Below are positions 1-64,000 of a stretch of 64,000 nt of DNA, piece after piece. The notes beneath the pieces are model-generated. The model had not been told where the DNA came from. It searched no databases and saw only the letters and a list, made by a program, of their open reading frames with translations. Source of the stretch: Malacoraja senta. Taxonomy: Eukaryota. The stretch's first letter is position 1. The number at the start of each line of letters is the position of its first letter. The translations under genes and the position numbers were made by a program. Location: the NCBI GenBank assembly GCA_038087875.1, contig JAXLNO010000796.1, positions 124,001 through 188,000 on the forward strand, in the 5' to 3' direction.

Positions 1-735
1 TCCGTGTTATGGCCGATGATGTGCTGGACATCCTAAGACATATGAAAGTAGATAATTCACCCAGACCTGATCAGATATATCAGAGGACACTGTGGGGAGC
101 TAGAGAAAAAATTGCAAGCGCCCTGACTGAGAGATATGAATCATTGTTAGAGGACTACAGGGCATAGCCTAGAAACTATAAATCAGTGGGCCTACAATCT
201 GCAGTAGGTAAGTTACTGGACAGGATTCTGAGAGATAGGGTAAATATGCATTTGTAGAGACAAGGGCTGGTCAGTGTGGTTTTGTACGTGGGAGATCATG
301 CATCGCCAATCTGGTAGTTTTTGGAAAAAGTAACCAAGAAGGTTGATGATGATAAGGTCATAGACATTGTACATATGGTCTTTAGCAAGGCCTTTGATAA
401 GTTTCTGCATGGTAGGCTGCTCTGGATGATTAGAGCTCATGGAATTCAGGGAGAACTAGCTGCCTAAACAAAGAATTACATTCATGGAAGCATAGGGTGA
501 TAGTGGAAGTGCTTTTCACACTGGAGGCCTGTGACTAGAGGTGTCCCTCAGGGATCAGTGCTGGGCCCATTGCTGATTGTGGTTTATATAAGCAACTTAG
601 ATGAAAATGTGCGGCATGATTAGAAACTTTGCAGATGACATTGACCTAGTTGGTATCATAAACAGTGAACATAGTTATCAAAAATTACAGCTGGATCGTG
701 ATCAGTGAGACAAGTGGGCTGAAGAATGGTTAATG
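1..735 (+). mobile_element. Degenerate CR1 RT fragment
   Basis: [12 protein letters not shown] (about 540-575) and FADD (about 628-640) remnants with stops. Confidence 0.85.
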
Positions 736-739
736 GAGC

Positions 740-1260
740 TTCCAGGCCTGACCTACTGACACTGTTGATCATGCCACCATCGGCCCACAAAGCTTCCAGG
801 CCATGTTTGCCGCCAACCTTTACCTGTACTCTAGCCACTCGTGGGCCCATTGACTCCGCCGATCCTCGCCTCTTCACCAGCCACCAGTCGGCCAAAGACA
901 TCAACACATGGTTTGCAAGCCCCTTTTCCGGCCTTGGGCCTCTACGCTGCTGGCCCCGACAATATACAGTAAAGCTCTCCGGGGTCCTTCCCCCCCGACT
1001 TCCTTCTGATACAGAACAGTCAGTCTTCAACTGAGGCCTTATCTTTGTATCCCTACGCCCCCACCTCAACAAATTCAGGGCTCACCATGATGTAGAGATC
1101 TTCTTCAGTTGCCTCCGCCTCCAAGCCTTTTTCTACGGGAAGGAGTCCTCACCTCCCGGTGAAAACACAGTCCTCCTTATCCTACAAACCCCATCCTCTT
1201 TGACCCCCTGTGCCAGCCTTCTACCCTCTCCCGACCTGTTTATTTCGAACTGCTGGCATG
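740..1260 (+). mobile_element. Penelope-like element, N-terminal ORF remnant
   Basis: Degenerate PxxLPSDTEQSVFN*GLIFVSLRPHLNKFRAHHDVEIFFSCLRLQAFFYG matches the PLE pre-RT motif (SVLSRGLTFVP...RRLRL). Confidence 0.55.
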
Positions 1261-2764
1261 ACATATCTCTAAACCAAACTCAATTATGAACAAATAGTGA
1301 TTCATTTCTAAGTCAGGATGGATCCCAGGTCAGGTTCCCACACATCTGCTGACCTTGTTGTTCTTGTGCTTGAGATGTTGAGTTTGGAATGTTCGGATGG
1401 ACTAGATGACACGTATCTGCAGTGTGTTTTGTCACTGGTTGAAGCTTGTGGTGCAGTGAATAAATGAGGAAATGAAATTGAGCATTGTGCAATCAACAAC
1501 AGACAATCACTTTTGACTTTATAATGGAAGGAAGGAAGGAAGGTCACTAAAGTACCAGATCTTGATTATTGAGTACTCCACATCTTCCAGGCACCTAACA
1601 TTGATTTACCTTGATTGGGTTACTTGGATCTGCATAAGGAATGGGAACAGCTTCAAACAATCTACTTGATTGTTGTTAATTAATTTTATTAATAATATCA
1701 TAGAGTCATAGAGTGATACAGTTTGGAAACAGGTCCTTCGGCCCAACTCGCCCACACCGGCCAACAATGTCCCAGCTACACTGGTCCCACTTGCCTGCGA
1801 TTGTCTAACTGTTTCTTAAAGGATAGGATAGTCCCAGCCTCAACTACCTCCTCTGGCAGCTTGTTCCATACACCCACCAGCCTTTGTGTGAAAATGTTGA
1901 CCCTCGGATTCCTATTAAATCTTTTTCCCCTTCACCTTGAACCTATGTCCTCTGGTCCTCGATTCCCCTACTCTGGGCAAAGTCTCTGTGCATCGAATAA
2001 CAGTTGATTGCGTTATCATTTCAATGTGTGCTGATCTTTCAGGAAACTTTCCAAGTCAATCCATGTTCACCACACTCATAGTCACTTTGAGGTAACATTG
2101 GCAGGGCAGGTTGTCCCTTATGGTAATCTTGATAAGGAATGTCTGGCCAAGTGTACAATGGCCAATTAATTCATGAAATCAGATTCAAGTTGGGGTTGTG
2201 GACCAGTGTCTGTTCCATGCAAGAATAATCCTGATATTATGAACTTTACACTAATACCAAACATTGTGGGCTAAACCCTGCAGCTCCAAACCGGTGCTGC
2301 CACCAAAGCAATAGGTTATCAGGTCAAGTTAAATCTCTACATTGTTTATAACTTTGGAGTTTTGATTTATGCAAAATGTTAATGGAAATCAATACAAATT
2401 GTGTATTGTCTCAATGTAATCTATATTTCCTGTAGTCTTGTACTAAAGTATGATTGTCCTTGTGTATTGTAAATGTTTGACAGAACTGTAGGCAAAAAGT
2501 AATTTCACTGAACCCAGGTATATGTGACAATAAAGTACCATTGAACCATTGAATCAATGCACCCACTGTCACTTGAATACATAAGCAGGTTATAGACAAG
2601 AATTATTTTAAAATTCATTTGCCCAGGTTTATGCACAGGTATGAAGTATTAATAGTCTCAGTTCAGTTTAGTTTATTGTGAAATAGTGAAAGCTGTTTAC
2701 AGTGAAAAGCTTTTGTTGTGTGCTAACCAGTCAGCAGAAAGTCAATACATGATTGTAATCGATC

Positions 2765-2956
2765 TGAAGATAGACACATAAAGCTGGAGTAACTCAGCAG
2801 GACAGGCAGCATCTCTGGAGAGAAGGAATGGGTGACGTTTCAGGTTGAGACTTTCTTCAATTCTTCTCTCCAGAGATGCTGCCTGCCCCGCTGAGTTACT
2901 CCAGCTTTTTTATGACTATCTTCTGTTTAAACCAGTATCTGCAGTTCCTTCGTACA
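2765..2956. repeat. Palindromic (hairpin) Penelope-terminus-derived element
   Basis: Left arm GAAGATAGACACATAAAGCTGGAGTAACTCAGC...CTCTGGAGAGAAG is the reverse complement of the right arm ending GACTATCTTC. Confidence 0.8.
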
Positions 2957-3119
2957 CATTACAATCGATCCATTTACAATGTATCACAGCAACTGGAGAA
3001 AGAATCTCATCCTTTAATCCCATTTTTTCCCTCAGTCCAACACACTGAACACAATGGAAATTAGCTGATTGACCGGAGATGTGTTCTCCATGACTTTGCA
3101 CAACTCAAGCTGTGGAAGC

Positions 3120-4335
3120 TCTACAGAGCTGTAGATGTTGTGTACATGGATTTCAGAAAGGTATTCGAAAAGGCTCCGCATGGTAGGCTGCTCTGGAAGA
3201 TTTGATCACATGAGATCCAAGGAGAGATAGCTGAATGGATAGCAAATGGCTCCATGGAAGGAAGCAGAGGGTGATGGTGGAAGGTTGCTTCACTGATTGA
3301 AGGCGTGTGACTAGTGGTGTGACTCAGGGTTCGGTGCTGGGCCCGTTACTGTTTGTCATCTACATAATTGATTTGGATGATATAATACGGGGCAAGATTA
3401 GCAAGGTTGCTGATGATACAAAAGGGAGTGGTTTTGCAGATAGTGAAGATGGTTGTGAACGGTTGCAGGTAGACAATGGTTGTGAACGATTGCAGCAGGA
3501 TCTGGATCGATTGGCCAGTGGGCCGAGGAATGGTTGATGGAATTTAATACAGAGAAGTGTGAGGTGTTGCTTTTTGGGACGTCTAACACAGTAAATGGTC
3601 GGTCTCTGGGGAGTGTTGAGAGGAGAGGGATCTAGGAGTACAAGTGCAAGGTTCCTTAAAGGTCGAGTCATAGGTAGATAAGGTGGTCAAAAAGGCTTTT
3701 GGCACATTGGCCTTCATCAGTCAGAATAATGAGTACAGAAGTTGGGAGGTCATGTTGCAGTTGTATAAGATGTTGGTGAGACCGCATTTAGAATATTGTG
3801 TTCAGTTCTGGGCACCATGTTATAGGAAAGATATTGTCAAGCTTGAAACTGGTCAGAAAAGATTTACAAGGATGTTGCCAGGACTAGAGGGTGTGAGTTA
3901 TAGGGAGAGGTTGAGTAGGCTGGGTCTCTATTCCTTGGAGCGCAGGAGGATGAGGGGTGATCTTGTAAGAGGTATACAATACCATCAGAGGAATAGTTCG
4001 GGTAGATGCACAGAGTCTTTTGCCCAGAGTAGGGGAATCGAGGACCAGATGACATAGTTTCAAGGTCAATGGGATAAGATTTAATAGGAAACTGAAGGGT
4101 AACGTTTTCACACAAAGTGTGGTGGGTGTATGGAACAAGCTCCCAGAGGAGGTAATTGAGGCTGGGACAATCCCCTCGTTTAAGAAACAGTTAGACATGT
4201 ACATGGATATGACAGGTTTGGAGGGATATGGACCAAAGGCAGGCAGGTGGGACTAGTGTAGCTGGGACATGTTGCCCAGTGTGGACAAGTTGGGCTGAAG
4301 GGCCTGTTCCCAAACTGTATCACTCTATGACTCCA
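3120..4335 (+). mobile_element. Degenerate CR1 ORF2 3-prime fragment with UTR
   Basis: SGVTQGSVLGPLLF, ADD, VRPHLEYCVQFW, ERRRMRGDL. Includes a small internal duplication (DGCERLQ x2). Confidence 0.9.
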
Positions 4336-4888
4336 TAACTAAAAGTCATGGAAGGAAGGAGATAATTTTCATTGGAGATGGGTTGTATGATGTGAAAGTG
4401 TTCATCGAATGTAAAATTTCTGTTTGCATTCGACTAGGTCAGTTTATCTTGGCATTACATTCGGCATATACATTGTGGGCCAAAGGGTGAGTTCCTGACC
4501 TGTAATATTCTGTATCTGATAGTCTACAAATCACACATTCACCCTGCCTCTGTTCCTGTACCTCTTCTGACTGATCTGTTGGGCTGAGACTCCAACCCCA
4601 ACCTCTTACACAATGTGAGATTTGTGGAATGACAAATACATTTCCATCACTTAGTGACTGGAGCACCTCAGGCACTGGGCCAAGTGTTTGCTGATAAACT
4701 GTCCACTATTGCCTGGGTTCTTGAGTGAACAAGGAACTCTTTCAATACCTTCTCAACTATCTAAAAGATCAAGTAACAGGGTGGAACGTAATTAATTCAA
4801 TTTGGTTCATATTTATGTTATAAAATTAGATATGATAAATATAGATTAATTGCATAAATGTATCTGTCATTGATAAACTTGATCTGTT

Positions 4889-5041
4889 CACACCATTTTG
4901 AATCACATGCCCGTTCAAAAATTCCTCCATTCACACCATTCTGAATCACATACCCCATTCAAAAATGCCCCCACCAACACCATTCTGAAGCTTATACCCA
5001 TTCAAAAAATTATCCATTCACACAATACTGATTCACATACC
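4889..5041. repeat. Degenerate minisatellite, about 43-bp unit x 3.5
   Basis: CACACCATT(T/C)TGAATCACAT...CATTCAAAAA starts at about 4889, 4932, 4975 and 5019. Confidence 0.7.
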
Positions 5042-6499
5042 AAATGTGTAGGAAGGAACTGCAGATGCCAGTTTACACGGGAGAGAGACACAAAATGCTG
5101 GAGTAACTCACAGGCAGCATCTCTGGAGAGAAGGAATGGGTGACATTGTGGGTCGAGACCCTACTTCAGACCAAGATGTGTTCAGATCCAATAGACTACT
5201 TTTAAATTCTGTGCATTCACATTTCCATCCAAATCCCACTGACTCACATTTCAGTCAACATCTCCATTCTCATTGACATGCGATTTACACATAGGCCAGG
5301 ATGATTTTTTCCCCAAAGGATCTCAACCCAAAACATCACCCATTCCTTCTATCCAGAGCTGCTGCCTGTGCCTCTGAGTTACTACAACATTTTGTGTCTA
5401 TCTTCAGCTTAAACCAGCATCTGCAGTTCCTTTGTTTACATTAAGAATTCCTTGGACTTGTTTAGCATGGTTTGAACTCATTGTTTGAAAGCAGAATTCA
5501 TTAACATTGTCCAATAGGGAGTGTGAGTATTTCTTGAAGTAAATGCCACAATTTGTTTGCTTTTCCTTGTGAAAGGCTGTGTTTGGTATTGGGTTTCCTG
5601 AATTCAACTGTAATCAATATCAGACTGACACAAAAAGCCTTGATCTCACCATTAACTATAGAGTAGCATGCAGTCTAAGTTCAGGCTAGGCTGTGATGTC
5701 TCCCAGTAAATGGAAATAGCTCTCAAACATACCATGTGCAAACTGATCCTCAAAGTTCGGTCGTGTGAGAAAGGTATTGTAGAGAGTGTGTCTACTTACA
5801 GCTAAAGCAGAACAAGAGGTCAGTGCACTTGTATCAGAGAAATTGATTAAAACATTTTTAAATAACCTACGCCTTTCCAGAGAATGCCATCTTGTAACAA
5901 AAGGCCTGTTATCAATAGATTATGAGAGGTGGCTGTTGATTGAATTGAATTGAATACTTTATTGTCACATGTGACAAGTCTCAGTGACATTCTTTGCTTG
6001 CACACACAAGGTATGGAAATATTTGCTCATAAAGGGCGTTTACAAAGTTACAAATCTCCGTCCCCCACGCCGGGTCCTCCTTTGCTCCTTCCCTCAGCAG
6101 CGGCGTCCTCAATTCCACGAGTCCGTTCTCGTCCATTGGTCGGCGCCATCATCGACCGCCACACTGGCCTTTTCATTAACGCTGCCGGGTCCTCTCCGGA
6201 CACCTTTGTGGCACTGACCCAAGCCCCCGCTGCGGGCTCCATCCACCCAGGCAAGAAGTAACTGTGAGTTGTGTGCAAAACATTTTTTTCATGCGGTGTC
6301 AGCCACAGCATATCTCCATTCTCAGTCAGAGAGCCACGGGTCAATATCCCACCAAAGAAACACCAGTGGAATCTAGTGCTATACGGGACGTTCTGCAGAG
6401 TTTGTGATGCAATTTTACAACCACATGTTAAAACAAAATACTACCAGGCCGGCACAATGGCACAACTGGCAGAGCTGCTCCCTCAGTGCTAGAGAATAT

Positions 6500-7040
6500 T
6501 GTGAGCAATTTTGGGCACTATATCTGAGAAAGGATGTCCTGGCTCTGGAGAGGGTCCAGAGGAGGTTTACAACAATGATCCCAGAAATTAGTAGATTAAC
6601 CTATCATGAACATTTGTTAGCACTGGGTCTGTACTCTCTGGAGTTTAGAAGAATGAGGGGGGACCTCATTAAAACCTACAGAATAGTGAATGGTTTGGAT
6701 AGAGTGGATGTGGAGAGGATGTATCCACTAGTGAGAGAGTCTAGGACTGGAGGCCATAGCCTCAGATTTAAAGGACGTTCTTTTAGGAAGATGAGGAGAA
6801 ATTTCTTAAGGCAGAGGGTGGCAAATCCATGGAATTTGTTGCCACAGAAGGCTGTGGAGGCCGTCTGGATATTTTTAAGTCGAAGATAGATAGATTCTTG
6901 ATTGGTACAAGTGTCCGAGGTTATGGGGAGAAGGCAGGAGAATTGGGGTGAGGAGGGAGAGATAGATCAGTAATGATTGAATGGTGGAGTGAACTAGATG
7001 GGCCGAATGGCCTAATTCTACACCCATTCCTTATGACCTG
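6500..7040 (+). mobile_element. CR1 3-prime fragment
   Basis: EQFWALYLRKDVLALERVQRRFT...LEFRRMRGDL. Confidence 0.85.
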
Positions 7041-8869
7041 GCCTTGATCCTGCCCTCAAGTACTGTCCGTGTGGAGTTTGCACCTTCCCCCTGTGACTGC
7101 GCTGGCTACCTCCAGGTGGTCCAGCTTCCTCGTACACCACATGCTGGCTTGTTGCTTAATTGGCCTCCGTGAAGTCAAAATGTGATGCATAAATGTGATA
7201 ACTCTGAACTGGTGTGAACGGATGGTCAATGACTGGTGTGGATTCGCTGGGCTGAATGGACTGATATATATTTCAGCCCTCTAAAAAATAATCCCAAAAC
7301 GTTATTTAAGGAATACAGGTTAATCCCAGAATCCTCATTGATATTTATCTTGCAGTTGATACCACCGAAGAACACAGATCATCTGTCGCTCATCACATTT
7401 CCCTTTGAATGAAAATTGAAAGCAGTGTTTGAGAGTGTCAGCGGTGAGGACAGGTTGGACAAACTTAGATCATTTGCTCTTGTGGAGTTGGAATATGAGG
7501 GGGGTGGGGGACACCTGATGGAAGTATATATAATTATGAGAGACACAGAGTAGAGAGGAGTAAATCTTAAATGATTTTTTACACAGAGAGTGGTGGGTGC
7601 TTGGAGCATGCTGTCAGAGGAAATAGTGGAAACAGATATGATAGCAATGTTTAAAGGCATTTAAACAGGCATGTATGTGGTACTGCTCTATGTTTTATGT
7701 TAACTAATAAATTGATTTTGACTGTCACGCCACACAGTGGCTCTTTTATTTTTTATTTTTATTATTATCTTGTTTATCTATTTATACTCTGTTTATGGGC
7801 CTGTTAGGCTGCTGCATGTAATAATGTAATTGTTCTGTTGTTGGAACATTTAATTAGACATTTCATTAAAGAAGCTTTCTCTTGTCTCTCTTGGGTCGTG
7901 ACATGTGAACAGAGAGGAAATGAAGGGGTGTGTGGAAAGGAACAGCAGATGCCGGTTTAAACCAAAGGTAGACACAAAAATCTTGAGTAACTCAGCGGGA
8001 AAGGCAGCATCTCAGGAGAGAAGGACTGGGTGATGTTTTGGATCGATGCCCTTCTTCAGTCTGGATAGACAATGTGCAGGAAGATGGGATTAGTTTGTAA
8101 AGGCAACATAGCCAGCACAGACGTTGTGATGCTAGGGCTTATCCCTGTGTGATCCTGCTCAATGTTCTCTGTTTATTCATTCAATAGTGTTTACATTTCA
8201 AGAAATACTCAGTGGTTCTAAATGTTTTTAAAATGTTGTGAAAGGTTTTACAAGAATGAATCTATATATTTTACTTTTTTCTCCGTTTTTCATATTCTGA
8301 TTTACATTGTAAAGAATCTCATTGTGTACGCACACAGAAACCAACCAAACAGTATCATACTTCAAGGCCAGAGTTTATGTTGCACTTGAACCTGCAAACA
8401 CCCTTGTTGGTATAACTTTATCAGTGTAACCATCTGTTGGCTTGTTACTTATTTGTTTATCGAAGCAGCTTGCTGTTAAATAAAGGTGATATATTTACCA
8501 CAGCTTCTCACTATGTAGCAGATCTCCCCCCTTGTCAATCTTTTCCGAGAGTCTCCCTTCTTTATCTCTTTCCTTTGCTGCTACATTTTCCTTGATCTCC
8601 ATTCCCTTTGTCCTGTTTTCACATCTTACACGTCCTTATCTATACACGTCCTTATCTATCGACCTCCCATTCCCCTGACATCAGCCTGAAGAAGGGTCTC
8701 GACCCAAAATGTCACCCATTCCTTCTCTTCAGAAATGCTGCCTGTCCCGACGAGTTACTCCAGCATGTTGTGTCTATGTCCTGATTGGATCTCTTGTTGT
8801 TTCCTTGCATTCTTATTTTGATTGTCATTAAAGTTGTTGGCCTTGCCTGTACTGGATCCCACCCCTGGC

Positions 8870-9410
8870 CCAAGACAAGCAACAAGACACAATGACATAA
8901 AAGTTAACATAAACATCCACCACGGCAGATTCCCACATTACTCACTGTGATGGAAGGCAAAAAAGTCCAATCTTCTTTCTTTTTATTCTCCCGCGGTCGG
9001 GGCAGTTGAAGCACCTGTGTCAGGGCGATAGAAGCTCCTGTGTTGGGGTGGTCAAAGCACCTGCGGCTTGGAGCTCCCGAGGTCGGTCTCTGACCAGAGA
9101 CCGCGAGCTCCGTGATGTTAAGTCCGCAAGCACCCACAATTGGAGCTCCGAGGTCGATCCCTGGCAAAGAGATTGTGAGCTGCGTGATGGTAACTCCGCA
9201 GGCTCCCGTGGTGGAGCTGTCAAAAGTCGGCCTCCACCAAAGGACAGCAACTCCTGGATGTTAGGCTGCAGTGCGGACCGAGATACGATACAGAAAAAAA
9301 TCGCATCTCCATCGAGGTAAGATATTAGAAAAGGTTTCCCCCAACCCCACACCCCACCCCACGTAAAACAAGCTAAAGAACACTAAAAACATACATTTAA
9401 CACATGGGTC
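8870..9410 (-). mobile_element. GC-rich dispersed non-autonomous repeat, related to 19560-20120
   Basis: Shares TTTTTTGCCTTCCATCACAG with the opposite-orientation copy near 19965. No coding homology recognised. Confidence 0.5.
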
Positions 9411-9810
9411 AGCATCCTTGTTCTGCATAGGAGCCAGGACCCATGTCTGTGAGTGGATGGAGGGCCACATCTGTCACCATAGTTAATAATTAATTAATTA
9501 TAGTTTTAAAAAATCGTAACAAAAAGACAATTACCCCCGGGACAAATACGACTAAAGTGCAACACTGTGGCCGGAGCGGAATTGCTCACCGACCTCGCTG
9601 ATGCTTTGTTTTCCTCCAGCCCGTCCACCGCTGGGCTCCCGAAGAAACCGCTCCAGCACAGCGTTGTCGAAGTCGCTCTCATCCCGCTGCAGTTTCACAC
9701 AAGCCACAGCACCGAGGTGGGGGTGGGGGGTGGGGGGGGGCGCTTTCACTTCGGGTGGTCGGGAGGATGGAAGAGGGGGTGGAAGGGTAGGGACGGGGAG
9801 AAAGATTTAA

Positions 9811-10124
9811 GGGCCTGTCCCACTGTACGAGGTAATTCAAGAGCTCTCCCGAGTTTTAAAAAAATCAAACTCGTGGTAAGTACGTAGAATGTACGTAGCG
9901 GGTACGTCGGAGCTCGGGACGTCTCTTAGTGGCTCGTAATGCTAACGGCATGTACTCAGGAAACGCGGTAAGCTCGTGAAGACTCGTGAAGATTTTTAAA
10001 CGTGTTGAAAAATGTCCACGAGAGCCCCGAGTACCTACGAGCGGCTATTACTGTAATTCTCCGAGTTCGAATCATGGGAAACTCGGGAGAACTCTTGAAT
10101 TAGCTCGTACAGTGGGACAGGCCT
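9811..10124. mobile_element. MITE with about 45-bp TIRs, PIF/Harbinger-like
   Basis: GGCCTGTCCCACTGTACGAG(G/C)TAATTCAAGAG(C/T)TCTCCCGAGTT at both ends in inverted orientation. Left flank TAA, right flank degenerate. No ORF. Confidence 0.75.
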
Positions 10125-10157
10125 TTGAGTCGACAGGTATTGTGATATGGAATTGGC

Positions 10158-10185
10158 TGTGTGTGTGTGTGTGTGTGTGTGTGTG
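10158..10185. repeat. (TG)14 microsatellite
   Basis: Direct read. Confidence 0.95.
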
Positions 10186-10897
10186 AGAACTGCTCTCGGA
10201 TAAGTGTTGTGTGTGTTTTGTGTTACGCCTGCGTGCCGGATGATTTCGAGTTACAGACCGGATCTGGGCCGTAGGTTGCCAACCCCTGATTTAACACAAA
10301 CTGTTAAAACACAAAGAAGGAAGGGACAGACAGACTGTTGGCGAGACAGCCATTGCTGGCGCCACCCAGTGGTTGGGTTGGTTAGTTAGTTTGCAGGCGC
10401 CACCAACATTGATGGAGTTGCGAACAGTGAAGAAGGCTGCCCAAGTGTACAATGGGAAATACATCAGATACAGAAATGGGCAGAAAATTGAAAATGGAGT
10501 TCATTTTGAGCAAGTATGTTACACTTTGAGTGGTCGAATGTAAAGGAAAAGTATACAGTTATTGGCAAGACCCTTAACAGCATTAATCTACAGAGAGATC
10601 TTGGGGTTGAATCTTGGGTTTCTAGAGACAGGAAGTCATAATACAGTTTTATAGGGCTGGGTAGTCCACATTTGGAGTATTATGTGTAGTTTTTGTTGAC
10701 CCATTACATAAAGGATGTAGAGGCATTGGAAAGGGTGCAGAGGTTTACAAGAATGATGCCTCAACTAGGGTGTGTTGGCTACATGAAACATATGGACAGA
10801 CATGGATTGCTTCCGCTACAATGCCGGAGTTTGATGGGACACCGGATAGAAGTACATAAAACTATGAGAGGTATAGATAGGATAGATAGTCAGAACA

Positions 10898-11224
10898 GGG
10901 GCAGTCACTGTGGCGCAGCGGTAGAGTTGCTGCTTTACAGCGCTTGCAGCGTGGGAGACCCAGGTTCGATCCCGACCACGGGTGCTGTACGTGTGGAGTT
11001 TGTACGTTCTCTCCATGACAGCATGGGTTTTCTCCGAGATCTTCGGTTTCCTCCCACACTCCAAAGATGTACAGGTATGTAGATTAATTGGCTTGGTGTA
11101 TGTGTAAATCGTCCCGAGTGTGTGTAGGATAGTGCTAATGCCCAGGGATCACTAGTCGGTGCGGACTCGGTGGGCCGAAGGGCCTGTTTCCACACTGTAT
11201 CTCTAAACTAAAATAAACTAAACT
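10898..11224 (+). mobile_element. V-SINE (HE1-like) inserted in a CR1 fragment
   Basis: tRNA head TGGCGCAGCGG/GTTCGATCC, V-domain GTTTGTACGTTCTC...GGTTTCCTCCCACA.TCCAAAGA and a (CTAAA)n tail. Confidence 0.85.
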
Positions 11225-12379
11225 CAACATGGATGGAAACATTAAATACAAGAGGGCATAGTTTTAAGATGAATGTTTAAAGGAAATGTGCAGGGCATGT
11301 TTTTTCACAGACAGTGACGAGTGCCTGGATGGCACTGTCTGAGGTGCGGTTGAGGCTGCTTGTAAATATATTGTCTTGCCTTCAGAGGTGTTGGGTCAAA
11401 ATCTTGCAAACCCCTCCAAAAAGTCTGTAACAGTCAGGTTTCTGCCTCATCTCAGTCCTTGCGATGAATCTCACACCTAAGCAATAAATTCAGGGTCATC
11501 CAGATTGCAAACACTGATGGAAACAAGCCAATTATCATTTGGTGTAACATTAAACTCACAGTTAAATATTAACAGAAAATAAATATCAGTACATCAAGAA
11601 AGTTGATGTTTCATGCTGACTAGGGTGTGGGAATTAGATGACTCGGGAATGGAATTTAGTTTTGTCTGAATTTTTAATGTACCTAGTAAATACACTTAAG
11701 ATATCAGCAATCAAGTAATTATTATGTGTTTTCACAATCACCACAATAGATCAGTACAACACAGGAACAGGCCCTTTGGCCCACAATGTCTGTGTTGAAC
11801 ATGATGCCAAGACCAACTCCTATCTGCCGGCACATAATATACCTCCATTCCCTGCACATCCTACAACAATAAGGGCAACATGGTGATGCAACACTGGAGT
11901 TGCTGCCTTATGTGCCACACAGCCGGGTTTGATCTTGACTATGGGTATGTAGGTTAATTGGGTTGGTATAAATGTAAACCTGTTCCAAGTGTGTGTAGGA
12001 TAGTGTTAGTGTGCGGGAATTGGTGCGGACCCTGTTTCTGCCCTGTATCTCTAAACTAAACTAAACTAAATGTGCTAACCAGTCAGTGGAAAGACAATAC
12101 ATGATTACAATCGAGCCATCCATAGTGTACAGATATATGATAAAGGGAATAACGTCAATAACATTTGGTGCAAGATAAAGGCAGTAAAGTCCGATCAAAG
12201 ATTGTCCAAGGATCTCCAATGCAGGAGACAGTAGTTCAAGACTGCACCCTGGTTGTTGGTAGGATGGTTTCAGTTACCTGATAACAATTGGGAAGAGACT
12301 GTCCCTGAATGTGGAGGTGTGAGTTTTGACAATTGGTTATATGAAGAGTAAAGTTGTTGTTATTCTGTTCAAATGAGCA

Positions 12380-12795
12380 TTTGACGGCACTAGGCCTCTA
12401 CTCGCTGGAGTTTAGAAGGATGAGGGAAACCTCATTGAAACTTACCTGATAGTGAAAGGCCTGGATAGAGTGGATGTTGAGAGGATGTTTCCACTAGTGT
12501 CAGCATCTCACCAGAGGGCAAAGCCTCACAATTAAAGTACACTCCTTTAGGAAGGAGATGAGGAGGAATTTCTTTATTCAGAGGGTGGTGAATCTGTGGA
12601 ATTCTGCCACAGAAGGCTGTGGAGGCCGTCAATGGATATTTTTTTATGGCAGAGATAGATAGATTCTTGAATAGAACGGGTGTCGGGGGTTATGGGGAGA
12701 AGGTAGGAAAATGTGGTTTGGAGGATAGGATAGATCAGCCATGATTGATGGGACGAATGGCCTAATTCTGTTCCTATCACTTATGATCTTATGAA
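12380..12795 (+). mobile_element. CR1 3-prime fragment
   Basis: LEFRRMR...VVNLWNSLPQ plus 3-prime UTR. Confidence 0.8.
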
Positions 12796-13566
12796 CTTAT
12801 GATTGAGTAAATAGCTGTCTGTAGTATTAACAATGACAAAACAAGTATATAGGTCAGTGTAGCATGCTAACGTCTTGGTAAAACTCATTCAAAAGTATTT
12901 TATTAAATGCTCATAATTCAGAAATGACACTGGTGGATATACAATGACATTCTCAGTCTGTTGCACATAAAACACTTCCACAGCTATTACACCACAGCTT
13001 TGATAATGAGTATTGTTCCCAGTGATCTGTCAGGTCAACAAAACACAGCCCCCATACGTTACCATGTTCCATAAATATTCACATGACATGGTACTGGGAT
13101 GTTGTCTATGTGGAGTTTGCATGTTCTCCCTGTGACCACGTGGGATTTCTCCCGGTGCTCCGGTTTCCTCGCACATCTCAGTGATGTACAGGTTTGTAGG
13201 TGAGTTGGCTTTTGTAAAATTGCCCTAGTGTATGGAAAGAGGATGTGAAAGAGGGATAACAGAACTGGTGTGTTGGATGGTTGGTATCAACTCGATGAGC
13301 TGAAGGCTCTGCATCCATGCTGTATCACTCAACTAAACTAAGCAATATTATCTAAGCTGTGGTGTAGAGCGTGGTTCGTATTGAAAACAAAGATCCTTGT
13401 TGACTGGCCCATCAAATACTTGAAGCACTGAGTGAAGCATTAAATGCAAAGGCAATTACTTCTCCACTACACCATCAGGTATGTGAACAAGGAATGCAGG
13501 TTACAGTATGTGACAAAGAGAAGTGGCAAAATAACTAGGAACGAACTGCAGATGCAGGTTTAACCC

Positions 13567-13716
13567 GAAGATAGGCTCAAAAAGCTGGAGTGACTCAGCG
13601 GGTCAAACAGCATTTCTGGAGTCTGAACAAGGGTCTCATCCCGAAATGTCACCTATGCCTTGTATCCAGAGATGCTGACTGACCCGGTGAGTTTCTCCAA
13701 CTTTTTGTGTCTATCT
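13567..13716. repeat. Palindromic Penelope-derived element with a central degenerate hammerhead core
   Basis: About 50-bp inverted arms flank TCTGAACAAGGGTCTCATCCCGAAATGTC. Confidence 0.75.
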
Positions 13717-15089
13717 CTGGCAAGATATGTATATGATGTTTGAGAGGCTTTTAGATCGACAAACTGATCTGCAGGAAATAGAGGGATATGGATCATGTTG
13801 CAGTTGGATGGGATCAGTTTAGCATCTCATCATGTTCACCACAGACATTGTGGGCCAAAGGGCCTCTTCCTGAGATGAACATTTTTATGTTTTATATAAA
13901 ATAAGATTAGTAATCAGCTGTAAGCCCCCTTGAACAGACTGCATCATTCAATAACATTATGTCCAATCTGATTTTGATCAGTTTACTGCATAATTCCTGC
14001 AATTTTTGATTCATTTCTGATCTAAAATTCTCTATATCTCAACCTAGAAAATATTCATTCACCTTGTCTTCACAGCTGGAATAGAAAGTTCAGGCAAATC
14101 ATACACCTCCTGGAAAATAAATCTTCTTCGTAACTATTTTAAAGAGGGACCCAACATGGGAGGACTGCTGAGAACAAAGATAACAAAGAGGGTCCCGGGG
14201 TTGGGGGGGGAGGGGGCGCGGATAACACAGGTGAACCCAACATGGAGGGGCTGCCGAGAACAAAGAGGGACCATTGGGGACTGTAATGATTACTTTGTAA
14301 CTGTGTCGACACCCTATACATGGTGACTTGTGTATGTATACCTTGTGTATGTTATGCAAAGCAAAGAATTTCACTGTGACATGTCACATGTGATAATAAA
14401 GTATCAATCAATCAAATAGGCGACCTTTTATTCCAAAATGTGGCGCAATGTATGACTTTGGAATCACAGGGTAACTGCAGTGAAGACAGCATTTGAAAAA
14501 TTAATGGCTGAATGTAAAGTCATCAGTCAGCATTGATACAATAAAGAGCATAGAACAGTACAGCACAAGAACAGGCCCTTTGACCCACAATGTTTGTGCC
14601 GAACATGATGCCAAGACCAATTGTTATCTGCTTGCACATAATCCATATCCATCCATTCCCTGCATATACATGTGCCTATCTAAAAGTCTCTTAAATGCCA
14701 CTATCATATCTGCTTCCACCACCACCTCCAGCAGCACATTCCAGTCACTCACCACCCTTGGCGTAAAACACTTGTCCTGCACATCTTTTTTTAACTTTGC
14801 CACTCATTGTAAAGCAATACCTGCTCTTATTTGATATTTCCTTCCTGGGTAAAAAGTCTGATGGTCTACCCTATCTCTACTCCTCCCAGTTTGATATATT
14901 ACTGTCAGGTCTCCCCTCAATCCCCGACATTCCAGAGAAAACAATCCAACTGTCCAGTCTGTCCAACTTCTCCCTGTGGCTAATACCCCACTAATCCAGG
15001 CATCATTCCGGTAGACCTCCTCTGCATCCCAAAGGAAGCTGATTGTGCTTCATGGTCCTCTCCTGGTCTCTGCTGTTGTCAGCTGGTAC

Positions 15090-15223
15090 CTGTTCATTGA
15101 AAGGTTTTCTCTTTTTCCTCTTCTTCCAGCAACCAATTCCAAGGATGATCCCCAGGAGAATGAGAGGAACAATTACAGCTCCAGTCACGATCCTAATCTT
15201 CATATCTTCTTTCACTGCCCTCT
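15090..15223 (-). CDS. MHC class I-like exon 5, connecting peptide, transmembrane and start of cytoplasmic tail
   Basis: Acceptor CAACAG in phase 1, then (E)RAVKEDMKIRIVTGAVIVPLILLGIILGIGCWKKRKKRKPFNEQ. Hydrophobic span followed by a KKRKKRK stop-transfer cluster. Possible donor GTACCA after 15090, otherwise read-through to TGA at 15003-15005. Confidence 0.8.
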
Positions 15224-15540
15224 CTGTTGGCATATACAGTGGCTTGCAAAAGTATTCATACCCCTTGAACTTTTCCACATTTTGTCACGTTACAACCACA
15301 AGCGTAAATGTATTTTATTGGGATTTTATGTGATAGACCAACATAAAGTGGCACATAATTGTGAAGTGGAAGGAAAATTATACATGGTTTTCAAATTTTT
15401 TTACAAATAAAAAACTGAAAAGTGTCGCGTGCGAAAATATTCAGCCCCCTTTACTCTGATACCCCTAAATAAAATCCAGTGCAACCAATTGCCTTCAGAA
15501 GTCACCTTATTAGTAAATAGAGTCCACTTGTGTGTAATCT

Positions 15541-15883
15541 CGGGACGACAGATGGCGCAATGGGCTAAGTGTTCGGCTGGCAACCGGAAGGTAGCCGGTT
15601 CGAATCCCGCTTGGAGTGCATACTGTCGTTGTGTCCTTGGGCAAGACACTTCACCCACCTTTGCCTGCGTGTGAATGTGTGTGAGTGATTGGTGGTGGTC
15701 GGAGGGGCCGTAGGCGCAGATTAGCAGCCACGCTTCCGTCAGTCTGCCCCAGGGCAGCTGTGGCTACAGAAGTAGCTCACCACCACCGAGTGTGACTGAG
15801 GAGTGAATGAATAATGCGATGTAAAGCGCCGAGTATTAGAAAGGCGCTATATAAATCCCATCCATTATTATTATTATTATTAT
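15541..15883 (+). mobile_element. tRNA-derived CORE-SINE (AFC-like) inserted in the Tc1 5-prime region
   Basis: A box TGGCGCAATGG, B box GGTTCGAATCC, CORE-like GTGTCCTTGGGCAAGACACTTCACC and an (ATT)n tail. TSD TAATCT at 15535-40 and 15884-89. Confidence 0.85.
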
Positions 15884-15964
15884 TAATCTAATCTCAGTAT
15901 AAATACAGCTGTTCTGTGAAGGCCTCAGAGGTTTGTTAGAGAACATTAGTGAACAAACAACATC

Positions 15965-16986
15965 ATGAAGCCAAAGGAACACACCAGACAGGTCAGGGAT
16001 AAAGTTGTGGAGAAGTTTAAAACAGGGTTAGGTTATAAATAAATATCCCAAGCTTTGAACATCTCACGGAGCACTGTTCAATCCCTCATCCGAAAATGGA
16101 AAGAGTATGGCACAACTGCAAACCTACCAAGACATGGCCGTCCACCTAAACTGACAGGCCGGGCAAGGAGAGCATTGATCAGAGAAGCAGCCAAGAGGCC
16201 CATGGTAACTCTGCAGGAGCTGCAGAGATCCACAGCTCAGGTGGGAGAATCTGTCCACAGGAAAACTATTAGTCGTGCACTCCACAAATCGGGCCTTTAT
16301 GGAAGAGTGGCAAGAAGAAAGCCATTGTTGAAAAAAGCCCATAAGAAGTCCCGTTTGCAGTTTGCCACAAGCCATGTGGGGGACACAGCAAACATGTGGA
16401 GGAAGGTGCTCTGGTCAGATGAGACCAAAATTGAAGTTTTTGGCCTAAATGCAAAACGCTATGTGTGGCGGAAACCTAACACTGCACATCACCCTGAACA
16501 CACCATCCCCACTGTGAAACATGGTGGTGGCAGCATTATGCTGTGGGGATGCTTTTCTTCAGCAGGGACAGGGAAGCTGGTCAGAGTTGATGGGGGAAGA
16601 TGGATGGAGCCAAATACAGGGCAATCTTGGAAGAAAACCTGTTAGAGTCTGCAAAAGACTTGAGACCGGGGCGGAAGTTCACCTTCCAGCAGGACAACGA
16701 CCCTAAACATACAGCCAGAGCTACAATGGAATGGTTTAGATCAAAGCGTATTCATGTGTTAGAATGGCCCAGTCAAAGTCCAGACCTAAATCCAATTGAG
16801 AATCTCTGGCAAGACTTGAAAATTGCTGTTCACAGATGCTCTCCATCCAATCTGACTGAGCTTGAGCTATTTTGCAAAGAAGAATGGGCAAAAATTTCAG
16901 TCTCTAGATGTGCAAAGCTGGTAGAGATATACCCCAAAAGACTTGCAGCTGTAATTGCAGCGAAAGGTGGTTCTACAAAGTATTGA
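15965..16986 (+). pseudogene. Tc1 DD34E transposase, inactivated
   Basis: MKPKEHTRQVRDKVVEKF start, GRPPKL AT-hook, WSDE, QQDND and PIEN with 34 residues between the second D and E. TAA at 16040-16042 and a frameshift in the G-run near 16590. Confidence 0.95.
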
Positions 16987-18349
16987 CTCAGGGGGGCTGA
17001 ATACTTTTGCACGCGACACTTTTCAGTTTTTTATTTGTAACAAAATTTGAAAACCATGTATCATTTTCCTTCCACTTCACAATTATGCACCACTTTGTGT
17101 TGGTCTATCACATAAAATCCCAATAAAATACATTTACGTTTGTGGTTGTAACGTGACAAAATGTGGAAAAGTTCAAGGGGTATGAAAACTTTTGCAAGCC
17201 ACTGTATAGTGCATTTTAAACATTTAGTGATCAATAACAACATTGTAATGATTTTATTATCTAAATTAAAGTAGCACTGTTCATATCTAATTAAAAAGTA
17301 ATAACGTTTTAGATTTAAGTATTTATACAGAGGATGGATGTGCTTAAAATGATCAATGAAAAATCATTAAGTTCATATTAGCATTGAGGTATTGAGATTT
17401 TATCTGCAGCATTTAATTAAGAATTTAAAGAATCAAGTACGTCAGAAATATATGACTATTTACAGTGTAGAGGTCAACAAGGCCATTTTCTTATGTTGAT
17501 GATTGTTATTATAGCAAATAAAAGTGAACCCATTTATAGTTGATAAAACTTCAAAGGTTTTAATCTTTGCTGATATTTCAATGATATCTGAGTTTAATTT
17601 TCTCACATACACATGCTCTCTCTTTCTCTCTCTCTCCCCCTCACTGTCTCACACACATGAGCCCACACACACACACATAGGCACACACAGACATTAACAC
17701 TACTGTCTATTTGTACTGACCAGCAATCTTAACCATGTCAGCTTGGCCCTGGTGTGAAGATCTTTGCAGAGGTCTTGTCTGGAACAAATAAGTCAGCTAC
17801 AGAACAGGTGCTGCTACTTCAGCCTGATAATATGGCACCACTATTGGTCTTTTGTGTAACTAGCTACTATCAGAAAATTAGCTAGATGCCCAAGGAAGAA
17901 GATAAGAGACCTTGTCCAGGATCAGCCTATCTTGCTTCCACTGTTCCTACATTTGGATGGGTGAGTTAAGGGTGACATAAGAATAATTTTGACCATAAGA
18001 TATTGGAGCGGAATTATGCCTTTCAAGTCCATTGAGTCTACTCCACCATTCAGTCATAGCAGATCTATTTTTTACCGCTAAATCCCATTCTCTAGCCTTC
18101 TCCCTGTAACCTTTGTCACCCGTACTCATCAAGAACCTATCAATCTCTGCTTGAAAAATATGCAATGACTTGACCCACACAGCTGTTTGTATCAATGAAT
18201 TCCACAGATTCACCACCCTGTGACTAAAGAGATTCCTCCTCATCTCCATATTGAAGGTAGGTATTTTTATTGTGAGGCTGTGCTAGACTCTCCCATTACT
18301 GAAAACTTCCTTTCCCATCAACTAACCAGGCATTTCATTATCTGGTAGG

Positions 18350-21300
18350 CAGGGCCGGATTTACATATAAGATGGACAAGCTTCAGTTTAGGGCCTGGAG
18401 ATCTAGGAGGGGCTCGCAGAGCCGGATTTACCACTAGGCTTCATAGGCTGAAGCCTGGGGCCCTGAAATATAGGGGGCCTCCGGCCAAGGCAGGACACCA
18501 GCCGTTCAACTCTGGGCGGGGTGGCCCCCCTCTCTATCTCTATCTCCGTCTGTCACTCTCCGTGTCCGGGTCTCCGTTCTCCGCTCGCTCCTCATCCGCC
18601 GGCACGGCCGGCCGCCTTGCACATGCACACTGCTACGGCCAGCACGTCCTCCCCTGCACATGCGCACAACCACAGCCCGCACGTCATCGGCCGCCCTGCG
18701 CATGCGCACTGCCACGGCAACTGGTCGGGGCTGGGCACTTTCTCCCTCGCTTTGAATTGTGGGAGATTTGGCCGCCATTGCTGCCTCGCCGCAACCGCTG
18801 AAAACTAACACAGAATCACTCCCTGACCCTGGATCAGGAGTATCTCCCTGGAGTAACTCTCGCTTCTGGTTTCCTGATCCTCCATAAATATTCTAAAAGG
18901 AATTTAAACTGGAGGTGGTAGAGGGCTGAACAATAACAGCCTATTGCATTTTATCTGTTTATTTATTGTGTATATATATGGTCTATGGTATATAAACACA
19001 CTGAACTTTTATCTCCTGTTCTGTATTATGTTCACATATTATGTTGTGCTGCAGCAAGCAAGAATTTCATTGTCCTATCTGGGACACATGACAATAAAAC
19101 TCTCTTGACTCTTGACTTGGACTTAAGCAAAAAAGGGTTCTTGGGGAAAAAAGAGGTACCTTAAATTTAGTTGCGTCTGGTTGGGTAACTATGGTAGGGT
19201 GAAGACTATTCCATGCTTTAATTGTGCGGGGGAACTCCATGGAGCAGCCAGCAACTCAGGATAGAAGAAATTGGGTGACGTTTCGGGTAGAAACACTTCT
19301 TTAGACTCCCTCTGGTTTTAGTGTCTTTAGCTTAATTTGAAGATACAGCGTGGAAACAGGCCCTTCAGCCCTCCGAGTCCACGCCGACTATTGATCACCC
19401 GTACACTAGTTCTTTCCCACACATTAGCGAAGTAAGTCAAGAGTCAAGAGTTTATTCTCTCACGTCCCAGTTAGAACAATGAAATCCTTACTTGCAGCAG
19501 CACAACAGAATATGTAAACATAGTACTCTGTAAACAATGTTATAAACGAGAAAACAAAACGGTGTATATTTATAGCTGTGGTGAAGACAATCGCTGCTGC
19601 TACCCGACCCCCGGAGATTCGGAGGCTACAACCGCGGGTCTGGCGGACGGCAACACCGGAAGCCCGTGGGTCCCCTGGTGGGACACCGCTTTTCGGGGCA
19701 TCCGCAGCGGCGACTTCTCCCGCCCGAGTTGCGGGGTTGAAGAGCACCTGGAGGGGAGCTTTACATCACCGCCCCGCGCGGCTTGGAATGGCCGCCGGAC
19801 TTTGCGAGCGCGCGCCGGGGCTCTAACACCAAGACGCGGTGCGCGACCCTGCATTAACCGGCGTGGCTTTAATGGCCGCGGGATAATCACCATCGCCCGC
19901 CGGGGGCTTTGACTTTGACTCTGACATCGGGGGGGTGGGGGGGGGGAGTGCAGTGGAGAGATACGTTTTTTTGCCTTCCATCACAGCGCTGTGATGGATG
20001 TATGTGTAAATTGTGTTGTGTCTCGGGTCTTCTTCGTTTTGTAATGTATGGCTGCAGAAACGACATTTCGTTTGGACCTCAACGGGGTCCAAATGACAAA
20101 TTTGTCCAAAAGACAAATAAAATTGTATTGTAATTGTATTGTATATATATATATGTGTGTGTGTGTGTGTGCATAGTATATATACCCACACGCACACACA
20201 CACAATTTCCCTCCTGGGATTAATAAAGTTCTATCGTATAGTATCGTGTGTGTAGGAAGGAACTGCAAATGCTGGTTTAAATTGAAGATAGACACACAAA
20301 GCTGGAGTAACTCAACAGGTCAGACAGAATCTCTGGACAAAAGGGAAATATTACGTTTAGGGTTGGTTCTGAAATAGGTTCCTGCACACCTTTGGAATGT
20401 GGAAGGAAACAAGAGCACCCGAAGAAAACCCATGCGATCAAAGTGAAAAGGAGCAAACTCCAAACAGACAACACCCATATTCAGGATCAATTCCAGGTCT
20501 CTGGCACTTTTAGGCAGCAACCTTATGGCCAATGTACAGCCCCATTGTCTTGAACTTAATTAAAACGCCAAGTGTAGCATTTCCTGCAGTTGCAATGGAA
20601 AGTGCCAGGAGAGGGGGTGGTTTGGGTGGGAAGGGACGAATTGACCAGCGAGTTACGGAGGGAGCGGTCTCTATGGAAAGCCAACAGGGGAGGAGATGGG
20701 AAGATGTGGCCAGTTGTGGGATCCCATTGGTAGACAAAAAAGCTGTAGAAAATCAGCGGGTGAGGCAGCACCTGTGGAGCGAAGGAATAGACGATGTTTC
20801 GGGTCGAGACCCTTCTTCAGATTGATGTCGGGGGGGGGGGGGAATGACATGAAAAATAAAGGAAGAGACGGAGACAGTAGGCTGTGGGAGAGCTGGGAAT
20901 GGGAGGGGAAGGAGGGAGAAAGCAAGGACTACCTGAAATTAGAGAAGCCTATGTGCATAGCGCTGGGGTGTAAACTACCCAAGCAAATATGAGGTGCTGC
21001 CCCTCCAATATGCGGTGGGCCTCACTCTGGCCATGGAGGAGGCCCAGGACAGAAAGGTCAGATTCGGAATGGGAGGGGGAGTTGAAGTGCTGAGCCACCG
21101 GGAGATCAGGTTGGTTATTGCGAACTGAGTGGAGGTGTTGTGCGAAGCAATCGCCAAGCCTGCACTTGGTCTCACCGAGGTTGATCATACGCTGAATAAT
21201 CCAACCACATTTTTTTTTGGAAGTGGAAAGAAATAATAGAAATTGCATTCATTGCAACGTGTAAAAAGAGTTAAGATACAGTATTATAATTGTGCTGCAT

Positions 21301-21869
21301 GTCATTGTGGTATATATCATGTCCTGATTGGTGAATATGTTTAGTTTGTGGCTTTATTTGAAGCAGAAATAATATGTGAATGCTTCATTGAGCATAATTC
21401 TGACTGGTCGTCCGAGCACATTATCGCACGTGTCATGCAAGCCATCTTAAATAACCACCTAAACTGTCATTTGGCAACTTAAAAAGCTACCAAGGTTGCC
21501 CGGCTGACAACAGAGAAAAAAAATTAAGTGAGAGCCCTGCAAGGTGTATAATATTTTTGACACTGTCATAGGCCTTTCTTACATATGCTGTCACAACGCA
21601 CTGTAGTCTCTAAACAACACTTCAGTAATTTTCCTTGCCCTCCATTTCAGAATAATAGTGTTTTAAGCCAATAACTCGACACTAGCAGTGGCAATAAATA
21701 AATAAATAAAGCCCAGCTTTCCAGCCCCTTATCTCATTGGCCACGCTCGGCTGCAAATCGGTGTCAATCTGGTGGACCATCTTCCTCTGGTCGTGGGGGT
21801 GGGGGATTGGGGGGGGGGGCCTCACAAGTGGAACAGCTTAGGGCCTCTCTTCATCTAAATCCGGCCCTG
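18350..21869. mobile_element. Non-autonomous hAT element (3.5 kb) in class I intron 4
   Basis: 14-bp TIR CAGGGCCGGATTTA / TAAATCCGGCCCTG and 8-bp TSD CTGGTAGG (18342-49, 21870-77). It splits a CR1 fragment. No transposase ORF seen inside. Confidence 0.9.
20568..21185 (-). mobile_element. Penelope-like element fragments (linker and GIY-YIG endonuclease region, terminal repeat)
   Basis: LLAFHRDRSLRNSLV...PGTFHCNCRKCYT and GETKCRLGDCFAQHLHSVR...PVAQHFNSPSHS...LSVLGL are typical PLE C-terminal motifs. Confidence 0.8.
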
Positions 21870-22327
21870 CTGGTAGGTTTCAATGAGATTCCCACCTCAT
21901 CCTTCTAAATCCCATGAGCACAGGCACAGAGACTTCAAACACTCCTCATACGTTAAATCAATCATCCCCAGGACATACATCCTCTCGACCCTCTCCAAAG
22001 CCAGCACATCCTTTCTAATATGGAGCCCAAAACTGCTCACAATATTCCAAATGTGTCTTCACCAGTGCCCGATAAATCCTCAGCATTATATCATTGTTTT
22101 TATATTCTACGCCCCCCGAAATGAATGCTGGCATTGCATTTGCCTTACTTACCACTGACTCAATCTGCAAATGAACTATTTGGGAATCCTGCACTAGTAC
22201 TCCCACTTTGTAGCTCAGGTTTCTCAATTCTCTCCCCATTTAGAAAATAGTCTATGTCTTTATTCCGACTGCCAAAATGTAAAACCAGACACTTGCTACA
22301 CTGTATTCCATTTGGCTCTGCTTTGCC

Positions 22328-22968
22328 CACTAGGTGGAACTGCTGCCTTACAGCGCCAGAGACCCGGTTCAATTCTGACTACGGGTCCCGTCTGTACAGA
22401 GTTTTGTACCTTCTCCCCGGGACTTGCGTGGGTTTTGCCTGGATCTCCGGTTTCCTCACTCAGTCCAAAGACATACAGGTTTGTAGGTTAATTGGCTTGG
22501 TATAATTGTAAATTGTCCCCTAATAAGTAAGATAATGTAAGTGTGCAGGGATCGCTGGTTGACGCAGACTCGGTGGGCTGAAGGGCCGGTTTCTGCGCTG
22601 TATCTCTTAAACTAAAACCACATTCCATTGACTATCAATAATTATGAGCAATTAGATAACCACAAATTAATAATGGGTGGCACAGTGGCGTAGCGGTAGA
22701 GCTGCTGCCTTACTGCACCAGAGACCTGGGTTTGATCCTGACTACAGGTGCTGTCTGCAAGGACATTGTATGTTCTCCCTGTGACTGCGTGGGTTTCCTC
22801 CCACACTACAAAGACATACAGGTTTGTAGGTTACTTGGCTTAGGTAAAATTGTAAATTGTCCGTACTGTGTAGGTTAGTGTAAATGTATGGGTTGATCAC
22901 TATTCAGCGAGGACTCAGTGAGCTGAGGGGCCTGTATCTGCAGCATATCTCTAAAGCCTAAAGTCTAA
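22328..22968 (+). mobile_element. Two V-SINE (HE1-like) copies (about 22328-22618 and 22675-22968)
   Basis: Same head, V-domain and tail as 10898-11224. Confidence 0.8.
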
Positions 22969-23063
22969 ATCCACAGCTTAGTTAAGAGTGTGAGTTGAGA
23001 CTGTTATCTCAGTCCAGGAGGTTTATGGTCTCAAGTGATCAGCCTCATTGACTTGCCACTTAC

Positions 23064-23336
23064 CCTGTGGAACATTGACTCCCTGCAGCAGAGTTGCATG
23101 TTCGATGTAACAGGAGAATTTTGCCACATCTTCTCTATTCAGTTGAATTGTATTCTTCAGCTGGTAAGTCCCATCCCAATTGGGCAACAGATCACTGGAT
23201 TCAGACTCATGGACCCCCTCACCATCTCTCAGCCACGTTACATCGATGGCCCGTGGCTAGAAGCCTGTGACAAGGCAGGAGAGTCTCAGTGATTGCGACC
23301 CATCACGTTTAATCCCAATAAACACCTCAGGGGTTT
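23064..23336 (-). CDS. MHC class I-like exon 4, alpha3 C1-set Ig domain with premature TAG
   Basis: Acceptor CTTGCAG, donor GTAAGT, 273 bp. (E)TPEVFIGIKRDGSQSLRLSCLVTGF*PRAIDVTWLRDGEGVHESESSDLLPNWDGTYQLKNTIQLNREDVAKFSCYIEHATLLQGVNVPQ. The stop replaces the Tyr of the GFYP motif, which is why the ORF track misses this exon. Confidence 0.92.
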
Positions 23337-24150
23337 CTGCAAGTGTAAGAAGAGTCAGAATCAGTGAAGACATGAACAAAAGCCTTCAATTGTAAGATCA
23401 CTGCAACTCACCACTTTCCCAATCAGAGTTTTTTCTCTGGCTGAACTAAGTTTTCAGCCTAGACCCAAAATGCTGGAATAACTCAGCAGGTCAGGCAGCA
23501 TTCTGGAGAGAAGGAATGCCCAGAGATGCTATCTGACCCACTGAGTTACACCAACATCTTCTATCTTCAGTGTAAACCAGCATCTGCAGTTCTATCTTGC
23601 ACAAAGTTTACAGCCTTTTCTCTTTTCATTTTGCATTTCTGGCAAAACAACAAAACATTTAGCTTTAATATCACTGACATGCTCCTTATCTTAGCTCCAG
23701 ACTTTAACTGACAGCACAGATGAAAGGGGAATGCAGGCCCAATGGAGGAGTATAACTCACCATTGGGATTGATACTGTAGACATGATTGCTTCTACCTGT
23801 TCATGAATCTCTGCTGAATAATAACACTAAATATTCCAAGAGGGAATGGGAGGAAGAAGTTCTTCAAATAGAGAACTGTTGGAAATTGAATGTCACCATC
23901 CCAAGGAGTAATAGAGGCAAATAGAGAATCTGATTGGGTTTCTGATCAGTTCAGCAACAGACCCTTCAGGCCACAAGGTCGGTGCTAAACATAAGACCAA
24001 GATACATATTCCTCCATTTCCTGAATATCTATATGACTGTGGATAAAGGACACTGGTACAATATTTATCTTTCACTTGCACTTCCTACCCACTGGTTCCA
24101 TCTAAGAGGCACGTTGCCAGACAATTTACTGATACCCACGTTGTAGAACA

Positions 24151-24433
24151 GGGTGGCGAAGCGGTCGAGCTACTGCCTTACAGCGCCAGAGACCTGGGTT
24201 TGTTACTAACTACGGGTGCTTGTCTTTACAGAGTTCTCCCTGTGACCTGCGTGGGTTTTATCCGAGATCTTCGGTTTCCCCTCACACTCGAAAGACGTAC
24301 AAATTTGTAGGTTAATTGGATTGGTATAAATGCAAATTGTCCCTAGTGTGTGTAGGATAGTGTTAGTGTGCGGGCATGGCTGCTCGGTGCGGTCTCGGTG
24401 GGTTTCCGCGCTGTATCTCTAAACTAAACTAAA
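24151..24433 (+). mobile_element. V-SINE (HE1-like) in class I intron 3
   Basis: Same consensus, CTAAACTAAACTAAA tail. Confidence 0.8.
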
Positions 24434-24532
24434 TAATTACTCAAGTGACAGCCTGACGTGCATGATATTTCCCACCTGATCTATCCAGAGGATATCCTCT
24501 GGCCCATCAGTCAGAGTGCCTACGTCGTGTAC

Positions 24533-24808
24533 CTCTCCTCTGTAGTGCTTCTTGTCCACACTCCAGATATATCCGCAGCCACTTCACACAGTCCTTCTCC
24601 AGGAGATCTTTAAAATACTTGTTCATGAAGGTGTTGACGTTCCACCGATCTGCTAGCATCTGGAAATCTGGACGTAGTGCAATCCAGCGCATTCTGTCCT
24701 TGTCAAAAGCACAGGCATCCTCCCCATCATAACCCAGTCTGACAAACCCATCAGTGGAATTGTCACTGTCCACTTCACAGCCGCAGAAACCCTGCACAAA
24801 GCAAACAG
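24533..24808 (-). CDS. MHC class I-like exon 3, alpha2 domain
   Basis: Pyrimidine-rich tract plus CCCCAG acceptor, weak GTACAC donor, 276 bp (canonical alpha2 exon size). (T)VCFVQGFCGCEVDSDNSTDGFVRLGYDGEDACAFDKDRMRWIALRPDFQMLADRWNVNTFMNKYFKDLLEKDCVKWLRIYLECGQEALQRR has QxxxGC, YDGxD and CxxWLxxYL. Confidence 0.95.
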
Positions 24809-25869
24809 CTGGGGCTGAGGTAGGGGTGGAGGATTTGTGTTGGGGAGAGTGGATGGAAGGGAGAGGCAATTTACAAATCAGTTCTCAGCATGGTACAAAC
24901 AGGCATAACAGAACACAACATGGAGCTGTACAGCACAGGAGCAGGTTTAGCTCAGAGATACAGCGCGGAAACAGGCCCTTCGGCCCACCGAGTCCGCACC
25001 GACCAGTGGTCCCCGCATATTAACACTATCCTACACAGACTACTTTTCTTTTCCAGCTTTCTCCACTCTACCCCATCACTCTAAATGGTCCTGGTCTCAT
25101 ATGTTTTCTGTCCATTTTTCCACAGCATGCTGCCTGACTCGTTGAGTTCCTCCTGTTTGTTTTAAATTCAGATTGGCAGCATCTGCAGTTTGCTGTGACT
25201 CCATCTTAGCACAATGGATGATCAATGTGGATTCAGTGAGCAGAAGGGCCGGTTTCCATGATGTGTGACTCAATGACCCATGGTCTATATACTGAGGGCA
25301 TGGACTAACCTCAAGTGTTATGGGGGGGGAGCTTTACTGTTGCGGATGTAACACTAAAGGAGTTCTGCTGTGTCAGAAGGGTGGAACTCAGATTCTGCAC
25401 TGTCGTACATAAAGAACAGAGGAAGAAGTGCATTGTCAGATGGGCAATGCTACAGAGCCAACAGGTCAGTCTGAAGGTTAAGGCAATGCAGATGGGAAGT
25501 ACATCAAGGCTGTTGCACTGTGTGGGATTGCTACACCCTCTGAGGATTGTTGCCAATATTGAGGGGATGCTGGATTAACACAATATTATTACTGAGGGAA
25601 TACCTCATAGTCACCATCAACCAGCTTAAATCAAGATCCCATCTCTAGATGATCAGGCTATAAATAAACTAATGGTTTCTCCCTCATTCCAGCCCAACAA
25701 AACAGATGATCCAATCCATCCACTTATTACTGGTGTTGAATATCAAATGCTTAACCCATAAAGAGACTATCACCAGCCAACTGTTATGACTGTGTGTTCA
25801 GCAGTTAGGACACATTAAATATAGACGATGGGCCGTGTCTCTATCAAAATGTTATGGAGTAAATGTCTG

Positions 25870-26490
25870 AAACAGCATCAATGGTGCTGAAGTGAAAAAG
25901 GTTGAGAGTTTCTGGTTCCCCTACTGCCTCAGGAGACTAAGGAAATGCGGCATCTCCAATGACTCTTACAAACTTCTACAAATGTGCCATAGAAAGCATA
26001 CTGACAGGTTGCATCACAACTTAGTTTGGAAAGAGTTCTGCCCAAGACCGCTGGAAATTGCAGAGAGGTGGAGATGTAGCACAGTCGATCACACAAACAT
26101 GATTCCCCACCAGTGAATCCATCTGTATTTCAACTGGTTCAGGAAAGCAGACAACATAATCAAAGATTTGTCCCGTTCTGGTCACTCCTTCTTCCTGCAG
26201 AAGGTACGTAAGCATTAAAGCGTGCACCACCAGACTCAGTAACTGTTTCCTCCCCTATGTTATCAGGTTTCTGAACAGTCCTCCCTTATGCTAGGGTTCA
26301 CCTCAACCCCATTGTAGACACTGGACTTTGTCTCTGGCACTGGTACATTACAATGCTGAGAACTACATTCTGCACTCTTTGCTCTACCTATTGTACGAGT
26401 TTGGTTTGATTGTATTTATGAATAGTTTTCTTTGATGTGATTGACTAACGCAAAAAAAGTGTATCAGAGAATCATGTGTCAACAATAAAA
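25870..26490 (+). mobile_element. Rex1/Babar-type LINE 3-prime fragment in class I intron 2
   Basis: Degenerate CLRRLRKCG...TNFYKCAIESILTGCIT motif and a CAATAAA-microsatellite tail. Confidence 0.65.
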
Positions 26491-26553
26491 CTAAAACAAA
26501 ATCCATCTGTGTCATCACTGAGTGTCTACCCCAGGTCCGCTCACGACACTTAC

Positions 26554-26814
26554 TCGAGATACCATGTTGCTGTTGGTAGACTATCTCAGCATTTCCTCTG
26601 ACAATCCCATGAAAACCTGCAACTGTGATGGCCATTGAATCCCAGTGATCCTGCGGGAAAGACTGGGCCATCCATCGCTGTCTGGGAACAGCCCGCTCTA
26701 GTGTGCTGTCAAAATATGCTATCTGGACGTCATCCAGCATTGCTACCATACTGTACTCAGGCAGCTCATTCAATCCATGGTTCAACAGGTAGTAAAATGC
26801 AAGATGGTGTAAAT
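26554..26814 (-). CDS. MHC class I-like exon 2, alpha1 domain
   Basis: Acceptor TTGCAG, donor GTAAGT, 261 bp. (D)LHHLAFYYLLNHGLNELPEYSMVAMLDDVQIAYFDSTLERAVPRQRWMAQSFPQDHWDSMAITVAGFHGIVRGNAEIVYQQQHGIS carries the class I hallmarks H3, D29-D30, FDS, PRxxWM and W60. Confidence 0.93.
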
Positions 26815-27005
26815 CTGCAATGCATAAACAAAAATAAGTATGATTGTATCATTCACTGAAAATAACTAAGTTATTAATGCTAAAACTGATAACAATACAA
26901 TAACTTTGAATAAGGGAGTCACAAGGACCTGCAGATGCAAGTGCTGGATGAACTCAGTGGGGCAGGCAGCATCAATGATCAGGTGACAATTTGGGTCAGG
27001 AGCCT

Positions 27006-27313
27006 TTAGTTTAGTTTTTAGCTTAGAGATACAGCATGGAAACAGGCCCTTCATGCGAGTCCACACTGACCAGCAACCCCCACACAATAACACTATCCTA
27101 CACACACTAGGGACAATTTACATTCTAGACCAAGCCAATTAACCTACAAACCTATACGTCTTTGGAATGTGGGAAGAATCCGAACATCTCGGGAAAAACC
27201 CACACGGTAATGGGGAGAATGGACAAACTCCGTACAGACAGCATCCGTAATCAGGATCCAACCTGGGTCTATGGTGCTGTAATCGAGTAAGTCTACCGCT
27301 GCACCACTGAGCC
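27006..27313 (-). mobile_element. V-SINE (HE1-like) in class I intron 1
   Basis: Reverse-complement copy of the same consensus. Confidence 0.8.
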
Positions 27314-28376
27314 TTCTTCAAGAGTTGGCATGATGGGCTCTGATACCTACTCCACCAATTATGGTCGAGGTATTGAATGATCCTACTGGATTGTTTCCCA
27401 TCTTCAAAGATCTATTATTGTCTATCATGTCGATAGGTTCTACTAGTTACAATATTCCAAAATTTGAAGAATATTTTATTATATTTAGAAACTGGACAAT
27501 GTCAAGGAGACTTTATAGAATCATAGAGAGGTAAAGTCAAAGAGTCATACAGCAGGGAATCAGGGCCTATGGCTCAACTTGCCACACCAACCAACATGCC
27601 TCATCTACACTGCCTGTATTTCATCAGTACATAAGTTCTAGGAGAATAATTAGGCCATTCAGCCCATCGGCCATTCAATCATGGCTGAGCTATCTCTCCC
27701 TATCAACCACATTCTCCTGCCTGCACCCCATAACCCTTGAAACCCATACTGATCAAGAATCTGTTAATCTCCACCTGAGAAATATCCATTGATGTGGGCT
27801 CTACAGCTGACTGAGGCCCATATCCTTATAAGCCTATCCTATCCATGTACCTGTTTAAATGATTCTTAAATGTCGTGATAGTACGCGCCTGAACTACCTT
27901 CTCCGGCAGTTCATTCAGTACACCCACCACCCTTTGTGTAACAATGCTATGCCTCAGGTTCCTATTAAATCATTCCCCCCTCATCTTAAACTTATGTCCA
28001 CTGGGTACAGCACATAAAAGGCCCTTTAGCCCACCAAGTTCATGGTGACCATCAAACACCTATTTATACCTGTGGTACGCTAACCCTTTTAATATTTGCC
28101 AATCTCCCATTAACACCTCCCTCATCCCCTCCACCAATTCTAATACATATGCATGACCAATTCACACTGGCCAATTTACCTTTCAGCCCGGCATTTTGGG
28201 GACGTGCGGGGAAACTGGAATAACCATAGCAAACACACGTTTGCAGGGGGAAAAAAAAGCCAGGTTGTAAGAGATCAGGATTGAGTCCAGGTCCTCATAG
28301 GCAGCTGCAACACAGCTCATAGAGATGGGGGGGGGGGGGAGGGGTGGTGGAGACTGAGATAAACAGGGCCTAAATT

Positions 28377-28800
28377 GAAACTCGACACAAAATACTGGAG
28401 TAACTCAGTGGGTCAGGCAGCATCTCCGGAGAAAAGGAAAAGGTGACGTTTCGTGTCGAGACCCTTCTTCAGAATGAGAGTCAGGGGACAGAGAACCGAG
28501 AGATATGACAAAGTACAATGAAATATATGCACCCCCGACTCTGTCTGATGCAGTGTCTTGACCTGAAACTCCACCTATTCCTTTTCTCCAGCGATGCTGC
28601 CTGACTTGCTGAGTTACTCCAGCCTTTTGTATCTATCTTCGGTGTAAACCAGCATCAGCATCAGCAGTCAGAAGAAGGGTCTCGACCCGAAACGTCACCC
28701 ATACCTTCTCTCTAGGGATGCTGCCTGTGCCGCTGAGTTACTCCAGCTTTATTGTCTATCTTCGGTTTAAATCAGCTTCTGCAGTTCCTTCTTACACATC
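28377..28800. repeat. Cluster of inverted and direct Penelope-derived termini with two hammerhead-like cores
   Basis: Minus copy 28377-28476 and plus copies 28555-28640 and 28665-28800. Confidence 0.75.
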
Positions 28801-30417
28801 TGCACTTCCTTCCTACACTTGTGTCAACTGAAACATCACCTAACCATGTTCTCCAGACATACTGCCTGACCTGCTGAATTACTCCAGTATTTTATGTGTA
28901 TTAACCAGCATGTGCAGTTTCTTGTTTCCACATGCATAAGCAGTATTTGTTCTGTGATAAAGATTACATGCAGCACACCAGACAGTGTCAAAGTTCATGT
29001 GTTTAAGTGAAGTGAGAAGGGGCCCCGAGGGCAGAGTTAGAAGTGTCTGTTTCAGTGTTACCAGGAGAAACATAAGACGGCTAAGAGTGGAATACAGTAA
29101 CGATAAAATCCATGTGGCTTCCCAAAACACTCCACAGCCGAGGATTTTTGTTTTATATGTTATTATTTCAACATGGCCATCACCATTATATGGTTTCGGC
29201 CCGAAACGTTGCCTATTTCCTTCGCTCCATAGATGCTGCTGCACCCGCTGAGTTTCTCCAGCATTTTTGTGTACCTTCGATTTTCCAGCATCTGCAGTTC
29301 CTTCTTTAACACCATTATATTTACTTTCATTTGATAACAATGGGATGAAACTTTCAGGACGAGTAGGTTTGTAATCTCCAAGCCTTGACGAATGTCAGAA
29401 TAGTTAGAAAGGTACCATTGTGTGGGAAGAAATTGCTCATCAGATTCCCATTCAATCTTTCCCCCCTCAATTTAAACCTATGTCCTCTGGTTCTCGATTC
29501 TGTAATCTGTTGAATATGTTGCCCACTTGAAAATTTCCAGATTGAGATTGATAGATTTTTGTTCATTAAGGGTGTAATGGGCTGGAGTTCAGCCACAATG
29601 TCTGTGCCGAACATGATGTCAAGTTCAACTAAACTCTTCATGCTTGTAGATGATTCATATCCCTCAATTCCCTGCATATCCACGTGCCTATCCTCAAGCT
29701 TCTTAAATCTCATTATCGTCTTCTGGGGAAGTGGTGATGGGGTAATGGATAGGGTCTGCAGGACAGGAAGCATGCAACAAACAACAAGATGGCAACAACA
29801 TTAACACAACATTGATTGGTCATTTAATGCAGGCTGAATTTTACCATCATGTGGGTGTCTAACACCAGCTGAGGAAATCTTGGAGAGGTGGAACACCTAC
29901 TAATGCAGAAGTCACTTCTTTATTGAAAGTGCACATCACCTGAATTCTGTCTGAGGCATTAGTGCAAGGACAGATTGGACAAACATGGATTGTTTTCTCT
30001 TGTATACTGGAGGTTGAAGGGAGACCTGATGAAAGTGCACAACATGGTGAGAGGCACAGACAGAGTGGACAGCCAGAACCTTTTTCCCAGGGTGGAAATG
30101 TTGAAGACCAGAGAACATCACTTTAAGGTTGGAGAAGCAATGTTCAAAGGAGATGAGCGGAGCAAGTTGTTTTATGTGGAGGGTGGTGGACATCTGTAAC
30201 GCGCTGCCAGTGGTGGTTGTGGTGATGGTGGCAGATATAACAGTTACATTTCAGAGGCTTTTAGATAGGTACATAGATAGGCAGGGAATGGCCGGATACA
30301 GATCACATACAGGTAGAGGAGATTAGTTTAGTTTGTTCGGCACAGACATTGTGGGCCGAAGGTAGACAAAATGCTGAGGTAATAGCGGGTCAGGCAGCAT
30401 CTCTGGAGAAAAGGAAC

Positions 30418-30453
30418 GGGTGACGTTTCGGGTCGAGACCCTTCTTCAGACTG
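30418..30453 (-). ncRNA. Minimal hammerhead-ribozyme-like motif in a Penelope-derived repeat (best-preserved copy)
   Basis: Minus strand CAGU CUGAAGA A GGGUC UC GACCC GAAAC GUC ACCC has an intact catalytic core, perfect stem II and a GUC cleavage triplet. Helix I is only about 2 bp. Confidence 0.55.
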
Positions 30454-30752
30454 AAGGACTGAAGGACCTGCTCCTGTGCTGTATTGTACTATGTTCTATG
30501 TTCATTATTTACATGTATTCAGTTCTTCTGTTCAATGGATTGCCAAGGTAACCATAGTATATATAACTTCCCACAGGAGCCTTTACAACTAAGGAAAGAC
30601 CGTTACCCAAAATTATTAATACATTCAATTCAATCATTCAATTAATACATCCAAGACAATGAACCCAGGGCAAACACAGGCACTGTGCAACAGTAAATAT
30701 AATCAGTTTTGTTGTTTCCTCAAAGTTCACAGGTTGAAGCAGTATTGCTTAC

Positions 30753-30804
30753 CAGAGGAGACAGTGGCCACACCGTAAGTGTTCAGTAAGGTAAAAAGAA
30801 GCAT
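30753..30804 (-). CDS. MHC class I-like exon 1, signal peptide MLLFTLLNTYGVATVSS(D)
   Basis: ATG at 30804-30802, 17 codons plus 1 nt, then donor GTAAGC. Hydrophobic leader ending in small residues. Phase 1 joins the alpha1 exon (G+AT = Asp). Lies directly downstream of the X2/Y promoter module. Confidence 0.8.
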
Positions 30805-30907
30805 GTTTAACAGCCGCCCACAGCACTATTTAACCAGCAGAGTAAATGCAGCAACAGTAACATAATCTCTTGTACGTTTTTAACAGAACTCTGGTGTGAA
30901 GGTAATT

Positions 30908-30984
30908 ATTGGTCCATGTATACACAAACCTGATAACCAGATCCAATGGGAATGAGACCACTTGTTCTCGTCACTAATTACCAG
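30908..30984 (-). promoter_or_regulatory. MHC class I-type X1-X2-Y (SXY) module plus downstream CCAAT box
   Basis: Minus strand reads CTGGTAATTAG (X1-like, 30984-30974), TGACG (X2/CRE, 30973-30969), a 21-bp spacer ending GTCTCATTCCC, ATTGG (Y box, 30947-30943), then CCAAT at 30912-30908. The module lies 104-180 bp upstream of the leader ATG. Confidence 0.75.
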
Positions 30985-33808
30985 TGAATACAGTTTACGG
31001 ATTGGGTTTTATGGTAGGGATTATATTGGTGTTTTAAGGACAACAATTACAAAATCATATTTCACATAGCATCTTACAGCCGAATAGATGTTTCTCAAAG
31101 TATAATGATTTTACAATTCAGAATGCAGTCAATTCCACAAACTGCAGTGTTAGATAAACCAGATAGTCTACTTTACTGTGTAGGAAGGAACTGCAGATGC
31201 TTGTTTTACTGTAGGCAGATGCAAAAAGCTGGAGTAACTCAGCGGGTCAGGCAGCATTTCTGGGGGAAAGGAATAGGTGACATTTCGGGAAGGGTCTCAA
31301 CACAAATCGTCACCTTTTCCTTTTTCCCAGAAGTGCTGCCTGACCTGCTGAGTTACTCCATCTTTTTATAAGCATAGAAAATAGGTGCATGAGGAGGCCC
31401 TTCGGCCCTTCGAGCCAGCACTGCCATTCATGGTGATCATGGCTGATCGTCCCCAATCAATGCCTGCCTTCTCCCCGTATCCCTTGATTCCACCAGCCTC
31501 TAGAGCTCTATCTAACATTTTTGTGTCTGTCTTTAGTCCACTTTACTGTTATTGCTTAAGTAATAAAAATTGGACAATGCATGTGTAATAATTTCCCAGC
31601 CCTTATTTGAGGTAATACCATGCGTCTTTTTTTTCAGCTGGGAGGAGAGACATGAGCTCAGTTTAAAGTTGTGTCTAGGTGTAAATGTGCAGCTCAGTCT
31701 CAACATCAGTGCAGAAATCTCTCATTGAGCCTTCTGTTAATACATGGCCCTTTACACCATGTCCCACTCACCTGAAAACTATGCTCTCCATTACTTTATA
31801 TTTACACCCTGTGGAAAAGATTCTGACTCTCTATCCCATCTATGCCTCTCATAGTTTTATATACTTTTATCAACCTCCAGCATTCTAGCGATTACAATCT
31901 AAGTCTGTCCAACCTCTCCTTCCAGCTAATATCTAATCTGTGCATCATTCTGGCAAACCACCTCTGCACAAATTCCATGCTTCCAAATTCATCCTGCATT
32001 GGGGCAACCAGAAATGCCGATAATATTCTAAAAGTGGCCTATCTGAAGTTCTATTCTCCGACCAGTCTGACTGTCCCCCTGATTAAAAATTATCTATGTA
32101 TGCTTCGTTCACACCTACTCCTGGCTAATAATGATCTATTCTACATTTTCCTTGAACTACATCTCATTTGATGTCATTCTTTCATACCTTACACTTCCTT
32201 ATCTCCATGTCTCCCTTTCCTCTTCAGCCTGAAGGGACTCAACCAGAAATGTCAGCCATTCCTTCTATCCAGAGATGCTGCCTGTCCCACTGAGTTACTC
32301 CAGCATTTTGTGTCTATCTTTGAAGTTCCATAAAGCAGCATATGACTTCCTGACTCTTATACTCAATGCTATGAATAGTGTCTTTACCACTCTGGCTTTC
32401 AATTGATTGAAGGCGGAAAGGAGCCAAAGAATTATATAGCAAAAAATCTCTGTGGTGGGACTGGAACAGAATGTTTTTTTTTAAAGCAAAAAAATCAAGG
32501 ATATTGTTCAATAAAAAAGTAAAATATTTCTTTTCCCGGTATGGCGGGACTAACATATGATGAAAGAATGGACTGACTGGGCTTATATTCACTGGAATTT
32601 AGGATGAGATGGGATCTTATAGACGCATATAAAATTCTTAAGGGATTGGACAGTTAGATGCAGGAAAAATGTTCCCGATATTGGGGGGAGTCCAGAACCA
32701 GGAGTCACAGTTTACGAGTAAAGGGTAGGCCATTTAGGAATGAGATGAAGAAAAACGCTTTCACCCAGATAGTTGTGAATCTGTGGAATTCTCTGCCACA
32801 GAAGGCAGTGGAGGCCACTCGATGTCTTCAAGAGAGAGTTAGATCTTAGGGCTACAGAATCAAGGGATATGGGGAGAAAGCAGGAACAGGGTATTGATTC
32901 TGGATGCTCAGCCATGATCATATTGAATGACGGTGCTGGCTTGAAGGCCATAATTTTCTACTCCTGCACCTGCTTTCTCTGTTTCTATATTGCTGCAGAT
33001 GGATTGTTAAACGTCCATTCTTTTAAAAGTTCTGCCCCAGTGACTAAAATGCAACAGGTTGTTCATGCCGAGGAATTTGAAGTTCTTCACCATTCCCACT
33101 TCAGCACTCGCACTTCTACAGTATTGATTCTGACTTCAATGTTTCAATGATTCTTTATTGTCACTTATGCACTGCACAGTGAAATTCTTGCTCCCGTCGC
33201 CGTAATTTGGCAGTATTTACAAAAGAAAAAGAAAAAGTCCAATGTCCGGTCCGTATGTTGGATTTACTAGAGCGCCCCCGATCCACGTAAGCTCAGTTAA
33301 ACCCCAGGCTATTGCCAGGGGGGCCTCCTCCGTCACCCTCGACCAGCTCGGCCAGCCAACAGACGTCCCTCTCCTCGCCCAACTGGCTCTGTGTCCCGGG
33401 AGGCAACTCCTCTCCTGGAGGTAATACCTCAGTCCCTCTCTTAGCGGCCCATTCCTTGCGTCCGTCGGCGGCAGCGGCTCCCTCCTCCACGACTCTCCGG
33501 GTTTCGGGGCCAAGCTCAGCAGCTTCCACCGGGTTGCTCTTCACACCGGCGAACCAAACCTGCCGCCACATATGGCTGCAGGCGACCGGCCGAGTCCATC
33601 TTCGTTCTCGGCGGCCGCCTGGTCGATTCGTGTTGGGTTCCGTGGGGCGATCCGTGGTCATTTGCTTCTGCCGCTGCGGTGCATCCCAGAAGCTTATGGC
33701 TAGAACACCATCTTCCTTCCAGCAGTCGATAACTAGCTCCTTCAAATTCACCTTGCTGACATTGAGGGAGAGATTGGAGATTCTGCAATAGAATAGTGAA
33801 CATATTTA

Positions 33809-34118
33809 GGGGTGGCACAATGGCGCAGCGGTGGAGCTGCTGTCTTACAGCGCCAGAGACCCGGGTTCGATCCTGACAACGGGTGCTGTCAGTAAGGTGT
33901 CTGTACGTTCTCCCCGTGATCACATGGGATTTCTCCGGGAGCTCTGATTTCCTCCCACACTCCAAAGACATACAGGTTTGTAAGTTATTGTCCTTCGGTA
34001 AAAACAATGGTAAATTGTCTCACCTGTGTCGGATGGTGCTGGTTTATGGGGATCGCTGGTCGGCGCGGACTCAGTAGGATGAAGGGACTATTTCAGCGCT
34101 GTATCTCTAAAACTAAAC
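33809..34118 (+). mobile_element. V-SINE (HE1-like)
   Basis: GGTGGCACAATGGCGCAGCGG...GGTTCGATCC head, V-domain and tail. Confidence 0.85.
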
Positions 34119-34695
34119 AAAATGGTCTGATTTTCTTTTTTGTGTTTTTGGAAGGAATTCTGTCCCTGATTTGTGTATTGGCCTTTATAACTTATTTTTT
34201 TAATTCTGATTATATGTTAACCATAAATCTCTGTAAGGTGTCCTTGAGACCTCGGTATAAGGCGCCCATAAATAAAATTCATTATTATTCCCCGCACTTC
34301 CATGTGCCTATCTGAAAGTCTCTTAAATCCTACTATCATATCTGCACTACCACCACCCATACAGTGCGTTCCACCCCCCCCCCCCCCGCCCGCCCACTGT
34401 ATAAAGAAACATGCCCTCTACTTCTCCATTAAACCTTCCCCTTTTCACTTTCTAGCTCTGGCCTCTAAAGTTGAGCATTTCCAAACTGGTGAAATGGTTC
34501 TGACTGTCTACGCCTCTCATAATCTGGAGCAACAAACAAACTGCTGGAGCCTAGGGGAACTCAGCGGTCGAGCAGCATCTGTGGGGAGGGAGGAAATTAT
34601 TGACATTCCGGGATGAGACTCAGCATCAATTTTGTTGTTCCAAATTTGTAATAAAATATCTGTGGACAGCAACCGCCAGATTACTGTAACTTTGA

Positions 34696-34709
34696 CCACA
34701 AGAGGGCAC
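34696..34709 (+). promoter_or_regulatory. Candidate CTCF site
   Basis: CCACAAGAGGGCAC has one mismatch to CCASYAGRKGGCRS and lies in a short non-repeat island. Confidence 0.3.
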
Positions 34710-34879
34710 CAGATGCTACAGGGGCAGTGACAACATTGTTATGCACCTCCAGAACAAAGGAGATATTTTACAAAATGTTTTGCTTCCTGTCAGTTACGCA
34801 TCAATTGTCGACATTGTTTAATCCCACTGCAGCATTCACATAATATTTATTAACCACCCTTTTGCAAGCTATAGCTTAC

Positions 34880-35390
34880 ACTGAAGATAGACACAAAAAG
34901 CTGGAGTAACTCACCTGGTCAGATAGCATCTCTGGAGAAAAGGTGACATTTCGGTTTGAGACCCTTCTTCAGACTGCGGAAAGGGAAGGGAGATATAGAC
35001 GGTGATGTAGAGAGCTATAGATCAAATCAATGAAAGATTTGCACAAAAGTAATGATGATAAAGAAAACAGGCCATTGTTAGCTGTTTGTTAGGTGAGAAG
35101 GGACTTTGAAGCTGGTACGACTTGGGTGGGGGAGGGATGGAGAGAGAGGGAATGCAGGGATTACGAAGTCAGAGAACTCAATATTCATACCACTGGTTGT
35201 AAGCTGCCCAAGTGAAATATGAGATGCTGTTCCTCTAATTTGCATTTGGCCTCACTCTGACAAAAGAGGAGGCCCAGGACTGAAAGGTCAGTGTGGGAAT
35301 GGGAAGGGGAAGTAAAGTGTTTGGGAACCGGGAGATCAGGTAGGTCCAGGCGGAATGAGTGAAGGTGTTCAGTGAAACAATCGGCCAGGC
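34880..35390 (-). mobile_element. Penelope-like element 3-prime fragment (GIY-YIG region plus terminal repeat)
   Basis: Homologous to 20830-21185, with the same terminal AGATAGACACAAAAAGCTGGAGTAACTC motif. Confidence 0.7.
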
Positions 35391-36342
35391 TTATATCAAG
35401 GGCTTATTCAAGTTTTCGTTTTTGGACGGCAGCTTTCTTTTCCAGCTTTCTTCCCCCATACTACAATCAGTGTGAAGAATAGTCCCAACTAAAAATGTTG
35501 TCTGTCCATTCCCTCCACAGATGCTGCCTGACCTCTTGAGTTTCTCCAGCATTCTCTGTTATGCAGTGATAGATCTGTCCCTATCAGTACACACTGCTGT
35601 GCCAGGACTAAACTGTACTCATCAGTACCATCTCCCAGTGCTACACAGTGGCTGATGACCTGTAAAGCACCAACATGCCTTCCTAACTCAGTCCCGTACG
35701 AAGCTTTTCAAAAAGGGGGGTGGCATGACAGGATCACAAAAAGATTGTAATGTGAAATAATGTGCGCGCTGTGCATGATTGTAATGTGAAATAATGTGCG
35801 CGCTGTGCACATCACGAGCGTGAAGTGTGAAGTCCCTCGATGCCAGGGTCCAGGGGTTTTAGATGCTCTCTGATGCATTCTGAGCCTTATTTTGGAGCAT
35901 TTTTGCATCAAATTCATGACCAATATTTCAGAAATTAACAGGAATCTGAGAGGTAGCTTTTTCACACAAAGGGTGGTGGGTATATGGAACAAGCTGCCAG
36001 AGGAGGTAGTTAAGGCTGGGACTATCCTAATGTTTAAGAGACATTTGGACACGTACATGGATAGGAGAGGTTTACATGGATATGGGCCAGACGCGTGTGA
36101 GTGGGACTAGTTTAGATGGGACATGTTGGTCGGTGTGGGCAAGTTGGGCTGAAGGGCCTGTTTCCACACTGCATCATTCTATGACTAAAAAGTTAAGAAG
36201 AAAAATGCATGTAGATAAGTAGAGCAGATTTGAAAGAGGAGTGAAATGTAAAGGTAGAGATAGGTTTATGGTTGGAAAGGAACATAGGAAAGGAGAGGGG
36301 AGAGTGGGCTTGGGCACATGGCTGAAGGGAAAATAGACACAA

Positions 36343-36622
36343 AGTGCTGGAGTAACTCAGCGGGTCAGGCAGCAACTGTGGAGAACATGGATAGGTGACA
36401 TGTCACAGAATGCTGGAGTAACTCAGTGGGTCAGGCAGCATCTCTGGAGAACATGGATAGGTGACATGTCACAGAGCGCTGGAGTAACTCAGTGAGTCAG
36501 GCAGCATCTGCGGAGAACATGGATAGGTGACATTTCACAGAGTGCTGGAGCAAATCACTGGGTCAGGCAGCATCTCTGGAGAAAAGGTATAGATCATATT
36601 TCGGGTCAAGACCCTTCTTCAG
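36343..36622. repeat. Four tandem 66-bp units of the Penelope-derived terminus
   Basis: GCTGGAG recurs at 36346, 36412, 36478 and 36544 (period 66). The last unit runs into the hammerhead segment. Confidence 0.85.
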
Positions 36623-39600
36623 TTATATTCATGATGTGACATGCATAGACATTCCTGAATGTTACCCAAACCATCGTGAGCTACTTTGTGACGGTGCTTG
36701 CCCTCTCCTATAACGTCTCTGCTGCCTGGGTGAAGCAGGACAGGACACAAGCTTTGGGACACGGTGTGAAGCTGTTGCCGTCTGTCCCAGCCTGGTAAAA
36801 ACCTGGATGGAGTGGATGTGGAGAGGATGTTTCCACTAGTGGGAGAGTCTAGGACCAGTGGCCACAGCCTCAGAATTAAAATACATTCCTTTAGGAAGAA
36901 GATGAGCAGGAATTTCTTAAGTCAGAAGGTGGTGAACTGTGGAATTCATTGCCACAGACAGCTGTGGAGGTCAAGTCAATGGACACTTTTAAGGAGGAGA
37001 TTGATAGATTCTTGATTGATACAGGTGTCAGAGGTAATGGGGAGAAGGCAGGAGAATGGGTTTGAGAGGGAAAGATAGATAGTCATAGAGAGATACAGTG
37101 TGGAAACAGGCCCTTCGGCCCAGCATGTCCCATCTACACTAGTCCCTCCTGTCCACATTTGATCCATATCTCTCCGAACATGTCCTATCCATATACCTGT
37201 TTAAGTGTTTCTTAAATTTTGCGATAGTCCCTGTCTGTACCTCCTCTGGCAGCTTGTTCCATACACCTACCACCCTTTGTGTGAAAAATATACCTGTCAG
37301 ATTCCTATTAAAGCTTTAGCCCTTCACCTTGAACTTATGTCCTCTGCTCCCCGATTCACCTACTCTGCGCAAAAGACTCAACCATATCTATTCAAATCAT
37401 GATTTTATACACCTCTATTAGATCATCCCTCATCCTCCTGTGCTCCATGAAATAGAGTACCAGCCTACTCAACCTCTCCCTATAGCTTGGCCCTCTAGTC
37501 CTGAGGCAACATCCTCGTAAATCTTCACTGTACCCTTTCCAGTTTAATGACATCTTTCCTATTACATGGTGCCCAGAACTGAATACAATACTCTAAATGC
37601 GGCCTCATCAACTTCTTATACAACTGCAACATGACCTCCCAACTTCTGTACTCAGCCTGACCTCGCAATATTACTCCAGCACTCAGTTACTCCAGCACTC
37701 TGTGAAACGTCACAGAACAGGGCAAGATTAGCAAGTTTGCTGATGATACAGAAGTGAGTGGATTTGCAAATAGTGAAAATGGTTGTGAAAGATTGCAGCA
37801 GGATCTCGATCAATTAGCCAGGTGGGCAGAGGAATGGTTGATGGTTGCATGGTTCCTTGAAGGTTGAGTCGCTGGTATATTAGGTGGTCAAAAAATATTT
37901 TGGCACTTTGTCCTTCATCAGTCAGAGTATTGAGTAAAGAAGCTTAAAGATGTTAAGGGAAAAAGAGTAGCAAAGTCAAATGTGGGTCCCTTGAAGGCAG
38001 ACACGGGTGAAATTATTATGGGCAACAAGGAAATGGCAGAAGAGTTGAATAGGTACTTCGGATCTGTCTTCACTAAGGAAGACACAAACAATCTCCCAGC
38101 TGTACTGGAGGACAGAGGATCTAAGGGGGTAGAGGAACTGAAAGAAATTTTCATTAGGCGAGAAATAGTATTGGGTAGGCTAATGGGACTGAAGGATGAT
38201 AAATCCCCTGGACCTGATGGTCTGCATCCCAGGGTCCTCAGGGAGGTGGCTCTAGAAATAGTGGATGCATTGGTGATCATTTTCCAATGTTCAATAGATT
38301 CAGGATCAGTTCCTGTGGATTGGAGGATAGCTAATGTTATCCCACTTTTCAAGAAAGGAGCGAGAGAGAAAACAGGGAATTACAGACCAGTTAGCCTGAC
38401 TTCGGTGGTGGGAAAGATGCTGGAGTCAATTATTAAAGAGGTAATAATGGGGCATTTGGATAGCAGTAAAAGGATTAGTCCGTTAACATGGATTTATGAA
38501 AGGGAAATCATGCTTGACTAATCTTCTGGAATTTTTTGAGGATGTGACAAGTAAAATGGATGAAGGGGTGCCAGTGGATGTAGTGTACCTGGACTTTCAG
38601 AAAGCATTTGATAAGGTCCCGCACGGGACACTGGTGACTAAAATTAGAGCTCATGGTATTGGGGGTAAGGTGTTGACATGGATAGAAAATTGGTTGGCAG
38701 ACCGGAAGCAAAGAGTAGGAGTGAATGGGTCCTTTTCAGAATGGCAGTAAGTGGCGAGTGGAGTGCCGCAAGCAGTGGCGGACTGGGTCTAAAAATATTG
38801 GTTGCCAGGAGACAAAGGGGGCCCACCCACAACTACAATGCTATCATTTAATTTTCATAACGAATAAATAATATTTTCAAAAAATACATATGGAAAAAAG
38901 GGTACAATTTAAAATTTTTGTGAAAAAAATGGTTCTTAGTAATTACAGTGTACATGTACTGTACATATTACTGGCAGTAGATACCGAATGTAAATACAGA
39001 ATGTTATAATTTTTTTTTTTTTAAATTTTAAGTAATTGGTTGATATTTTAAAATAATTTACTGCACAATTTACACATTAACAGATAGTTGAAAAGCACAA
39101 TAGAGCATTGCATGCAGTCCACTATATTAAGAGCAATCGTTTGTGTTCGCTAGATGATTGTGCGAATCTGCCAATAATTGCTTCTGCATCCAATTCATCT
39201 AACAATTCCTTTTCAATGGTTAGCAACATGTATGATTCCAAATTCTCCTCAGACAGCGAATTTCTTAACCTTTTTCTTTATGATCTTTAGCTTTGAAAAT
39301 GTCCTCTCACATTGGACTTGAGTAACTGATAGTGTGCAGATGACTTTATAAAGTTGATAAAGGTTATCATATGCCTTGTCATGAAGTCTGTTGGATGCCA
39401 GAATGTTTAGTACACTCGATGGGCAAGTGCTGCACATTTTACAATTGTTGCAACTGGAATCCATATTCTCACCATCATTAAGCAACTTTAATACATCAAA
39501 GTTTGAAGCAAAAGAAAACAATTCCAATATTACTTGATCTTTGCTGATTTGTGGAAACAGCTTAATAATACCTTCCAATGCTTCATCTTCAAGGCCCTTC

Positions 39601-40616
39601 TCTGCAATAGTTTTAAACTTTGCTGGGTCCAAGCAGGACAAATCTTTATACAACTGTTTGTGTTGTACAAAGCGTGATTCTAGTGACTGGACAATGCGAT
39701 CCATTATTGGGTTAAACACATTTACTCAAAAATCAGCTAGAGAATCTGAGGAATTTCTTTTATCATCAATAAGCTCATCTGCCATTATTTTCTTCTTCCT
39801 CTGCCTCTTAACTGGCAATGCTGTTTCCAACGCAATAATTTCCAATGTTTGATTTTCATCCATATTCATCTGTGAAATCCTGTCATTACATTTCTTTACA
39901 AATTCCAAAGCCTTGCTGTGAACGTTATTAAATGTTCTTGTCTGTTCCTTCAACTTTGTTGTAGCTGAATCTACCAAACTCCATGCAGTAAACACATCTA
40001 ACCCACTTGTCTGTAGATAACTTGATAATGGGGTTGTAGTTTCAAATATATACAAGTAAAGAAATGCTGTCAATATGGTTTCAAACTTTAGAAGACTTTG
40101 AAGTAAAACATTTGCTTCATGTTTTGTTTTTGCATCAAACTTTTCTGAATCTTGTATCATTGATAATCATGTCAATAGATTTACGAAAGTACTGGCAGCG
40201 GCATCATCAAAACTTCCAAATATAGTTGTTGCTGCATTGGATTTTCCTGACCATCTGGTCTCACCAATTAGCTTTAATCGTTTCATTTTTTTCTTATCCT
40301 AGATGTTTTCCAACAACTTCTATCCATACAGCCATTCTCTTGTATGATGCTTTCACAAAAGTTGCTCTATTCTGGAGCAAATTGAAAAAAGAAACTGCAG
40401 GCTCACAACATTTGTTGTTTCAGTTATCACCAAATTCAAGACATGGGCATAGCACCATTTCACTTGCACTTTATGTGCAATGTGACGAATAAAACCGTAT
40501 TGTATTGTATTGTATATGAACATGTTGATCAGCCACATCAGCAATTTTACTTTGTAAACCATTATACTGGCCATAGTAGCTTGCAGCGCCATCTGTGCTA
40601 TCAGATAAACATTTTT

Positions 40617-42625
40617 TTTTTGTGATATAAATTTTTATTAGAAGCAAACATATTACAATGTAGAGTAACATATTATAATAGAAGAAAAAACTTTTCATAT
40701 ACATCAATCACTCATACATTATTAAATTTGTCAATTGTCAGTTATTTCTGCTTCTAGTGGTTTTTTTTTATATAGATAGAAAAAGAAAAATAGAGAGAAA
40801 GAAGAAAGAAAAGAGAGAAAGAAGAATTACAATATCAAAAAAGAAAAAGAGGTGGAATGAATAACTTATAATACGTCATAGGAGATAAGTTCGTAGGTTA
40901 TGAAATATAATTACATCTAATCCTGAGTTCAAGCTTCAGTCGGGCTTTCGCGCTGGGCCACTCTATCCCTTCAAATAGGCAATGAATGGAGCCCATATTT
41001 TAACAAAAAGTTCTTGCTTGTCCATTAAGACAAGTCTAATTCTTTCTAGATGTAGGGTCTCCGACATTTCCACAATCCACATTTTAATTGTGGGGGTTGT
41101 AGGGCCTTTCCAGAATTTTAATATTAATTTTTTCCCAGTTATTATACTGTAGTCAAGGAAGTTTCTTTGGCTTGTTGTGAGTGTTAAACTTTGTTCTGAT
41201 ATCCCAAGTATTATTAATTTTGAGTCTGGAGCCAATTTGGTATTAACAACTTCAGAGATTATTTGAAAAATATCAGTCCAGTAATTTTTAATTTTTATAC
41301 AATTTGCAAAGGTATGTGTTAAATTGGCCTCTAGGTGCAGGCATTTATCACATATAGGAGAAATATGTGGGAAAATTCTATTTAGTTTTATTTTGGAATA
41401 ATGTAATCTGTGTAAGACTTTAAATTGTATTAAAGCATGTCTGGCATTTAACGAACATTGATGTATATGTTGTAAACTTTCGTCCCAAATATCTTTCGTA
41501 ATAGGATAACCTAACTCATTTTCCCATTTATGTATATATAGTTCCATCGGTGGTTCCTCATTATTTAGGAGAATGTTATAAATATAAGCTATTAATTTTT
41601 CAGTGTTAGGATGCGTATTCAAACATTCATCAAGAATTTCTGGTTCCCTAGTCCTATAAACTTGTGTATTGGATTTAACATAATCTCTAATTTGTAAATA
41701 TCTGAAAAAGTTATTTGAGTGTAGTCCATGATTCTGTTGTAACTCTTGAAATGACAGAAAGATGCCTTCCCTATAAAGATGTCCAATCCTTTTAATTCCC
41801 TGATTTTTCCATTGTATAAAACCTCTATCCAATATGGATGGCTTGAATAGAGGATTATTTACAATGGGAAGGCATAGTGGTATATTATTCAGTTTTAAAG
41901 CCTTTTTTAATTGTTTCCAAATTCGTATTCCACTATGTATTATAGGGTTTTCCTTATAGGTTTTTTTATGCAATTTTGTGGTAGCAAATATAATCGAACC
42001 TATTTCAAAAGGTAAACAGTCTTCCTTTTCCATCCTTAACCATTCTGGTTGTTGGTCCATTTCTTCCAGCCAGAAATTCATGTTTTTAATATGGACTGCC
42101 CAAAAATAAAATAATAAATTTGGCAAGGCCAAACCTCCGTTGCTCTTTGACTTCCATAAATGTTTTTTACTTATTCTATGATTCTTATAATCCCAAATAA
42201 AGCTTGAAACAATGGAGTCGACTTTTTTGAAAACGTTTTTTGGAATATATATCGGAATTAATTGAAATAAATATAGTAGTTGCGGTAAGAAAATCATTTT
42301 TATAGCATTAATTCTACCAAGCATTGAAATAGGAAGTGTTTTCCAGTACTGAATATGTTTGTGTAATTTATTAAGTAAAGATGGAAAATTTTGTTTAAAT
42401 AAAGAGGTATATGTCTTAGTTACATAGATTCCTAAATATTTAAGTTTATCTTTAACTATTTTAAAAGGGGATTGTTGTATTGTATTTAAGTTGAATTTTG
42501 TTATTGGCATAATTTCACTTTTATTCCAATTAATCCTATATCCTGAGAACTGACCAAATTGTGCTATTAGATTTAATAGATTTGGAATACTAGTTTCTAA
42601 CTTTGTAATATAGTTAAACATAATA
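40617..42625 (-). mobile_element. 5-prime-truncated L1-clade LINE inserted in the hAT transposase
   Basis: Poly(A) and AATAAA at the 40617 end. 15-bp TSD CAGATAAACATTTTT (40602-16, 42626-40). Confidence 0.92.
40963..42625 (-). CDS. L1 ORF2 C-terminal 550 aa (end of RT, DUF1725-like region, CCHC knuckle), uninterrupted
   Basis: FGQFSGYRINWNKSE, KYLGI, GRINAIKM, GGLALP, CDKCLHLEANLTHTFANC. Confidence 0.9.
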
Positions 42626-44851
42626 CAGATAAACATTTTTGGGGGTCAATTTTAAGATGCTGTAATGTTTCAATCAATAGATCAAAAAGTCCCTGTCCTG
42701 TACCATCATTACTTGGCACAACTGAAAGTAGTCGCTCACAGATAATACCTTTAAGCACATACCGAATAATAATTGTGGACGTTTTATACATTTAGCATCA
42801 ATGAGTCCTGCTGCTGCATCGCTGATGACACATATTTTATATCCGGTTTATATTTGTTAACCTTGAGAGATATGCAAGCACTACTAGTTTCATCTGTAAG
42901 GCTATTACTTTTACGATACTTAATGTTCATCACTGAGAACAATGATTCACAAGAATATATACATGAAAAAATCCTGAATATTGATAATACCTCTCACATA
43001 GCTTTAACAATAACTTATGTTTAAGCACATATGCTGAAGAACAGGCTTCATTAACTTTTCATATAATATTTTCAATGCAGTCACTGATAACCAGATAATT
43101 ACTATGGATAACTGGAGCCTACCCTGGTGTAACAATTACGTTTTTCTAATATCTAAATTTGAACTCACATGTAGCTGAATTTGGATATTGTTTACCGATA
43201 ATTTTTTTTTACGATCCTTGAAAAACTATATAAAAAGAATGGTAAAGGAGCCACGCCACGTCTGGCCGCCTGGTGAATGATGCAACAAGAAGTTATATGC
43301 AACAATGATCTTTTATACATATACAAAAACTAAAAATTAAAAACATCTCTTCAATAAGGGGGGGGGGGGGGGTCAGGCTGAGGCTTTTCAAGTGTGTGTG
43401 ACAAAAATACGGACAAATCTTTGATACAAAATTTTCTCACTTGCCAACCGAAATTTTTTGGGAGTATATTATTATTTGGTGTCATTTAATTATTGGGAGA
43501 ACCTTTTCAAAGAATTAAAAATCACACTGGAGCGGTAAAATCAGAGAATATTGTAAGTAATTATTATAAGATAAGTCCTGTGAGATTGAATGAATGTAAA
43601 TTTTTGTGACTAATTTTAACTCAAAAGTAGTTCATCCCTGTTGATACTGTGGATATTTTTTAAAATTAAACTTTCAGTGTAATTCTAGCTGCCAGATACA
43701 TCTTATTCCTTTTTATTACTAAAACAGTTATCTGTGTTTGTTTGTTTATTGCATTTTTATTTGATATAGGGGGGGGGGCACTTCATCAGGGGCCCACTTG
43801 CCATCGGGCAAGCTGATACCCTGGCCAGTCCGCCACTGGCCGCAAGGCTCGGTGTTGGGGCCGCAATTGTTTACCATATATATTAATGATTTGGAAGAGG
43901 GAATTAGGAGCAACACTAGCAGGTTTGCGGATGACACATAGCTGGGTGGCAGTGTGAACTGTGAAGAGGATGTTAGGAGGTTGCAGGGTGACCTGGACAG
44001 GTTGAGTGAGTGGGCAGATGCGTGGCAGATGCAGTATAATATAGATAAATGTGAGGTTATCCACTTTGGCAGCAAAAACAAGGGGGCAGATTATTATCTC
44101 AATGGGGTTGGGTTAGGTAAGGGGGAGGTGCAGCGAGACCTGGGCGTCCTTGTACACCGGTCACTGAAAGTTGGCGTGCAGGTACAGCAGGCAGTGAAGA
44201 AAACTAATGGAATGTTGGCCTTCATAACAAGAGGATTTCAGTATAGGAGTAGAGAGGTTCTTCTGCAGTTGTATAGGGGTCTGGTGAGACCACATCTGGA
44301 GTATTGTGTACTGTTTTGGTCTCCTAATTTGAGGAAGGACATCCTTGTGATTGAGGCAGTACAGCGTAGGTTCAAGAGATTGATCCTTGGGATGGTGGGA
44401 TTGTCATATGAGGAAAGATTGAAAAGACTAGGCTTGTATTCACTAGAGTTTAGAAGGATGAGGGGGAATCTTATAGAAACATATAAAATTATAAAAAGAC
44501 TGGACAAGCAAGATGCAGGAAAAATATTCCCAATGTTGGGCGAGTCCAGAAACAGGGGCCACAGTCTTAGAATAAAGGGGAGGTCATTTAAGACTGAGGT
44601 GAGAAAAAAGTTTTCACCCAGAGAGTTGTGAATTTATGTAATTCCCTGCCACAGAGGGCAGTGGAGGCCAAGTCACTAGATGGATTTAAGAGAGAGTTAG
44701 ATAGAGAACCAGGGGCTAGTGGAGTCAAGGGATATGGGGAGAAGGCAGGCATGGGTTATTGATAGGGGACATGATCACAATGAATGGCGTTGCTGGCTCG
44801 AAGGGCCGAATGGCCTCCTCCTGTACCTATTTTCTATGTTTCTATGTTTCT

Positions 44852-45780
44852 AACATTAGCAAATTTGCAGATGACACAAAGATGGGTGGCAGTGTGAACT
44901 GTGATAGGATGCTATGAGAATGCAGGGTGACTTGGACAGGTTGGGGGAGTGGGCAGATGCATGGCAGATGAAGTTTAATGTGGATAAATGTGAGGTTACC
45001 CACTTTGGTAGCAAAAACAGGAACGCAGATTACTATCTAAATGGCGTCAAGTTGGGAAAAGGAAGTACAACGGGATCTGGGGGTCCTTGTACATCAGTCT
45101 ATGAAAGTATGTATGCAGGTACAGCAGGCAGTGAAGAAAGCGAATGGCATGTTGGCCTTTATAACAAGAGGAATCGAATATACGAGCAAAGAGGTCCTTC
45201 TGCAGTTGTACACAGCCCTAGTGAGACCACACCTGGAGTATTGTGTGCAGTTTTGGTTCCCTAATTTGAGGAAGGACATTCTTGCTATTGAGGGAGTGCA
45301 GCGTTGGTTTACAAGGTTAATTCCCGGGATGGCGGGACTGTCATATGCTGAGAGAATGGAGCAGCTGGGCTTGTACACTCTGGAGTTTAGAAGGATGAGA
45401 GGGGATCTCATTGAAACATATAAGATTGTTAAGGGCTTGGACATGCTAGAGGCAGGAAACATGTTCCCGATGTTGGGGGAGTCCAGAAGCCACAGTTTAA
45501 GAATAAGGAGTTAGCCATTTGAACGGAGACGAGGAAACACTATTTCTCACAGAGTGGTGAGCCTGTGGAATTCTCTGACTCAGAGGGCGGTGGAGGCAGT
45601 TTCTCTGGATGCTTTCAAGAGAGAGCTAGATAGGGCTCTTAAAAATAGCGGCGTCAAGGGATATGGGGAGAAGGCAGGAACGGGGTACTGATTGGGGATG
45701 ATCAGCCATGATCACATTGAATGGCGGTGCTGGCTCGAAGGGCCAAATGGCCTATTGTCTCTTGTCTATTGTCTATTGTC
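44852..45780 (+). mobile_element. CR1 3-prime fragment abutting the preceding CR1 tail
   Basis: KFADD...VRPHLEYCVQFW...GYGEKAGTGY and a (CTATTGT)n tail. Confidence 0.9.
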
Positions 45781-45854
45781 TAAAGGCAGCTTTAGCGTTT
45801 TGAAACCAAAGGCAGCTTTAGCGGTTTGAAACCAAAGGCAGCTTTAGTGGGGGT

Positions 45855-46456
45855 TTTTATTTTTGAATTTCTTTTATTAGAAGCGATTGTACAAGGATAA
45901 GGCAATCGACATAACACTTATACAATTATTGTACAGCTTCATTTTTAACGTTAGAACCTAAATCGAAAAAAAAGAGAGAAAAAAGAAAAGAATGACGAAA
46001 GAGAAGTAAAATAAGAACAAGCTAGAAAATAGACCCTAAGGTTCCAAAGAAGTGCAAGAGAAAAGAAAAGAAATAAGAAAAAAAAAGATGGAAATATACC
46101 TTCCCCCCTCACCTATCCCTGGCATCAGGTTTAAATTTGTGTTTAACCATTCTGTTGTTGCAGAAATTCAGTAAAAGGGAACCATGTCTTAAGAAATTGA
46201 TCTGCTTTTCCCGCCAAGACAAGCCCAATATTTTCCAAATGTAGTGTATCGGACTCATCAGTAATCCACATCTTCACTGTAGGGACTGTTATCTGTTTCC
46301 AGAATTTGAGTATTAATTTTTTCCCCGTTATGAGGCCATAGTTGAGGAAACGTCTTTGGAATATCGTTAATTTAGAGCAGGCATCTGACATACCTAAAGT
46401 GATCCGTTTTATATCTGGTTCCAATTTAATGTTAAGTATTTTGGAGAAGATAGCCA
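45855..46456 (-). mobile_element. Second L1 3-prime fragment, same family as 40617-42625
   Basis: GLITGKKLILKFWK...PTVKMWI closely matches the C-terminus of the first L1. Confidence 0.85.
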
Positions 46457-47144
46457 TTGGAGAGGTCGCAGAGGGAGGAGCTACACCCGAGCGGTAGGAC
46501 TTAAAAAGGAGCGCGGGGCTTGTTGCTTACAGAGGCCCGAGAGCTGTTGGAGAGGTCGCAGAGGGAGGAGCTACACCCGAGCGGTAGGACTTAAAAAGGA
46601 GCGCGGGGCTTGTTGCTTACAGAGGCCCGAGAGCCGTTGGAGAGGTCGCAGAGGGAGGAGCTACACCCGAGCGGTAGGACTTAAAAAGGAGCGCGGGGCT
46701 TGTTGCTTACAGAGGCCCGAGAGCCGTTGGAGAGGTCGCAGAGGGAGGAGCTACACCCGAGCGGTAGGACTTAAAAAGGAGCGCGGGGCTTGTTCCTTAC
46801 AGAGGCCCAAAGAGCCGTTGGAGAGGTCGCAGAGGGAGGAGCTACACACGACCGGTAGGACTTAAAAAGGAGCGCGGGGCTTGTTCCTTACAGAGGCCCA
46901 AAGAGCCGTTGGAGAGATCGCAGAGGGAGGAGCTACACACGACCGGTAGGACTTAAAAAGGAGCGCGGGGCTTGTTCCTTACAGAGGCCCAAAGAGCCGT
47001 TGGAGAGGTCGCAGAGGGAGGAGCTACACACGACCGGTAGGAGATAAAAAGGAGCGCGGGGCTTGTTCCTTACAGAGGCCCAAAGAGCCGTTGGAGAGAT
47101 CGCAGAGGGAGGAGCTACACCCGACCGGTAGGAGTTAAAAAGGA
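46457..47144 (+). repeat. GC-rich tandem array, 7.6 x 90/91 bp, CR1 5-prime UTR
   Basis: TTGGAGAG(G/A)TCGCAGAGGGAGG starts at 46457, 46547, 46637, 46727, 46818, 46909, 47000 and 47091. Confidence 0.95.
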
Positions 47145-47313
47145 ACCGAAATCTGTAACGTTCCAAGTTCCACTTCAAAAACAAGTGGGTTTGAGGAAGC
47201 CGCTGATTGGTGGACGCAGACAAGAGGGAGCAGCTGATTGGGAGTCAGATCCCTGCTGATTGCACTGTATTGTAGCAGTTTGTTTTATATTCTATCCAGG
47301 GTAAGGGGGGAGT

Positions 47314-48375
47314 ATGAGGGCCAGGGCAGTTTACTGTTTAGGATGTCAGATGTATTGTATCCAGGGTAAGGGGAGTATGAGGGCCAGGGCAGTTTGTTGT
47401 TCTGGATGTCAGATGTATTGTATCCAGGGTAAGGGGATTATGAGGGCCAGGGCAGTTTACTGTTCTGGATGTCAGATGTGGGAAGTCATGGAGTCTGATA
47501 GCCCTCCAGACGTCCACATCTGCGCCAGGTGTATCGAGATGGGGCTCCTAGTGGACGGTATTAGGAACCTGGAGCAGCAGCTCGATGACCTCCGTCTGGT
47601 CAGGGAGAGCGAGGAAGTCATTGAGAGGAGTTACAGGGATGTGGTCACTCCAACACCACAGGAGGCAGGCAAGTGGATCACGGTTGGGAGAGGCAAGGGG
47701 CACAGGCAGGGACTAGAGAGTACCCCGGTGGCTGTACACCTTGACAATAAGTACTCCTGTTTGAGCACTGTTGGGGTGGACAGCCTACCTGGGGGTAGCG
47801 ACAGCGGCCGGGCCTCCGGTATAGAGACCGGTCCTGTTGCTCAGAAGGGCAAGGAAAAGAAGAGGAGGGCAATATTAATAGGGGACTCTATAGTTAGGGG
47901 GTCAGACAGGCGATTCTGTGGACGCAGTCGGGAGACCCGGATGGTAGTTTGTCTCCCTGGCGCCAGGGTCTGTGATGTGTCTCAACGTGTCCAAGACACC
48001 CTGAAAGGGCAGGGAGAGGAGCCCGAGGTCGTGATACATATAGGTACCAATGACATAGGTAAAAAAAGAGAAGAGGTCCTGAAAGGAGAATTTAGGGAGT
48101 TAGGAGGGGAGTTAAAGAGAAGGACAGCAAAGGTAACAATCTCGGGATTACTGCCTGTACCACGCGACAGTGAGAGTAGGAATGGAGCGAGGTGGAGGAT
48201 AAATGCGTGGCTGAAGGACTGGTGCAGAAGGCAGGGATTCAAATTTCTGGATCATTGGGACCTCTTTTGTGGAAGGTTCGACCTGTACAAAAAGGATGGG
48301 TTGCACTTGAACCTGAGGGGGACCGATATCCTGGCGGGGAGATCTGCAAAGGCTACTGGGGAGACTTTAATCTAG
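47314..48375 (+). CDS. CR1 ORF1p: zinc finger/coiled coil plus SGNH esterase
   Basis: CSGCQMWE...HICARC, heptad LRNLEQQLDDL-like segment, IGDSIVRG, HIGTNDI and DGLHLN (SGNH blocks I, III, V). 353 aa. Confidence 0.93.
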   Translation: MRARAVYCLGCQMYCIQGKGSMRARAVCCSGCQMYCIQGKGIMRARAVYCSGCQMWEVMESDSPPDVHICARCIEMGLLVDGIRNLEQQLDDLRLVRESEEVIERSYRDVVTPTPQEAGKWITVGRGKGHRQGLESTPVAVHLDNKYSCLSTVGVDSLPGGSDSGRASGIETGPVAQKGKEKKRRAILIGDSIVRGSDRRFCGRSRETRMVVCLPGARVCDVSQRVQDTLKGQGEEPEVVIHIGTNDIGKKREEVLKGEFRELGGELKRRTAKVTISGLLPVPRDSESRNGARWRINAWLKDWCRRQGFKFLDHWDLFCGRFDLYKKDGLHLNLRGTDILAGRSAKATGETLI

Positions 48376-48554
48376 AATGGTTGGGGGGAGGGACTCAAAT
48401 AGAGAATGCTATTAGACAGTGTGTGAGGCAGGAGGCAGAGAAGGAAAGCACTCAGACCCAACATGTAGGGGGGAAAGAAGAAAACAATAATAAACAGAGA
48501 ATAAGAGGTGGTGGGGTTCTTAAATGGGTGAGCAGAGAAACAGAGGGGTGTAAA

Positions 48555-51509
48555 ATGCGGGCGGAAGCAATAGGTAGCAAGGTGAAAGGTAAAAGTGGCA
48601 GGCAGACAAATCCAGGGCAAAAATCAAAAAGAGCCACTTTTCAACATAATTGTATAAGGGGTAAGAGCGTTGTAAAAACAAGCCTGAAGGCTTTGTGTCT
48701 CAATGCAAGGAGCATTCGTAATAAGGTGGATGAGTTGAATGTGCAGATAGCAATTAATGATTATGATATAGTTGGGATCACGGAGACATGGCTCCAAGGT
48801 GACCAAGGCTGGGAGCTGAACATCCAGGGATATTCAATATTCAGGAGGGATAGAGAGAAAGGAAAAGGAGGTGGGGTAGCGTTGCTGGTTAGAGAGGAGA
48901 TTAACGCAGTGGAAAGTAAGGACATTAGCTTGGAGGATGTGGAATCGGTATGGGTAGAGCTGCGAAACACTAAGGGGCATAAAACGCTGGTGGGTGTTGT
49001 GTACAGGCCACCTAGCAGTAGTAGTGAAGTTGGGGATGGCATCAAACAGGAAATTAGAAATGCGTGCAACAAAGGCAAAACAGTTATAATGGGTGACTTC
49101 AATCTACATATAGATTGGGTGAATCAAATTGGCAGGGGTGCTGAGGAAGAGGATTTCTTGGAATGTATGAGGGATAGTTATCTAAACCAACATGTAGAGG
49201 AACCAACGAGAGAGCAGGCTATTCTAGACTGGGTATTGAGTAATGAGGAAGGGTTAGTTAGCAGACTTGTTGTGCGTGCCCCCTTGGGCAAGAGTGATCA
49301 TAATATGGTTGAGTTCTTCATTAGGATGGAGAGTGACATTGTTAATTCAGAAACAACGGTTCTGAACTTAAAGAAAGGTAACTTTGAGGGTATGAGACGT
49401 GAATTGGCCAAGATTGACTGGCAATTAGTTCTAAAAGGGCTGACGGTGGATATGCAATGGAAGGCATTTAAAGACTGCATGGATGAACTACAAAAATTGT
49501 TCATCCCAGTTTGGCAAAAGAATAAATCAAGGAAGGTAGTGCATCCGTGGATAACAAGGGAAATCAGGGATAGTATCAAAGCAAAAGATGATGCGTACAA
49601 ATTAGCCAGAAAAAGCAGCATACCAGAGGACTGGGAGAAATTCAGAGACAAGCAGAGGAGGACAAAGGGCTTAATTAGGAAAGGGAAAATAGATTATGAA
49701 AGGAAACTGGCAGGGAACATAAAAACTGACTGCAAAAGTTTTTATAGATATGTGAAGAGAAAGAGATTAGTTAAATCAAATGTAGGTCCCTTGCAGTCAG
49801 AAACAGGTGAATTGATCATGGGGAACAAGGATATGGCAGACCAATTGAATAACTACTTTGGTTCCGTCTTCACTAAGGAAGACATAAATAATCTGCCGGA
49901 AATAGCAGGGGGCCGCGGGTCAAAGGAGATGGAGGAACTGAGTGAAATCCAGGTTAGTCGGGAAGTGGTGTTGGGTAAATTGAATGGATTAAAGGCCGAT
50001 AAATCACCAGGGCCAGATAGGCTGCATCCCAGAGTACTTAAGGAAGTAGCTCCAGAAATAGTGGATGCATTAGTGATAATTTTTCAAAACTCTTTAGATT
50101 CTGGAGTAGTTCCTGAGGATTGGAGGGTAGCAAACGTAACCCCACTTTTTAAGAAGGGAGGGAGAGAGAAAACGGGGAATTACAGACCAGTTAGTCTAAC
50201 ATCGGTAGTGGGGAAACTGCTAGAGTCAGTTATTAAAGATGGGATAGCAGCACATTTGGAAAGTGGTGAAATCATTGGACAAAGTCAGCATGGATTTACG
50301 AAAGGTAAATCGTGTCTGACGAATCTTATAGAATTTTTCGAGGATGTAACTAGTAGAGTGGATAGGGGAGAACCAGTGGATGTGTTGTATCTGGACTTTC
50401 AGAAGGCTTTCGACAAGGTACCACATAAGAGATTAGGATACAAACTTAAATCACACGGTATTGGGGGTTCAGTATTGATGTGGATAGAGAACTGGCTGGC
50501 AAACAGGAAGCAAAGAGTAGGAGTAAACGGGTCCTTTTCACAATGGCAGGCAGTGACTAGTGGGGTACCGCAAGGCTCAGTGCTGGGACCCCAGCTATTT
50601 ACAATTTATATTAATGATCTGGACGAGGGAATTGAAAGCAACATCTCCAAGTTTGCGGATGACACTAAGCTGGGGGGCAGTGTTAGCTGTGAGGAGGATG
50701 CTAGGAGACTGCAAGGTGACTTGGATAGGCTGGGTGAGTGGGCAAATGTTTGGCAGATGCAGTATAATGTGGATAAATGTGAGGTTATCCACTTTGGTAG
50801 CAAAAACGGGAAGGCAGACTATTATCTAAATGGTGGCCGATTAGGAAATAGGGAGATGCAGCGAGACCTGGGTGTCATGGTACACCAGTCATTGAAAGTA
50901 GGCATGCAGGTGCAGCAGGCAGTGAAGAAAGCGAATGGTATGTTGGCCTTCATAGCAAGAGGATTTGAGTATAGGAGCAGGGAGGTTCTACTGCAGTTGT
51001 ACAGGGTCTTGGTGAGACCACACCTGGAGTATTGCGTACAGTTTTGGTCTCCAAATCTGAGGAAGGACATTATAGCCATAGAGGGAGTGCAGAGAAGGTT
51101 CACCAGACTGATTCCTGGGATGTCAGGACTTTCATATGAAGAAAGACTGGATAGACTTGGCTTATACTCGCTAGAATTTAGGAGATTGAGAGGGGATCTT
51201 ATAGAAACGTACAAAATTCTTATGGGGTTGGACAGGCTAGATGCAGGAAGATTGTTCCCGATGTTGGGGAAGTCCAGGACAAGGGGTCACAGCTTAAGGA
51301 TAAGGGGGAAATCCTTTAAGACCGAGATGAGGAAAAACTTTTTCACACAGAGAGTGGTGAATCTCTGGAACTCTCTGCCACAGAGGGTAGTTGAGGCCAG
51401 TTCATTGGCTATATTTAAGAGGGAATTAGATGTGGCCCTTGTGGCTAAAGGGATCAGGGGTATGGAGAGAAGGCAGGTACGGGATACTGAGTTGGATGAT
51501 CAGCCATGA
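48555..51509 (+). CDS. CR1 ORF2p: APE endonuclease plus reverse transcriptase (first ATG 48555; frame open from at least 48192)
   Basis: LNARS, GITETW, GDFN, SDH (APE); [31 protein letters not shown] (RT). A 1-nt shorter G-run near 51455 alters the last residues relative to GYGEKAGTGY in other copies. Confidence 0.95.
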   Translation: MRAEAIGSKVKGKSGRQTNPGQKSKRATFQHNCIRGKSVVKTSLKALCLNARSIRNKVDELNVQIAINDYDIVGITETWLQGDQGWELNIQGYSIFRRDREKGKGGGVALLVREEINAVESKDISLEDVESVWVELRNTKGHKTLVGVVYRPPSSSSEVGDGIKQEIRNACNKGKTVIMGDFNLHIDWVNQIGRGAEEEDFLECMRDSYLNQHVEEPTREQAILDWVLSNEEGLVSRLVVRAPLGKSDHNMVEFFIRMESDIVNSETTVLNLKKGNFEGMRRELAKIDWQLVLKGLTVDMQWKAFKDCMDELQKLFIPVWQKNKSRKVVHPWITREIRDSIKAKDDAYKLARKSSIPEDWEKFRDKQRRTKGLIRKGKIDYERKLAGNIKTDCKSFYRYVKRKRLVKSNVGPLQSETGELIMGNKDMADQLNNYFGSVFTKEDINNLPEIAGGRGSKEMEELSEIQVSREVVLGKLNGLKADKSPGPDRLHPRVLKEVAPEIVDALVIIFQNSLDSGVVPEDWRVANVTPLFKKGGREKTGNYRPVSLTSVVGKLLESVIKDGIAAHLESGEIIGQSQHGFTKGKSCLTNLIEFFEDVTSRVDRGEPVDVLYLDFQKAFDKVPHKRLGYKLKSHGIGGSVLMWIENWLANRKQRVGVNGSFSQWQAVTSGVPQGSVLGPQLFTIYINDLDEGIESNISKFADDTKLGGSVSCEEDARRLQGDLDRLGEWANVWQMQYNVDKCEVIHFGSKNGKADYYLNGGRLGNREMQRDLGVMVHQSLKVGMQVQQAVKKANGMLAFIARGFEYRSREVLLQLYRVLVRPHLEYCVQFWSPNLRKDIIAIEGVQRRFTRLIPGMSGLSYEERLDRLGLYSLEFRRLRGDLIETYKILMGLDRLDAGRLFPMLGKSRTRGHSLRIRGKSFKTEMRKNFFTQRVVNLWNSLPQRVVEASSLAIFKRELDVALVAKGIRGMERRQVRDTELDDQP

Positions 51510-51620
51510 TCGTATTGAATGGCGGTGCAGGCTCGAAGGGCCGAATGGCCTACTCCTGCACCTATTTTCTATGTATCTATGTATCTATGTAATCACGTGG
51601 ATGTCAAATCAGGTGAGTTT

Positions 51621-53408
51621 TAGATACATAGATACATAGAAATTAGGTGCAGGAGTAGGCCATTCGGCCCTTCGAGCCTGCACCGCCATTCAATACGATC
51701 ATGGCTGATCATCCAACTCAGTATCCCGTACCTGCCTTCTCTCCATACCCCCTGATCCCTTTAGCCACAAGGGCCACATCTAATTCCCTCTTAAACATAG
51801 CCAATGAACTGGCCTCAACTACCCTCTGTGGCAGAGAGTTCCAGAGATTCACCACTCTCTGTGTGAAAAAGTTTTTCCTCATCTCGGTCTTAAAGGATTT
51901 TCCCCTTATCCTTAAGCTGTGACCCCTTGTCCTGGACTTCCCCAACATCGGGAACAATCTTCCTGCATCTAGCCTGTCCAACCCCATAAGAATCTTGTAC
52001 GTTTCTATAAGATCCCCTCTCAATCTCCTAAATTCTAGCGAGTATAAGCCAAGTCTATCCAGTCTTTCTTCATATGAAAGTCCTGACATCCCAGGAATCA
52101 GTCTGGTGAACCTTCTCTGCACTCCCTCTATGGCTATAATGTCCTTCCTCAGATTTGGAGACCAAAACTGTACGCAATACTCCAGGTGTGGTCTCACCAA
52201 GACCCTGTACAACTGCAGTAGAACCTCACTGCTCCTATACTCAAATCCTCTTGCTATGAAGGCCAACATACCATTCGCTTTCTTCACTGCCTGCTGCACC
52301 TGCATGCCTACTTTCAATGACTGGTGTACCATGACACCCAGGTCTCGCTGCATCTCCCCATTTCCTAATCGGCCACCATTTAGATAATAGTCTGCCTTCC
52401 CGTTTTTGCTACCAAAGTGGATAACCTCACATTTATCCACATTATACTGCATCTGCCAAACATTTGCCCACTCACCCAGCCTATCCAAGTCACCTTGCAG
52501 TCTCCTAGCATCCTCCTCACAGCTAACACTGCCCCCCAGCTTAGTGTCATCCGCAAACTTGGAGATGTTGCTTTCAATTCCCTCGTCCAGATCATTAATA
52601 TAAATTGTAAATAGCTGGGGTCCCAGCACTGAGCCTTGTGGTACCCCACTAGTCACTGTCTGCCATTGTGAAAAGGACCCGTTTACTCCTACTCTTTGCT
52701 TCCTGTTTGCCAGCCAGTTCTCTATCCACATCAATACTGAACCCCCAATACCGTGTGATTTAAGTTTGTATCCTAATCTCTTATGTGGTACCTTGTCGAA
52801 AGCCTTCTGAAAGTCCAGATACAACACATCCACTGGTTCTCCCCTATCCACTCTACTAGTTACATCCTCGAAAAATTCTATAAGATTCGTCAGACACGAT
52901 TTACCTTTCGTAAATCCATGCTGACTTTGTCCAATGATTTCACCACTTTCCAAATGTGCTGCTATCCCATCTTTAATAACTGACTCTAGCAGTTTCCCCA
53001 CTACCGATGTTAGACTAACTGGTCTGTAATTCCCCGTTTTCTCTCTCCCTCCCTTCTTAAAAAGTGGGGTTACGTTTGCTACCCTCCAATCCTCAGGAAC
53101 TACTCCAGAATCTAAAGAGTTTTGAAAAATTATCACTAATGCATCCACTATTTCTGGAGCTACTTCCTTAAGTACTCTGGGATGCAGCCTATCTGGCCCT
53201 GGTGATTTATCGGCCTTTAATCCATTCAATTTACCCAACACCACTTCCCGACTAACCTGGATTTCACTCAGTTCCTCCATCTCCTTTGACCCGCGGCCCC
53301 CTGCTATTTCCGGCAGATTATTTATGTCTTCCTTAGTGAAGACGGAACCAAAGTAGTTATTCAATTGGTCTGCCATATCCTTGTTCCCCATGATCAATTC
53401 ACCTGTTT
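51621..53408 (-). mobile_element. 5-prime-truncated CR1 copy nearly identical to 49801-51591, tail-to-tail
   Basis: The 586-aa ORF is identical to the ORF2 RT half except for four substitutions and the C-terminus. Confidence 0.96.
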
Positions 53409-54119
53409 TCCTCACCAGAAGGGCATTGTGATCCAGGTGGGTTTGCCAGCAATCTGGTGCCTTCACAGTCAACATCATTGAATCTGGAACTTAATACATG
53501 AATTAATTATTCATTTTTATTTCAATTCCCCAGATTCCAAAGCAGGATTTGGATTCATATTTCCAGATGGAGAATCAAGCCCTCTTCATATTGAATCACC
53601 AGAACTCGTCACTGTCGTCTCTATAGTCTCTCTATTAGTTTCTCATTGAGCTGTGCTTTCCCAAGGTAATACTCTTTGCAAACTGGTGGATAAATTGCTC
53701 CCAGTGTCTCAGTAAACAAATATGCATGTGGAATGGCCACAATTTTTGTGTGTCCGATCCAGAAAATACATGCCCTTTCTGCAAGCACAATCTACACCCA
53801 GAAATGCTTGGTCACGTTAGCGGAGTGGCACAAATAGACCCGTAAACTGTTATAATTCTGTTCAATCCTGACAAATGGTTTTATAAAATGTGAAAGTGCT
53901 CAGGAATATGATAGATTTTCTAAATACAATCTGCTTGATCATTGATCATTAATCTCCGAATTGTATACGGGCTATGAAAATATAAACAAATTCGGCTGGA
54001 GATGGCAAGGGAAGCTACAGTATGTGTCCATACTGCAGCATGTGGGAGTTAGTGATCAGTGCAACTCTCTTCGGGATGTCCATGTCTGCATGAAAGGATT
54101 CTGCCTTCAATCACTTGGG

Positions 54120-56505
54120 CTCTACATCAGTGATGTACTCAACTACTTACAATATATATTCATGATTTAGATGATGGAATTAAAAGTAACACTAGCAAAT
54201 TTGCAGATGACACAAAGCTGGGTGGTAGTATGAACTGCGAAGAGGATGTTACAGGTTGAGTGAGTGGCAGATGCATGGCAGATGCAGTATAATGTAGATA
54301 AATGTGAGAGTATCCAATATGGTGGCGAGAACAAGGAGGCAGATTATTATCTCAATGGTGTCAGATTAGGAAAAAGAGAAGCGCAATGAGACATGGGTGT
54401 CCTTGTACACCAGTCAATGAAAGTAGACATGCAGGTACAGCAGGCAGTGAAGAAAGCTAATGGCATGTTGGCCTTCATAATGAGAAGATTTGAGTAGAGG
54501 AGTAAAGAGTTCCTTCTGCAGTTTTGTTTCCACAGTCTAAAAATAAAGGGGAGGCCATTTAAAACTGAGATGAGAAAAAACTTTTTCACCTAGAGAGTTG
54601 TGAATCTGTGGAATTCTCTGCCACTGAAGGCATTGGAGGTCAATTCACTGGACGTTTTCAAGAGAGAGTTAGATTTAGCTCTTTTTGCTAATGGAATCAA
54701 GGGGAATGGGGAGAAAGCAGGAACGTGGTACTGATTCTGGATGATCAGACATGATCATATTGAATGGCAGTGCTGGCTCGAAGGGCCGAATGGCCTACTC
54801 CTGCACCTATGTTCTATGTTTCTATGAATGTGGGATTCAGGCAACGGACACAGCAGCAGTGTGGAGCGGCCGGGAATTTTGGGATTCCCGTTAGGATTTC
54901 AGTCACAGAAGACAGTAGATGCCATTTTACTGGATGAATTTCAAAGAGAGTTAGATAGAGCTCTAGGGGCTAGCGGAATCAAGGGGTATGGGGAGAAGGC
55001 AGGCACAGGCTACTGCTAAAAATAAAAAATTATGGGATTGGGGGTAATATATTAGCATGGGTAGAGGATTGGCTAACAAATAGGAAGCAGAGAGTGGGGA
55101 TAAATGGTTCATACTCGGGATGGCAACCGGTAACTAGCGGGGTTCCGCAAGGGTCGGTGCTGGGACCCCAGTTGTTCACAATTTATATAAATGATTTGGA
55201 GGAGGGAACCAAGTGTAATATATCAAAATTTGCGGACGATACAAAAATGGGAGGAAAAGTAGGGGATGAGGAGGATAGGAAGAGTCTGCAAAAGGATATA
55301 GATAAGCTAGGTGAGTGGGCAACAACTTGGCAGATGAAATTTAATACTAATAAATGTGAAGTCATTCACTTTGGGAAAAAAAATGATAGGGCAAGTTATT
55401 TTCTAAATGAGGTGGAGCTGCGTTGTAATGCAACACAAAGGGATCTTGGGGTAGTAGTACATGAATCACTAAAAGTTAGTATGCTGGTGCAGCAAGCAAT
55501 CAGGAAGGCCAATGGAGTTTTGGCCTTTATTGCTAGGGGGATTGAGTATAAAAACACGGAGGTCTTGCTGCAGCTGTACACAGTATTAGTGAGACCACAT
55601 TTGGAATACTGTGTACAGTTCTGGGGTCCATACTTAAGAAAGGATGTACTGGCCCTGGAGGCAGTGCAGCGAAGGTTTACAAGATTAATTCCTGCAATGA
55701 GGGGATTGACATATGAGGAAAGTAGGCTGGAACTCTACTCTTTGGAGTTTAGAAGAATGAGAGGCGATCTCATTGAAACATATAAGATCGTGAGGGGCCT
55801 TGATCGGGTGGATGCACCGAGGATGTTCCCAATGATCGGGGAAACTAGAACTAGGGGACATAGTTGTAGAATAAGAGGGGGCTCTTTTAAAACTGAGATG
55901 AGGAAGAACTTCTTCACCCAGAGGGTGGTTAATTTATGGAATTCACTGCCCCAGGGAGCAGTGGAAGCAGAAACATTAAATATATTTAAGTCTAAAATAG
56001 ATGGTTTTTTAGCTGCCAAGGTGGTTAAGGGGCTACGGGGAGAGGGCAGGGATATGGACCTAGGTATGGTTAGTATAGTAAGACCTGAGTGATCTCCTGG
56101 ACAAGTGTCGATCGCCTGGATTGGGGTCGGAGAGGAATTTCCCGGATTTTTTTCCCGAATTGGACCTGGGTTTTTATCCGTTTTTTTGCCTCCCCCAGGA
56201 GATCACGCGGTTCTTGGGGTGGAGAGGGGTGATAGCGATATAAAGGGGAGGGTAGTGTCTTGTGTTCTGTGTCTTGTGTCTACTGTTTGTGGGTAAGGGT
56301 GTCTGTTTAGTGTTCAGCCATGAGCGAATGGCGGTGCGGGCTCGATGGGCCTGGTGGTCTACTCTCGCACCTACTTTCTATGTTTCTATGTCTATGTTAC
56401 TGATTGTGGATGATCAGCCATGATCACAATGAATGGCGGTGCTGGCTCGAAGGACCAAATGGCCTACTCCTGCACCTATTGTCTATGTTTCTCTGTTTCT
56501 ATGTC
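54120..56505 (+). mobile_element. Stack of CR1 3-prime fragments (54120-54825; 54905-55017 plus 56398-56505 split by 55020-56397)
   Basis: RT and C-terminal motifs. The 332-aa ORF 55094-56092 belongs to a different subfamily. TACTG is duplicated at the nested junctions. Confidence 0.88.
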
Positions 56506-57939
56506 AGGTGAGATATGGGAACATGAGGTTAGTCACTAGAGGGACAGGAGAAACTTGGATAATTTTAAACTGAACAATTTCACTCTGTGGATTTTGACAA
56601 AAGTAAAGAAAAGGTTGAGATTGTTAGGAAGCTGGGTAGTGGGGATTTAAGAGAGATTGAGAAGAGGTTCTATTGACACTGCTCCCTTTACAAGTGTTGT
56701 GGAACCTTCAAAATTATAAAGTATTTGTAAGTATTTGAATATCATTAATCCAGGTGTACTTGATTTTACTTGTGAAGCATTTCTTTACTCATTCGGTTAT
56801 TCGGACAATTTGAGCATCACTGTCAAGGTTAGTGGTTTCCCCTCATTGTTAATTGTACTCAAGACAGTGGTAGATTGCTTTCCTAAACCTTTCCATTCCT
56901 TCCGGTGAAAGTACTCCCACAGTTATACTAGGTAGGGAGTTGCAGCATTAAGAAGCAGTATCGATAAAGGAAAGGTGATTAATTTCTTGTTATCATGATG
57001 CAAGCAATGCCTGACACCACAAAACCTCTCCATCAGCGGCAAGGCCCAATTCAGGAGGGTGCAATGCCTTGATGAATGTTACTCCAGTGATACTGAAGAA
57101 GCACAACATCATCCAGGACATAGCATGTCCCCATCTACTACTGTAATCTTCTTTGTTTCCACCACTTGTGTACAGTGATCTCGGTCTCAATCAACCACCG
57201 CAAGGTGTCTCAATGTTCATTGCCAAGGCTACTTCAATAATACCTCTCATATCAGTGATCCCATCAACCAAGAAAGACAATGGCAACAGGCCCATGGGAT
57301 CACCACATGCTGTGGGTGCCTCTCCAGTCATGACTTGGAAAGCCATTGCTGTTCCTTCATTCCTATCAAGAGCACTGTGGGAACATCTTTCACTGGCTAC
57401 GTAAGGATGTTCACATCCTCATGGGCTAAAAATGGAAGCCTGAGCAGTGAGGCCCACATCCTAAACAAGTGTAAACATGGCCTAACACAGATCCTTCCTC
57501 TTTTACGCTGATGTCATCTTCAGATACAACTTCTCCATTTACCCTTTACATTTAAAAGTAATTCCTTGTAATTCTAGTTGCGTAATTTTTTTAAAATACG
57601 TGAGAACAGAACATATCTGTGTGTGCTGAGGATGGATTTATTATAAGGATAGTAACTAAAAGACAGAGAAGCTCAAGTATCTGTGTTTGTCAGTGATTGG
57701 GATAAATTGTGGCAGATAATCTACAGTATGGTGCAAAGGAGAAAATTTATTCCAATTAGTTTTTACTAATATCAGCATTAAAGTCAATATTTATTATCCA
57801 TCCCTAACTACCTTGGAGAAGATGGTGGTGAGCTGCCTTCTTGAAGTTCTGCAATACTTTTGGTGAAGATGCTCTCACACAGCTATCAGGGCTTAGTCAG
57901 AGTCATGGAACCACAGAGTCGTACAGCAGAGAAACAGCT

Positions 57940-58730
57940 GCAACACGTCCATGCTGACCTAGTTTCCTCATCAAACTTAGTTCCATTTGCCCCATATCCC
58001 TCTAAACCTTTCCTTTCCATGAACCTGTTCAAGTGTCTTTTAATTGAAATGTTAGTACTTGCTTCAACTACCTCCTCTGGCAGCTCATCACATATACCTA
58101 CTACCCTTTATAGACAATAGGTGCAGGAGTAGGCCATTCGGCCCTTCAAGCCAGCACCGCCATTCAATGTGATCATGGCTGATCATCCCCAATCAGTACC
58201 CTGTTCCTGCCTTCTCCCCATATCCCCTGACTCTACTATCTTCAAGAACCCTATCTAGCTCTCTCTTGAAAGCATCCAGTGAACCGGCCTCCACAACCCT
58301 CTGAGGCAGAGCATACCACACACTCACAACACTCTGTGTGAAAAAGTGTTTCTTCATCTCTGTTCTAAATGGCTTGCCCCTTTTTCTTAAACTGTGGTCC
58401 CTGGTTCTGGACTCTCCCCACATTAGGAACATGTTTCCTGCCTCTAGCGTGTCCAAACCCTTAATAATCCTATATGTTTCAATATGATCCCCTCTCATCC
58501 TTCTAAACTACAGAGTATACAAGCCCAGCCGCTCCATTCTCTCAGCATATGACAGTCCAGCCATCCTGGGAATTAACCTTGTAAACCTATGCTGCACCCC
58601 CTCAATAGCAAGAATGTCCTTCCTCAAATTAGGGGACCAAAACTGCACACAATACTCCAGGTGTGGTCTCACTAGGGCTCTGTACAACTGCAGAATGACC
58701 TCTTTGTTTCTATACTCAACTCCTCTTGTT
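57940..58730 (-). mobile_element. CR1 3-prime fragments
   Basis: MRGDHIETYRIIKG...GYGEKAGTGY. Confidence 0.85.
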
Positions 58731-60777
58731 TGAATCCTTTATCCTTTGAATGCAAAGGATGCCCTTCGTGTTCATATTAAACCTTATCATCTCACCTCAA
58801 ACCCGTGTCCTCTGGTTCTTGATACCCCCACAGTGGGTAAAAGGCTCTGTTCATTCAGCCTTTCTATTCCCCTCAATAATTTAACTATCACAGCCTCTTG
58901 CAGGAATAAAGTCTGAGGGAGCACAATTTTTCAGGCCCATACAGCTGATCCAATATTGGTCCCAACACCACCTTCCCACTTTCCCCACGTCTCCTGACTT
59001 CTGTTGAGTTTATAGTCAATCATCCTCTACCTTGAACATAGTCAATGTCTCAGCCTCTGCAGCTCCTTTGGGAAGATGACATCAAAAACTGTTGTGCCAG
59101 TCAGAGCAATATGGGATGACTTTGGTATAATGGCAAAACATTGTCCTCAATGAGAACTGTGCAATGGTCTTCTGATTTCTGCCAAAGCCATGGTCAACAG
59201 ATTCACCTGTTGCAGGTGGACAGGAGAGGAGGAGGTCAAGTAGGTCAATCGCTTGTGTTGGCTCATTCTCTACCTGCTGTAGAAAGAGCCTGGCAGAAAC
59301 ATCCTTCAGGGTTCGGCCATCTCAGTGAGTGGTCGTGTGACCAATCCACTCCCAATGATGGATGTTGAGGTCCACACCCAGTGTACACTCTGTACTCTTG
59401 CTTCTTTTAATATCATTCGAGATTTTGCTCAGCTGACCAATAATGGTGGGCATTCATTAGGACAGTGAAAGCTTCCCATGGTGAAATCTGTGGGCTCCTT
59501 CCCATGAAGAGGCAAGTGAGGAAACAGTATGTTCTTTCACCAGGTCCAATCCTCTCTCCGGGAATGGTTCAGTTTATCCTAATGGGTGCAATGGAATTGC
59601 CAGCATGTTTAATGAACACAACCCTCTATGGAGGTTTTGTCCTCATGAAATGGCAGGACCTCCCTGGATTGCATGTACTCTCTCGTGGAACATCAGGCCC
59701 AGCAGGATGCGGCAAAGCACCTGGAGCTCTCCCATTTGAGATCCATTCAAAATGTTCAAAAGCGCAAAGGTGCAAGTTCGATTCCAGATGGAATCTTTAT
59801 TTGTTGTATAATTCTATATCTGAACCCATTTGTATCAACACCAGTGGTGCCGGAACCCTGAGCTGGAGGGGGAGTGTCATTTAGTTTGACAAGAGGCAGT
59901 GTCAGTTACTGTGCAGTGTGAGGGAACCTCAGCTTGTCCTGTGCTGGGCTCAAAGCCACGTTGCTGTTTCTCCAGAATTCCACACAAGTTCCTCTGCAGA
60001 AGGTCAGTAAACTTCAGACATTATTCTTCATTGGTAATAGTGGATTAAATGAACGGGATTAAATGATTGAAATGTAGTTTGCAAAACTGATGTACTTCTT
60101 CAAATGTTATTGTGAAATGTGTTCTCCTATTACAATGATGGTGTCTTCACTAAAAAGGGAACAAATTTCAGTATTTTTGCTACATCCGACTGATTAAAAT
60201 CTAAAATAGCAGTGTTTCTCTTGACTATTCAAATGCACTTTATTCTTTCCCTCATTTCAAATTTCCTGTTTCCTACCTGCTGTATGAAAAGATTGCAATA
60301 TATAACCTTGTTTGTTGTTTCTGTTTTCCAAAACAATGTTTTGATCTTGAAAATAAAGAAATTGTTGTATAAATCATTTTCCTCCACAGATGCTGCCTGA
60401 GCCGCTGAGTTCCTCCAGGAACTTATTTTGGTTTTTTTGCTTCAGGGAGAAGGAGTGGATGTGTTGAATTTTCAGAAGGTCTTTGATAAAACCATGCATA
60501 ATAGATCAACAAGGAATATTAAAATATGTGGATTTGGCAATGTTCAACTGGGATGGATTCAAAATTCTTTAGCAGGCTAGGAACTGAGACTTCTTTTGGG
60601 TGGCACATGGTGACTAATGAGCCATCATTGAAACCATTGCTTGAGCCTGTTATTTTCAATGTACATTAATGATTTTGACAAGTAAGTAAATTTAATATTT
60701 CTAAGTTTTATGACATGAAACTGAGAGCAATTAGGAGAAGCAAAGAGGATGCAAAGAGATTTCCAGGTGATCTCAGT

Positions 60778-63030
60778 CAATAGACAATAGACAATAGGTG
60801 CAGGAGTAGGCCATTCGGCCTCCGAGCCAGCACCGCCATTCAATGTCATCATGGCTGATCATCCCCAATCAGTACCCCGTTCCTGCCTTCTCCCCATATC
60901 CCCTGACTCCGCTATTTTTAAGAGCCCTATAGAAACATAGAAAATAGGTGCAGGAATAGGCCATTCGGCCCTTCGAGCCAGCACCGCCATTCAATATGAT
61001 CATGGCTGATCATCCAACTCAGTATCCTGTAGCTGCTTTCTCTCCATACCCCCTAATACCTTTAGCCACAAGGGCCACATCTAACTCCCTCTTAAATATA
61101 GCCAATGAACTGGCCTGAACTACATTCTGTGGCAGAGAATTCCAGAGACACTATCTAGCTCTCTCTTGAAAGCATCCAGAGAACCTGCCTCAACCGCCCT
61201 CTGAGGCAGAGACTTCCACAGACTCACCACTCTCTGTGAGATAAAGTGTTTCCTCATCTCCGTTCTAAATGGCTTACTTCTTATTCTTAAACTGTGGCCC
61301 CTGGTTCTGGACCTCCAACATCGGGAACATGTTTCCTGCCTCTAGCGTGTCCAAACCCTTAACAAACTTATATGTTTCAATGAGATCCCCCTCATCCTTC
61401 TAAACTACAGAGTGTACAAGCCCAGCTGCTCCATTCTCTCAGCATATGACAGTCCCGCCATCCCGGGAATTAACCTTGCAAACCTACGCTGCACTCCCTC
61501 AATAGCAAGAATGTCCTTCTTCAAATTAGGGGACCAAAACTGCACACAATACTCCAGGTGTGGTCTCACTAGGGCTCTGTACAAATGCAGAAGGACCTCT
61601 TTGCTCCTATATTCGATTCTTCTTGTTATAAAGGCCAACATGCCATTCGCTTTCTTCACTGCCTGCTGAACCTGCATGCTTACTTTCATAGACTGATGAA
61701 CACGGACCCCCAGATCCCGTTGTACTTCCCATTTTCCCAACTTGACACCATTTAGATAGCAATCTGCCTTCCAAAGTGGATAACCTCACATTTATCCACA
61801 TTAAACTTCATCTGCCATGCATCTGCCCACTCCCCCAACCTGACCAAGTCACCCTGCATTCTCATTGCATCCTCCTCACAGTTTACACTGCCACCCAGCT
61901 TTGTGTCATCTGCAAATTTGCTAATGTTACTTTGAATCTCTTCATCCAAATCATTGATGTATATTGTAAATAGCTGCGGTACCAGACCGAGCCTTGCCAT
62001 ACCCCACTAGTCACTGCCTGCCATTCTGAAAGGAACCCATTAATCCCTACTCTTTCTTTCCTGTCTGCCAATCACTTCTCTATCCGTCAGCACTCTACCC
62101 TCAATACCATGTGCCCTCATTTTGCCCACTAATCTCCTATGTGGGACCTTTTCAAATGCTTTCTGAAAGGTACTCTACATCCACTGGCTCTCCCTTGTCC
62201 ATTTTCCTAGTTACATCTTTAAAAAATTCCAGAATATTGGTCAAGCATGATTTCCCCTTCGTAAATCCACGCTAACTAGGACCGATCCTGTTACTGCTAT
62301 CCAAATGTGCGGCTATTTCATCTTTTATAATTGACTCCAGCATCTTCCCCACCACCGATGTCAGGCTAACTGGTCTATAATTCCCTGTTTTCTCTCTCGC
62401 TCCTTTCTTGAAAAGTGGGATGACATTAGCTATCGCCCAATCCACAGGAACTGATCCTGTATCTATTGAACATTGGAAAATGATCACCAATGCTTCCACT
62501 ATTTCTAGACCCACCTCCACGAGGACCCTGGGATGCAGACCATCAGGACCAGGGGATTTATCATCCTTCAGTCCCATTAGCCTACCCAATACTATTTCTC
62601 CCCTAATGAAAATTTATTTCAGTTCCTCTACCCCCTTAGATCCTCTGTCCTCCAGTACTTCTGGGAGATTGTTTGTGTCTTCCTTAGTGAAGACAGATCG
62701 GAAGTACCTGTTCAACTCTTCTGCCATTTCCTTGTTACCCATAATAATTTCACCCACGTCTGCCTTCAAGGGACCCACATTTGACTTTGCTACTCTTTTT
62801 CCCTTAACATATCTAAAGAAGCTTTTACTGTCCTTCTTTATATTCCTGGCCAGCTTCCCTTCGTACTTCATCTTTTCAGCCCGTATTGCCCGTTTTGTTT
62901 CCTTCTGTTCTATGAAAGTTTCCCAATCCTCTGTCTTCCGGCTACTCTTTGCTGTGTTGTACATCTTTTCTTTCAGTTTTATTCTATCCCTAACTTCTCT
63001 TGTCAACCACGGTTGCCTCCCACTTCCCTT
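60778..63030 (-). mobile_element. 5-prime-truncated CR1 ORF2 with a nested CR1 3-prime end at about 60930-61150
   Basis: DSKSFFRYVKGK, KSPGPDGLHPRV, NYRPVSLTS, FADD and VRPHLEYC, with frameshifts. Confidence 0.9.
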
Positions 63031-63169
63031 AGTTGAGAAAAAATCAGGAAGTAAAACAGCCCGGAGATAAAAATAGACGAATCATTGTGGTTGAATTGCA
63101 TAAAAGCTCTTAATGCAGACTTAACCATTGCTCTGAATTTTGCTTCAGGTCCTGAATGTGATATGAGTT

Positions 63170-63370
63170 TGTATGTTGGTTGCACCAAGCTTCAGTGCGT
63201 CCCTCAGCACGTTTTCCTGCAGTCTGGAGTGAGTCAAGTGGCAACATTCCCTGATGGACCACACTTTGACATATCGTTGCTTCATTCCTCAGCACAGTAA
63301 CAGTGTGTGGGAGATGGGGCAATGTTCCTGTCCTTATAATCCAGCCTTTGACCCACAGTGAGCAGCACCA
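63170..63370 (-). mobile_element. Tx1-like L1 3-prime remnant
   Basis: Minus frame CCHLTHSRLQENVLRDALKLGAT resembles the conserved C-terminus of fish Tx1-like ORF2 as I recall it. Confidence 0.55.
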
Positions 63371-63597
63371 GAACGGAAGTATTGCAATTGAAGTTTTATC
63401 TTTAGAAACAAAATAGACACTTCCTCACTCTTACATTCAATGGCCTTAGCATTGAAGGCAAGCATACCATACGCATTCTTCACTACCCTAACTACTTGTG
63501 CTGCCACTTTCCGTGAGCTATCAACTTGGACTCCAAATGCACTGAAGATATGTGTCTCAAACTGGCTCAGTCTAAATTTCTATGTTTTTTCCCACAG

Positions 63598-63697
63598 GGA
63601 ATCCACAAAATGAGGCCCACGTTTTTCTGCAGCAGTTTTCCAGCTGGTTTGATGTTCGGTGTCTTTGTTTTCCTGCTTCGAACTGTTTCCACACAGA
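63598..63697 (+). CDS. Probable signal-peptide exon of a second, plus-strand secreted or membrane protein gene (MRPTFFCSSFPAGLMFGVFVFLLRTVSTQ, phase 1)
   Basis: Strong acceptor TTTCTATGTTTTTTCCCACAG, ATG at 63610, 29 codons plus 1 nt, perfect GTAAGT donor at 63698. Hydrophobic core LMFGVFVFLL. No downstream domain exon lies in the window. Confidence 0.55.
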
Positions 63698-64000
63698 GTA
63701 AGTGCTTTCTCTTCACCGGTCACAACCACGTTGCTTTACTTTATCATTGTCCGTGTAAACCCACACCCCATTGTCAATCTCTCTTTCCTCTCCAAGTCCC
63801 ACAAAACCACCCATCCTTGCTGGAGCTCCATTTCTGAGCCTCTCCCATTAGCTCCCTCCCTCCCCTTCCCCTGCACCAACATGGTCCTTTTCAAAGTCAG
63901 AAATGGCCCCCGGTGAGTAGTGTGACATAGTTGTCCACACCATCCTCCCCAACATCTCCCCACCACAGTCCAGGTAGGTGGAACTGCCCTTGACTTATAG

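Follow-up and report, generated by a model that had tools for sequence, protein, structure and literature searches.

Does the presence of a bony-fish-like SINE inside a DNA transposon of a skate genome mean that the SINE travelled there with the transposon? The question arises from a Tc1 element in a 64-kb skate window (the window being the whole stretch of DNA analysed, 64,000 nucleotides). The preliminary description regarded both the Tc1 and the SINE within it as teleost-derived, with the SINE possibly a passenger of the Tc1. A SINE that moved between species within a DNA transposon would be a rare and notable case; the evidence at this locus says that no such move occurred.

Anatomy of the Tc1 element and its SINE

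The features on which the argument depends are, in window coordinates:

15235..15236, no strand: left TA target-site duplication of the Tc1, the same as the TA on the right (sequence reading)
15237..17204, plus strand: whole Tc1, 1968 bp with CAGTG termini, of which about 1619 bp are Tc1 and the rest the 343-bp SINE plus a 6-bp duplication
15237..15449, plus strand: left IR/DR terminal inverted repeat, which over 213 nt matches the right arm at 95.8%
15535..15540, no strand: left TAATCT target-site duplication of the SINE, a single copy at the empty site in L001, L004 and L005
15541..15883, plus strand: tRNA-derived CORE-type SINE, 343 bp, in the same orientation as the transposase and highly repeated in runs X15 and X1
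15545..15619, plus strand: tRNA-like SINE head with A-box-like TGGCGCAATGGG and B-box GGTTCGAATCC, read from the sequence
15630..15657, plus strand: CORE-like motif TGTGTCCTTGGGCAAGACACTTCACCC, common to two tRNA-headed SINEs of plaice contig L004
15689..15789, plus strand: conserved 101-nt block, predicted to form three hairpins with a closing stem of 11 bp
15805..15884, plus strand: SINE 3' tail, TGTAAAGCGC...AAAGGCGCTATATAAATCC plus (ATT)7 (sequence reading)
15884..15889, no strand: right TAATCT target-site duplication of the SINE (sequence reading and empty-site comparison)
15965..16984, plus strand: DD34E transposase gene remnant of 340 codons, with ATG at 15965, a TAA stop at 16040-42 and GG inserted near 16592-3
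16992..17204, minus strand: right IR/DR terminal inverted repeat, with direct repeats at 16988-17017 (inner) and 17173-17202 (outer) that are 80% alike
17205..17206, no strand: right TA target-site duplication of the Tc1 (sequence reading)

The Tc1 is the only copy in the window. It begins with CAGTGGC and ends with GCCACTG, and has the TA target and CAGTG ends of the DD34E/Tc1 family. Its inverted arms span 224 nt at 95% complementarity in a repeat search, and about 213 nt with 9-10 mismatches by global alignment. The outer left repeat (15239-15268) pairs with the inner right repeat, and arms of about 213 nt with outer and inner direct repeats define an IR/DR layout of the Sleeping Beauty, Passport and ZB type. 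Because IR/DR Tc1 arms are already non-identical at insertion, the divergence between the terminal repeats was left out as a measure of age.

The transposase carries exactly two lesions. The premature TAA results from a private A>T change at 16040, and a G-run has gained GG, an insertion of 2 bp and not of 1 bp. Pfam recognizes HTH_Tnp_Tc3_2 (4e-26) and DDE_3 (2e-11), and an HTH_SB match falls under its cutoff. The catalytic residues are D152, D244 and E279, with the 34 residues between D244 and E279 that give DD34E.

The SINE is short and non-coding, and its depth is 0.26-1.0 million in the three full bins of two runs, as a sum over contigs and not a copy number. ARAGORN identified its head as tRNA-Ala(ggc), and the Rfam tRNA model scored the same head at 20.8 bits (E 0.07), below the gathering score of 29. 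SINE heads usually score under the Rfam tRNA threshold. Copies of the Tc1 that lack the SINE (L001, the Pangasius copy L005 and Passport on L004) have one TAATCT at the insertion site, so the SINE insertion is clean.

Several observations of the preliminary description are thus borne out: an IR/DR Tc1 with nearly alike terminal repeats (about 213 nt, 96% alike, between TA flanks and with CAGTG ends), only two coding lesions, and within it a complete SINE with a 6-bp duplication on both sides and an (ATT)7 tail. The SINE was also correctly described as unlike the others nearby, as it occurs once in the 64-kb window and pieces of V-domain SINEs lie at at least six other sites.

Likeness of the SINE to bony-fish SINEs

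By description, the SINE resembles the CORE-SINE superfamily, which includes cichlid SINE_AFC ("CORE2"; PMC4824008), in its tRNA head, GTGTCCTTGGGCAAGACACTT-type motif, LINE-like tail and short tandem repeat. The name CORE for the motif follows that literature description rather than a reference alignment; the CORE domain that marks the superfamily is about 45-65 bp long. Two plaice SINEs on L004 have the head and CORE-like motif in common with the window SINE, at about 65% identity. The window SINE differs from CORE-SINE/AFC elements in having a second conserved block, the 101-nt one, downstream of the CORE. Within cartilaginous fishes, SacSINE1 of the DeuSINE superfamily, for which the Deu-domain is diagnostic, likewise derives from a tRNA; its central domain is conserved and its L2/CR1-type tail is akin to those of teleost SINEs (PMC2746220). 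It is 463 bp long, compared with 343 bp here. By analogy, SacSINE1 shows how old modules held in common can make a skate SINE resemble those of bony fishes.

Could the SINE family, or its partner LINE, nevertheless have been acquired horizontally from bony fishes, apart from the Tc1, and then amplified in skates? We consider this unlikely. In its favor, the block (15689-15788) matches an element on contig L006 at 93 of 100 positions. Every named relative of the integrase on L006 is a teleost (53-68% identity), which makes its host a probable teleost. The block also matches, at 90-95%, a high-copy element of run X23, which lacks an elasmobranch LINE bin; in the raw reads of that run, coverage is confined to the 101-nt block. 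Against this, identity to L006 falls to 63-69% in the flanks of the block. The L006 element has a V-type head before the shared block, and a tail about 69% identical to that of the SINE, ending in (GATT)n. A block at 93% between flanks at 63-69%, behind a different head, fits a conserved module and not a recently transferred whole element.

The differences within the block point the same way. In the predicted fold, six of the seven affect unpaired nucleotides, and the seventh turns a G-C pair into G-U (P 8e-4). Differences that avoid predicted base pairs argue for constraint, as expected over the long term, and not for recent transfer. The fold energy of the block is not significant alone (z-score -1.47), and no covariation was found between the two full sequences compared. 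Conservation of central SINE domains across phyla is well documented (PMC4824008).

The distribution of the SINE among elasmobranch-type runs can be read both ways. Run X15 was taken as the host and runs X1 and X21 as relatives, assigned by coverage of the flanks and LINEs. Very few copies occur in X21, so amplification is specific to one lineage, a point for separate acquisition. However, the few SINE contigs of X21 keep 94-96% identity and a fixed site separates X1 from X15, and such graded differences fit descent within elasmobranchs.

A metagenome scan with a 24-nt core pattern matched L006 and L007, neither of which is a full-length relative of the SINE. A protein search with the longest open frame of the SINE returned three matches, none of them close, in which the block sits behind other heads. 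Neither BLAST nor a covariance model of the block found a copy of the SINE 3' half in plaice L004 and Pangasius L005 (about 42 kb), and strings of SINE sequence had no match in the literature searched. The likeness to bony-fish SINEs lies mainly in the 101-nt block, apparently kept by selection on RNA structure. Tentatively, the block may be an unnamed SINE/LINE module, a three-hairpin RNA closed by UGGUGGUGG/CCACCACCA, common to an elasmobranch CORE-SINE and bony-fish V-headed SINEs and held at about 93% by selection on the predicted structure. If so, it would most likely act as a handle by which a shared LINE lineage recognizes SINEs; in a more exotic variant, the module or its LINE may have moved between fish classes. 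A conserved structured module of this kind can make a resident SINE look foreign, which calls for caution with other candidates in this genome described as teleost-like SINEs.

Relatives of the Tc1 and their distribution

Among known elements, the Tc1 is most like Passport of Pleuronectes platessa (PMC2651795) and the ZB-like clade of DD34E/Tc1 elements (Jia et al., 2022; PMC9777934). They agree in the TA target, in CAGTG ends, in length (about 1.6 kb, with IR/DR repeats of about 200-213 nt) and in a DD34E transposase of 340 aa. The ZB-like elements recorded for Oreochromis niloticus and Xenopus tropicalis measure 1611 and 1618 bp (PMC9777934). One of the three Tc1 copies on ENA contig L008 has an intact transposase gene (L008:1435-2451, 339 aa). 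Protein identities of the window copy and of this intact copy are, respectively, 83.8% and 85.9% to Passport, 86.5% and 89.7% to O. niloticus copies, and 84-85.5% and 86.7-88.5% to X. tropicalis copies. The nearest named relatives of the window transposase are from pangasiid catfishes (91-95% protein identity), whose proteins share a 90%-identity cluster with it. At the DNA level, the window Tc1 is 92.9% identical to the Pangasius copy, 90.7% to L002 and 84.4% to Passport, with dS of 0.12, 0.20 and 0.27, respectively, and dN/dS of 0.3-0.4.

In the transposase tree, the window copy and its paralogue L001 (one of the three elements on L008) fall in a starred clade with copies from catfish, characin, carp, cichlid, bichir, Xenopus, gar and salmonids. 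A starred clade (100/97) holds Passport together with a 19-row clade containing the window copy; sturgeon, paddlefish, spiny eel, clownfish and other more distant copies lie outside it. The preliminary description had named flatfish Passport as a close match to the transposase. Passport is a true relative, and in this tree it is the sister of the clade of the window copy and not its closest member. In this midpoint-rooted tree the window Tc1 groups with Passport apart from other Tc1 lineages, and we infer that it also belongs with the ZB-like elements, in a Passport/ZB-like lineage.

The suggestion of horizontal movement held up for the Tc1, given the small distance to the catfish copy and the nesting of the window copy among actinopterygian and anuran copies. 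Judged from these sequences, horizontal movement of the lineage is well supported, since bony-fish and frog copies are far closer in sequence than inheritance from the last ancestor shared by cartilaginous and bony fishes would allow. That the Tc1 is instead an old vertical resident of cartilaginous fishes, resembling teleost copies through conservation, is very improbable. Cartilaginous and bony fishes split more than 400 million years ago, with which a dS of 0.12 to the catfish copy is incompatible. Inserted copies evolve neutrally (dS 0.03 and dN/dS 1.3 between the window Tc1 and L001), and the transposase tree grossly conflicts with the species tree, with Xenopus, cichlid, carp and bichir copies no more than 0.05 substitutions per site apart. 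Vertical residence would accommodate the presence of the family in at least three elasmobranch-type data sets and the report of a ZB-like Tc1 in the chimaera Callorhinchus milii (PMC9777934). On the other hand, copies lie only 0.2-2% from consensus and some are intact, and the family is therefore young.

Published surveys of this clade describe a patchy distribution with horizontal transfer dominant, and near-identical Tc1 elements in vertebrates as distant as fishes, lampreys, frogs and squamates, for which actinopterygians serve as the principal reservoir (PMC9777934). The sole chondrichthyan in that survey is C. milii, whereas the window Tc1 lies in an elasmobranch; the recipient or partner here, in contrast to such surveys, is an elasmobranch lineage. 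A literature search on Tc1 transfer found no paper naming skates, and the transposase was found in no viral contig that could point to a vector. LINE sequence beside the Tc1 copies on L008 is 96-97% identical to the LINE copies of the window, a match that places the Tc1 lineage as a resident of elasmobranch-type DNA. This is a clear case of the Passport/ZB-like Tc1 lineage, whose movement among bony fishes, frogs, lampreys and squamates is known, having settled in an elasmobranch lineage as well; the family looks young there, and some of its copies are intact.

The order of insertions

Other Tc1 copies bear on whether the SINE came with the Tc1. The empty site, GTGTGTAATCT followed directly by AATCTCAG, is uninterrupted in 12 of 12 other copies or consensus contigs: the three on L008, the consensus-like contigs L009-L014, L002/L003 (counted as one), Pangasius L005 and Passport L004. 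The window Tc1 is 98.1-98.4% identical to L009-L014 and 97.5% identical to two of the L008 copies. Contigs with loose ends reading AATCTCAGTATAAATACAGCTG right after 15540 numbered 14, 49 and 2 in three runs, among the matches listed.

The two families also differ in abundance. Depth across the three full SINE bins of run X1 (15552-15809) is 0.58-1.05 million, compared with 0.12-0.19 million in the adjoining Tc1 bins, a 3-8-fold excess in depth summed over contigs. Run X21 shows the opposite, with a summed Tc1 depth of 0.6-1.35 million and a SINE depth of 38-86. No assembled stand-alone copy of the SINE occurs in the window and L008 (84 kb together), the nested one being the only copy there. 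The preliminary description had itself set abundant copies independent of the Tc1 against its idea of a teleost passenger; the reads contain such copies in abundance, which largely refutes the passenger part, and all other Tc1 copies examined are free of the SINE.

The relative ages of the two copies agree with this. The window Tc1 carries 19 private changes in 1422 compared columns (1.3%), of which 12 are also seen as majority differences in the reads. Within the SINE, no difference from the majority of X15, a run that also covers the flanks, appears among the positions listed, so that the SINE agrees with the host consensus inside a Tc1 that is 1.3% privately changed. From this comparison, the SINE copy appears to be the younger of the two.

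It is accordingly highly improbable that the skate lineage received, by transfer, a teleost Tc1 with a teleost SINE already in it. What can be said for such a transfer is that the SINE lies between intact terminal repeats, that the composite could in principle be moved by transposase supplied in trans, that intact transposase genes exist in the lineage, and that the block is shared at 93% with the probable teleost element on L006. A composite that keeps both terminal repeats, in a lineage with intact transposases, could in principle carry the SINE; nothing in the data shows that such a ride happened. The empty sites in all 12 other copies, teleost ones included, the unequal depths in X1 and X21 and the apparent youth of the SINE copy all stand against it, as does the lack of the full SINE at any of the teleost loci examined. 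Least credible of all is contamination or misassembly, with a teleost fragment stitched into a skate contig: no contig among the matches listed spans the whole element or its outer junctions, but the TA duplication and Tc1 termini are precise, X15 covers 30 of 30 bins with both flanks included, and on an independent ENA contig three copies of this Tc1 lie among LINEs that closely match those of the window.

The SINE at this locus was not imported with the Tc1 and is an ordinary nested insertion. A two-step history is probable, in which a horizontally spread Tc1 inserted first and a resident SINE later entered the decayed copy. Bony vertebrates would have been involved in the horizontal transfer that brought the Tc1 lineage to an elasmobranch ancestor, where it then multiplied. 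The data directly show the anatomy, the empty sites, the mutual independence of the SINE and Tc1 families and the position of the Tc1 among bony-vertebrate copies, whereas we infer the direction and date of this transfer, the identity of a partner LINE and what the block does. In the first step, a cut-and-paste DD34E Passport/ZB-like Tc1 would have entered an intronic TA that lies about 11 nt upstream of the acceptor site of a transmembrane-type exon on the minus strand, with intact copies persisting in the same or a closely related genome. The inserted copy would then have decayed, acquiring its private substitutions, one stop and one 2-bp frameshift. In the second step, the abundant resident tRNA-headed CORE-type SINE would have retrotransposed between the left inverted repeat and the transposase ATG. 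Presumably an RNA polymerase III transcript was copied in by the partner LINE via target-primed reverse transcription, leaving the 6-bp TAATCT duplication and the (ATT)7 tail.

As a separate observation, a PDB search with the class I alpha2 exon matched the MHC class I fold.

Structure of the Tc1 element and its SINE insert

The Tc1 and the insert that interrupts it have the following features:

15237-17204, complete Tc1-type DNA transposon, beginning with CAGTGGC and ending with GCCACTG, with TA on either flank
15541-15883, SINE insert of 343 bp between the Tc1 left repeat and the transposase ATG, with TAATCT on each side
15965, start of the transposase frame, which has exactly two lesions

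A repeat search gave inverted arms of 224 nt (95% complementary) and, in the right arm, inner and outer direct repeats at 16988-17017 and 17173-17202, an IR/DR layout. By global alignment, the true terminal repeats are about 213 nt long with 9-10 mismatches. The transposase has the Pfam domains HTH_Tnp_Tc3_2 and DDE_3 and the catalytic residues D152, D244 and E279 (DD34E). The first of its lesions, TAA at 16040-42, stems from a private A>T change, and the second is a 2-bp GG insertion within a G-run near 16592-3. These details confirm in full the preliminary description of an IR/DR Tc1 with two coding lesions and near-identical terminal repeats. The window is without N runs, and a search across its 64 kb found no second copy of the Tc1 or the SINE.

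The SINE consists, in order, of a tRNA-like head (called by ARAGORN; Rfam tRNA, 20.8 bits), the GTGTCCTTGGGCAAGACACTT motif, a GC-rich block, a AAAGGCGCTATATAAATCC tail and (ATT)7. SINE-free Tc1 copies have a single TAATCT at the insertion point, which bears out the earlier report of a complete SINE with a 6-bp target site duplication.

A short conserved Tc1 stretch at 16498-16583 (the HGGGSIMLWGCF region) draws reads and contigs of a second Tc1 family in four of four runs, and these have a common loose end, AGCGGCAGGAACTGGGAGACTAGTCAGGAT, after 16557.

Horizontal transfer and residence of the Tc1

At the DNA level, the window Tc1 is 92.9% identical to the copy from the catfish Pangasius djambal, 90.7% to another Tc1 copy (L002) and 84.4% to plaice Passport, with dS of 0.12, 0.20 and 0.27, respectively, and dN/dS of 0.3-0.4. 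Cartilaginous and bony fishes diverged over 400 million years ago, a depth at which synonymous sites have reached saturation. Thus, with a dS of 0.12, vertical descent cannot explain this Tc1. Two elasmobranch-type paralogues differ by a dS of 0.03 with dN/dS of 1.3, a ratio that points to neutral decay after insertion.

For an intact transposase from an ENA contig (L008), protein identity is 95% with a Pangasianodon gigas fragment, 91% with Pangasius, 90% with both Cynoglossus and Oreochromis, 87-88% with Xenopus tropicalis and 86% with Passport; the pangasiid proteins share one 90%-identity cluster with it. In the maximum-likelihood tree, whose topology is unrelated to the species tree, the window copy and L001, from the same ENA contig, are paired (91/88) inside a starred clade of catfish, characin, carp, cichlid, bichir, Xenopus, gar and salmonid copies. 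The proposed horizontal transfer of the Tc1 is therefore upheld by both its dS to Pangasius and its nesting among bony-fish and Xenopus copies. Its likeness to Passport holds as a relationship but not as nearest kinship, since Passport is only the sister branch to this clade.

The diversity among actinopterygians points to these fishes as the probable reservoir, the direction of transfer being itself a proposal. Actinopterygians were likewise considered the reservoir for the ‘ZB-like’ clade, which was placed beside Passport and whose hosts are 271 actinopterygians, anurans, lampreys, squamates and one chondrichthyan, the chimaera Callorhinchus milii (Jia et al., 2022; PMC9777934). Our literature search on Tc1 transfer in skates found no paper naming skates. 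With the window Tc1, a known lineage that spreads horizontally gains a new host.

Within 19.7 kb, the ENA contig carries this Tc1 three times, each copy lacking the SINE:

L008:1057-2674, SINE-free Tc1 copy
L008:9621-11257, SINE-free Tc1 copy
L008:17767-19382, SINE-free Tc1 copy

LINE sequence adjoining the Tc1 there is 96-97% identical to LINE copies of the window, so the contig belongs to this species or to one very close to it. A contaminant origin of the Tc1 was ruled out by these host-like LINEs together with the three Tc1 copies on an independent contig. Two of the three match the window copy at 97.5% identity and keep intact 339-aa reading frames; these two agree at 99.3-99.8% with contigs of six other data sets. 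Judging from these sequences, the family appears young and may still be active. Another sequencing run, X21, carries a repeat matching that of the left flank (14950-15035 bin) at 90% identity or more, which suggests that its source is another elasmobranch.

NCBI lists a 339-aa protein (P0057) as ‘IS630 family transposase [Escherichia coli]’ that is 67% identical to the window Tc1 and groups in the tree with copies from Pygocentrus, Polypterus and Erpetoichthys (piranha, bichir and reedfish). It most likely represents animal DNA contaminating a bacterial assembly.

Origin of the SINE and conservation of its central block

The SINE is absent from every other Tc1 copy obtained: the three full-length L008 elements (one of them, L001, first met separately), six consensus-like contigs of other data sets (L009-L014), L002/L003, the Pangasius djambal locus (L005) and Passport (L004). 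The empty site is also seen in read data, where contigs pass from 15540 directly into AATCTCAGTATAAATACAGCTG (14, 49 and 2 contigs in three runs). In run X1, summed depths are 0.58-1.05 million for the three complete SINE bins (15552-15809) versus 0.12-0.19 million for the flanking Tc1 bins, these being sums over contigs rather than copy numbers. A SINE confined to the Tc1 could not exceed its carrier in depth, so, judging by the read data, the SINE is abundant independently of it. Conversely, X21 (organism B) has a Tc1 depth of 0.6-1.35 million versus 38-86 for the SINE, whose few contigs are 94-96% identical, and its Tc1 consensus, compared over window 14950-17500, is only a few sites off the host consensus. 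The two families are separable, and the SINE burst is specific to one lineage.

In an alignment with its paralogue plus three outgroups, 19 substitutions in 1422 columns (1.3%) are private to the Tc1 copy, and 12 of these recur as sites where most contigs differ from the window. At this rate about 4-5 private changes are expected in the 343-bp SINE; among the sites listed, there are 0 majority differences in X15, the run that covers the Tc1 flanks as well. The SINE copy thus looks younger than the Tc1 copy holding it. Taken together, the empty sites, the X1 depths, the separation in X21 and the younger SINE contradict the suggestion that the SINE arrived as a passenger; it is a resident element, inserted locally. 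The preliminary description stands as observation, and its interpretation is supported for the Tc1 transfer but not for the passenger.

In a scan of metagenomes, a 24-nt core pattern matched two contigs. One of them (L006) is probably teleost, its integrase gene having only teleost relatives among named matches. The 3' half of its SINE-like element aligns to the window SINE at 93/100 positions over 15689-15788, whereas three segments flanking this stretch reach only 63%, 65% and 69%, and the heads are unrelated. The L006 head is of V type and also matches the other SINEs of the window, which had been described as V/HE1 type and indeed contain V-domain pieces 72-86% identical to it:

7057-7129, V-domain SINE piece
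10991-11057, V-domain SINE piece
13105-13168, V-domain SINE piece
22745-22801, V-domain SINE piece
24233-24281, V-domain SINE piece
33882-33974, V-domain SINE piece

Raw reads of run X23 cover the 101-nt block (15689-15789) alone, at 90-95%, with L006-like flanks, and three unnamed database ORFs have the same block behind yet other sequences. Two plaice SINEs have only the head and CORE motif in common with the window SINE, at about 65%. The close match to L006 could be taken to mean that the SINE, or its partner LINE, was transferred separately from the Tc1; this is improbable, as the teleost likeness is modular, with a conserved block between diverged flanks and differing heads, and not uniform as for a recent whole-element transfer. 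Little skate is reported to carry a fragment that matches SacSINE1, a dogfish SINE related to zebrafish SINE3, at 84% identity over its Deu-domain and tail (PMC2746220).

The resident SINE may owe the conservation of its block to RNA structure. The predicted fold has three hairpins and an 11-bp closing stem, with an energy z-score of -1.47 (not significant). Six of the seven differences from L006 fall at unpaired positions and the seventh changes G-C to G-U (binomial P 8e-4, for a fold predicted using only the skate sequence); the six variant sites in other runs are all unpaired as well. This placement of the differences supports selection on the structure. The structured block would most likely serve in recognition by the partner LINE or be a central domain of the cross-phylum persistent type. 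SINE central domains that persist across phyla are known (PMC4824008).

Neighboring features

Two LINE reading frames adjoin each other:

48192-51509, plus strand, uninterrupted LINE ORF2 of 1105 aa, with endonuclease and reverse transcriptase by Atlas features
51718-53478, minus strand, inverted LINE ORF of 586 aa

The LINE with the 1105-aa ORF2 may be active; its 3' end was compared with the SINE tail and gave no match. Exons of an MHC class I-like gene lie closer to the Tc1:

24.5-24.9 kb, minus strand, MHC class I-like alpha2 exon
26.4-26.8 kb, minus strand, MHC class I-like alpha1 exon

On the same strand, 15089-15236 has the look of a transmembrane/cytoplasmic-type exon (...KIRIVTGAVIVPLILLGIILGIGCWKKRKKRKPFNEQ, then a gt donor), with an acceptor AG near 15223, and may be the transmembrane exon of this gene. 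The Tc1 target TA is only about 11 nt upstream of that AG, in the would-be polypyrimidine tract. If the exon does belong to the MHC class I-like gene, the Tc1 could be a lesion in it.

Follow-up and report, generated by a model that had tools for sequence, protein, structure and literature searches.

In the 64-kb stretch of skate DNA analysed here (the window), a non-classical MHC class I gene that is conserved in sharks and rays is interrupted by a single in-frame TAG in its alpha3 exon. The locus is probably a young pseudogene, or a null allele that is at high frequency or fixed. A preliminary description of this DNA had named a young pseudogene or a null allele among its readings, and this part of it is upheld by three observations: the TAG is real in the contigs of two samples, it is derived (three related skate sequences have TAC), and the reading frame shows no other lesion.

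A five-exon class I-like gene with one reading-frame lesion

The class I-like gene consists of five exons on the minus strand of the window (Table 1). Pfam and PDB matches, together with the exon model, reveal the layout of the MHC class I superfamily, in which an MHC_I platform is followed by a C1-set alpha3 domain and then by a transmembrane (TM) segment, with phase 1-1 exons. A profile-free protein search with alpha1 as the query returned a 95%-identical match, XP_055486430.1 of Leucoraja erinacea, labelled 'major histocompatibility complex class I-related gene protein-like'. The corresponding L. erinacea locus, L001, is collinear with the window at ~88-92% identity (about 90%) along ~30 kb, and all splice sites of the window gene are conserved in this orthologue.

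Table 1 Features of the class I-like gene in the window
Feature	Positions	Strand	Description
Leader exon	30753..30804	(-)	ATG at 30804-30802, 17 codons + 1 base, donor GTAAGC; read directly
alpha1 exon	26554..26814	(-)	Phase 1-1, donor GA/GTAAGT; Pfam MHC_I
alpha2 exon	24533..24814	(-)	282 nt, phase 1-1; Pfam MHC_I, E 2e-16
alpha3 exon (Ig C1-set)	23064..23336	(-)	273 nt, phase 1-1; Pfam C1-set match after the stop
In-frame TAG	23257..23259	(-)	Codon 225/363, in place of the GFYP Tyr; 193 nt upstream of the last exon junction
Tc1-type transposon	15237..17206	(-)	1,970 bp, TA target duplication; 11 nt upstream of the last exon acceptor AG
Last coding exon	15003..15223	(-)	Connecting peptide, TM, basic stop-transfer, cytoplasmic tail; TGA at 15005-15003

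Each exon was compared with its L. erinacea counterpart and with solved structures. The leader exon is conserved, with two silent changes. The alpha1 exon differs at 9 of 261 nt and has 9ch4_A as its best solved-structure match (E 2.4e-22), while alpha2, which differs at 9 of 282 nt, has both disulfide cysteines in place and finds MR1 chains as its top PDB matches (E 6.5e-17). The alpha3 exon is 94.5% identical to that of the orthologue, and its acceptor and donor are identical; it is bounded by ...CTTGCAG before 23336 and GTAAGT after 23064, and its alignment to 9ch4_A (E 6.9e-15) begins directly past the stop. The last exon matches the C-terminus of XP_055486430.1. The introns carry SINEs typical of sharks and rays.

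Joining the leader, alpha1, alpha2, alpha3 and TM/tail exons yields a frame of 363 codons that closes normally at a TGA and is broken by one internal stop. The TAG at 23259-23257 is the sole reading-frame lesion, the other 362 codons being open, and the rebuilt model thus confirms the earlier claim of a single TAG that replaces the Tyr of GFYP. On the minus strand the context of the stop is ...GGC TTC TAG CCA CGG..., and alpha3 reads TPEVFIGIKRDGSQSLRLSCLVTGF-stop-PRAIDVTWLRDGEG... The companion claim, that the leader, alpha1, alpha2 and TM are open and the splice sites retained, holds for the frame and the sites; the TM exon, however, has not been left untouched, as a Tc1-type transposon lies 11 nt upstream of its acceptor.

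This is the sole class I gene of the 64-kb window, in which no second one was found. A weak alpha2-like match at 63944-63994 (E 0.71) was considered as a second class I gene and set aside, because reading the segment shows nothing class I-like.

The Leucoraja erinacea orthologue and its dead duplicate

Read with canonical splice sites, the L. erinacea gene is open from end to end, as is a leader that is missing from the NCBI model. The alpha2 of that model, XP_055486430.1, is 12 residues longer (GTRPRHSDWWNG; L001:12984-13019). We rejected this version, since its intron would start with AT while having an AG acceptor, and the models of all other species use the canonical donor; the longer alpha2 is probably a modelling artefact. 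The start of the intron that follows the extension, ATATCCTCT, is a U12-like donor motif, paired here with an AG acceptor. The same motif occurs in the window (~24487-24495), where the extension would meet a TGA.

A second L. erinacea copy (P0177, locus L002:10226-14651, JAMYXN010000412.1) comprises alpha2 and alpha3 only and is dead: a TGA stands at the alpha2 disulfide Cys codon, both donors are affected by deletions and replacements are numerous. NCBI has modelled this dead fragment as a gene, with an XP-type protein model. As a candidate for the true orthologue it was rejected, because it retains only alpha2/alpha3, has a TGA and deletions not shared with the first copy, and is the more distant of the two. 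The partial duplicate served as the outgroup for polarising changes in alpha2 + alpha3.

Two tight clusters of replacements, HES to PGF and QLNR to ELIK, are present in the L. erinacea alpha3 (L001:19110-19200). Five of these changes (H>P, E>G, S>F, R>K and the N/I site) are either L. erinacea's own or unresolved, and Q>E is the window's own; organism C, one of the two related organisms described below, has both versions of the cluster sites. The clusters could be allelic lineages or conversion tracts. The introns of the two loci have also gained sequence by lineage, with an insertion of ~4.8 kb in L. erinacea intron 3 (L001:13656-18480 versus window 23870-23860) and ~3.3 kb extra beyond the Tc1 in the last intron of the window gene (window 21870-17512 versus L001:20532-21637).

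The stop codon is real

A single-base lesion in an otherwise perfect gene has the classic look of an error, and the preliminary description had asked whether TAC or TAT might in fact stand at 23257-23259. We compared contigs, rather than raw reads, over 22900-26900 from two runs of the same species, X1 and X2 (samples S1 and S2), and from two related organisms, B and C. X1 and X2 contain 81-85% of the region's words. One X1 contig (23028-23408) and one X2 contig (23210-23400) run unbroken over the stop, with no other letter at 23257 in either, and the TAG is read in the contigs of both runs at depths of ~170 and ~1,800. The variants held by X1 and X2 differ, for example at 25383 and 25566, so the two are not one data set filed twice; the samples may include the assembled individual itself. 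The TAG is real and is not an assembly error.

With the TAG found in the contigs of two separate runs, we consider a sequencing or assembly artefact extremely improbable. The same grade applies to recoding of a genuine stop, whether the UAG were read through or turned into UGG by A-to-I editing: TAG CCA CGG matches no read-through motif known to us, and there is no evidence of editing.

These contigs also bear on whether the TAG is only one allele of a gene that still works, the species having kept intact TAC alleles or a recent intact duplicate. Nearby variants break into separate contigs, those at 23868/9, 24639, 25604 and 25636 each being displayed with the variant base 31 letters from a contig end, and therefore a second allele at 23257 should have shown. 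In the contigs of these two samples, no Tyr-codon contig was found at a likeness of at least 85%, and the TAG was the sole allele detected, although Logan contigs may drop rare variants and a low-frequency TAC allele could go unseen. A segregating null allele would agree with the lack of any other frame lesion and of excess branch changes, as expected for a very young allele, and with the second, more ancestral-like haplotype or copy that X1 and X2 hold at flanking sites. Between 23001 and 23867, however, that second haplotype matches the window letter for letter, the TAG included, and neither of the two samples yields a Tyr-codon contig at 85% likeness or more. We therefore judge a segregating null allele unlikely; the locus is probably a young pseudogene, or a null allele that has become fixed or has reached high frequency.

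The second haplotype or copy seen in X1 and X2 spans 22992-26540. Fifteen of its variable sites were compared with L. erinacea, and at 14 of them it has the ancestral letter; in intron 2 (25323-25634) it differs from the window by up to 6.7%. Minor-allele shares in the two samples are ~10-50% rather than 1:1, which is a misfit for one diploid animal. Pooling of several animals in a sample, additional copies of the locus or gene conversion could lie behind this pattern.

The stop codon is derived and recent

In related organisms B and C (~7% diverged), every contig has a plus-strand G at 23257, giving TAC (Tyr). The same TAC occupies the stop position in both L. erinacea copies, XP_055486430.1 and its partial duplicate. 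By these comparisons the TAG is derived, a C-to-G change having converted TAC (Tyr) to TAG.

Amino-acid changes polarised against the other species number 13 on each of the two branches, that of the window and that of L. erinacea, and the terminal lengths of these branches are 0.051 and 0.045, respectively. In alpha2 + alpha3, with the dead duplicate as outgroup, the window lineage has 6 replacements plus the stop and 4 silent changes, against a replacement-to-silent ratio of 7:4 in L. erinacea. The matched changes on both branches indicate that the stop is recent relative to the split of the two skates; the substitution counts are small, and on their basis alone a constrained gene could not be told from a pseudogene.

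We propose that the C-to-G change in the Tyr codon of GFYP recently knocked the gene out. Nonsense-mediated decay usually follows a 50-55 nt rule; with 193 nt between the stop and the last exon junction downstream of it, the normally spliced mRNA would be expected to be removed by this pathway. Any protein that was made would end after alpha1, alpha2 and 25 residues of alpha3, and would have neither the beta2-microglobulin-binding Ig fold nor a membrane anchor. As far as can be predicted from the sequence, the TAG-bearing gene would give no useful transcript.

The gene belongs to a conserved elasmobranch lineage

A search with the L. erinacea protein recovered relatives at 54-72% identity in 11 other sharks and rays (Pristis, Mobula, Hypanus, Pristiophorus, Heptranchias, Scyliorhinus, Stegostoma, Hemiscyllium, Mustelus, Cetorhinus and Chiloscyllium), which NCBI labels 'MHC class I-related gene protein-like'. 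All 11 keep GFYP and the alpha3 domain, and alpha3 is therefore ancestral. In a quick maximum-likelihood tree, the window gene and its L. erinacea orthologue are joined with a support of 100, within a batoid clade (97) that is itself part of a lineage clade of 12 (100), whose branching broadly matches the split between sharks and rays. The nearest neighbour of this clade of 12, with a moderate support of 82, is a clade resembling PDB 9CH4. The tree thus places the window gene inside a conserved elasmobranch 'MR1-like' class Ib lineage.

A young MHC pseudogene is by itself common. Here, the lost gene is of modest interest: its lineage is retained in each of the 12 other shark and ray species from which a protein was recovered, and its neighbour in the tree is the clade resembling 9CH4, putatively that of the lipid-binding UFA/UGA genes.

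Changes outside the stop codon are consistent with general early decay

The preliminary description had also raised the possibility that the gene is on its way to an alpha3-less, EPCR-like or secreted form, and had offered the dN/dS of alpha1/alpha2 versus alpha3 as a test. Pairwise Nei-Gojobori comparison of the window gene with L. erinacea by domain gave a dN/dS of 0.40 for alpha1 + alpha2 (replacement:silent 11:7), 0.78 for alpha3 (10:4), 1.39 for TM/tail (15:3) and 0.62 for the whole gene (36:16), where the differences between domains are not significant and the counts are too few to tell the domains apart. The two genes differ by a dS of ~0.07, and their introns by ~10%. When the dead duplicate was used as outgroup, most alpha3 replacements fell on the L. 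erinacea branch. The test thus went against remodelling, with no alpha3-specific relaxation and no acceleration on the window lineage.

Other changes particular to the window lineage lie elsewhere in the gene. The terminal repeats of the Tc1 element differ at 1 position of ~58, as in a young element, and its site is empty at L. erinacea L001. The insertion displaces the original branch-point region by ~2 kb and leaves a weaker pyrimidine tract at the 15223 acceptor, and splicing at this acceptor may be harmed. In the tail, the last exon has lost 9 bp in frame, and comparison with Pristis and Mobula shows this deletion to be derived. Of five window-specific replacements in alpha1/alpha2, three (F19L, F109C and L185R) affect residues that are constant or nearly constant in other species. 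The Tc1, the tail deletion and these three replacements would fit general early decay better than a selective loss of alpha3. They fall in alpha1, alpha2, the tail and the TM acceptor, the very parts that an alpha1-alpha2-TM receptor needs, which argues against remodelling.

In-frame skipping of alpha3 is a general class I property

The preliminary description was correct in that alpha3, at 273 bp and phase 1-1, can be skipped so as to join alpha2 to TM in frame: the last bases of alpha2 are ...AGA G, and the first of the TM exon AG AGG. Yet the frame is kept simply because 273 = 91 x 3, which is equally true of the intact L. erinacea orthologue. In-frame skipping of alpha3 is a general property built into class I genes; it is not a sign of remodelling and should not be taken as evidence for it.

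The locus could in principle still encode a functional alpha3-less molecule, if exon 4 were skipped, perhaps with the aid of the nonsense change, and a leader-alpha1-alpha2-TM product of the MR1B or EPCR/ULBP type escaped decay. The in-frame skip, the precedents of the MR1B and HLA-G4 isoforms, and the leader, alpha1, alpha2 and TM that are still open all speak for such a molecule. Against it, the skip is generic, the intact orthologue having the same 273-nt exon, and the alpha3 splice sites are unchanged, so that nothing favours skipping. The acceptor on which the skipped form would depend, at 15223, has the 1.97-kb Tc1 11 nt upstream and the weakened pyrimidine tract, and window-specific replacements have struck conserved residues of alpha1/alpha2. 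Nor is relaxation specific to alpha3, a domain that the lineage keeps in every species seen. We therefore regard a functional alpha3-less molecule as very unlikely.

A more specific version, in which the TAG is fixed and the gene survives as an MR1B-like, membrane-bound alpha1-alpha2 platform without beta2-microglobulin, has in our view only a very slim chance of being correct. If true, such a survivor would be a living intermediate between a three-domain class I gene and a receptor of the EPCR/ULBP type. The proposal of remodelling into an alpha3-less EPCR-like or secreted form thus finds no support on any of these counts: the alpha3 exon and its splice sites are conserved, all relatives keep alpha3, alpha3 shows no relaxation of its own, and the remaining changes affect alpha1/alpha2, the tail and the TM acceptor. 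A young pseudogene, or a null allele at high frequency or fixed, remains the probable explanation.

Comparison with known class I-like systems

EPCR and ULBP/RAET1 are class I relatives made of alpha1 + alpha2 only, which have no alpha3 exon and no need for beta2-microglobulin. In the window gene, by contrast, an alpha3 exon of 273 nt is present and both of its splice sites are intact, and EPCR, ULBP and RAET1 resemble only the hypothetical skipped product of this gene. Closer parallels to that product are the alpha3-less splice isoforms of class I-like genes, MR1B (PMC7508857; bioRxiv 10.64898/2026.10.17.759879) and HLA-G4 (PMC3021195), in which exon 4 is likewise skipped with the frame kept and alpha2 is joined to TM (PMC7508857, PMC3021195). 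Unlike the window gene, which is known from DNA and whose full-length form is broken, MR1B and HLA-G4 have been documented as transcripts and are minor isoforms made by intact genes.

Among elasmobranch genes, UFA and UGA are described in reviews as CD1-like, lipid-binding class Ib genes of sharks and rays that are usually present in one or few copies (PMC12562908, PMC10751288). The window gene shares with them the family and the layout of three domains plus TM. Chain A of 9CH4, a putative UFA or UGA structure, is the best solved match to both alpha1 and alpha3 of the window gene; a literature search for 9CH4 and 8GM8 returned chance matches only. The window gene differs from UFA/UGA in its separate clade of 12 (support 100) and in an alpha1 identity of ~43-46%.

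The nearest comparison is XP_055486430.1 of L. erinacea, which has the same five exons and splice sites and 91% protein identity with the window gene. In contrast to the window gene, it has TAC (Tyr) at the position of the stop, no Tc1 before the last exon and three more tail codons. A skate with the null allele only would be a natural knockout, comparable with L. erinacea, in which one could ask what role the gene has and whether its loss is matched by the loss of a corresponding T-cell population.

What the first reader, a model, noticed from the sequence alone, without database searches (positions are those of the whole stretch)
24533..26814. Class I-like molecule with a strongly hydrophobic, CD1/EPCR-like groove in a cartilaginous fish
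Seen (manual alignment to HLA numbering): most peptide-terminus anchors are lost (Y7>F, Y59>H, R/Y84>Q, Y123>A, T143>L, K146>R, Y159>L; only W147 and Y171 kept). Groove-facing positions are almost all hydrophobic: floor F7, Y9, M24, A34, V95, G97, C99, V114, L116; alpha1 helix M63, V67, F70, I73, V74, I80, V81; alpha2 helix L143, W147, M152, F156, L159. The beta2m contacts Q96, D119-G120-D122, P235 and Q242 are kept. Established: loss of these anchors defines non-classical class I, and hydrophobic grooves are the hallmark of lipid binders (CD1, EPCR/PROCR). Inference: a lipid or hydrophobic-ligand class I lineage. It may belong to a described chondrichthyan lineage (from memory, UFA is reported as CD1-like) or be a new one.
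Basis: partly seen in the sequence, partly recalled or inferred. Interest (0 to 1): 0.85.

Follow-up and report, generated by a model that had tools for sequence, protein, structure and literature searches.

The report
Dead skate copy of UGA-sister gene

Summary
On the minus strand lies one five-exon class I gene: leader, alpha1, alpha2, alpha3 and a TM/tail exon. Seven of nine peptide-terminus anchors are replaced. Of 35 pocket positions, 25 are hydrophobic and two are charged. Groove hydropathy is about 3 SD above 121 other class I domains, while non-groove positions are ordinary.

The gene is not classical UAA. It is also not UFA (PDB 8GM8 lineage) or UGA (PDB 9CH4 lineage). It belongs to a one-gene-per-species lineage found in rays and sharks, which RefSeq calls "MR1-like". 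This lineage is the well-supported sister of UGA and lies about 42 kb from a UGA gene in the little skate. All 14 members share the same anchors and a nearly identical groove. The modelled platform is closest to shark UGA, then MR1 and bird and fish class I. No CD1 appears in the top 50. The tail lacks UGA's tyrosine sorting motif.

This copy is broken. TAC became TAG at the GFYP tyrosine of alpha3, and a Tc1 sits 11 nt before the last exon's acceptor. Both are absent from the little skate.

Lipid or hydrophobic-ligand binding is inferred, not shown.

This scan had already noted the TAG and the Tc1 in this window, and UGA genes elsewhere in this genome.

The parts
30753..30804 (-). Leader exon, ATG at 30804-30802, encoding MLLFTLLNTYGVATVSS plus one base (phase 1), with donor G|GTAAGC
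   Evidence: Sequence read. The peptide is identical in the orthologous Leucoraja erinacea locus, with 2 synonymous changes. A window-only upstream ATG (30863-30861) is AAG in L. erinacea.
26554..26814 (-). Alpha1 exon, acceptor ttgcag|AT, donor A|GTAAGT. An alternative weaker donor after 26563 is possible.
   Evidence: It is 94-95% identical to L. erinacea XP_055486430.1. It matches Pfam MHC_I. Its best PDB hit is 9ch4_A at E 2.9e-22.
24533..24814 (-). Alpha2 exon, acceptor cctcag|CC as in the L. erinacea RefSeq model (alternative at 24808), donor AGA G|gtacac. It holds the C101-C164 pair, the conserved unpaired C99, and the N-S-T glycosylation site.
   Evidence: Pfam MHC_I at 1.9e-16.
23064..23336 (-). 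Alpha3 (Ig C1-set) exon, otherwise intact, with an in-frame TAG at 23257-23259 that replaces the Tyr of the GFYP motif
   Evidence: L. erinacea and Pristis have TAC at this codon. All 13 orthologues have Y. The TAG is present without variation in contigs of two DNA runs of organism A.
15004..15223 (-). Last exon: connecting peptide, TM helix and cytoplasmic tail, with stop TGA at 15006-15004. The frame is open and there is no YxxPhi motif.
   Evidence: tblastn with P0001, P0151, P0152 and P0154. Sequence read. Tails compared.
15237..17204 (.). Tc1-type transposon inserted at a TA 11 nt upstream of the last exon's acceptor AG, flanked by a TA duplication. It displaces the branch-point region.
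   Evidence: The insertion is absent from the collinear L. erinacea locus.

Best explanation
The window holds the skate orthologue of a single-copy, MHC-linked, non-classical class I lineage shared by rays and sharks. RefSeq labels the lineage 'MR1-like'. It arose by duplication from the ancestor of UGA before rays and sharks split.

Inferred working of intact orthologues: the heavy chain pairs with beta2-microglobulin, since the contact residues are kept. It sits in the membrane by one helix. Its groove has lost the hydrogen-bonding anchors for peptide ends and is lined almost wholly by conserved hydrophobic side chains over a floor of small residues (A34, A45, G97, C99, A123). It would therefore hold one conserved lipid or other hydrophobic ligand for an invariant receptor. 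Because the tail has no tyrosine sorting signal, loading would occur in the secretory pathway or at the cell surface rather than in endosomes.

In this genome the copy is disabled. A TAC>TAG change truncates alpha3 195 nt before the last exon junction, so nonsense-mediated decay is expected. A Tc1 element has also landed in the 3' splice region of the last intron.

Shown: the gene model, the lineage placement, the residue pattern and both lesions. Inferred: ligand class, beta2m pairing, trafficking and loss of function.
For: Gene model and lesions.

Orthology: 92-95% protein identity to L. erinacea XP_055486430.1, in a collinear locus with 87-91% nucleotide identity.

Lineage spread: one gene per species in 13 ray and shark species at 54-72% identity, with the next-best hits at 33-36%.

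Tree: IQ-TREE gives the lineage 100/100, UGA 100/100, and the two together 98/93. Rays and sharks occur in each clade.

Lineage names: the PDB title of 9CH4 names UGA and that of 8GM8 names UFA.

Linkage: a UGA gene lies on the same L. erinacea contig about 42 kb downstream. The Pristis orthologue has the coordinates of LOC127585976, which Verissimo et al. 2023 mark as 'MHC-Ib'.

Groove: 24-25 of 35 positions are hydrophobic and 2 are charged. The anchors are invariant across the lineage. The window matches L. erinacea at 35 of 35 positions. The floor side-chain volume is the smallest of the shark, ray and bony-fish lineages compared (1825 vs ~1995 A^3 in UAA, and close to the CD1b reference at 1838).

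Model: pLDDT 93.5, with 9CH4 as best match (Z 25.2, rmsd 1.7).

Literature: UFA and UGA are reported to bind CD1d-type lipids (PMC12562908).
Against: No ligand, cavity volume or beta2m complex was computed or measured, because the tools give no model coordinates. A hydrophobic lining also fits a closed groove or very hydrophobic peptides.

No RNA-seq run was listed, so expression and splicing are unverified.

The two DNA runs that carry the TAG may come from the assembled individual, so the stop could be one allele.

dN/dS against L. erinacea is 0.65. Amino-acid changes seem evenly split between the two branches when I compared them by eye with Pristis and other orthologues. There is thus no sign of long decay, and all groove residues are intact.

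I could not place published UDA, UCA or UEA reference sequences in the tree, because those papers are not held.
Confidence: 0.8

Rival explanations
1. It is a member of an already named CD1-like lineage, UFA or UGA proper.
For: 9CH4 (UGA) is the best sequence and structure match. A UGA gene lies next to the orthologue in L. erinacea. Specialists might treat the two clades as one lineage with sublineages.
Against: Both clades have 100/100 support and each contains rays and sharks, so they are ancient paralogues. Identity to UGA is only 36-42%. UGA's YxxI/V tail is absent. Groove residues differ at positions 7, 59, 63, 67, 80, 81, 99, 143, 146 and 167. UFA (the 8GM8 lineage) is a separate clade at 19-27% identity.
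Confidence: 0.1
2. The gene is functional in this species. The TAG would then be an assembly error or a segregating null allele, and the Tc1 would be tolerated.
For: All five exons are otherwise open, splice sites are present, and all 35 groove residues are unchanged from L. erinacea. Amino-acid change on this branch does not look faster than on the L. erinacea branch. Contigs of related species appear to carry two unlisted differences in 23238-23267. That is exactly where L. erinacea differs, at TAC and CAG. This is a weak inference.
Against: The TAG is read without any alternative in contigs of two runs from two samples. The Tc1 with its target-site duplication and a window-only upstream ATG are further changes in the same direction.
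Confidence: 0.15
3. The lineage does not present lipids. Its hydrophobic residues would close the groove (as in FcRn or HFE), or bind hydrophobic peptides or lipopeptides, or bind a small metabolite as MR1 does.
For: The modelled backbone resembles MR1, classical class I and chicken YF1*7.1 more than CD1, and no CD1 is in the top 50. The whole alpha1/alpha2 domain is conserved (77%), not only the groove at 84%, with permutation p about 0.06.
Against: The Lys43 equivalent of MR1 is Ala in HMMER's alignment to MR1 chains. The peptide-end anchors are gone. Small floor residues argue for more space rather than less. The sister lineage UGA is reported as a lipid binder. YF1*7.1, a good structural match, itself binds acylated ligands according to its PDB titles.
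Confidence: 0.25
4. The stop produces a useful alpha3-less, EPCR-like soluble or re-spliced product. This is the idea in the scan's note s1-140556.
For: The TAG is in frame and the downstream exons are open.
Against: The stop lies in the middle of the Ig domain, after the first Cys, so the truncated product would have half a domain and no membrane anchor. It sits 195 nt before the last junction, which is the context for nonsense-mediated decay by established rules. Skipping alpha3 (273 nt) would keep the frame, but nothing supports that it happens. Every orthologue keeps Tyr at this codon.
Confidence: 0.03

Closest known systems
Shark/ray UGA (PDB 9CH4, 'shark nonclassical MHC class I, UGA')
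   Same: It is the sister clade (98/93 support), it is adjacent in the skate genome, and it is the best sequence and structure match (Z 25.2, rmsd 1.7). The two share L5, Y9, F70, G97, A123, W147, M152, Y155, F156, L159, L160, D163 and Y171. Both occur in rays and sharks.
   Different: Identity is only 36-42%. The groove here is far more hydrophobic (KD 1.48 vs 0.57). It has F7, H59, M63, C99, L143 and R146 where UGA has Y7, Y59, F99, F143 and K146, with position 63 variable in UGA. There is no YxxI/V sorting tail and no N86 glycosylation site. It is strictly one gene per species, whereas Pristis and Pristiophorus each have three UGA genes.
Shark/ray UFA (PDB 8GM8)
   Same: Both are non-classical, MHC-linked lineages that lack the peptide anchors and have a hydrophobic groove.
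   Different: UFA is a separate clade at 19-27% identity. It lacks the TxxKW region altogether and ends in a hydrophobic C-terminus without a tail. It is multicopy in rays.
CD1 (and EPCR)
   Same: Groove hydropathy and floor volume at aligned positions resemble lemur CD1b (1.43 vs 1.33; 1825 vs 1838 A^3).
   Different: Identity is 19% and CD1 does not group with this lineage in the tree; it could serve only as the outgroup. No CD1 is in the top 50 structural matches. The tail has no endosomal motif. Unlike EPCR, it has an alpha3 domain with beta2m contact residues.
MR1 (the RefSeq label)
   Same: Alpha2 is about 38% identical and MR1 chains are strong fold matches.
   Different: The Schiff-base Lys43 equivalent is Ala. 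There is no orthology, since the gene groups with elasmobranch UGA.
Chicken YF1*7.1 (PDB 3P77, 9EB3, 9EB4)
   Same: It is a class I-shaped platform with a hydrophobic groove that holds acylated ligands, and it is among the best structural matches (Z 23.7-23.9).
   Different: Identity is 25-26%. It is a bird-specific lineage, so the likeness is an analogy only.

Membership tests
MHC class I superfamily (alpha1-alpha2 platform plus C1-set alpha3) | An MHC_I platform domain and an Ig C1-set domain, in the usual phase-1 exon structure | tested here: met
   Pfam PF00129 on alpha1 (below the curated cut-off on its own) and on alpha2 (1.9e-16), and PF07654 on alpha3. Phase-1 exons. AF2 platform model with pLDDT 93.5.
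Classical class I (UAA) | Conserved peptide-terminus anchors: Y7, Y59, R/Y84, T143, K146, W147, Y159, Y171 | tested here: not met
   Only W147 and Y171 are kept. Triakis UAA and ray UAA have 8-9 of 9.
Classical class I (UAA) | Clusters with Triakis scyllium UAA in a tree | tested here: not met
   It falls in a separate clade. The UAA group lies elsewhere.
UGA | Falls inside the clade that holds the 9CH4-type sequences | tested here: not met
   It is sister to that clade, not inside it. Both clades have 100/100 support.
UGA | Short tail with a conserved Tyr-x-x-Ile/Val motif | tested here: not met
   Eleven of the 14 UGA models inspected carry a D/A/E/G-Y-x-x-I/V motif at or near the end of the tail. 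No member of this lineage does, and the window's tail has no Tyr.
UFA | Falls inside the clade of 8GM8-type sequences | tested here: not met
   8GM8 is 52% identical to Cetorhinus P0021. That clade is separate.
UEA | Multicopy and sharks only (Almeida 2021, as cited in PMC10751288 and from memory of the abstract) | tested here: not met
   This lineage has one gene per species and occurs in five batoids including this skate. The shark-only multicopy clade is separate. My identification of that clade as UEA is an inference.
UDA | Keeps 8 of 9 peptide-terminus anchors (from my memory of the Almeida 2020 abstract; the paper is not held) | tested here: not met
   2 of 9 are kept. No named UDA sequence could be put in the tree.
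CD1 | Orthology or a CD1-type platform, an endosomal YxxPhi tail (most isoforms), and bound lipid | tested here: inconclusive
   Identity is 19%, no CD1 is in the top 50 fold matches, and there is no YxxPhi motif. Hydropathy is similar. Lipid binding cannot be tested with these tools.
MR1 | Lys43 for Schiff-base capture of ligand | tested here: not met
   The aligned residue is Ala in HMMER's alignment to MR1 chains.
EPCR | No alpha3 domain and no beta2m | tested here: not met
   An alpha3 exon is present with P235 and Q242, and the platform keeps Q96, D119, G120 and D122.

The most novel reading that the evidence does not exclude
The 'MR1-like' genes of RefSeq would form a third, so far unnamed, hydrophobic-groove class Ib lineage of elasmobranchs. 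It would be as old as the ray-shark split and be the sister of UGA. It has the greasiest groove of any class I lineage compared here and an invariant unpaired Cys99 on the groove floor. It has no endosomal sorting signal, so it would sample a different lipid pool from UGA, in the secretory pathway or at the surface. This skate has recently lost it.
Probability: 0.35. Interest if true: 0.7.

Novelty: new member of a known kind. Interest (0 to 1): 0.5.

Why it matters
Sharks and rays are the oldest living animals with an MHC. UFA and UGA are being put forward as evidence that lipid presentation of the CD1 type is as old as peptide presentation.

A further lineage that is single-copy, very conserved (about 77% identical in alpha1/alpha2 between rays and sharks) and even more hydrophobic, sitting beside UGA, would mean this ancient system already had several specialised members.

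Intact orthologues are available for expression and lipidomics, for example XP_055486430 and XP_051899694. Loss of the gene in one skate while a related skate keeps it offers a natural knockout for comparison.

For annotation, the RefSeq label 'MR1-like' is misleading.

Tried and rejected
1. Four paper searches aimed at the entry codes 9CH4 and 8GM8 or at a UFA/UGA paper or preprint found nothing useful. The lineage names came only from PDB titles in the fold searches.
2. The UDA and UEA papers (PMC7002201, PMC8454915, and the UEA paper's DOI) are not held. Their reference sequences could not be placed in the tree.
3. The supplement of Verissimo et al. 2023 labels genes only as 'MHC-Ib', with no lineage names.
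4. The runs returned for an RNA query behaved like DNA, with even intron coverage. No RNA-seq run was listed, so expression is not assessed.
5. The second read-laying run could not show the TAG codon in related species, because the contigs end within 30 nt of it.
6. Candidates with 8 of 9 anchors (P0003, P0013, P0014), which I took for possible UDA, turned out to be teleost proteins.
7. The AFDB cluster search gave only generic class I names.
8. tblastn with UGA, UFA, UAA and shark multicopy queries found no second class I gene in the window.
9. Cavity volume and a beta2m complex were not computed, because the tools return no coordinates.

Full report
**What is there.** The finding's coordinates span the alpha1 and alpha2 exons of one gene on the minus strand.
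- Reading the sequence and its splice sites, and mapping orthologous proteins by tblastn, gives five exons.
- They are: leader 30804-30753; alpha1 26814-26554 (strong GTAAGT donor, with a weaker alternative after 26563); alpha2 24814-24533; alpha3 23336-23064; and a last exon 15223-15004 that encodes the connecting peptide, TM helix, tail and stop.
- All junctions are phase 1, as in class I genes.
- Pfam gives MHC_I on alpha1 and alpha2 and C1-set on alpha3.
- tblastn with several class I lineages finds no second class I gene in the 64 kb. The rest of the window is LINE and Tc1 material.

**The observation.**
- I rebuilt HLA numbering from ungapped anchor segments and checked it against Triakis scyllium classical UAA (P0100; identified) in MAFFT alignments.
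- Of the nine peptide-terminus anchors only W147 and Y171 remain. The full set reads F7, H59, Q84, A123, L143, R146, W147, L159, Y171.
- At the 35 pocket positions of HLA-A2 (the Saper/Matsumura list, from established knowledge), 25 residues are hydrophobic. Only R146 and D163 are charged.
- Mean hydropathy is 1.43, against 0.18 +/- 0.41 for 121 other class I domains. Non-groove positions are ordinary at -0.71.
- The beta2m contact residues are present.

**Which gene it is.**
- An exhaustive HMMER search with alpha1 found one close relative, L. erinacea XP_055486430.1 (P0001, 'MR1-like, partial'), at 95% identity.
- Its locus is collinear with the window at 87-91% nucleotide identity. The window therefore comes from another skate, and the two genes are orthologues.
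- A search with P0001 found one gene per species in Pristis, Mobula, Hypanus, Pristiophorus, Heptranchias, Scyliorhinus, Stegostoma, Hemiscyllium, Mustelus, Cetorhinus and two Chiloscyllium species, at 54-72% identity. After these, identity drops to 33-36%.
- A careful IQ-TREE run on 68 sequences gives this clade 100/100 support, with rays and sharks as separate sub-clades.
- Its sister, at 98/93, is a second clade (100/100) that also holds rays and sharks. So the duplication is older than the ray-shark split.
- Fold searches supplied the names. 9CH4, the best match of my model, is titled 'shark nonclassical MHC class I, UGA'.
- 8GM8, which is 52% identical to a member of a third clade, is titled 'UFA'.
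- The window's lineage is therefore neither UFA nor UGA, nor the clade of Triakis UAA.
- It fails what is published for UEA (sharks only, multicopy) and what I recall for UDA (8 of 9 anchors kept). I could not place named UDA, UCA or UEA sequences, because those papers are not held.
- The gene is MHC-linked. In L. erinacea a UGA gene lies about 42 kb downstream on the same contig.
- The Pristis orthologue has the coordinates of LOC127585976, which Verissimo et al. 2023 mark as 'MHC-Ib'.

**Properties of the lineage.**
- The nine anchor positions are invariant in all 14 members, except W147L in four carpet-shark (orectolobiform) sequences.
- 21 of the 35 groove positions are invariant, and the window equals L. 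erinacea at all 35.
- Alpha1/alpha2 is about 77% identical on average across the lineage (75-77% between rays and sharks). The groove is at 84%, and 125 of 2000 random position sets reach that value.
- The floor residues are small (A34, A45, G97, C99, A123). Their summed volume is 1825 A^3 against about 1995 in UAA.
- Cys99 is conserved and has no obvious partner.
- The tail has no YxxPhi motif, whereas most UGA tails inspected (11 of 14) carry a D/A/E/G-Y-x-x-I/V motif.
- The Lys43 equivalent of MR1 is Ala, so the RefSeq name is only a similarity label.
- An AlphaFold2 model of the L. erinacea platform (pLDDT 93.5) matches 9CH4 best (Z 25.2, rmsd 1.7). Next come MR1, bird and fish class I and chicken YF1*7.1. 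No CD1 is in the top 50.

**State of this copy.**
- Alpha3 reads LSCLVTGF*PRAIDVTW. The codon is TAG where L. erinacea and Pristis have TAC and all orthologues have Tyr.
- Contigs of two DNA runs of the same organism carry the TAG with no alternative. They may come from the assembled animal.
- A 1.97-kb Tc1 with a TA duplication lies 11 nt upstream of the last exon's acceptor and is absent in L. erinacea.
- A window-only upstream ATG opens a short uORF.
- dN/dS against L. erinacea is 0.65 overall (alpha2 0.31, alpha3 0.78, TM/tail 1.4). Compared by eye with outgroup orthologues, the amino-acid changes are shared about equally by the two branches. The inactivation therefore looks recent, or the stop may still be polymorphic.

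**Function.** The lineage most likely presents or carries one conserved hydrophobic ligand. This rests on three things: the residue pattern, its conservation, and the review's statement that UFA and UGA bind CD1d-type lipids (PMC12562908). It is an inference. No cavity, ligand or beta2m complex was examined, and no expression data were obtained.

**Novelty.** The kind of molecule, a non-classical class I with a hydrophobic groove in elasmobranchs, is known. The genes are in RefSeq, and at least the sawfish one was counted as MHC-Ib in 2023. I could not find a name or description of this particular lineage. I file it as a new member of a known kind. There is a fair chance that it is an undescribed sister lineage of UGA.

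Noticed in passing
window 15237-17204: A Tc1-type element with a TA target-site duplication sits 11 nt from the acceptor of the class I gene's last exon. It is absent from the L. erinacea orthologous locus, so the insertion is younger than the split of the two skates.
   Followed up: partly
window 30861-30863: An upstream ATG opens a leader-like 18-codon uORF that ends 2 nt before the real start codon. The same codon is AAG in L. erinacea.
   Followed up: partly
L001 (L. erinacea), RefSeq model XP_055486430.1: The RefSeq model reads 12 codons into the intron after alpha2 (GTRPRHSDWWNG) and lacks the leader exon, which lies about 9.9 kb upstream of the model's start. In the window the same read-through hits a TGA.
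   Followed up: partly
P0164 (L. erinacea XP_055486496.1, another contig): This is a second 'MR1-like' model of the same lineage in the little skate. Its product includes sequence matching the window's intron 2 (25503-25574). It could be a haplotig, a duplicate or a mis-spliced model.
   Followed up: no
window 63944-63994, minus strand: There is a weak 17-residue likeness to the end of an alpha2 domain at the window's edge (E 0.69), with a stop just upstream. It is probably chance.
   Followed up: partly
window 23238-23267 in runs X4-X6: Contigs of related species all break in this 30-nt stretch. Their counts of unlisted differences fit the two differences that L. erinacea has there (TAC and CAG). 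This hints that the relatives keep the Tyr codon.
   Followed up: partly
UFA clade, proteins P0290-P0304: UFA-type genes are multicopy in rays, with at least six RefSeq proteins each in Mobula birostris and Hemitrygon akajei. They end in a hydrophobic C-terminus with no cytoplasmic tail.
   Followed up: no
window 47314-56092: Several long LINE reverse-transcriptase ORFs lie here, one of 1105 aa. Near-identical copies on both strands suggest recent activity.
   Followed up: no
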